Part shown: positions 1 to 22,054 of the stretch, one piece after another
How positions within the stretch are numbered: the stretch's first letter is position 1
How the letters are laid out: each line of letters starts with the position of its first letter
DNA from: Candidatus Thorarchaeota archaeon
Lineage (GTDB): Archaea > Asgardarchaeota > Thorarchaeia > Thorarchaeales > Thorarchaeaceae
Direction of reading: 5' to 3'
NCBI GenBank assembly: GCA_011364985.1
Contig: RDOC01000009.1
Span: 32,407-54,460 of the forward strand
Length of the DNA stretch: 22,054 nucleotides
Position numbers and translations under genes: made by a program
The notes under the pieces: model-generated
What the model was told of the DNA's origin: nothing
Database searches by the model: none
Seen by the model: the letters and a program-made list of their open reading frames with translations, nothing else

Positions 1-33
1 GTCCGAAGTAGTAAAAACACTGAGTAGATAATT

Positions 34-41
34 AAGGAGGA
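34..41 (+). promoter_or_regulatory. Shine-Dalgarno site of PCNA gene
   Basis: AAGGAGGA ending 6 nt before ATG at 48. Confidence 0.7.
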
Positions 42-47
42 GCCGAA

Positions 48-836
48 ATGTTTCATGCAACGCTTGACAGTACGAAGACTTGGAAACAAATAGTAGATGC
101 TCTTGCGACATTACTCACAGAAGTTCATTTTGTGATATCAGAATCGGGAATGGCGTTGAGACAGCTGGATTCGTCCAAGGCTGCAATGGTAGACCTATTC
201 TTGCCAGCACCTAAAGAAGGAGATGTTTCTGTAGGGATTTTTCAGGAATACAATTGTGATGGGGAGCATGACATTTGTCTGGGAGTAGATGAACTCAACA
301 AGGTGACCAAGAGAATGGCTGGTGATGACCGCTTGGAATTCAATCTTGATACTGACAACAGGCGCTTCGAAATCAAAATGATTGGTCAATCAGAAAGGCA
401 GTTTAAGCTACAACTTCTGACTCCTCCTGAAGACAGAACGAAGAAACCAAAGCTCGCATTCAATGTTGAGGCCGAAGTATTTGCAGACGCTTTCAAACAA
501 GCTGTGAAGGATATTGGAGTAGTTTCTAGTCACGTTAGGATCTCCGCGAGAAATGATGCCATTAGCTTTAGTGGCGAGGGTGACACAGGCGAAGCGGAGG
601 TTTCCTTGAAATCTGGAGGAGAGGACCCAGTAGTATTCTCTCTCAAGATGAAGGAGGAATCATCATCCATGTATGCCTTGAGCTACCTCTCTGAGATTAC
701 AAAGGCAATGGCCTCTGATAGTCTCAGTATTCAATTCAGTACTGACAAACCAATTCATCTGGAATTCCCAATCGCTGAAACTGGGAATATCAGTTTCATC
801 CTAGCGCCAAGGGTCGAACGGAGAAGAATCGATTGA
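48..836 (+). CDS. pcn: DNA polymerase sliding clamp (PCNA)
   Basis: 262 aa; N-terminal MFHATL..WKQIVDALATLLTEVHF, LDSS..AMVDL, YALSYL, FSTDKPIHLEF and C-terminal FILAPRVE are PCNA hallmarks; lies upstream of priS and gins as in the conserved archaeal cluster. Confidence 0.96.
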   Translation: MFHATLDSTKTWKQIVDALATLLTEVHFVISESGMALRQLDSSKAAMVDLFLPAPKEGDVSVGIFQEYNCDGEHDICLGVDELNKVTKRMAGDDRLEFNLDTDNRRFEIKMIGQSERQFKLQLLTPPEDRTKKPKLAFNVEAEVFADAFKQAVKDIGVVSSHVRISARNDAISFSGEGDTGEAEVSLKSGGEDPVVFSLKMKEESSSMYALSYLSEITKAMASDSLSIQFSTDKPIHLEFPIAETGNISFILAPRVERRRID

Positions 837-954
837 AGCATCATCCCAGAAGAAAATGGGAAGCTTCCAGACAGTCGAGCCTTCTGCAAGATGCACTTCG
901 AATTCCTATTGATATGGAACAAATCCTCCTGAATATGATGGAGGGCTAAGTGAA

Positions 955-2385
955 ATGTCATATCAAGCTGAAGAAACTAGAAGCAAGTTCTTACGGCTCA
1001 TGTTTCACGAATATTATCGCAAGCATCGTGATACAATAGACCAACCTGACAAGATCCATACTCGGGAGTTTGGTATAGAGTCGTGGGACTATACTTGGCG
1101 ATGCCCTGAAAGAACCGAAATTGATGACTCTGGAATCAAAATAAAGCAAGGATGTGGAAGTCAAGGCATATCATTTGCAAGAATTGTGAAATGCCCGAAG
1201 TGCGGCTCCAAGGGACTACAAGTGAATAACTGGAAGCGTCATGTTGGATTTCGAACACAAAAGGCACTGATAGATGAATTGGTCATGTCTGCAGCGCATA
1301 GTGTTTACCATTCTGCGGCCTTCTACAAAATACCAGTAGCCAGAACCATGGATGAGAAGGAATGGCAGGGAGCTGAACTTGTGTTCGATATCGATGCAGA
1401 TCATTTGTCGTCCCCATGCTCAAAGGAACATGATGCGTGGAAATGCAATACGGCAGGATGCACAGAGAGTGGGATGGGAGCCCCCCCCATCGAGGGATGC
1501 CCGAAGTGTGGAGAAACCAATTTCAGTTCTAGAAAGTGGCTATGCGAAAAATGCCTTGATGATGCAAAACAAAGCACCCTGAGAGTCTATGACAAATTCA
1601 TAGTTGAGGATTTTGGGCTTGATCCTGAACTCATTCAGCTGAATTACAGTGGGCACAGAGGATATCATATCCGTGTCAAAGACCCACGCGTGTTCAAGCT
1701 CGATTCTAGGGGTAGAGTCGAAATCGTTCACTATATTACTGGTACAGGATTTCGAATTGTCCCAACCAAAGATGATTCTCTCCAGAACAGACACAGAGTG
1801 ATTATTATTGCACGGGATATGCCTCTTCCCACTAAAGAACTTGACCAATTCAACGTACCTGGTTGGGGTAACAGAGTAGCAGATGCAATGGTGGAGTTCA
1901 TTCGCAGTATCGAGTTGTACTCTGGCGACGAGAGATGGGCAAAACCTCTGAGAACTCATCGGGAAGAGGCGCTCAAAGGATTGCTTCGTACACCCCCTGT
2001 CCTAAGCGCAAACGTGAAAGGAGTTGGAGAGAAATCATGGCAGGAGATTGCTGTGAGAGCTGTAGAAGCATTTGGAGGAGAGATAGATGCCCCAGTGACT
2101 CATGACATCCATAGGATCATTCGACTAATTGGAAGTCTGAACGGAAAGACGGGATTCTCCGTGACTTCGCTCACTAGAGATACGATTAGTGAATTCAATC
2201 CATTGCGAGACTCGATCGCCATCACTGGAGAGACACTCAAGGTTGTCTTCCCTGAAAAGGGACTCATGGTACCCAAAATCAGAATAGGTGATGAAATATA
2301 TGGACCCTACCACGATGAAACGGTGGAATTGCCAATGGCAGCTGCTGTCTTCATGCTTTGCAAGGGGGTAGCAAAGATTGCCTGA
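955..2385 (+). CDS. priS: DNA primase small (catalytic) subunit with two inserted Zn-ribbons and a GINS-B-like C-terminal domain
   Basis: REFG, VYHSAAFY, W.GAELVFDIDAD (catalytic DxD), YSGHRGYH, D..RIIRL.GSLNGKTG motifs. Confidence 0.96.
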   Translation: MSYQAEETRSKFLRLMFHEYYRKHRDTIDQPDKIHTREFGIESWDYTWRCPERTEIDDSGIKIKQGCGSQGISFARIVKCPKCGSKGLQVNNWKRHVGFRTQKALIDELVMSAAHSVYHSAAFYKIPVARTMDEKEWQGAELVFDIDADHLSSPCSKEHDAWKCNTAGCTESGMGAPPIEGCPKCGETNFSSRKWLCEKCLDDAKQSTLRVYDKFIVEDFGLDPELIQLNYSGHRGYHIRVKDPRVFKLDSRGRVEIVHYITGTGFRIVPTKDDSLQNRHRVIIIARDMPLPTKELDQFNVPGWGNRVADAMVEFIRSIELYSGDERWAKPLRTHREEALKGLLRTPPVLSANVKGVGEKSWQEIAVRAVEAFGGEIDAPVTHDIHRIIRLIGSLNGKTGFSVTSLTRDTISEFNPLRDSIAITGETLKVVFPEKGLMVPKIRIGDEIYGPYHDETVELPMAAAVFMLCKGVAKIA

Positions 2386-2983
2386 TGAAATGTATGAAAG
2401 AGTTATGGAAACGTGGATGGCAGAGGTGCAACATGAGAATTTGCAAGACTTGGGAGATTTGCGCCTCAATGAAATGGCAAGATATCTCTCAAGTGTGCGT
2501 CATGCATTGACTGAAACAGAGTCCAATAATGAACTGCAGGCAGAGCTGTACACACAGGAAATTCTCAACCTCGAGTTCATGCTTAAGGACATGCTAATGC
2601 TTCGAAGAAGGAAGATAGTTAAGGCGGCAATCGAGCAGATGCGACCACTGGGGTCTATGGTGCTCTCCGAGGAGGACCTTTTCAATCGTTTTTCAAGGGA
2701 GATTGAGAAACATCTTGGATTTGTAGAGGAAACCATTGCTGGAACTCCTCAGGCAACGATAAAGAAGATGAAGGATGACATGCAGTCAGGAGAACCGCAA
2801 GAAACAGATTACATCCTCGTGAGATTTCTGCGTCCAATTGAGGATGCGTTCCTTGGAATCGACGAAGCGACGTACGGACCCTTCAAGAAGGAGGACTTGG
2901 CAACAATCCCTGCAGCCAACGCAAAAGCATGGCTCGAAAATGGAACTGTCGTTAGACTGACCACAGAAAAAGGAGGCCATTGA
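2378..2983 (+). CDS. gins15: GINS complex subunit, Gins15/Gins51 type (A-domain then B-domain)
   Basis: Helical N-domain with RRRKI and L..EE motifs; C-terminal beta domain ILVRFL..I...FLGID...YGPFKKEDLATIP..NA....G; overlaps priS stop. Start is TTG 2378 or ATG 2390. Confidence 0.9.
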   Translation: MPDEMYERVMETWMAEVQHENLQDLGDLRLNEMARYLSSVRHALTETESNNELQAELYTQEILNLEFMLKDMLMLRRRKIVKAAIEQMRPLGSMVLSEEDLFNRFSREIEKHLGFVEETIAGTPQATIKKMKDDMQSGEPQETDYILVRFLRPIEDAFLGIDEATYGPFKKEDLATIPAANAKAWLENGTVVRLTTEKGGH

Positions 2984-3280
2984 TTGGGTGAACAGCCTGA
3001 ATGGCAGACTGAGTTTGCACAAGTAATGCACTTGGTCAAGACAATCAAGAACGAGATGGATACTGATTATGAGAAGATCCAAGTCGCTCTCGCTGGCGTG
3101 TTGAGACTATTGAGTGGAGAGAAGACTCAGATACTCAAGGGTCTTGGTGGACGGCAAGAGGATTTGCAGAGATACATTCTGGAGCTCTTGTCTGAGATGC
3201 GAAAAAAATCAGCCAGACAACTGGATCACCTCTGCACCCAGCTCGATCATCTCTCCGACATAATACCAAGGAATGAATGA
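2984..3280 (+). CDS. Hypothetical all-helical protein, 98 aa
   Basis: TTG start directly after the gins stop, AGGAGG at 2971-2976, amphipathic helical pattern; no family recognised. Confidence 0.7.
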   Translation: MGEQPEWQTEFAQVMHLVKTIKNEMDTDYEKIQVALAGVLRLLSGEKTQILKGLGGRQEDLQRYILELLSEMRKKSARQLDHLCTQLDHLSDIIPRNE

Positions 3281-3318
3281 TAGAAAACTCTAAGAGCCTC
3301 CTTTGGTGAACGAGATTC

Positions 3319-3510
3319 ATGCGTCCAAGATCAGAGTGGGTTATCTATGCTGGAGTCATGGCTTGTATAGCCTTGGCGATAGTTGGCGGATTCTCATATC
3401 CACTCATTGAACAGGGGCCAATGGCAATCATCCTATTCGAGACTCCTGTTCTTATTGGCATGATTGCCATTTTCATTTTGATATACAAGATGGGACCCCC
3501 AGGTTCCTGA
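3319..3510 (+). CDS. Small membrane protein, two TM helices
   Basis: 63 aa with two hydrophobic stretches (WVIYAGVMACIALAIVGGF; PVLIGMIAIFILIY); GGTGA upstream. Confidence 0.65.
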   Translation: MRPRSEWVIYAGVMACIALAIVGGFSYPLIEQGPMAIILFETPVLIGMIAIFILIYKMGPPGS

Positions 3511-3539
3511 TCAGAACCAGCATGAAACATGTCGACTCT

Positions 3540-3553
3540 GCAAACTTTTAATA
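3540..3553 (+). promoter_or_regulatory. Putative BRE/TATA promoter of the hdr operon
   Basis: GCAAAC followed by TTTTAATA about 60 nt upstream of the hdrC ATG; the only AT-rich box in this spacer. Confidence 0.5.
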
Positions 3554-3613
3554 TGGGACGGAATTTCGCAGTCGTCACACACAGCAGGTCGTGTCATCGG
3601 TGGTGCATACGCT

Positions 3614-4156
3614 ATGACTGAAACTGAAGAGAGAACTGGCCCCCCTGAAACACTAATCGAGCCAATTGATATGTCCAAGTTGGACCCGAAGTTTCGTAAG
3701 GAGATCCATAGTATGCCTAATGCTGAGGAGTTGTCCGCATGTTTTGCATGTACAACTTGCACAGCAGCTTGTCCAATTGCTAATCAATGGAATTACAAGC
3801 CACATCAACTAATCCGTATGATCTTGCTTGGAATGAGGGAAGAAGTCCTCTCTAGCAAGGAGATCTGGGAATGCCTTACGTGCTTCCAGTGTCAGGAACG
3901 TTGTCCACAGAAGGTAAAAGTCACGGATATCTTCTTTGACTGCAAGAACTTGGCTGCAGAAGAAGGCATAATTCCCCCCAATGTCCTGGCCCTAGGAAAA
4001 TCCCTTATTGAAAAGGGACAGCTGTATGAAGTACTCAATGACTGGGAACGGGAGGACTTGGACCTTGAAGCAGAAGTCCCAGGTTTAAACACTGATACTA
4101 TAAAGGAGATACTCCGAGGAACTCGGACTGGTCGACTTGTGGGAGGCGAGAAGTGA
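3614..4156 (+). CDS. hdrC: Heterodisulfide reductase subunit C (2x[4Fe-4S])
   Basis: CFACTTCTAACP and IWECLTCFQCQERCPQ.V motifs; P..LIRM..LG.REEVL; followed by hdrB. Confidence 0.93.
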   Translation: MTETEERTGPPETLIEPIDMSKLDPKFRKEIHSMPNAEELSACFACTTCTAACPIANQWNYKPHQLIRMILLGMREEVLSSKEIWECLTCFQCQERCPQKVKVTDIFFDCKNLAAEEGIIPPNVLALGKSLIEKGQLYEVLNDWEREDLDLEAEVPGLNTDTIKEILRGTRTGRLVGGEK

Positions 4157-4157
4157 G

Positions 4158-5024
4158 ATGCCAAGCTATAATCTCTATATGGGATGTAGTGTTCCAGCGA
4201 ACTATCCGAATTATGAAGCCGCAATGGTCAGGGTTGCTGAAGCCTTGGGAATGGAATTGAACTACATGGAGGGCGTCGCCTGTTGTGGAAGTCCCAATCT
4301 ACGGGCGTTTGACTACTTTGGTTGGCTTGTTGTGAATGCAGGAACAATTGCAATTGCCGAGAAGAACGGATATGACATAGTTACACCCTGTAATGGCTGC
4401 TTTGGATCTCTCAAGGATGTTCTAACTCACTTGAAGCACCACAAAGAAGACCTTGAGAAAGTAAATGTAGAACTGAAGAAGCACGGACTTGAGATGAAGG
4501 GTACTGTCAAGGTACGCCATATTGTTGAAGCAATGTACACTGATATTGGTATTGAAGAGATTAGGAAGAAGATCATAAAGCCGCTGGATGGAGTGGGAAT
4601 TGCTATTCACTATGGCTGCCATCTTCTAAGGCCAATTGAGGTGACCGAGTTCAATCCCGAGGTTCTACAGAAGATGGTTGAGGTGACAGGCGCAGAGGTC
4701 ATTGATTATCCTCTCTGGAAGCAATGCTGTGGAGCAACCGTTCTTCCTGTCAACGAGGAGCTGGCCATTAGACTCGCTCGCGATAAGCTGAAGTCTATGA
4801 AAGAAGCTGGTGCCACTTTTGTGACGGTTGTCTGTCCTGCATGTGGAAATCAGTTGGACTTGCAGCAGATTGGGTTGAAAGATTCATACGGAGAAGTCTA
4901 TGATCTTCCAGTGCTTCTCTACCCCCAGATACTGGGACTGGCTATGGGTATGAATGAGGAAGCAGTTGGTTTGGAGATGAACCGAGTTCCTGCAGATCCC
5001 ATCTTGGAGCATTTGACTGAATGA
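4158..5024 (+). CDS. hdrB: Heterodisulfide reductase subunit B (two CCG domains)
   Basis: YMGC..ACCG..TPCNGCF and HYGCHLLRP..QCCGA..VCPACGNQLD; both CCG motifs complete. Start re-called at ATG 4158, 1 nt after the hdrC stop. Confidence 0.94.
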   Translation: MPSYNLYMGCSVPANYPNYEAAMVRVAEALGMELNYMEGVACCGSPNLRAFDYFGWLVVNAGTIAIAEKNGYDIVTPCNGCFGSLKDVLTHLKHHKEDLEKVNVELKKHGLEMKGTVKVRHIVEAMYTDIGIEEIRKKIIKPLDGVGIAIHYGCHLLRPIEVTEFNPEVLQKMVEVTGAEVIDYPLWKQCCGATVLPVNEELAIRLARDKLKSMKEAGATFVTVVCPACGNQLDLQQIGLKDSYGEVYDLPVLLYPQILGLAMGMNEEAVGLEMNRVPADPILEHLTE

Positions 5025-5037
5025 GGTGAATACGTTA

Positions 5038-6288
5038 ATGTCTGACCCAGTTCTGGTCATTGGTGCTGGTGTTGCCGGAATGACCGCCGCCGTTGAACTA
5101 GCAGATAATGGGGTGCAAGTGGTCCTCGTTGATCGCAAGTCGACCATTGGAGGCAATGCTCTCAACCTCTATAAGGCATTTCCAACAGATGATTGCTTCT
5201 ACTGCTTCGAAGGAAATCGATGGCGTCCTGGTATCCGCAAGTGCTTCTACCGAAGTGCCATGATAGACCAGCCAAATATCGAGTTAATGACAAACACAAT
5301 TATACAGGACATATCTGGTACGCCAAGCAAATTTACTGTGAAGCTGGTCATAGGACCACAATACGTGGACCCAAAGAAATGCATAATGTGTGGTCTATGT
5401 GTAGAGGTTTCTGAAGCGTTTGCCCTTGAATCACCTCAATGTCAACCTCAGGCGGTGACGTACGATCCAAGCAAGTTGGATGAGGGAGCGAAGAAAGCAG
5501 AACAGGACTGCCCCACTAAGGCAATCTCATTGGATGCCAATCCGTCGGAGAAGACAATTACAGTCTCGGATATTGTTCTGGCGACCGGCTATCATGAGAT
5601 GCAGCCAGTAGCTGTGGATGAATATGGATACGGCGTTCTGCAGAACGTAATCACTCAACTTGAACTGGCCCGGATTCTCGACCCAAATGGACCTTTGGGA
5701 GGTAGGCTTGTTCGTCCCTCCGACGGGAGAGAAGCGAAACGAATAATGATGATTCAATGTGTAGGAAGCAGAGATGAGAATTACTACCCTTTCTGTTCGA
5801 AGATATGCTGTGTCTTTGCTCTCAAGCATGCCAATATCATAGCTAACGAGCGTGCGGATGGAAGGGTCAGTGTCGTCTATATGGATATAAGAACTTACGA
5901 CCGCCATGAGAGATACTACCGCGAAGCGCGAGAAGCGGGAGTTGAGTTTGTCAGAGGAAGGATCAGTCGAGTAGTATCAACAGAAGATGATACTCTGGAG
6001 ATCACTGTCTATGACTCACTCTTGGACAAGTATCTCCGCTTTTCCATAGATCTGCTGGTGTTGTCATCGGCTCTGGAACCCCCCGAAGGCTTGGATGAGA
6101 TTATTAAGACACTTGGACTCAAAACAGCCAGCGGCTATGTCGGACCTGCAGATGCAGCATCTGAGGACGAAGTTGTTGTGGGAGAACATGTCTATGCATG
6201 TGGAGGAGTCTTGGGACCTGCAGAGATCCCTGAGAGTGTGAACCAAGCTAGAGCAGTGGTTAGCAAGATACTCCAAGGGAGGAAGTGA
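5038..6288 (+). CDS. hdrA: Short HdrA-like flavoprotein (QmoA-like architecture: no N-terminal domain, no C-terminal ferredoxin)
   Basis: VLVIGAGVAG FAD motif at the N-terminus, FPTDDCFYC, inserted ferredoxin CIMCGLC...CP, QCVGSRD..CSKICC, YMDIR. Start re-called at ATG 5038 with GAGGTGA at 5023-5029. Confidence 0.88.
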   Translation: MSDPVLVIGAGVAGMTAAVELADNGVQVVLVDRKSTIGGNALNLYKAFPTDDCFYCFEGNRWRPGIRKCFYRSAMIDQPNIELMTNTIIQDISGTPSKFTVKLVIGPQYVDPKKCIMCGLCVEVSEAFALESPQCQPQAVTYDPSKLDEGAKKAEQDCPTKAISLDANPSEKTITVSDIVLATGYHEMQPVAVDEYGYGVLQNVITQLELARILDPNGPLGGRLVRPSDGREAKRIMMIQCVGSRDENYYPFCSKICCVFALKHANIIANERADGRVSVVYMDIRTYDRHERYYREAREAGVEFVRGRISRVVSTEDDTLEITVYDSLLDKYLRFSIDLLVLSSALEPPEGLDEIIKTLGLKTASGYVGPADAASEDEVVVGEHVYACGGVLGPAEIPESVNQARAVVSKILQGRK

Positions 6289-6294
6289 TGATCA

Positions 6295-8460
6295 ATGGGA
6301 AACAAATCTTCGGTTCTCCTCTGCACATGCGGCAAGCAGCTGAAGCTTGATTTCGATTTTCTCAAGGTCCAGGTTTCGAAACTTGGCCTAGCAGATTCAG
6401 TTACTGTGCACGATCTTCTTTGTCAGGAAGAGGGACTTGCTACCATTGAAAACCTGATATCCAAGAATGACGGAAGAGTTGTTATTGCGGCCTGTACAAA
6501 CCAGAAGATACAACCTCGAATTGAGCAGTATCTGCGTGCAAACGGCAAGGATCCATCACTAATTACCTATGTGAACCTTCGCGAACATTCTGCTTGGGTT
6601 CATGAAGACCTCAAGGAAGCCTCTCGGAAAAGCCTAGACATGATTCGAGGCGCCCTTGCAAGATCTGCGAAAGCAGTTCCGCTTCAATTGGAGAAGAAGA
6701 ACATTAAGAATCACGTCACTGTGATTGGAGGAGGAATTGCGGGACTAGAGTCAGCATTGAACCTTTCAGCACTCGGCTACGAGGTGGTCATATTAGAAAA
6801 AGCCGGAACATTAGGAGGACATGTTCTCGATCTTCCTATGGTGGCCCCGACTGGCAAATCAGGAAAAGAGATTTTGAAAAGTCGATTGGATGCAGTGGAA
6901 GCGAACAGTGGAATCACGGTTGTCACTAATGCAATGGTCAAGTATGTCGAAGGTGAGATGGGTGACTTTCGGGTACACTATATTGTAGGGGACAGTGAAA
7001 AGAAGTCCGAAACTCTTACTTCAGCAATCGTTATGGCAACGGGCTTCAAGGAATTCAAGCCAACAATGATGGACGAGTACAGGTATGGCAAGAATCCTGA
7101 TGTACTTACGCAATTGGAGCTCTCAAAGATGCTCTCCTTAGGAGCGCTGACACGTCCATCCAATGGTGAGACTGTGAAAGAGATTGTAATGGTTCAATGT
7201 GTAGGCAGTAGAAATGAGAACTATAAACGAGACTGTAGCAAACTGTGTTGCACTTTTGCAATAGATAACTCGTTGGAAGTTCTCAAGATGAGCCCAGATG
7301 CAACTGTTAGAATCGTATACATGGACATCCGTGTCCCCTTTGAGAACGAGATGATCTACAAGGAGTCGAGAGAAAAGGGAGTTGACTATATTCGAGGAAG
7401 AATCAGTATGGTCTGGGAGGAGAATGGACAGACTAAGGTCCGTATATATGACTCATTAATGAACAAGTATATTGAAACCACACCGGACCTTTTGGTGCTT
7501 TCCACGGCAATACTACCCCCAGAGGGGATTACTGAGCTCTCTGAGACTATGGGCTATGCAGTCGAAGATGATGGACATATCAAGGATCTATATGGAAAAC
7601 TAAGGCGCACTGAAACACGCCGGAGAGGTATTGTAGCAGCAGGCGCCGTTACCAGACCTCAGTTTGTATTTGAGGCGGTCACTGATGCACAGGCCGCTGC
7701 CTTGGTTCTACATAACGAACTGCAGGGAGGGGTCATTCAGAAAATTGCACGAGGCGCAGTTCTCAACGTGGACGATTGTGTGGGTTGCAGTCTTTGTGCT
7801 CAGCAATGTCCACGAGGGGTTCCCTTGATGATTGAACAGGCTGAAGCAGAAGAGCTAGATGAAGACCAGAAGTTTCTCTTCAAAGCAGCAATTGATACAT
7901 TGAATTGTCATGCATGTGGTGTCTGCCAGAGTCTGTGTCCTTCTGGTGCTACTGAGTTGAACTTCCTAACAAATGAACAACTGTGGGATGAGATTGATGC
8001 TGTCCTAGAAGGGGCTGGTCCTGAAGAGCCAATCACACTCTGCTTCTACTGTGAGGAATGTGCTGTGTCCACCATTGACATCGTGGGCACGAGAAGAATT
8101 CAATACCCAAGCAACAACCGACTCATTCCAGTTCCCTGTGCAGGACGCGTTTCGATTATTGATATTCTTCGTGCTCTTGAGAAAGGGGCTAGTACTGTCA
8201 TGATAGCCGCCTGCGAAAAGGATCGTTGTCATGCTGGCGGAACTGGTAATGAGATTGCGCAAATACAGGTGGATGTTGCCCAAGACATTCTGAATGCCAT
8301 TGGTTGGAAAGAAAAGCGTGTTGAGATGTTCAGAATGTTCAGCGCTGAACCGGAACGTTTCATCAAGGCAATTGAGGAGATGACGGAGAGGGCTAAGAAA
8401 CTAGGACCAACTCCAGTTCATGACGGAACAGCCGGCAAATGGGTGGAGGTGACCAAATGA
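6295..8460 (+). CDS. hdrA: HdrA-MvhD fusion flavoprotein (QmoB-like architecture)
   Basis: N-terminal CTCG..LC..AACT..NLREH.AWVH domain, VIGGGIAG, QCVGSR..CSKLCC, C-terminal CVGCSLCAQQCP and CHACGVCQSLCP, then MvhD [2Fe-2S] domain FYCEEC..YP..VPCAGRV..AAC...CH...GN. Confidence 0.92.
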   Translation: MGNKSSVLLCTCGKQLKLDFDFLKVQVSKLGLADSVTVHDLLCQEEGLATIENLISKNDGRVVIAACTNQKIQPRIEQYLRANGKDPSLITYVNLREHSAWVHEDLKEASRKSLDMIRGALARSAKAVPLQLEKKNIKNHVTVIGGGIAGLESALNLSALGYEVVILEKAGTLGGHVLDLPMVAPTGKSGKEILKSRLDAVEANSGITVVTNAMVKYVEGEMGDFRVHYIVGDSEKKSETLTSAIVMATGFKEFKPTMMDEYRYGKNPDVLTQLELSKMLSLGALTRPSNGETVKEIVMVQCVGSRNENYKRDCSKLCCTFAIDNSLEVLKMSPDATVRIVYMDIRVPFENEMIYKESREKGVDYIRGRISMVWEENGQTKVRIYDSLMNKYIETTPDLLVLSTAILPPEGITELSETMGYAVEDDGHIKDLYGKLRRTETRRRGIVAAGAVTRPQFVFEAVTDAQAAALVLHNELQGGVIQKIARGAVLNVDDCVGCSLCAQQCPRGVPLMIEQAEAEELDEDQKFLFKAAIDTLNCHACGVCQSLCPSGATELNFLTNEQLWDEIDAVLEGAGPEEPITLCFYCEECAVSTIDIVGTRRIQYPSNNRLIPVPCAGRVSIIDILRALEKGASTVMIAACEKDRCHAGGTGNEIAQIQVDVAQDILNAIGWKEKRVEMFRMFSAEPERFIKAIEEMTERAKKLGPTPVHDGTAGKWVEVTK

Positions 8461-10724
8461 GCAAGTCGAAGGATTTGGACCTCATGGCACCAAAACGCCG
8501 CCGAATGATGGATATGATCCTCGTCTTGGGAGGACTAAAAGAGGAATCTGCGATTCCTGCAAGCAGAGTAAGTAGCGAGCTTGAAAATCTCAAGACGGAG
8601 ATAGCGCCTCTAATCAATGAAACACTCGCATTTCCCAATGCCTACTTCTTGGAGCTTTCGGAAACAATTGAAAAGACAAGACTCCTCTCTCAAGTTTCGG
8701 ACAGAGCTCTACTTGCAAATGCAGTAGAGAAGCTCGATAAAGCTGTGGATGCGGCGAGTAACGATGGAATTGTTGGTCTACTTGAATTGCTAAAGACTGC
8801 GCTAAATAAATTAGTGGGCTCATATAAGACTACTACAAAGGAAACCAAAGTGGATATTGATGCAATTCTCAAATCACTTCCTGATATTGTCAATGGTCTT
8901 GAAGCAATTGTAGGAAATTTCGAAAACGCCTCAATTCAGGAAACAGAGGCAGCTGGTTCTGAATTGACAGCATTGACATCTGCCATTTCGGATGCCGCTG
9001 TAACGGTTCAGAGTGATCCTGAAGCCGCACTGGATACTCTTCAGAAGATTGGAACAAAGACAAGATACGGTCCGTTTCTCAGAACCTCAGCGCAAGTCAG
9101 GCGAGGAGTCCGAGAAGAACGTATTGGCGAGGATAGATTTCGACAGCTCCTCTCTACGAATATTCTCACTGAGTTGCGACGCGGTGTCATTATGTTTGTC
9201 TTGAGCAAGATGGGTTCGAAGACTGTCCTACAAATGTCGGACTTGATGAAGACCCCTTCAGTCGAGATTCAGGCTGCAATCATCAGCATGATTCAGCGTG
9301 GAGAGGTCGAGATGGTAGGTCTCGATCGTGATGCTCCGGTCTTTGCAAAGGTTCACGAAAGCGTTCCAGATACGACTCTAGTACTAAAGAGAGTCATACA
9401 GCAGATACGAGGGGTAGCAAAGACATTACAAGAATCTTCCAAGAAAGAAAACACTGGTTCGCTAGAACATCTAGAACAGCTCCTTCGTCGCTTGCAGAAA
9501 CTGGGCCAATACGATGAAACTGCACTTGCAGAACATATGAATAAACTGAGGGCTACTGCTGATGCTGCAACAGAAGCAGCGCTTTCAACTAGTGGTGATG
9601 AAACATCCGAAGACCTTAGACTGCTTATTTCTGCAGGACTTGAAGCTTTTGCCAGATTCAGACTAAAAATCGCTTTGGAGAAGGGACCCAGTCTCGTATC
9701 TGAAACCAATGTGTACGGAGAGAAACTTGATCCTGAAGTCTATGAGAAGATGATGTCGAGCTATCTTGATAATGAGATTGAGCGAGGAACGATTCTCATT
9801 CTGATTCGCGGGCTTGGTGCAATGACAGCAGAAGACCTTGCAAAACGAACATCGATACCGCAAGATAGGATTCTCCAACATCTACTCAGGATGAAACGGG
9901 ATGAGCTCCTGACGCTGGCTGGAGAAAAACATGGGTATGTTCTATTTGATGTACCAAGAACACCATCCGAGGCCGAGGTAGCCATACAAAGTGCTAGTGA
10001 TCTTGCACTTCAGCTTTCGCTGGCGAAGGCTGAGCTTGATATCGTTCTGGGAGACTTCAAAGCGGAATATATTGGCAGACTCGCTAATTCACTAGAAGCC
10101 GTTGCAAAGGCACGTGATAGATTGGAAAAAGTAACCGTTGATGGTGCTAGAGTCGGCGTATCAATCTTGAAGGCTGTAGAAGAAAGCGCAAGATCAGCGG
10201 TCGCATTGGCATATCGAACCCGAGCCAGATTACCAAGCACACGACCAAAGGTCACTCTTGAGGATCTTGAGAATGTGGATGTGCCTTCAGTCCTTGATGA
10301 GTATAGATCACAGATGGGATATGCTCCACTGCTAGGATTTGGAACAATAAACTGGGAGATGTCTAGGTGTCTGGGCTGCAAATCTTGCGAGATCTCATGT
10401 CCTGAGGATGCAATTGAACTGAAGCCAGTGATTGAATTGCCAAGACTCTTTGACTTCTCGGAAGAAGAGATGGGAAAGCTACCGATGAATAAATCCTTGT
10501 TCTATACGACAGTCCGGAATCTAGCTGTCGCAAAACCAGCAAGCAATATCACGCTTGACAGGGAGGCGCCGGGATTTGGTACTGTAGAAGTCGATCTTTG
10601 GCTCTGTGTTGCATGTCGAACTTGCGTGCGACGGTGTCCAGGTCCCGAAGATGGTGCCCTTGAGCTGGAACTCAAGTGGAATCTCCCCGAAGTGGTGCGT
10701 CATATTACTGCTGAAACTAGATAG
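8457..10724 (+). CDS. Uncharacterised multidomain protein: helical bundles, two winged-helix repeats, C-terminal 2x[4Fe-4S] ferredoxin
   Basis: ATG 8457 overlaps the upstream stop (ATGA), GGAGGTGA at 8445-8452; CLGCKSCEISCP and CVACRTCVRRCP; two wHTH-like segments align without gaps. Confidence 0.85.
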   Translation: MSKSKDLDLMAPKRRRMMDMILVLGGLKEESAIPASRVSSELENLKTEIAPLINETLAFPNAYFLELSETIEKTRLLSQVSDRALLANAVEKLDKAVDAASNDGIVGLLELLKTALNKLVGSYKTTTKETKVDIDAILKSLPDIVNGLEAIVGNFENASIQETEAAGSELTALTSAISDAAVTVQSDPEAALDTLQKIGTKTRYGPFLRTSAQVRRGVREERIGEDRFRQLLSTNILTELRRGVIMFVLSKMGSKTVLQMSDLMKTPSVEIQAAIISMIQRGEVEMVGLDRDAPVFAKVHESVPDTTLVLKRVIQQIRGVAKTLQESSKKENTGSLEHLEQLLRRLQKLGQYDETALAEHMNKLRATADAATEAALSTSGDETSEDLRLLISAGLEAFARFRLKIALEKGPSLVSETNVYGEKLDPEVYEKMMSSYLDNEIERGTILILIRGLGAMTAEDLAKRTSIPQDRILQHLLRMKRDELLTLAGEKHGYVLFDVPRTPSEAEVAIQSASDLALQLSLAKAELDIVLGDFKAEYIGRLANSLEAVAKARDRLEKVTVDGARVGVSILKAVEESARSAVALAYRTRARLPSTRPKVTLEDLENVDVPSVLDEYRSQMGYAPLLGFGTINWEMSRCLGCKSCEISCPEDAIELKPVIELPRLFDFSEEEMGKLPMNKSLFYTTVRNLAVAKPASNITLDREAPGFGTVEVDLWLCVACRTCVRRCPGPEDGALELELKWNLPEVVRHITAETR

Positions 10725-10803
10725 CGATTCAGAAACTTGAATATTGGATAAGGTCCATATACTAACTAGGCAGTAGTGGAGATACTGGTCTATTCAGCGA
10801 GGA

Positions 10804-12009
10804 ATGGCAATGGTTGACTTTAGCTACACAAAGGCACAACTCGATCTTCAAAGACGTGCACGTGAGTTCGCTCAGGAATATATGATTCCCTATGCTCATT
10901 ACTATGACAAGACAGGTGCATTTCCGCGACCTATCATCCAGAAATGCTGGGATGAGGGACTGATGAATCTTGCAATCCCAAAGGAGTATGGAGGACCGGG
11001 ATTAGGAGTAACAGAGCAATGTATTGCTGTTGAAGAAATGGCAGCAGGATGCGCTGGCATGACTACAAGTATTTACGTGAACACTCTTGGCGCAGAACCC
11101 ATTCTTATTGCAGGAAATAAGGAGCAGAAGGAGAAGTATCTTAAACCCCTAACTGAGGAACTCAAGTTTGTTAGCTTTGCTTGCTCCGAACCCGGAATAG
11201 GGAGTGATGTGGCTGGAATCGAGACCAGGGTTGAGAAGAAGGGCGACAATTATGTGTTGAATGGTGCAAAATTCTGGATCACCAATGCCCCTTATGCTGA
11301 TTACTTCACAGTCTTCGCCAGCTTGGACCCTAATCAGCGTCACAAAGCCCTGTGTGCCTTCATTGTTGATGCCGACACTCCTGGAATAAAGACGGGGCGG
11401 CCTGTTGAGAAGATGGGGCACCGAGCATCGACCACATCTGCGGTTATGTTTAGAGATGCTGAAGTACCAGCAGAAAACATACTTGGTTCTGAGGGAGAGG
11501 GGTTCAAGATAGCTATGCAGACCTTCGCTATGACTCGACCATCTATTGCAGCGTTCGCAACAGGTCTTGCCAAGGCAGCAATGGAATATGCTCGCGAGTA
11601 TGTGAATAAACGGGAGGCCTTCAATCAGAAACTGCGTGAGTTTGAGGTAATTCAGTTCAAACTTGCAGAGATGTACATGAAGATAGAAGCATCTCGTCTG
11701 CTCTATCTGAAAGCTGCATGGACTGCAGACAACAAAGAAGATTCCACTGTCCCCGCAAGTGTTGCGAAAGCAATTGCTACAGATGTAGCGATGGAGGTGG
11801 CAAGTGAGGCAGTACAGATCCACGGGGGCTACGGCTATATCGATCAATACCCTCTTGAAAAACTGTTTCGTGATGCAAAGCTCTACCAGATATATGAGGG
11901 GACCAGTGAGGTTCAGCGTCTAATCTTGGGTCGGTATGTGTTGAAGGGCTACAAGCCAGCCATGGAACAAATCCCGAAGTGGTTGAACGAGGCGCCCCCG
12001 AGCTTCTAA
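10804..12009 (+). CDS. Acyl-CoA dehydrogenase
   Basis: IPKEYGG.G, FACSEPG.GSD, LNGAKFWITNA, KMGHRAS.T, R.AF...L..F..IQFKLAEM, QIHGGYGY, YQIYEGTSEVQR with the catalytic Glu. Start may be ATG 10810. Confidence 0.96.
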   Translation: MAMVDFSYTKAQLDLQRRAREFAQEYMIPYAHYYDKTGAFPRPIIQKCWDEGLMNLAIPKEYGGPGLGVTEQCIAVEEMAAGCAGMTTSIYVNTLGAEPILIAGNKEQKEKYLKPLTEELKFVSFACSEPGIGSDVAGIETRVEKKGDNYVLNGAKFWITNAPYADYFTVFASLDPNQRHKALCAFIVDADTPGIKTGRPVEKMGHRASTTSAVMFRDAEVPAENILGSEGEGFKIAMQTFAMTRPSIAAFATGLAKAAMEYAREYVNKREAFNQKLREFEVIQFKLAEMYMKIEASRLLYLKAAWTADNKEDSTVPASVAKAIATDVAMEVASEAVQIHGGYGYIDQYPLEKLFRDAKLYQIYEGTSEVQRLILGRYVLKGYKPAMEQIPKWLNEAPPSF

Positions 12010-12129
12010 GTATGACATAGCCAATTCTTTAATGGAAATTCACGAGGCCTTTGTGTCTTTGGAAACAAAAGAAGTGCTATATCAACTGATACCCATTATA
12101 CAACCACGTCTGAGGAAGATAGGCGAGGT

Positions 12130-13989
12130 TTGGTGGCAGTGTCTTCTCATCGGGAACTGGTCTGTGCAGCGTTATTCTTGGTCATTCTTTTGCAACTGCC
12201 ATTGATGCCAGTTGTTGCATTGAGCACAATGACTCCACTGAAGTCAGGCCCATATATTGATTCACTGGTATTCGAGTATGAGCCTGATATGGATTCCCAA
12301 GTATTGCGCCTGCTCAATGGAGAAGTGGATGTCATTGGCGATGCAATAAACCCCGAGTACCTTACCGCCCTAGAACTCGCAGAAGCTATCGAGGTAGCAA
12401 TGACCGAGAACAATCTCTTTGGCTATCTCACGATAAACTGTGCGAAGTATCCGTATAACATCAGTGCCTTTAGAAGAGCACTAGCCATTGCCGTTGACAA
12501 GGAGTTCATCTGCAGCGATATTTGGGATGGCCTCGCCACACCTCAGGACTCTCTCCTCCCATCCATTTCATTCTGGTCTGCTGAGCCATATCTTGAGGAG
12601 AATTACTACGGCAGCGATATAGTACTGGCGAACCAACTGCTCGATGAAGCAGGGTTTATTGATATTGATGCGGATGGATGGAGAGAGGCTCCTGATGGAA
12701 CAGACTTTCATGTCACGATAGAGTGCTCTGTCACAGAATTAGAAGAACAAGTTGCAGAGACCGTTGAGGCAGCTTTGCACTTTCTTGATGTCGATGCAAC
12801 TGCACTGCCACAATGCTACTGGGATTACCTCACTAGAGTCGCCACCCATGGCGATTTCGATATGGCATATCTGGAAATAGTACCAGAGATTTATGATGTG
12901 AGTTGGCTGGCGTACAACTTCGTTTCTAAGTCAGCTGATATCCCCTATTTCAACTATCCAAACTTCAGAAATGAAACGTATGACTCATGGTTTAATCAAA
13001 TGATTCATTCGACACAGTACCAGAAAGTCTGGGAAGCATCAGTTGAGATGCAAAGAATCCTTGTTCATGAGTGTCCCATTATTGTGTGCTATGTAAGCCG
13101 TCAAATCTCGGCATATCGAGATGATGTATTTCAAGACTTTATGAACGATTTTGAAGCTGGGATAGGCAGCTGGTGGAGCTACTACAAGGCTAAACTAAAG
13201 GACACTAACAATGGCCTTTTTGGAGGCATCCTCCGAACCACAATGTCTATGGACATACCTTCTTTCAATTTCATGATCAATCCTGAGAAAATTGGATGGA
13301 ACGTACTTGGAGAAGCCTACGACTCCCTAATCAGAATTGGCCCCGATGGGAATGATATGGGATGGCTTGCGAAGTCGTACCTCATCGAAACTCACTCGAG
13401 CAACCCAGACATCTTCGAGGGGCATACTAGGCTAACGTTCAATCTTATAGAGAATGTCACCTGGAGCGACGGTACACCACTGACAGCCCTTGATGTGGCC
13501 TTCACTCTCAACTATTACCTTGATTGTACCAACAACAATCCCTATGCATCGGGGCTCCAAGATTTGATGGCAGCCTATGCTTCAGGAACATATGAGGTGA
13601 CAGTTGAGTTCAATACGGAGTCATATTGGCATTTGCACACCGTAGGGCTCAAGCCAATCATTCCGTTTCACATCTTTTCGGAGATTGGTCTTGAAGGTTG
13701 GGAGTCTTGGGCTCCAATTCCACCAGATGTAACACTAGTCACATCAGGACCTTTCACCTTCTCCTCTTACGAGGAAGGAAGTCAAGTGGAACTAGAGCAT
13801 AATCCATACTACTTCTATCGCCCCATTCATACAACTATTCCAACTACAACTACTACAACCACAACCACTACAACCTCGATTCCCGATTTCAACCTTATAG
13901 GTGGCATAGCGTTCGTCACCGGAGCAGTAAGCGTCCCTCTAATCGTTGTAGGAGCATTCTTCTTGAAGAAAGGAAGAAGTATGAACTAA
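12130..13989 (+). CDS. ABC transporter family-5 (peptide/nickel) solute-binding protein, circularly permuted, with C-terminal membrane anchor
   Basis: N-terminal signal peptide; GPYID.L.F, L.INC..YP.....FRRALA.A.DK, YDSL, WSDG.PLTA.DVAFT, TSGPF, L..NP.Y motifs; Thr-rich linker, TM helix and basic tail. Exact start uncertain. Confidence 0.88.
   Translation: MVAVSSHRELVCAALFLVILLQLPLMPVVALSTMTPLKSGPYIDSLVFEYEPDMDSQVLRLLNGEVDVIGDAINPEYLTALELAEAIEVAMTENNLFGYLTINCAKYPYNISAFRRALAIAVDKEFICSDIWDGLATPQDSLLPSISFWSAEPYLEENYYGSDIVLANQLLDEAGFIDIDADGWREAPDGTDFHVTIECSVTELEEQVAETVEAALHFLDVDATALPQCYWDYLTRVATHGDFDMAYLEIVPEIYDVSWLAYNFVSKSADIPYFNYPNFRNETYDSWFNQMIHSTQYQKVWEASVEMQRILVHECPIIVCYVSRQISAYRDDVFQDFMNDFEAGIGSWWSYYKAKLKDTNNGLFGGILRTTMSMDIPSFNFMINPEKIGWNVLGEAYDSLIRIGPDGNDMGWLAKSYLIETHSSNPDIFEGHTRLTFNLIENVTWSDGTPLTALDVAFTLNYYLDCTNNNPYASGLQDLMAAYASGTYEVTVEFNTESYWHLHTVGLKPIIPFHIFSEIGLEGWESWAPIPPDVTLVTSGPFTFSSYEEGSQVELEHNPYYFYRPIHTTIPTTTTTTTTTTTSIPDFNLIGGIAFVTGAVSVPLIVVGAFFLKKGRSMN
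13831..13875 (+). repeat. Low-complexity ACN codon repeat encoding the poly-Thr linker
   Basis: acaactattccaactacaactactacaaccacaaccactacaacc encodes TTIPTTTTTTTTTTT. Confidence 0.85.
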
Positions 13990-14078
13990 GACCATAACGG
14001 ATTGGCGTTTGTGTCATTCCTCAGATAAACGGGTATCTTTATGCAGTAGAAATGTCAAACTAATCGAGATTGTGTGGG

Positions 14079-14456
14079 ATGAAATTGATAGTTAGACGAC
14101 TGGAGGATTGCGAAGAAATAGTAGCTCTGGATGGAACAGTATTGCGGGAATTGCTCAATCCGCTACATGCGAAGAAGAAAGTGCATCTCGACTACAGTAT
14201 TGCACATGCGATTGTACGTCCGGGAGAATCATCCATGCCCCACCGATTCTTTGAGGCATCAGAGGTATATTACATCTTGAGTGGAAAAGGAAGAATGTAT
14301 GTAGATGAAGAAGAAGCAGAAGTAGATCCAGGTGATACTGTGTACATCCCACCAAGAAAGGTTCAATATATTGAGAACACTGGACAAGAAGATTTGATCT
14401 TCCTCTGCATTGTCTCTCCATCATGGTTTCCAGAGGCAGAAGAGCTGATAGAATAG
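14079..14456 (+). CDS. Cupin domain protein
   Basis: PG..S.PH......EVYYILSG.G and V.PGD.VYIP.......I.NTG.EDL.FL cupin motifs; start re-called at ATG 14079. Confidence 0.9.
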   Translation: MKLIVRRLEDCEEIVALDGTVLRELLNPLHAKKKVHLDYSIAHAIVRPGESSMPHRFFEASEVYYILSGKGRMYVDEEEAEVDPGDTVYIPPRKVQYIENTGQEDLIFLCIVSPSWFPEAEELIE

Positions 14457-14490
14457 GCTGTGGTGCGCTCCTAGCGGATGGAAATCATTA

Positions 14491-14879
14491 CTAAAGCCAT
14501 TTGAGAGACCTCTTGATTAGTAGTCTGATAATCCATTGTAATATGGGGTTTCCAGTTATTGCATCTGCAAAGCTCAACCTATCAAAATAAAGCCATAGGC
14601 TCTTGATTTTGAAATCTTCGTGGATTAGGATCTCTGCTTGTTTTGATTCCAGAACCTTCCCATTAGGAAGTACACCCTAGCAATGAATTCCTCAAGGAAC
14701 ACATTCCCTTCAACCATTATAGTGATTGGGACGAACTTGATACTTGACATATGCTTGAATAGCCAATCTAGCCATTTCTTGACTCCATCTTTGCCAATGA
14801 GTTTTGCACCAAGCAATTCGATGTTAGACCTAGGAAGAATTGGTTTAGTTGATTGAAAGAGAAGATGCTCAAAACGCAT
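14491..14879 (-). pseudogene. Frameshifted NTF2/SnoaL-like protein
   Basis: ORF ..LIGKDGVKKWLDWLF..IMVEGNVFLEEFIAR continues after a one-base shift near 14677 as GVLPNGKVLESKQAEILIHEDFKIKSLWLYFDRLSFADAI...KWL, stop at 14491-14493; 5' end unclear. Confidence 0.65.
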
Positions 14880-15233
14880 GAAAGCCGCTCAAGTGTAAAC
14901 TCTAACAATGATCCGTTCTATCTCAATCGGTCAGGCAGCATTTGTATGTCAAATATCGTCGAACTGGCATCTTCACGAGTGGTCTAGCCGTTGTCAATCT
15001 GTTCTTTGTGCTATCTTTATCTTCGGTCATGTTTTGATTGGGTTCATGACTGTACTCAGCACGAAGCACCCAGACACTACTGGATGAGGTCTCCGAGCCA
15101 GTTCAATTATAGTCGATTCTTGTGTGCTAATGAACCTCGATAGATGATTAGAGCAGAAAGAATGCAGACTTAGAGCACAAGAGGCAATCCTTAAGTCAAA
15201 GCAAAGATGTTGTTAGTAAGGAGGTTTCAGATT

Positions 15234-15737
15234 ATGGGTAGCAAAGGAACCGAGATTGTCAATGCAAAGCTCGACGTAGATGAATTGCTCAAGCTTCTCA
15301 ACAAGGCATATGCCGATGAGTGGCTTGCGTACTATCAATACTGGGTAGGCGCACAAATCGTACAAGGACCCATGCGCGGACTGGTGGAGGCCGAGTTGAT
15401 GGAGCATGCTGGTGAGGAACTGAAGCATGCAGGTATGCTTGTCGAACGAATGATACAGCTTGGTGGTATACCACTAATTAAACCAGAAGATTGGTATAAG
15501 CATACTAACTGTGGATATGAGGCTCCTGCCGACCCCTCCGTTCATGCATTGCTTGTGCAGAACATCAAGGGCGAACAATGTGCCATTGAAGTGTACAACA
15601 AGCTCATAGAGATGACAGAAGGCAAAGATCCTATTACACATAAGATGGTCCTTGAGATTCTTGAAGATGAGGTTGAACATGAGGAAGACCTTGAAGCGAT
15701 CCTTGAGGACTTCAAGATAATGATGGCCAAGAAGTAG
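15234..15737 (+). CDS. Ferritin-like DPSL (Dps-like/thioferritin) protein
   Basis: LNKA.ADEWLAYYQYW, EH..EELKHA, ER..QLGG, E.CAI..Y, D..T...IL.DE.EHE ferroxidase motifs; Cys pair TNCGY and GEQCAI; AAGGAGGT at 15218-15225 supports ATG 15234. Confidence 0.9.
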   Translation: MGSKGTEIVNAKLDVDELLKLLNKAYADEWLAYYQYWVGAQIVQGPMRGLVEAELMEHAGEELKHAGMLVERMIQLGGIPLIKPEDWYKHTNCGYEAPADPSVHALLVQNIKGEQCAIEVYNKLIEMTEGKDPITHKMVLEILEDEVEHEEDLEAILEDFKIMMAKK

Positions 15738-15771
15738 GTAGAAGCACCAGACCCCTCCACGAAACGCTTAC

Positions 15772-17256
15772 TCATTTCTCGGACGGTTTGACTAAGGCCA
15801 ATCCTAGGCCCAGAATGCAGTAAAGCAGTAGAACCAGTAGGGGTATTGTGACATCTAATAATGTTGCGTGGAAGAACACCACTGCCTTTACAGCCATCAC
15901 GAAGTAGGTAAGTGGAAATATGTAGGGCAGAAATGCGAGATAGGCTGGTAGAAGTGTAAGGGGGAAGAGAAGCCCTGACAGGAACATTTGAGGTATTATA
16001 AACATGGGAATCATCTGCAGCACCTGAAGTTCATTCTTCATGCGATAAGAAGCTGCTATAGCGAGTGTAACAGACCCTATGGCCAGTAGTAGCACAAGAG
16101 GAGTGACTAGTAGGAGGGAAGAGAGTAGCCTTGGGGAGTAGTACAGGATTACACAGCTTACTAATGCGGTCTGGACAAAACTAACGCCAATGAAAGCGAT
16201 CACGTAACCTAACACAATCTCGATATCACTCAGAGGGGAAGCATGCATTCTCTCAAGTGTCCCTTGTTGCCTCTCTCGAAGAAAAAATATCCCTGATATT
16301 AGGAAACCGAAGAAAACACTCAAGAAACCAATCATCGAAGACCCCACGAGGTCGATCATTGACATTCCGGCTTCTCCGTAGACGTATGTTATGTTGGTTT
16401 CAGTCCCTCTTCCGACAATTTCCGTGAACGCCTCAGAGAGTGCCTCTCGAATAGCTGCCAAAGCCGTTGTGGCCTCGGTGCTTTCAATTCCATTGATAAA
16501 TATCTCAACGGTGGAGCTACCACCAGTGAGAGAGGCTTCTGTGAAGTTAGCAGCAATATAGACTCCTGCAACTGCTCCTTCATTGCTAATCGTTTCAATG
16601 ACCGCATCCCGAGTAGAACGAGGAAGAACTGATACATTTCCATTCTGGGACAAGGTTTCCTCGAAGGCCGCTCCAATTGTATCTGAAAATCCCTCGTCGT
16701 CATCGACCAGAGAAAGATTGAAGGAAAGACTCCCGCCAAAAGGAGGGAGAGGAATTGCATATGTGATAGTTTTCTCCAATTGAATGCTCCTCCGACCAAA
16801 CATCTGAATGCTGGCTTCAGAGGTCACATTTCCTACGATGCTTAGAATGTAGTTGACCTGTAATTCACTCGTGACATTGACGCGTAGCTGTACGTTCACA
16901 TTCTCCCCTATCACAAGCGCTTGGGTGAGATCAGATGGCAATACGAGAACCGCCTGGATAGTTGATCCAAATCCATCAAATGCATCCACATATGATCTAT
17001 GAAAAATCGTTACGTTTTCGTTCTCCTCAAGCAAGTCAGATACTGTGGACCCCATGATCATTTCCAGAGGTTCATCTTGAATACATACTGCCGTAGGTAC
17101 GCTTGTGATAGTTCCTGCAAACACGAATGCAAAGAGAAATGTAACAAGAATAGGAGCAACGACCATTAGACCCAGTGTCCTCCGGTCTCGTCTAATCTGA
17201 CGATAGATTCTTCTCACCATGGTGGAAATTCTGCGGGAATCAATGCCCCCAGTCAT
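15772..17256 (-). CDS. ABC-2 type exporter permease with duplicated extracellular domain
   Basis: RQIRRDRRTL.L...P, RERQQGTLER...SP.S..EIVLG, PQMFLSG..FP...LP, PLTY motifs. Confidence 0.92.
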   Translation of the reverse strand: MTGGIDSRRISTMVRRIYRQIRRDRRTLGLMVVAPILVTFLFAFVFAGTITSVPTAVCIQDEPLEMIMGSTVSDLLEENENVTIFHRSYVDAFDGFGSTIQAVLVLPSDLTQALVIGENVNVQLRVNVTSELQVNYILSIVGNVTSEASIQMFGRRSIQLEKTITYAIPLPPFGGSLSFNLSLVDDDEGFSDTIGAAFEETLSQNGNVSVLPRSTRDAVIETISNEGAVAGVYIAANFTEASLTGGSSTVEIFINGIESTEATTALAAIREALSEAFTEIVGRGTETNITYVYGEAGMSMIDLVGSSMIGFLSVFFGFLISGIFFLRERQQGTLERMHASPLSDIEIVLGYVIAFIGVSFVQTALVSCVILYYSPRLLSSLLLVTPLVLLLAIGSVTLAIAASYRMKNELQVLQMIPMFIIPQMFLSGLLFPLTLLPAYLAFLPYIFPLTYFVMAVKAVVFFHATLLDVTIPLLVLLLYCILGLGLALVKPSEK

Positions 17257-18170
17257 TGCCCACTCCTCCTTACGAGATATGCAAATGCGTCTTCGAGACC
17301 GGGTTGGCTTACTACTATGCTACTGACCGCAACACGTGACGCTGCAATGGCTTCGAATGTTTTGAGAAACATAGCGTCATTTGCTACCCTTATGGCGAAG
17401 CGCCTATCCTTGAGCTCGATAGGGCTAACATTCTCCAAAGATTTGCTGAGACTAGTTGCATCATCCTGACCTACAACGCCAGAGATGACTCTCTCAAGAG
17501 GCAGAGAAGAAATAATATCGTTAGGAGGAGAACAAGACAGTATTCGCCCCTGAAACATCATTGCGACGGTATCACACCTAGAGGCCTCATCGAGATAGTG
17601 CGTCGTCATAACGACTGTCTTCCCTTCATGAGCTAGCTTGTGAAAGTGGTCCCAAAACTCCATTCGAAGATCAGGACTGACTCCGACCGTTGGTTCATCA
17701 AGGAATATCAGATCTGGGTCATGAACAATGGCGCAGGCAAGACTAAGGCGTTGGATTGTCCCTCCGCTGAGCACCTCCACTGGGCGATCAAGGGAATCTG
17801 CAATTTGCGTCAAATCGGCTGCATGTGCAATCAACTCACTCTTCTTCTCAGAATTGAGGATGCCATAGCTCTCGGCAAAGAACTCCAAGTTTTCTCTCGC
17901 AGTCAAGTCAGGATAGAGCGCTTTCTGCTGTGTCATGTAGCCCATTCTTGCTCGTTCCTGAGGTGTTAGAAGATATGATGGCTTCGACCCCACATAGCAT
18001 GTTCCACTGGTTGGCCGAAGAATACCTACCATCATACGAACCAAAGTGGTCTTTCCTGCCCCGTTCGGACCGATCATTCCCAGAATTGTCCCTTTTGGAA
18101 TCTCCAGGCTTATGTCATCAACAGCAACGATTTCGTCAAATTTTTTGCAAACATCCACAACCCTAATCAT
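17253..18170 (-). CDS. ABC-2 type exporter ATP-binding protein
   Basis: Walker A GPNGAGKTT, signature LSGGT, Walker B IFLDEPT, H-loop TTHYLDEA, C-terminal P.LEDAF; 4-bp overlap with the permease. Confidence 0.95.
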   Translation of the reverse strand: MIRVVDVCKKFDEIVAVDDISLEIPKGTILGMIGPNGAGKTTLVRMMVGILRPTSGTCYVGSKPSYLLTPQERARMGYMTQQKALYPDLTARENLEFFAESYGILNSEKKSELIAHAADLTQIADSLDRPVEVLSGGTIQRLSLACAIVHDPDLIFLDEPTVGVSPDLRMEFWDHFHKLAHEGKTVVMTTHYLDEASRCDTVAMMFQGRILSCSPPNDIISSLPLERVISGVVGQDDATSLSKSLENVSPIELKDRRFAIRVANDAMFLKTFEAIAASRVAVSSIVVSQPGLEDAFAYLVRRSGQ

Positions 18171-18369
18171 GTTTGATATCTCCGTACGAATTGACCACTA
18201 TCACATTTGGCAGGGCTTGTTTATCTGGCTGTTGGATGACAGAATGAATGCTTCTTTCCTTTCTCTTATTCTCTGGAAAAATTCTGCCCAATTTACTCAG
18301 TGGTTCCATACTCTCATACAATGGGAAAGCGTTTATCTGAGGCTCTTACTGAGACAACTTGAGTGACTC

Positions 18370-18891
18370 GTGGACAAGTATAGCAGCGGATTCACAGAAG
18401 AAGAGATTCTTGAAATATCCGAATATGACGAGGAATGGGGGCACCTACGAACTACATTACATCCTCGTTCTATGAAGTCGAGTGAATTACTTGAGAGAAT
18501 AGAGAAGGATTCCAAGCATGAAACCTTTCATCACTATACATACAGCCTGCAAACACCGATAGGTCTAGTTTTTATGATGATTGTTATCACCATCATTCTC
18601 TTGGCCAAGATTCTTGGAGGTCTTGTGCCTCAGGTATCCCTGGCAGAGATATCTCTCTTCTTGTTTAGCGTTCTGGCTTTATACTCCCTGTGTCTTTATG
18701 GTCTCTACTATATTGAGAAAAGGACTAATTCTATCATCGTTAACGACCTAGGCATTGGATGGAAACAATTTGGAATTGCCATAGAATGGAGCCATGTTGA
18801 ATGGATTGATATTGGACTGAAAGAAGGATTGATTGAACGGATCATCTTTTCAGAAATCGAAGAAGCTTATGGCATGATAATGATTGGTTAA
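18370..18891 (+). CDS. Hypothetical 2-TM membrane protein with C-terminal beta domain; possibly frameshifted (extension to 19013)
   Basis: Two hydrophobic helices, then IIVNDLGI......IEWSHVEWIDI, a bacterial-PH-like pattern. Confidence 0.6.
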   Translation: MDKYSSGFTEEEILEISEYDEEWGHLRTTLHPRSMKSSELLERIEKDSKHETFHHYTYSLQTPIGLVFMMIVITIILLAKILGGLVPQVSLAEISLFLFSVLALYSLCLYGLYYIEKRTNSIIVNDLGIGWKQFGIAIEWSHVEWIDIGLKEGLIERIIFSEIEEAYGMIMIG

Positions 18892-19073
18892 ATACCAAAT
18901 TCTGGCTTACTCATCTTGAGAAGTATCTTCCTGATGTGAGATCATGGAAAGTCAGTTCTATGCTAGGTTGGCCTGCACATTACTCAAGATATTCTAAGTC
19001 AAGGAGCACTTGATTGCTATGGAACCGGTGAAATGCGGAGTTGGAAGTCTTGAAGAAGTGTTACTCGACCACT

Positions 19074-19538
19074 CTAGGTCTGCTTCATGATATAGTCTTT
19101 CCACCACTCATCTATCCATTGTTCCAATCCCATCTTTGCAATGCCTTCCAAGTTCTCAATAGTATGGAACTTCACTACGCCTGGATTGCTCCCGAGTATT
19201 TCACATGGGAAACTATCACACTCACCGCAGTTCGAGTAGCCTTTTTGAGAGCAACATCGACGTATCTCACATCGCTCCTCTTCCCCTCTAGAGTAGTCAG
19301 GAAGCTCTGCCTTGCATCCAGAACATATACCAGAGTTTGCTAGCACCTCAAGACCTCGAGAGAAGTTGCTGCCATCGATTTCATTCCTACCGAATAGCTT
19401 TGTGAATCCACCATACTCGTTGAGCATGTTAAGGGTTGCCTGAGCTGTCTTTCGTATCTTCCCGGTATGCCAATCACATGTATGGCAATATGAACCACAG
19501 AAAGAGATGTATCTTCTCTTCTCCTCCTCGTACTTCAT
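19074..19538 (-). CDS. DUF3795-type Cys-rich protein
   Basis: CGSYCHTC, CSGCK, CEIRRCC, NCGECDSFPC and terminal IENL..I...G.E.W; start re-called at ATG 19538 (MKYEEE). Confidence 0.8.
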   Translation of the reverse strand: MKYEEEKRRYISFCGSYCHTCDWHTGKIRKTAQATLNMLNEYGGFTKLFGRNEIDGSNFSRGLEVLANSGICSGCKAELPDYSRGEEERCEIRRCCSQKGYSNCGECDSFPCEILGSNPGVVKFHTIENLEGIAKMGLEQWIDEWWKDYIMKQT

Positions 19539-19868
19539 CGCACAAACGTCCTTTTCCTCAATTTTGCTTAGATAAGCATCTGCCAATTCTTAAAATAGTT
19601 GATTATCTCAGTATTCATCTCACCAATTAGTTATGTGGTCTTCGAAAAATCGGTTTCTCAAATAGGATCATTCTGAATCTGTTATCACTGAAATGCGATT
19701 ATCATCTAGTACTGGAACGCATCGGATGGAACACGCCGACACCAAGCAGAAACAGTGCTCATCTCAAGGTGAATGGGTATAATTGCATGAGTAATATCTT
19801 GGGTCAGATAACATTGGCGCCCTATTTCCCAAAAGCTCAAGTAATTCCTAACCAAAGCAATATCACCT

Positions 19869-20693
19869 ATGTCTGTCCGTGATTTAGATGCAGAAGAACT
19901 CGATCTTGTGGAGGGTATCTGTCTAGGTCCTGGTGTTCCCCCGAAGTGGAAGGAAGTCATGGCTCCATGTATGACGATAAGGAAGGAATGGATCAAGGCT
20001 ATGATGAAAAGGGGCCTCGGTGTGACTATTGCTCTTGATACGAGAGGAGAAAAGAAAGGACTGATAGAGTATTGCCCTGTGGAGTTCGCATCGGAACCAA
20101 TTACAGGTGGAACATCGTTATTCATAAACTGCATGTGGGTTATGTCTCCCTCATGGGGCAAAGGAACTGGAAAGGCTCTGCTGAGTCACGTTATTGAGAA
20201 GGCTAGATCATATGGCGGCCTTACAGTACTTGGTTATGAAAGTGACAAGTGGTTTGGTTTCATGGATTATATGCCTTCAAGATTCTTCAAGCGATTCGAT
20301 TTTCAAGAGGTCGACCGGGATGGAAGCAGAGTATTGCTTTATTTGGACCTAGGTGGAAAGGAAAACCCATTGCTGCTTCCTTCCAAAAAGAGGACTGTGC
20401 CTGAGAGCGACAAGACACTCGTTGAGATTCTCTTCAACTCTCAGTGTCCGTGGTCTGGTTGGATGGTTGATAAGGTGGCAAGGAACCTAGAGAGGTATGA
20501 TGTAGTTGTGAAACCCATCAACACTGATGACAGAAGTGTGCGTGAGGTCTACGGCCTCTCTAGAGGTGTGTGCATCAACGGGGTTCCTGCCTTGAAGAGA
20601 ATGGGCACTGTGAAAGAAGTTGAAGCTCTGGTACAGGAAGTGGCATCGAGGAAAGGACGTAAGCTCTCAGGAAAGAAAAACAAGAAAACGTAG
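19869..20693 (+). CDS. GNAT acetyltransferase with C-terminal thioredoxin-like (YoaP-like) domain
   Basis: GLIEY.P, FINC.WV...WGKG.GKALL (acetyl-CoA binding motif A), FFKR..F, then SQCPW and ING. Confidence 0.85.
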   Translation: MSVRDLDAEELDLVEGICLGPGVPPKWKEVMAPCMTIRKEWIKAMMKRGLGVTIALDTRGEKKGLIEYCPVEFASEPITGGTSLFINCMWVMSPSWGKGTGKALLSHVIEKARSYGGLTVLGYESDKWFGFMDYMPSRFFKRFDFQEVDRDGSRVLLYLDLGGKENPLLLPSKKRTVPESDKTLVEILFNSQCPWSGWMVDKVARNLERYDVVVKPINTDDRSVREVYGLSRGVCINGVPALKRMGTVKEVEALVQEVASRKGRKLSGKKNKKT

Positions 20694-20886
20694 CTAGGAT
20701 CTCAACTGGTTCTTATTATTGCATGCCCTATGACTATGATTACTGATACAGCGGCGGTAAAGTGCAGCGGACAGAAGCTCGGTCTGGAGAGAGGGACAAT
20801 GTCCTGATGACGTCCAGCAAAGCCCATGTCACAGCGTCAGGGTGATGCCCGACCAGACTTGGCGACAGTAGTCACGAGATACAAAT

Positions 20887-21174
20887 CTATCTTAACCGTC
20901 GTCCGCTAACGCGACTAAACAGCTTAATCAGATTTCCACTTCTCAATAGCTTATGGAAGAGCTCTCCCCGCTCCGTCTTCTTGTAGTAGTACCTCCTTCC
21001 TTCTCGACGTTCTGTAAGGACTCTCTCAGCCAAGAAGAACTTCTCGATCCACAATCTGAACTGCGTTTCATTTCCGAGAACCTTGATGAGATCCCATTTG
21101 GTCGCCTCACCATTCTCTTCAACACAATTCAGTAGTTCCAGAGCTATGACGTCTGGAGAACGACGAGGCGCCAT
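20887..21174 (-). CDS. Small winged helix-turn-helix regulator (archaeal HTH_45/ArnR1-like)
   Basis: N-terminal RRS..I..ELL and wing ..YY..TERG..F. Confidence 0.75.
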   Translation of the reverse strand: MAPRRSPDVIALELLNCVEENGEATKWDLIKVLGNETQFRLWIEKFFLAERVLTERREGRRYYYKKTERGELFHKLLRSGNLIKLFSRVSGRRLR

Positions 21175-21183
21175 TTAGAACCC

Positions 21184-21510
21184 TCACTCTTTGGACTCCA
21201 TCGCCCTTTGCAGAGCAAAAAGACGATCATACCGTACCTTCATTGCATACCAATGCCGGAGAACCAAGATTCCTGAGGCAATCATACAACACATAAGGAA
21301 GAAGCTGTAGGCAACAATAAGCAGCTCCGCACCAAGCAGAATCGTTGCAGCAAATGCCCCACCTCCAATGGCAAATAGTAATACTGCCAGTGGAACAGGC
21401 GTATTGATCATCCCTGAAAAGTCCTTGACCAAGGTCTGCACATCGACGACCATCTGATCAAAGATATCGTTCCAGCGAATGAGTTTTTCATCGATATTAT
21501 TTTCGTTCAT
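21184..21510 (-). CDS. Small 2-TM membrane protein
   Basis: Two hydrophobic helices flanked by amphipathic helices; start re-called at ATG 21510 (MNENN) with GGAG upstream; 9 bp from the wHTH gene. Confidence 0.65.
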   Translation of the reverse strand: MNENNIDEKLIRWNDIFDQMVVDVQTLVKDFSGMINTPVPLAVLLFAIGGGAFAATILLGAELLIVAYSFFLMCCMIASGILVLRHWYAMKVRYDRLFALQRAMESKE

Positions 21511-21728
21511 ATGTATCTCCACTGAGCAGTTGGTCAAGTTTACTAAAAGCAATTATTCTGAAAGTACTGTCCCATTTAGTTCTAGCTGATTTTGAGTACA
21601 ATCTAAGCGCCAATTTGAAAAGAAACTGGAAAAGAGGAGGGCCTGAAACTGATTCAACCTGAGCTTTCCATCTGAAAGATTATATGGTGCGCTAAATCCA
21701 CCGTTTCAAGATAAGAGCCTTTCATTCG

Positions 21729-22054
21729 TTACTTCTTCGTAGCAAAGACATTTGTGTTCTTACCATTTTCAATAGTATACTTCTCAAGCAGTTCAGCAGG
21801 TGCCACTCTCTTCACATAAGGAGGTTTATTGACAATTTCGTAGATAGTAAAGCCATAATCAGCAAAAACATTGAGGAATTCTTTTGCATCATCACCTAAT
21901 CTCGCTAAATGACTCGGACAAAACTCGAAGATGATTTTGGCGCTCTCTTGAGCAAGTATTAAAGGCATTCCCCGTAGAATGCGAAATTCAGCTCCTTCCA
22001 CATCCATCTTTATCAGACTGATGCTTTCATGCAATGCTGAATCCAAAGAGATTG
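21729..22054 (-). CDS. FkbM-family SAM methyltransferase, C-terminal part (5' end outside the window)
   Basis: LD......ISLIKMDVEGAE..IL.G, IIFEF.P, GF..Y and terminal NVFA motifs. Confidence 0.88.
   Translation of the reverse strand, partial: ISLDSALHESISLIKMDVEGAEFRILRGMPLILAQESAKIIFEFCPSHLARLGDDAKEFLNVFADYGFTIYEIVNKPPYVKRVAPAELLEKYTIENGKNTNVFATKK

Follow-up and report, generated by a model that had tools for sequence, protein, structure and literature searches.

A five-gene Thorarchaeota operon predicted to encode an Hdr-type complex with a divided HdrA and a probable Asgard-specific adaptor subunit

Results

Five closely packed genes share one conserved promoter-like element

The window analysed here, meaning the whole stretch of 22,054 nucleotides, comes from a Thorarchaeota metagenome-assembled genome that is 74% complete. 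It contains a run of five co-directional genes, for HdrC-like, HdrB-like, QmoA-like and QmoB-like proteins and for a large Fe–S protein (the fifth protein), followed by an acyl-CoA dehydrogenase (ACAD) gene (Table 1). The initial annotation had described gaps of 1, 13 and 6 nt between the first four genes, a 4-nt overlap between the QmoB-like gene and the fifth, and an ACAD gene 79 nt further on; the open reading frame listing and a reading of the junctions bore this out. Each of the four junctions in the run has a Shine–Dalgarno-like site: GGGAGG lies about 11 nt upstream of the hdrB ATG, GAGGTGA precedes the QmoA-like ATG, and GGTGGAGGTGA lies upstream of the ATGA in which the QmoB-like stop and the fifth start codon overlap. 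Longer alternative starts are listed at TTG 4137, GTG 5026 and ATG 8439; the shorter ones were chosen because they match the Shine–Dalgarno-like sites and the homologue lengths of 288, 416 and 754–755 aa.

Among the five genes, only hdrC is preceded by a conserved BRE/TATA-like box. It lies about 60–70 nt 5′ of the hdrC ATG and is nearly invariant in 19 Thorarchaeota loci, whereas the surrounding upstream sequence is divergent. The five genes (3614–10724) thus probably make up a single operon with this BRE/TATA-like box in front, in an arrangement that is not due to chance, since all related loci examined show it too. Scanning the window for Rfam families and tRNAs gave no matches, and a sigma-70/intrinsic-terminator scan was disregarded as inapplicable to archaea.

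Table 1 Genes, promoter-like elements and fifth-protein domains at the locus. Genes and elements are in nucleotides of the window; domains are in residues of the 761-aa frame that begins at 8439 (subtract 6 for the 755-aa protein).
Feature	Position	Strand	Notes
BRE/TATA-like element of hdrC operon	3540..3554	+	GCAAACTTTTAATAT; putative promoter
hdrC-like gene	3614..4156	+	180 aa; two CxxCxxCxxxCP motifs; TGA stop 4154-4156
hdrB-like gene	4158..5024	+	288 aa; two complete CCG motifs, 10 Cys; ATG 4158, stop 5022-5024
QmoA-like HdrA paralogue	5038..6288	+	416 aa; ATG 5038
QmoB-like HdrA paralogue fused to MvhD	6295..8460	+	721 aa; ATG 6295, stop 8458-8460
Fifth subunit, Fe–S protein	8457..10724	+	755 aa; ATG 8457-8459
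TATA-like heptamer CATATAC	10756..10762	+	48 nt before ACAD start codon; probable separate ACAD promoter
Acyl-CoA dehydrogenase (ACAD)	10804..12009	+	401 aa; ATG 10804; neighbour of Hdr genes
Fifth protein, N-terminal helical bundle	to ~residue 215		AlphaFold2 model
Fifth protein, winged helix 1	240-307		then helices
Fifth protein, winged helix 2	443-507		then helices
Fifth protein, conserved linker	601-631		disordered in model
Fifth protein, split 2×[4Fe–4S] ferredoxin	633-750		insert ~60 aa

HdrC and HdrB keep their cysteine motifs and HdrA is divided between two paralogues

The HdrC-like protein matched Fer4_8 and Fer4_17 (Pfam/NCBIfam) and the HdrC model TIGR03290 (1e-29 to 5e-29, below the equivalog cut-off). 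Its two CxxCxxCxxxCP motifs, at residues 43 and 87, are of the 2×[4Fe–4S] type, as in HdrABC-type enzymes. The HdrB-like protein has two PF02754 CCG domains and matched the HdrB model TIGR03288 at 3e-81, again below the equivalog cut-off. Its cysteines 10, 42, 43, 78 and 81 and 154, 190, 191, 226 and 229 make up the two CCG motifs that, in HdrABC-type enzymes, serve two non-cubane [4Fe–4S] clusters.

A single homodimeric HdrA with all four domains was not found; instead, its domains are divided between two paralogues. The QmoA-like protein aligned to residues 150–565 of solved HdrA (1.5e-73) and consists of an FAD (thioredoxin-reductase-like) domain, with GxGxxG at residue 9, and a reduced inserted ferredoxin domain. 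It lacks the N-terminal and C-terminal domains and retains the DCxxC (‘Cys197’) motif, as DCFYC, and the flavin-side Lys, in CCVFALK. The QmoB-like protein aligned to solved HdrA residues 5–232 and 321–653 and to MvhD chains. It has an N-terminal cluster domain, an FAD domain, a C-terminal 2×[4Fe–4S] domain and, at its C-terminus, an MvhD domain (FlpD match, 2e-33), with invariant cysteines, and lacks both the DCxxC motif (GKSGKEI instead) and the inserted ferredoxin domain; where the flavin-side Lys would be, it has Asp (CCTFAID). What is left of the inserted ferredoxin domain contains no more than one complete cluster motif, and alignments show the Glu of the LELER motif in neither paralogue. 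Judged by sequence, the two flavoproteins are complementary HdrA halves, in the heterodimer pattern of the tandem HdrA genes of ANME archaea. In the paper that describes those genes, the N-terminal domain and Cys197 are complementary between paralogues (PMC9012536). A comparable asymmetry is reported for BamE, whose fused HdrA dimer contains a bifurcating FAD liganded by Lys and a second FAD that does not bifurcate (bioRxiv 10.64898/2026.04.10.717634).

The short and long flavoproteins also have the architecture of QmoA and QmoB, and qmoAB–hdrCB arrangements are known in Gram-positive sulfate reducers. The two proteins could belong to a true Qmo-type complex, serving APS reductase in dissimilatory sulfur metabolism, in which HdrCB substitutes for QmoC as it does in Desulfotomaculum. 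On one Loki contig, genes for ATP sulfurylase and APS kinase occur a few kilobases downstream; these lie on the opposite strand, however, and are of the assimilatory/PAPS type. The resemblance to QmoA and QmoB is one of architecture only, as no Qmo-specific model matched best: the best NCBIfam matches were HdrA2/HdrA models, with scores far below the HdrA equivalog cut-offs. The operon has no gene for the haem b membrane subunit QmoC, the qmoC model finding no more than the ferredoxin portion of HdrC (57 bits, cut-off 300). Nor did the 74%-complete genome yield AprA above cut-off (best match 49 bits against 642, in a fumarate-reductase-like context), and apr genes adjoin none of the related loci examined. 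We regard a Qmo-type role as extremely improbable.

The absence of matches above cut-off to both AprA and MCR_alpha (McrA) in this genome agrees with the earlier view of an Hdr/Qmo-like redox system in a non-methanogenic archaeon. The lack of an MCR match in a genome that is 74% complete makes CoM-S-S-CoB an unlikely substrate.

The fifth protein combines winged helices with a split ferredoxin

Pfam and NCBIfam matches of the fifth protein, which has eight invariant Cys, were to C-terminal ferredoxin families only; the same search gave no HTH family at E ≤ 0.01 and no FlpD match. The MvhD [2Fe–2S] domain is not in the winged-helix polypeptide, as it is in long MvhD proteins, but ends the QmoB-like protein encoded just before it. 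AlphaFold2 with a 34-row alignment, which replaced a single-sequence run of pLDDT 37, gave a model of pLDDT 77 and pTM 0.41, a pTM at which the arrangement of the domains is uncertain. The two winged-helix modules show marginal internal duplication (BLASTP E 0.024).

Structure and profile searches with the fifth protein returned general folds. Foldseek found nothing in the PDB at E ≤ 0.001; its best rows, the multi-winged-helix Pol III subunits RPC62/RPC82 (1e-3 to 5e-2), were rejected as relatives at TM ~0.1. VIA-align wide gave generic four-helix bundles, winged helices and ferredoxins only, and a profile search of PDB sequences gave ferredoxin motifs only, plus a weak match to the uncharacterised 5J5K (3e-4). 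An ESM Atlas feature search gave no usable match. The ESM Atlas structure rows were FlpD+HTH clusters (TM 0.2–0.5), a lead that was then tested by sequence. With phmmer against 1.8 billion representatives, proteins combining MvhD with a helix/winged-helix region matched fifth-protein residues 385–497 (~1e-7 to 1e-3), and a Bathyarchaeia protein combining MvhD with a split ferredoxin matched residues 516–744 (1e-9). Literature searches on Hdr, Qmo, MvhD and ACAD of Thorarchaeota and other Asgard archaea did not turn up a description of the fifth protein.

The fifth-protein gene travels with Hdr genes in Asgard archaea

Full-length homologues of the fifth protein were found in 85 of 85 genomes of the window's family and in 7 of 7 genomes of three other Asgard families, and in none of the other genomes among the 400 surveyed; the named records are Thor-, Hel- and Lokiarchaeota. 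The gene order is hdrC–hdrB–qmoA–qmoB–X in Thorarchaeota, where X is the fifth-protein gene, and qmoA–qmoB–X–hdrC–hdrB in 11 of 11 Hel/Loki contexts, in which X is only 22–26% identical. Despite this permutation, X is always linked to qmoAB-like and hdrCB genes; a seeming exception without upstream hdr genes (locus L008) was a scaffold gap inside the QmoB-like gene. A 98-aa open reading frame after gins proved unrelated to a 93-aa coiled-coil protein of the Hel/Loki clusters.

In some Thorarchaeota, the fifth protein contains an NfnB/GltD-like module (Fer4_20 + Pyr_redox_2). In one form it follows residue ~211 as an insertion, giving open reading frames of ~1110–1160 aa; in the other, a protein of 972 aa, it stands in place of the first winged-helix module. 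Both forms occupy the same operon position as the 755-aa protein. The 74%-complete genome of the window yielded no donor module for the 755-aa form, and neither a stand-alone NfnB-like protein nor an Mvh-type hydrogenase was found there. Its sole NiFe large-subunit match is not Mvh and sits in a Nuo/group-4-like cluster.

The fifth protein is predicted to dock on the MvhD-bearing subunit

We modelled the fifth protein with the QmoB-like protein and found a docking score of 0.81 in 3 of 3 runs, while the best of three controls scored 0.00. The level of the modelled pair is attained by 58 of 80 solved complexes and 2 of 110 mismatched pairs; these counts apply only roughly here because our own alignments were used. 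The runs agreed in at least 92% of contacts, with partner pLDDT of at least 66, and placed QmoB-like residues 494–551 and 620–717 against fifth-protein residues 645–653, 681–713 and 727–738. The score is the model's own confidence for one chain pair cut to a fragment, and may borrow from solved Hdr/Mvh/polyferredoxin complexes.

A protein-binding use of a winged helix beside MvhD is known from the cryo-EM structure of class II benzoyl-CoA reductase, in which the long MvhD protein BamF holds the input module BamI via a winged helix (bioRxiv 10.64898/2026.04.10.717634). The initial annotation had placed an unrecognised, adaptor-like Fe–S protein where a partner module would be expected, and the linkage in permuted gene orders, the ATGA coupling and the predicted MvhD docking all favour that proposal. 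The fifth protein is probably an Asgard-only subunit that plugs an electron donor into an Hdr-type enzyme.

Regulators that combine Fe–S clusters with a winged helix-turn-helix exist. The fifth protein might then be a redox-sensing transcription factor for the hdr operon or other genes, not a stoichiometric subunit; its two winged helices match MarR, TrmB, Z-alpha and TFE-type folds (Z 8–9), and some of its homologues have weak MarR, TrmB or ArsR Pfam matches and such names in their source records. Against this, no HTH family was matched by the fifth protein itself at E ≤ 0.01, and the winged helices are near neutral rather than basic (pI 6.5 and 6.9, compared with 5.3 for the whole, acidic protein), although a neutral pI is compatible with DNA binding. 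ATGA translational coupling better suits a stoichiometric subunit, and relatives insert NAD(P)H-flavoprotein modules into the same chain. The helix/winged-helix module is, moreover, fused to MvhD elsewhere and binds protein in BamF, and in our model the ferredoxin docks on MvhD. A regulatory role is accordingly very improbable in our judgement.

The acyl-CoA dehydrogenase is most likely a separately transcribed neighbour

The ACAD has all three ACAD domains (Pfam), and its best NCBIfam matches, both below cut-off, were acryloyl-CoA reductase AcrC and cyclohexane-1-carbonyl-CoA dehydrogenase. The initial annotation had suggested that acyl-CoA oxidation, or another donor, may feed the complex. 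Such a complex would exchange electrons with acyl-CoA/enoyl-CoA through the ACAD, EtfAB and the HdrB non-cubane clusters, acting as an ETF-linked bifurcating or confurcating oxidoreductase and not as a disulfide reductase. The ACAD is indeed the next gene in all 23 Thorarchaeota loci that extend far enough, including NfnB-bearing variants, and no T-run terminator was found 3′ of the fifth gene. The genome, moreover, encodes EtfAB, with a ferredoxin-fused EtfA, only two ACADs, and 2-hydroxyacyl-CoA dehydratase genes, whose products would yield enoyl-CoA. There is also a precedent, as the CCG protein BamD gives its high-potential electron to ETF, which can drive butyryl-CoA dehydrogenase (bioRxiv 10.64898/2026.04.10.717634).

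Several observations run the other way. ACAD and ETF are absent from 11 of 11 Hel/Loki-type contexts, the ACAD being adjacent only in Thorarchaeia, where this may be plain collinearity, as the unrelated PCNA, primase (priS) and GINS genes are equally preserved. The spacer after the fifth gene, which ranges from 78 to 172 nt across Thorarchaeota loci, holds a (C/A)(T/A)TATA(C/G) heptamer or near variant 48–56 nt before the ACAD start in 23 of 23 loci, a positionally conserved TATA-like box of the ACAD's own. HdrB retains all ten cysteines of the disulfide-reducing site. A profile search (Pfam/NCBIfam) of the window gave no ETF, Mvh, Fdh, Flx or Apr gene, as had been claimed from the sequence; the genome as a whole does have ETF genes, with etfAB on another contig, apart from both the Hdr module and the ACAD. 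Ferredoxin-fused EtfA, as in CarE and LctC, is typically found in ETFs that need only their dehydrogenase to bifurcate.

We consider electron exchange through the ACAD unlikely, though worth keeping in view, and the ACAD most likely a separately transcribed neighbour. Two observations had been named in advance as together refuting the earlier reading: the lack of ACAD linkage in related genomes was found, while the other, a large protein that occurs independently of hdr genes or is already known as a subunit, was not.

Discussion

We think it likely that one operon encodes an Hdr-type complex with an HdrA heterodimer and an Asgard-specific adaptor, the ACAD being most likely a separately transcribed neighbour. 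Genomic linkage and the structure model suggest that the subunits form a complex, which would be a soluble, cytoplasmic flavin/iron–sulfur enzyme of Thorarchaeota. Its core would be an asymmetric HdrA heterodimer. To this the QmoB-like protein would contribute the N-terminal cluster domain, the C-terminal ferredoxin domain and the fused MvhD domain; the QmoA-like protein would complete the N-terminal cluster with its cysteine motif, bring in what remains of the inserted ferredoxin domain, and hold the one flavin that has the Lys found at HdrA flavins that bifurcate. The high-potential branch would run through HdrC to HdrB and end in the two complete CCG (non-cubane cluster) sites, with a disulfide, or a protein acceptor such as ETF, as the presumed substrate. 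The split ferredoxin of the fifth protein would dock on the QmoB-like protein at its MvhD and C-terminal ferredoxin domains, a face equivalent to the one through which hydrogenase or formate dehydrogenase supplies methanogen Hdr with electrons, and its helical bundle and two winged helices would serve as a protein-docking scaffold and not as a DNA-binding regulator. In sister Thorarchaeota with the NfnB/GltD-like NAD(P)H:FAD module, the third redox partner would be NAD(P)H/NAD(P)+; for the 755-aa form of the window, it would be a separate protein or ferredoxin. We infer a direction of electron flow, and bifurcation or confurcation, for this complex; bifurcation itself is not assured, since neither HdrA paralogue keeps the LELER Glu.

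ETF coupling of the complex is possible by analogy. In its full form, an ETF-linked confurcating or bifurcating enzyme would exchange electrons between the HdrB clusters and EtfAB with a Bcd-type ACAD, while the adaptor links the flavin to NAD(P)H, in the NfnB-bearing forms, or to another carrier. We judge this rather improbable; if true, it would give quinone-poor archaea a soluble route for balancing acyl-CoA/enoyl-CoA against ferredoxin, without a heterodisulfide. The wired-in ACAD was the most exciting part of the earlier reading, and comparative evidence does not support it.

The predicted complex shares parts with several known systems. Like HdrABC–MvhAGD of methanogens (5ODC, 8RVU, 9SFI), it has two CCG sites in HdrB, 2×[4Fe–4S] in HdrC, an HdrA-type FAD, N-terminal cluster and C-terminal ferredoxin domains, and MvhD as entry adaptor. 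It differs in that HdrA is split into two complementary paralogues, one of them fused to MvhD; the 755-aa adaptor/ferredoxin protein takes the place of the hydrogenase or formate dehydrogenase module, and all HdrABC equivalog scores are below cut-off. With QmoABC and QmoAB–HdrCB of sulfate reducers it shares a short FAD-only and a long, MvhD-ending HdrA-like protein, HdrCB being able to replace QmoC; here, an extra fifth subunit is present and the AprAB partner is not. As in BamBCDEFGHI, there is an asymmetric HdrA pair with one Lys-liganded flavin and a CCG protein as the high-potential exit. The modules of the fifth protein resemble those of long-MvhD adaptors such as BamF, in which a helix/winged-helix module next to MvhD holds the electron-input module (bioRxiv 10.64898/2026.04.10.717634); the sequence kinship of the fifth protein is with metagenomic long-MvhD proteins. 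It departs from BamF in being a chain of its own, made of winged-helix and ferredoxin modules with two repeats plus a large helical bundle at the N-terminus, with MvhD joined to HdrA instead.

Complementary tandem HdrA genes also occur in ANME archaea as HdrA5/6 and HdrA12/13, and NfnB-like insertions occur there too, according to Chadwick et al. 2022 (PMC9012536). In ANME-1, the NfnB insertion lies within the HdrA ferredoxin domain, as opposed to the separate adaptor subunit that carries it in Thorarchaeota, and a term search of that paper found no mention of a winged-helix/ferredoxin subunit.

Eukaryotes have no closer known relatives than the Asgard archaea. In published analyses of the group, Hdr genes are abundant and highly expressed, with the substrate given as an ‘unidentified heterodisulfide’ (PMC11291895). 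To this Hdr-type module our analysis adds an uncharacterised subunit found, among the 400 genomes surveyed, only in Asgard archaea, and it would carry the idea of docking through a winged helix beside MvhD beyond a single bacterial enzyme and into an entire archaeal lineage. The sister Thorarchaeota share with HdrL or NfnB-fused HdrA and NfnAB a Fer4_20 + Pyr_redox_2 NAD(P)H module wired into an Hdr-type complex, though the module lies on the adaptor subunit and not on HdrA, and is absent from the window's protein. These NAD(P)H-flavoprotein-bearing variants offer a direct, testable handle on the enzyme's electron feed.

Layout of the locus and its two HdrA-type flavoproteins

The window belongs to contig C22 in a metagenome-assembled genome (G000) of 1.7 Mb and 74% completeness; close relatives of the window’s proteins are in records labelled Thorarchaeota or Promethearchaeota. 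The archaeal replication genes for PCNA, PriS and Gins51 lie upstream of the hdr genes. ORF listing and junction reading reproduced exactly the five-gene layout, gaps and overlap claimed in the initial annotation: successive spacings from hdrC to the QmoB-like gene are 1, 13 and 6 nt, the QmoB-like gene and the gene for the fifth subunit (hereafter X) share an ATGA overlap, and a Shine–Dalgarno-like site precedes each start. A hairpin followed by a T-run was also seen, as was a 63-aa hydrophobic ORF between the hdrC promoter and a 98-aa ORF after gins, with two membrane-like helices predicted by eye; locus L049 has a called gene of 63 aa at the equivalent position.

Positions of the genes and elements discussed (window coordinates unless a contig or locus is named)
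Feature	Position	Strand	Remark
63-aa ORF	3319–3510
Hairpin, then T-run	3456–3479
Conserved element before hdrC	3540–3554
hdrC	3614–4156	+	two CxxCxxCxxxCP motifs
hdrB	4158–5024	+	both CCG motifs, ten of ten cysteines
QmoA-like gene	5038–6288	+
QmoB-like gene	6295–8460	+
X gene	8457–10724	+	755 aa
TATA-like heptamer	10756–10762
Acyl-CoA dehydrogenase (ACAD) gene	start 10804	+	79 nt after the X gene
Solute-binding protein gene	12130–13989
etfB and etfA	G000:C18 (L059:6892–8883)	−	EtfA with fused N-terminal 2×[4Fe–4S] ferredoxin domain
Dehydratase and activator genes with the Nuo-like cluster	G000:C1 (L062:1364–8817)
Second Hdr island	G000:C2 (L061)
Short FlpD/MvhD match	G000:C15:3322–3603
NfnB-inserted X forms	L024:9995–13321 (Thorarchaeota HM4_FB6); G378:C151; G391:C52
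Further loci for the X architectures	P0195 / L049–L051

Aligned to HdrA proteins of solved structure, the QmoA-like protein spans HdrA residues 150–565 alone, as a thioredoxin-reductase-like FAD domain with a reduced inserted ferredoxin domain; both the DCxxC motif (as DCFYC) and the CCxxxxK lysine are retained. The QmoB-like protein has an N-terminal cluster domain, an FAD domain without the inserted domain, a C-terminal 2×[4Fe–4S] ferredoxin and MvhD at its end; its sequence has no DCxxC motif, and Asp stands at the flavin-side Lys position. As the domains of the two proteins are complementary, the architecture can fairly be called ‘QmoAB-like’. HdrA2/HdrA were the best family models for the pair, at scores far under the equivalog cut-offs. 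The complementarity parallels that of tandem HdrA genes in ANME archaea, read as a heterodimer in which the twofold symmetry seen in HdrA of methanogens is broken (PMC9012536), and that of BamE, a fused HdrA dimer in which a Lys-liganded bifurcating FAD is paired with a non-bifurcating one (bioRxiv 10.64898/2026.04.10.717634). The system probably works like an HdrABC-type enzyme, by flavin-based bifurcation or confurcation, with its HdrA pair being asymmetric; it falls outside both the methanogen HdrABC equivalogs and the QmoABC class.

X is an Asgard-specific protein linked to the hdr genes

Pfam and NCBIfam recognized the C-terminal ferredoxin of X only, which agrees with its earlier description as an unrecognized Fe–S protein of about 755 aa. 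The two CxxCxxCxxxCP motifs of this ferredoxin, about 70 residues apart, were invariant in a 34-sequence alignment with identity down to 19%. With that alignment, AlphaFold2 gave a model (pLDDT 77, pTM 0.41) comprising a long helical bundle, winged helices at residues ~240–307 and ~443–507, a conserved, disordered linker (601–631) and a ferredoxin (633–750) with a helical insert; X residues are numbered here in a 761-aa frame from window position 8439, the 755-aa protein being the number minus 6. Fold searches with the model returned matches to generic parts only (bundle, winged helix and ferredoxin).

Full-length X homologues were present in 85/85 genomes of the window’s family and 7/7 genomes across three other families, and in none of the remaining genomes among the 400 surveyed; phmmer, run exhaustively against 1.8 billion representatives, gave 59 matches in total. 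Named carriers are Thor-, Hel- and Lokiarchaeota, and X in full length is thus confined to Asgard archaea.

The order PCNA–priS–gins–hdrC–hdrB–qmoA–qmoB–X–ACAD is kept in about 25 Thorarchaeota loci, but the replication genes are unrelated and yet co-conserved, so order there reflects collinearity, not function. More distant X homologues (22–26% identity) in Hel- and Lokiarchaeota lie in a permuted order, the same in 11/11 contexts: giant hdrA, hdrA, mvhD, a 93-aa gene, qmoA, qmoB, X, hdrC and hdrB. X therefore still lies between the qmoAB-like pair and hdrCB, while ACAD does not accompany it, neither ACAD nor etf occurring in the flanks of the X module in any of these 11 contexts. Of the linkages proposed in the initial annotation, that to the qmoAB-like and hdrCB genes thus extends to all three groups, whereas ACAD is found beside X in Thorarchaeota only (0/11 Hel- and Lokiarchaeota contexts).

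The window’s genome also has counterparts of the two large Hel- and Lokiarchaeota hdrA genes, on a separate contig and beside more hdrCB pairs. This second Hdr island, on contig C2, encodes a double HdrA of 1188 aa with MvhD at its end, together with hdrCB, and a 946-aa HdrA-like protein, with two more hdrCB pairs inside 15 kb; in Hel- and Lokiarchaeota the homologues of its two large HdrA proteins lie directly upstream of the qmoAB–X–hdrCB module. On contig C15, a short FlpD/MvhD match, across two frames or broken by a TAG codon, could represent a disrupted or partial mvhD gene.

X as a probable adaptor for a third redox partner

Sequence searches revealed that modules of X also exist in other proteins, attached to the C-terminal end of MvhD. 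Residues 385–497 of X align to metagenomic FlpD proteins with helix/winged-helix extensions, and residues 516–744 to a Bathyarchaeia FlpD protein with a split ferredoxin (1e-9). In BamF, a long MvhD, the winged helix contacts the input subunit BamI (bioRxiv 10.64898/2026.04.10.717634); there it is carried on the MvhD chain, whereas X offers winged helices and ferredoxin as a stand-alone subunit.

Complex prediction with the full QmoB-like protein and X residues 560–761 scored 0.81 in three runs (best of three controls, 0.00), with at least 92% contact agreement and a partner pLDDT of at least 66. That mark was reached by 58/80 solved complexes and 2/110 mismatched pairs, counts that are rough for this pair because self-supplied alignments were used. 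In the predicted interface, the X ferredoxin meets C-terminal ferredoxin loops 494–551 and MvhD domain 620–717 of the QmoB-like protein through its cluster loops and the helix of its insert. The prediction, which may lean on solved Hdr complexes, supports a putative binding of the X ferredoxin to this MvhD/ferredoxin region.

In sister Thorarchaeota, X contains an NfnB/GltD-like Fer4_20 plus Pyr_redox_2 module, either as an insertion behind residue ~211 (~1110–1160-aa ORFs; three loci) or in place of the first winged-helix module (972–998 aa; seven genomes of three genera). Both forms keep the operon position and neighbours of the 755-aa form. In genus g12, X architecture differs between species, and three architectures occur within one archaeal family.

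MvhD kinship, docking model and NfnB modules agree, and we therefore regard X as the attachment place of a third redox partner. In the NfnB-bearing lineages the module points to NAD(P)H as that partner. The 755-aa X of the window does not encode the partner module within its chain, and neither a stand-alone NfnB-like protein nor an Mvh-type hydrogenase was found in the window’s genome (74% complete). Between the two roles first suggested for X, linkage, docking model and NfnB variants speak for the adaptor; the winged helices have a near-neutral pI and X is translationally coupled, which makes a scaffold more likely than a DNA-binding regulator. New features are the probable adaptor, a stand-alone subunit with two winged helices and a ferredoxin, and the forms of it that bear NfnB; no description of the subunit was found in the literature on Thorarchaeota/Asgard Hdr, Qmo, MvhD or ACAD.

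Acyl-CoA dehydrogenase and ETF

The element GCAAACTTTTAATAT is near-invariant ~60–70 nt before hdrC in all Thorarchaeota loci compared. Between X and ACAD the spacer is 78 to 172 nt long, depending on the locus, and otherwise divergent in sequence; a TATA-like heptamer nevertheless lies 48–56 nt before the ACAD start in 23/23 loci, constant from that start and not from the X stop, and we read it as a putative separate ACAD promoter. A T-run is absent after X, so read-through into ACAD may occur.

The initial annotation had reported no ETF; that holds for the window, but the genome encodes EtfAB elsewhere, on contig C18, with no ACAD, FixCX or HdrD-like gene alongside. Together with a second ACAD (contig C19) and 2-hydroxyacyl-CoA dehydratase genes (contig C1), this means that acyl-CoA redox chemistry is present in the genome. 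In benzoyl-CoA reductase, a CCG protein can pass the high-potential electron to ETF and then to butyryl-CoA dehydrogenase (bioRxiv 10.64898/2026.04.10.717634), a precedent that makes a functional link from HdrB to ETF/ACAD chemically plausible. We nevertheless consider such coupling, as originally envisaged for the ACAD, unlikely: ACAD and ETF are missing from every non-Thorarchaeota context, ACAD has a promoter-like box of its own and etfAB lies at a separate genome location.

On contig C1, the dehydratase genes (two HGD-D subunits) and the gene of a BcrAD/BadFG-type activator immediately precede, all on one strand, a [NiFe]-hydrogenase-like cluster of Nuo/group-4 kind (NuoB-, C-, D-, H- and I-like), an arrangement that may connect the fermentation of amino acids with a membrane complex. 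Between ACAD and a cupin gene, the window and locus L012, unlike most Thorarchaeota loci, carry a gene for a family-5 solute-binding protein. The window’s protein appears circularly permuted: residues 39–268 align to the back half of the SBP_bac_5 profile (positions 144–364), whereas a related NCBIfam model is matched by residues 424–567 in its front part (positions 51–193).

Follow-up and report, generated by a model that had tools for sequence, protein, structure and literature searches.

Among the known systems closest to the protein reported here are the "long MvhD" adaptors, which consist of a FlpD/MvhD domain followed by a tail of ~110 aa with a helix, a GNVYGEKL loop, and a winged helix. 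The structurally described long MvhD is BamF from the class II benzoyl-CoA reductase (BCRII) of Geobacter metallireducens, an MvhD adaptor whose winged-helix (wHTH) domain contacts BamI in a cryo-EM preprint (bioRxiv 10.64898/2026.04.10.717634). The window analyzed here, a 22,054-nucleotide stretch of Thorarchaeota DNA, encodes a 755-aa Hdr-operon iron-sulfur protein, hereafter the adaptor (8457..10724, +, stop codon included), in which this module is detached from MvhD, duplicated, and placed right after it, just as the first-pass annotation had proposed. The adaptor matched no characterized family, and we found no paper describing its own. Most likely, it joins a heterodisulfide-reductase-type energy enzyme, where it would relay electrons and provide a docking platform, its winged helices serving to hold proteins and not to regulate genes.

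The adaptor gene lies in an Hdr operon, as had been noted from the sequence. Pfam and NCBIfam assign the preceding plus-strand genes as hdrC (3614-4156), hdrB (4137-5024), hdrA1 (5026-6288), and an hdrA2-mvhD fusion (6295-8460) whose FlpD domain occupies residues 582-704 of the product. The adaptor reading frame, 8457-10724 (+), has no internal stop and is translationally coupled to the fusion gene (8445..8460, +): the Shine-Dalgarno sequence GGAGGTGA at 8445-8452 precedes the ATG at 8457-8459, which overlaps the hdrA2-mvhD stop codon (TGA, 8458-8460) as ATGA. A longer frame from an ATG at 8439 is possible; however, these two elements and the N-termini of 30 homologues favor the start at 8457. 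Directly downstream is an acyl-CoA dehydrogenase (ACAD) gene (10804..12009, +; Pfam). The order hdrC-hdrB-hdrA1-hdrA2mvhD-adaptor-ACAD is found across Thorarchaeota genera, and distant Asgard clades, one of them named Helarchaeota, have hdrA1-hdrA2mvhD-adaptor-hdrC-hdrB, with adaptors of 22-26% identity. In every locus examined the adaptor gene is immediately 3' of mvhD; for one form, of 449 aa and with a single wHTH, the preceding gene encodes a free FlpD.

The adaptor has at least 282 close homologues, 735-761 aa in length, and only 59 representatives were matched among 1.84 billion proteins. Its own family has it in 85/85 genomes, and three other Asgard families have it in all seven of theirs. 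In the remaining families of the phylum, at a threshold of E ≤ 1e-10, the full-length protein was never found, and there was either no match at all or a short partial one: ferredoxin-domain stretches in three genomes from three further families, and a stop-interrupted piece corresponding to residues 383-510 in 2/6 genomes of a fourth.

The first 592 residues include helical regions and two winged helices. The acidic N-terminal region (residues 1-200; 8457..9056, +) is all helical in the AF2 model (pLDDT 80-89), contains a nearly invariant K13-R14, and gave no Pfam hit, Atlas hit, or known family. It is followed by a basic linker with a K-TRYGPFLR...AQVKRG motif (residues 201-224; 9057..9128, +; net charge +5) whose conserved columns include the invariant K201-G205, R209, and Q213-G217. 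Winged helix 1 (wHTH1, residues 225-300; 9129..9356, +) is modeled as helices 225-252, 257-264, and 268-280 and strands 284-290 and 293-298. A central helical segment (residues 301-384; 9357..9608, +; AF2 helices 305-378) leads to the FRLK helix and NVYGEKLDPE loop (residues 385-425; 9609..9731, +), which are invariant in Thorarchaeota and align with MvhD tails and stand-alone modules as the lead-in of the long-MvhD-type module. Winged helix 2 (wHTH2, residues 426-500; 9732..9956, +), identified by AF2, Foldseek, and phmmer, and a helical hairpin (residues 501-592; 9957..10232, +; AF2 helices 505-532, 536-556, and 568-591) complete this part.

The first reading of the sequence had described a helix-HTH-wing repeat flanked by long helices, with copies 201 aa apart that align without gaps from 9171 and 9774, and each of these elements held up. 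AF2 places a helix-helix-helix-hairpin at residues 225-298 (pLDDT about 82-88) and 426-498 (pLDDT about 90), and Foldseek matches the modules to MarR, PadR, and ArsR regulators (probability 0.9-0.99) and to a Z-alpha winged helix (target-normalized TM 0.87, rmsd 1.6 Å). The 50-residue segments, with E239 (nt 9171) and E440 (nt 9774) as their first residues, share 10/50 identities without gaps. The repeat is not significant on a single sequence (BLASTP E 0.16), reaches 82% (E 1e-5) in hhalign with Thorarchaeota-only profiles, and reaches 98.4% (E 7.9e-15, 87 columns, residues 221-308 versus 422-508) with a diverse Asgard alignment. Judged by these profiles, wHTH1 and wHTH2 are homologous through an internal duplication.

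The NVYGE segment had also been linked to extensions of some MvhD proteins, and phmmer bears this out: wHTH2 matches FlpD+tail proteins with E values of 1.7e-7 to 8.5e-4. Residues 385-500 are, by sequence comparison, homologous to the tails of long MvhD/FlpD proteins and to their stand-alone copies. Other proteins carry the FRLR...GNVYGEKL...wHTH module behind a FlpD domain or consist of it alone, and the FlpD+tail fusions adjoin double-HdrA genes (products of ~1000 aa) in Bathyarchaeia, Thermoplasmata, and Thermodesulfobacteriota.

The C-terminal 2x[4Fe-4S] ferredoxin domain (residues 626-755; 10332..10721, +) scores 36.9 bits with Pfam Fer4_7 (cut-off 27) and is modeled with pLDDT 81-86. The two CxxCxxCxxxCP motifs are where they had been reported, at C638-P649 (10368-10403, +) and C717-P728 (10605-10640, +), and all eight Cys are invariant across 31-37 Asgard sequences. 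The spacing between the motifs had been called an unusually long insert. Indeed, 68 residues separate C648 from C717; however, the stretch concerned (residues 655-707; 10419..10577, +), a helix with an LP.N...LA.K.P...I motif, is not an insertion. When the two halves of stand-alone ferredoxin homologues are aligned to each other (hhalign 99.9%, E 6e-33), it appears as the second copy of a tandemly duplicated [helix-GFG-cluster] unit. The preceding linker (LPSTRPK...P.V.DEY, residues 593-625; 10233..10331, +), predicted to be disordered (pLDDT below 50) and with P593-R596 invariant in Thorarchaeota, is a degenerate first copy of the lead-in, aligned with the helix at the N-terminus of stand-alone ferredoxins. 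Homologues of the ferredoxin domain are either free-standing proteins of about 160 aa or MvhD fusions of about 318 aa, and at six other Asgard loci they directly follow hdrA1-hdrA2 pairs.

The complex was predicted from HdrA2 residues 481-721 (the C-terminal 241) and adaptor residues 380-755; outside this modeled pair lies the inserted ferredoxin domain of HdrA1, where low-potential electrons usually exit. The complex scored 0.87 in 3/3 runs and the best of three controls scored 0.00. This mark is reached by 58/80 solved complexes and 2/110 mismatched pairs, a calibration that is approximate here, with self-made alignments. At least 73% of contacts were common to the runs, and the partner pLDDT was 60-62. 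The predicted interface comprises adaptor residues 639-646, 659-665, 675-707, and 725-733 and HdrA2 residues 494-504, 526-529, 547-551, 620-629, 654-671, and 707-717. The ferredoxin domain, including the helix of the supposed insert, is predicted to dock on the C-terminal ferredoxin and MvhD domains of HdrA2; the supposed insert would be the surface that meets MvhD, with residues 675-707 in the confident interface, and wHTH2 makes no confident contact in this model. The high score could partly reflect likeness to known assemblies, because Hdr-bound ferredoxin-type subunits have already been solved.

A natural variant, P0124 (972-998 aa, seven Thorarchaeota genomes), swaps the wHTH1 region for a GltD/NfnB-like NAD(P)H flavoprotein. 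The N-terminal helical region is kept, residues 206-415 give way to an NAD(P)-binding module of the GltD type (NF009410, E 5e-142), which begins at the 201-224 linker, and the gene stays between mvhD and the ACAD gene. This is consistent with a platform by which an electron donor is carried or recruited.

Of the two functions initially suggested, a scaffold that links the complex with another enzyme or a redox-sensing DNA-binding subunit, the former is favored because of the synteny with mvhD, the homology to long-MvhD tails, the predicted docking, and the NAD(P)H flavoprotein variant. Our best reading, which we consider probable, is that the protein serves as adaptor and electron relay in a soluble flavin-iron-sulfur complex of the Qmo/Hdr-like type, of which it would be an integral subunit, though not a catalytic one, beside HdrC, HdrB, the short HdrA1, and HdrA2-MvhD. 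Its ferredoxin domain would dock on HdrA2 and MvhD with the insert helix as part of the surface, at the site where solved complexes of the Hdr type receive their donor modules (MvhAG, FdhAB, and BamGHI via BamF/BamI), and would lengthen the cluster chain via MvhD to the HdrA flavin. The helical regions and both winged-helix modules would form a protein-protein docking platform on which wHTH1 and its flanking helices are an exchangeable donor site, occupied by the built-in flavoprotein in some Thorarchaeota. We infer that electrons enter, and do not leave, via the adaptor; the donor to the canonical form and the downstream ACAD as a partner are likewise putative.

A more specific possibility in Thorarchaeota, which we regard as unlikely, is that the adaptor tethers the downstream ACAD to the Hdr-like core. 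If so, the assembly would be an Hdr-type counterpart of bifurcating Bcd-Etf, serving enoyl-CoA reduction or energy-assisted acyl-CoA oxidation. Within the genus, the ACAD gene is the neighbor in all 11 loci that were checked (10 from L010-L020, and L006, where it lies 3' of the GltD-type variant), as it is in 10/11 loci of other Thorarchaeota genomes, and its product, with 74-85% identity, is better conserved than the adaptor itself. However, ACAD does not adjoin the adaptor in the clusters of distant Asgard clades or in one Thorarchaeota genome (G323), and EtfAB, the usual ACAD partner, is encoded elsewhere in the genome from which the window comes. In addition, the acyl-CoA/enoyl-CoA couple, the potential of which is established thermodynamics, would be too positive for a mid-potential donor at the MvhD entry.

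Somewhat less probable still is the reverse flow, in which the ferredoxin domain, like methanogen MvhB/FwdF, would export low-potential electrons to a partner enzyme on the winged-helix platform. Among solved structures, the best sequence matches of this domain are two polyferredoxins from Hdr supercomplexes, FwdF and MvhB (E 2e-17 to 2e-13), and an enzyme gene, that of ACAD, is a conserved Thorarchaeota neighbor; however, the polyferredoxin matches are confined to the Cys motifs, the predicted interface is on the MvhD/C-terminal ferredoxin side of HdrA2, which is the donor side in solved complexes, and the NAD(P)H-type module of the variant suits a mid-potential donor. Finally, a redox-sensing transcription regulator, with [4Fe-4S] clusters that sense redox and winged helices that bind DNA, e.g., upstream of hdrC, is very improbable: although the modules are true wHTH folds with regulators as top structural matches, some homologues have precomputed MarR or TrmB Pfam hits and are called MarR-type by JGI, and a perfect 12-nt inverted repeat (3420-3431/3460-3471) lies in the spacer preceding hdrC, no regulator family exceeds its Pfam cut-off on the adaptor (best TrmB, 14.3 versus 25.6 bits), the protein is acidic (net charge -16 to -39 in Thorarchaeota, recognition helix and wing neutral to acidic at +1 or lower), its gene is translationally coupled within an enzyme operon and still follows mvhD in clades only 22-26% identical, the wHTH module is MvhD-fused in many lineages and a protein contact in BamF, and a flavoprotein can substitute for wHTH1. 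In the Helarchaeota clade, where the helix-3 and wing region of wHTH2 carries up to +6 net charge, this module may bind nucleic acid.

Compared with known systems, the adaptor modules share the wHTH fold with MarR, ArsR, and PadR regulators, and RPC62, of the RPC62/RPC82 type with its multiple extended winged helices, is the top full-length Foldseek match (E 4e-3) with TM-scores of only 0.08-0.14. In contrast to these proteins, the adaptor has an acidic surface, stays below Pfam regulator cut-offs, and is an enzyme-operon subunit. The uncharacterized Asgard 160-aa ferredoxins and 318-aa ferredoxin-MvhD fusions have the same [helix-P..I.VP-GFG-CxxCxxCxxxC] x2 domain (27-35% identity) and are likewise encoded after hdrA1-hdrA2, but nothing in them corresponds to the 625 residues of helices and winged helices. 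Like BamI, MvhG (Mvh-Hdr), and FdhB (Fdh-Hdr), the adaptor is predicted to place clusters against the HdrA C-terminal ferredoxin and MvhD, feeding the flavin path; however, it has no sequence relationship to them beyond ferredoxin motifs, and its canonical form has no catalytic donor domain. QmoABC and QmoAB-HdrCB of sulfate reducers likewise combine two HdrA-like proteins, one short and the other longer with an MvhD domain at its end, and HdrC/HdrB-type subunits; as far as we know, neither winged helices nor this duplicated ferredoxin occur in any Qmo subunit, and the window contains no apr or sat genes. Long MvhD proteins share with adaptor residues 385-500 the FRLR helix, NVYGEKL loop, long helix, and wHTH, a homology that for BamF is drawn from its published description and from the FlpD+tail proteins matched here, and both accompany HdrA-type flavoproteins and MvhD. 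Unlike the long MvhD proteins, the adaptor carries this module on a separate 755-aa chain, duplicates it as a diverged wHTH1 without the NVYGEKL loop, and adds a two-cluster ferredoxin domain.

The 755-residue iron-sulfur protein is encoded in a single frame of 755 codons at 8457-10724 (+), and its ATG at 8457 shares bases with the TGA (8458-8460) that ends hdrA2-mvhD, the gene before it. A GGAGGTGA box, read from the sequence at 8445-8452 (+), stands ahead of this ATG, and the start at 8457 is in better agreement with the N-termini of homologues than another possible ATG, at 8439. The preceding genes on the same strand are hdrC (3614-4156), hdrB with two CCG domains (4137-5024), hdrA1 (5026-6288), which encodes a short HdrA of 420 aa with an inserted Fer4 domain at residues 113-168 and without FlpD, and hdrA2-mvhD (6295-8460), which encodes a longer HdrA with a C-terminal Fer4 at 489-552 and an MvhD/FlpD domain at 582-704. 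An acyl-CoA dehydrogenase (ACAD) gene lies downstream of the target at 10804-12009 (+), and genes for PCNA, PriS and GINS are located farther upstream of the hdr cluster. Along with named homologues, these neighbours assign the window to a Thorarchaeota (Asgard) genome. The GINS-linked ORF is separated from hdrC by a 333-nt spacer that contains one perfect 12-nt inverted repeat at 3420-3471 (AATGGCAATCAT / ATGATTGCCATT, arms 28 nt apart). The repeat may act as a terminator or operator or have arisen by chance, and we do not take it as an operator.

The first-pass annotation described two winged-helix repeats 201 residues apart, and the segments in question (from E239 and E440) do align ungapped, with 10 identities in 50 positions. 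The internal repeat is not significant on the single sequence (BLASTP E 0.16), and therefore family profiles were needed. Profile-profile comparison of wHTH1 (residues 225-300) with wHTH2 (residues 426-500) gave 82% and an E of 1e-5 with Thorarchaeota rows, and 98.4% with an E of 7.9e-15 over 87 columns (221-308 versus 422-508) with a diverse Asgard alignment. When the full-length protein was folded by AF2 with Thorarchaeota-only rows, confidence was low over wHTH2 and the ferredoxin domain (pLDDT 27-45), and residues 380-755 were refolded with the diverse alignment. Both modules are modeled by AF2 as helix-helix-helix-hairpin units flanked by long helices, the three helices and hairpin of wHTH2 with a pLDDT of about 90. 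Foldseek matched the modules to MarR, PadR and ArsR regulators and to a Z-alpha winged helix (target-normalised TM 0.87, rmsd 1.6 Å). Against the PDB, neither AF2 model had a Foldseek match at E <= 1e-3, and residues 1-225 had no usable match in the ESM Atlas. RPC62, of the multi-winged-helix RPC62/RPC82 type, was the top Foldseek match (E 4e-3), but with a TM of only 0.08-0.14 it was rejected as a relative.

These folds had also led to the proposal of a redox-sensing DNA-binding subunit, a reading that the evidence does not support. All Pfam scores of regulator families on the target fall below their cut-offs (the best being TrmB 14.3 bits with a cut-off of 25.6, Rrf2 13.2 with 30, HTH_9 11.8 with 23.4), and the recognition helix and wing are not basic. 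Thorarchaeota proteins have an overall net charge of -16 to -39, and their helix 3 and wing together carry -4 to 0 in wHTH1 and -2 to +1 in wHTH2; only wHTH2 of the Helarchaeota clade is positive in this region. The target most likely behaves as a subunit and not as a regulator. It probably exemplifies the reuse of winged-helix "DNA-binding" folds as protein connectors and thus should not carry a MarR-type regulator annotation.

The distribution of the family was determined across the phylum. The target is present in all 85 genomes of its own family, Thorarchaeaceae, and in 7 of 7 genomes of three other Asgard families. No full-length copy was found elsewhere in the phylum at E <= 1e-10, and matches in four further families were confined to short partial ones in five genomes (three stretches of the ferredoxin domain and two stop-interrupted pieces over 383-510). 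With X denoting the target, the order hdrC-hdrB-hdrA1-hdrA2mvhD-X-ACAD occurs in all same-genus loci checked and in 10 of 11 loci of other Thorarchaeota genomes, and distant Asgard clades with 22-26% identity, one named Helarchaeota, have the order hdrA1-hdrA2mvhD-X-hdrC-hdrB without ACAD. A 449-aa short form with one wHTH directly follows a free FlpD gene. Locus L117 (G323:C190) represents the only checked Thorarchaeota genome without ACAD after the adaptor and has a separate MvhD-like match ∼2 kb downstream. In two Helarchaeota loci (L001, 3524-3904; L002, 2645-3025), gene calling divides flpD into ORFs of 57 and 48 aa, perhaps owing to a break or to selenocysteine encoded by an in-frame TGA; the counterparts in L003 and L005 are one gene of 128-136 aa. 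The flpD-hdrA1 interval of the distant clades also contains a conserved ORF of 93-94 aa without a Pfam family (L001, 4003-4284; L003, 4274-4558; L005, 4314-4595).

The C-terminal ferredoxin domain (residues 626-755) contains two CxxCxxCxxxCP motifs, as originally noted, which start at C638 and C717 and whose eight cysteines are invariant in 37 sequences. Pfam Fer4_7 matches the target at 36.9 bits (cut-off 27), and no CCG, HdrC-type Fer4_8/17 or hydrogenase domain, as in the canonical subunits HdrB, HdrC, MvhA and MvhG, was found in it. Only generic Fer4 profiles match, and HdrB and HdrC are encoded by separate genes at 3614-5024. The stretch separating the motifs (655-707) had been called an unusually long insert; the stretch is real, but it is not an insertion. 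Small proteins of ∼160 aa that match target residues 624-750 (phmmer) contain the unit helix, P..I.VP, GFG, CxxCxxCxxxC twice, with halves that align at 99.9% (E 6e-33), and on this basis 655-707 is the lead-in helix of a duplicated second unit. The lead-in of the first unit has decayed into the LPSTRPK...GFG linker. The small ferredoxins lie directly 3' of hdrA1-hdrA2 pairs in six Asgard loci and in Thorarchaeota the ferredoxin occurs as a 318-aa fusion with an MvhD domain, which indicates that the ferredoxin domain is the constant element accompanying HdrA2/MvhD. A second, paralogous hdr cluster is found in other Thorarchaeota genomes, at the place that the PCNA, priS and GINS genes occupy in the window. 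In locus L135 (G369:C338), it spans 3283-10781, just upstream of the orthologous hdrC-hdrB, in the order hdrC'-hdrB'-hdrA1'-hdrA2'-(318-aa ferredoxin+MvhD fusion)-hdrA''.

To place the ferredoxin domain, a complex was predicted from HdrA2 481-721 (C-terminal ferredoxin and MvhD, alignment A6) and target 380-755 (alignment A3). The score, a model value and not a measurement, was 0.87 in three of three runs, which likeness to solved Hdr complexes with bound ferredoxin subunits may have raised, and the best of three controls reached 0.00. Among 80 solved complexes, 58 attained this mark, as did 2 among 110 mismatched pairs; these counts are approximate since our own alignments were used. At least 73% of contacts recur between runs, with a partner pLDDT of 60-62. 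Confidently predicted contacts of the target surround the cluster of C638/641/644/727 (639-646 and 725-733) and lie in the lead-in helix (659-665 and 675-707); those on HdrA2 are 494-504 and 547-551, at the cluster of C495/498/501/548, the MvhD helices 620-629 and 654-671, and the tail 707-717. For wHTH2, the model showed no confident contact with HdrA2 481-721, the only part of HdrA2 offered. The prediction supports placement of the ferredoxin domain, rather than wHTH2, on HdrA2-MvhD.

A variant of the target points to the function of the remaining region. In seven Thorarchaeota genomes from three genera, the sole copy is a protein of 972-998 aa (loci including L123 (G317), L124 (G348) and L006), and its gene is still located between the mvhD and ACAD genes. 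Residues 1-205 and 416-754 are retained, the latter stretch with 60% identity to the target, and 206-415 (wHTH1, flanking helices and FRLK helix) is swapped for a GltD/NfnB-type NAD(P)-binding iron-sulfur flavoprotein (Fer4_20 and Pyr_redox_2; NF009410, E 5e-142). The swap hints that, in the usual form, this region serves to recruit a separate donor. A built-in mid-potential NAD(P)H module on a protein predicted to dock at the MvhD side is consistent with the donor position in Hdr-type bifurcation and points to NAD(P)H as one electron partner. The target most likely marks the site where the complex exchanges electrons with a partner.

In a mechanism along these lines, the ferredoxin domain would dock on HdrA2-MvhD and extend the cluster chain to the HdrA flavin, and the helical and winged-helix part would hold the donor or be replaced by it. 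Bifurcated electrons would exit via the inserted ferredoxin of HdrA1 and via HdrC/HdrB, in the manner of known Hdr enzymes. The acyl-CoA couple is too positive for entry at MvhD, so ACAD, if coupled at all, is more likely on the high-potential side. The idea of an ACAD that lacks its usual partner ETF was rejected, as EtfAB is encoded elsewhere in the genome. It is conceivable, if rather unlikely, that the target is the donor-docking platform of an undescribed class of Hdr-type bifurcating complexes in Asgard archaea, with a wHTH1 site that takes exchangeable donors (a recruited dehydrogenase in certain lineages, a built-in NAD(P)H flavoprotein in others) and, in Thorarchaeota, coupling to the co-conserved ACAD. 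If true, these quinone-poor archaea would gain an Hdr-based link from the redox chemistry of fatty-acid- or amino-acid-derived acyl-CoA to ferredoxin.

Hdr-type flavin-based bifurcation is central in models of Asgard energy metabolism, which in turn underlie hypotheses on syntrophy at the origin of eukaryotes, yet annotation of Asgard Hdr-like operons usually covers only the HdrABC/MvhD parts. The target is a probable extra subunit that is universal in Thorarchaeaceae, recurs in three other Asgard families and most likely belongs among the adaptor subunits of Hdr-type complexes. Our literature searches found no description of it, and existing names for the family are only "4Fe-4S dicluster domain-containing protein" or "ferredoxin/MarR".

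Parts of this arrangement resemble known systems. HdrA1 and HdrA2 differ in domain content, a split of roles similar to that of QmoA/QmoB. A likeness of the NVYGE segment to an extension of some MvhD proteins, noted in the first-pass annotation, proved correct: an FRLR helix, a GNVYGEKL loop, a long helix and a winged helix are common to both. Target residues 396-440 match column for column the tails of P0163, P0170 and P0176, in which the module follows an FlpD/MvhD domain, and the stand-alone P0166 and P0171; other module proteins stand alone at 110-170 aa. An exhaustive phmmer search retrieved only 59 representatives among 1.84 billion proteins (module matches with E 1.7e-7 to 8.5e-4), some of which match only target residues about 384-500, and a word-indexed search with the P0163 tail retrieved only P0163 itself. 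When a DNA-pattern scan for GNVYGEKL was followed by tblastn, 89 stretches matched, of which only 14 were homologous, two of these belonging to the target family. This placed the module next to FlpD, or in fusion with it, in Bathyarchaeia, Thermoplasmata, Syntrophobacterales and Thermodesulfobacteriota; in Syntrophorhabdaceae the two lie no more than a few kb apart. Genes for ∼1000-aa double-HdrA proteins adjoin it in Pfam-scanned loci of Bathyarchaeia, Thermoplasmata and Thermodesulfobacteriota. At L102 (128-3758), from a Thermodesulfobacteriota MAG, genes for a PAS histidine kinase and a sigma-54 response regulator come after those for double HdrA and long MvhD, and the large HdrA also carries a glycine-cleavage H-protein (lipoyl-type) domain; the bacterial FlpD+tail genes of L102 and L045 are split similarly to Helarchaeota flpD. 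PDB sequence searches with P0163 and the A3 profile returned only MvhD domains and Cys motifs, and no solved structure with the tail module. In long MvhD proteins, the tail is fused to the FlpD/MvhD C-terminus, whereas in the target the module begins 385 residues into a separate chain and the nearby FlpD domain belongs to HdrA2 (residues 582-704), encoded by the preceding gene. The closest described parallel is BamF of the class II benzoyl-CoA reductase from Geobacter metallireducens, an MvhD-type adaptor that exceeds the usual length by over 100 residues and whose winged helix reportedly contacts BamI (bioRxiv 10.64898/2026.04.10.717634), a likeness that we draw from the description in that preprint and from the FlpD+tail proteins.
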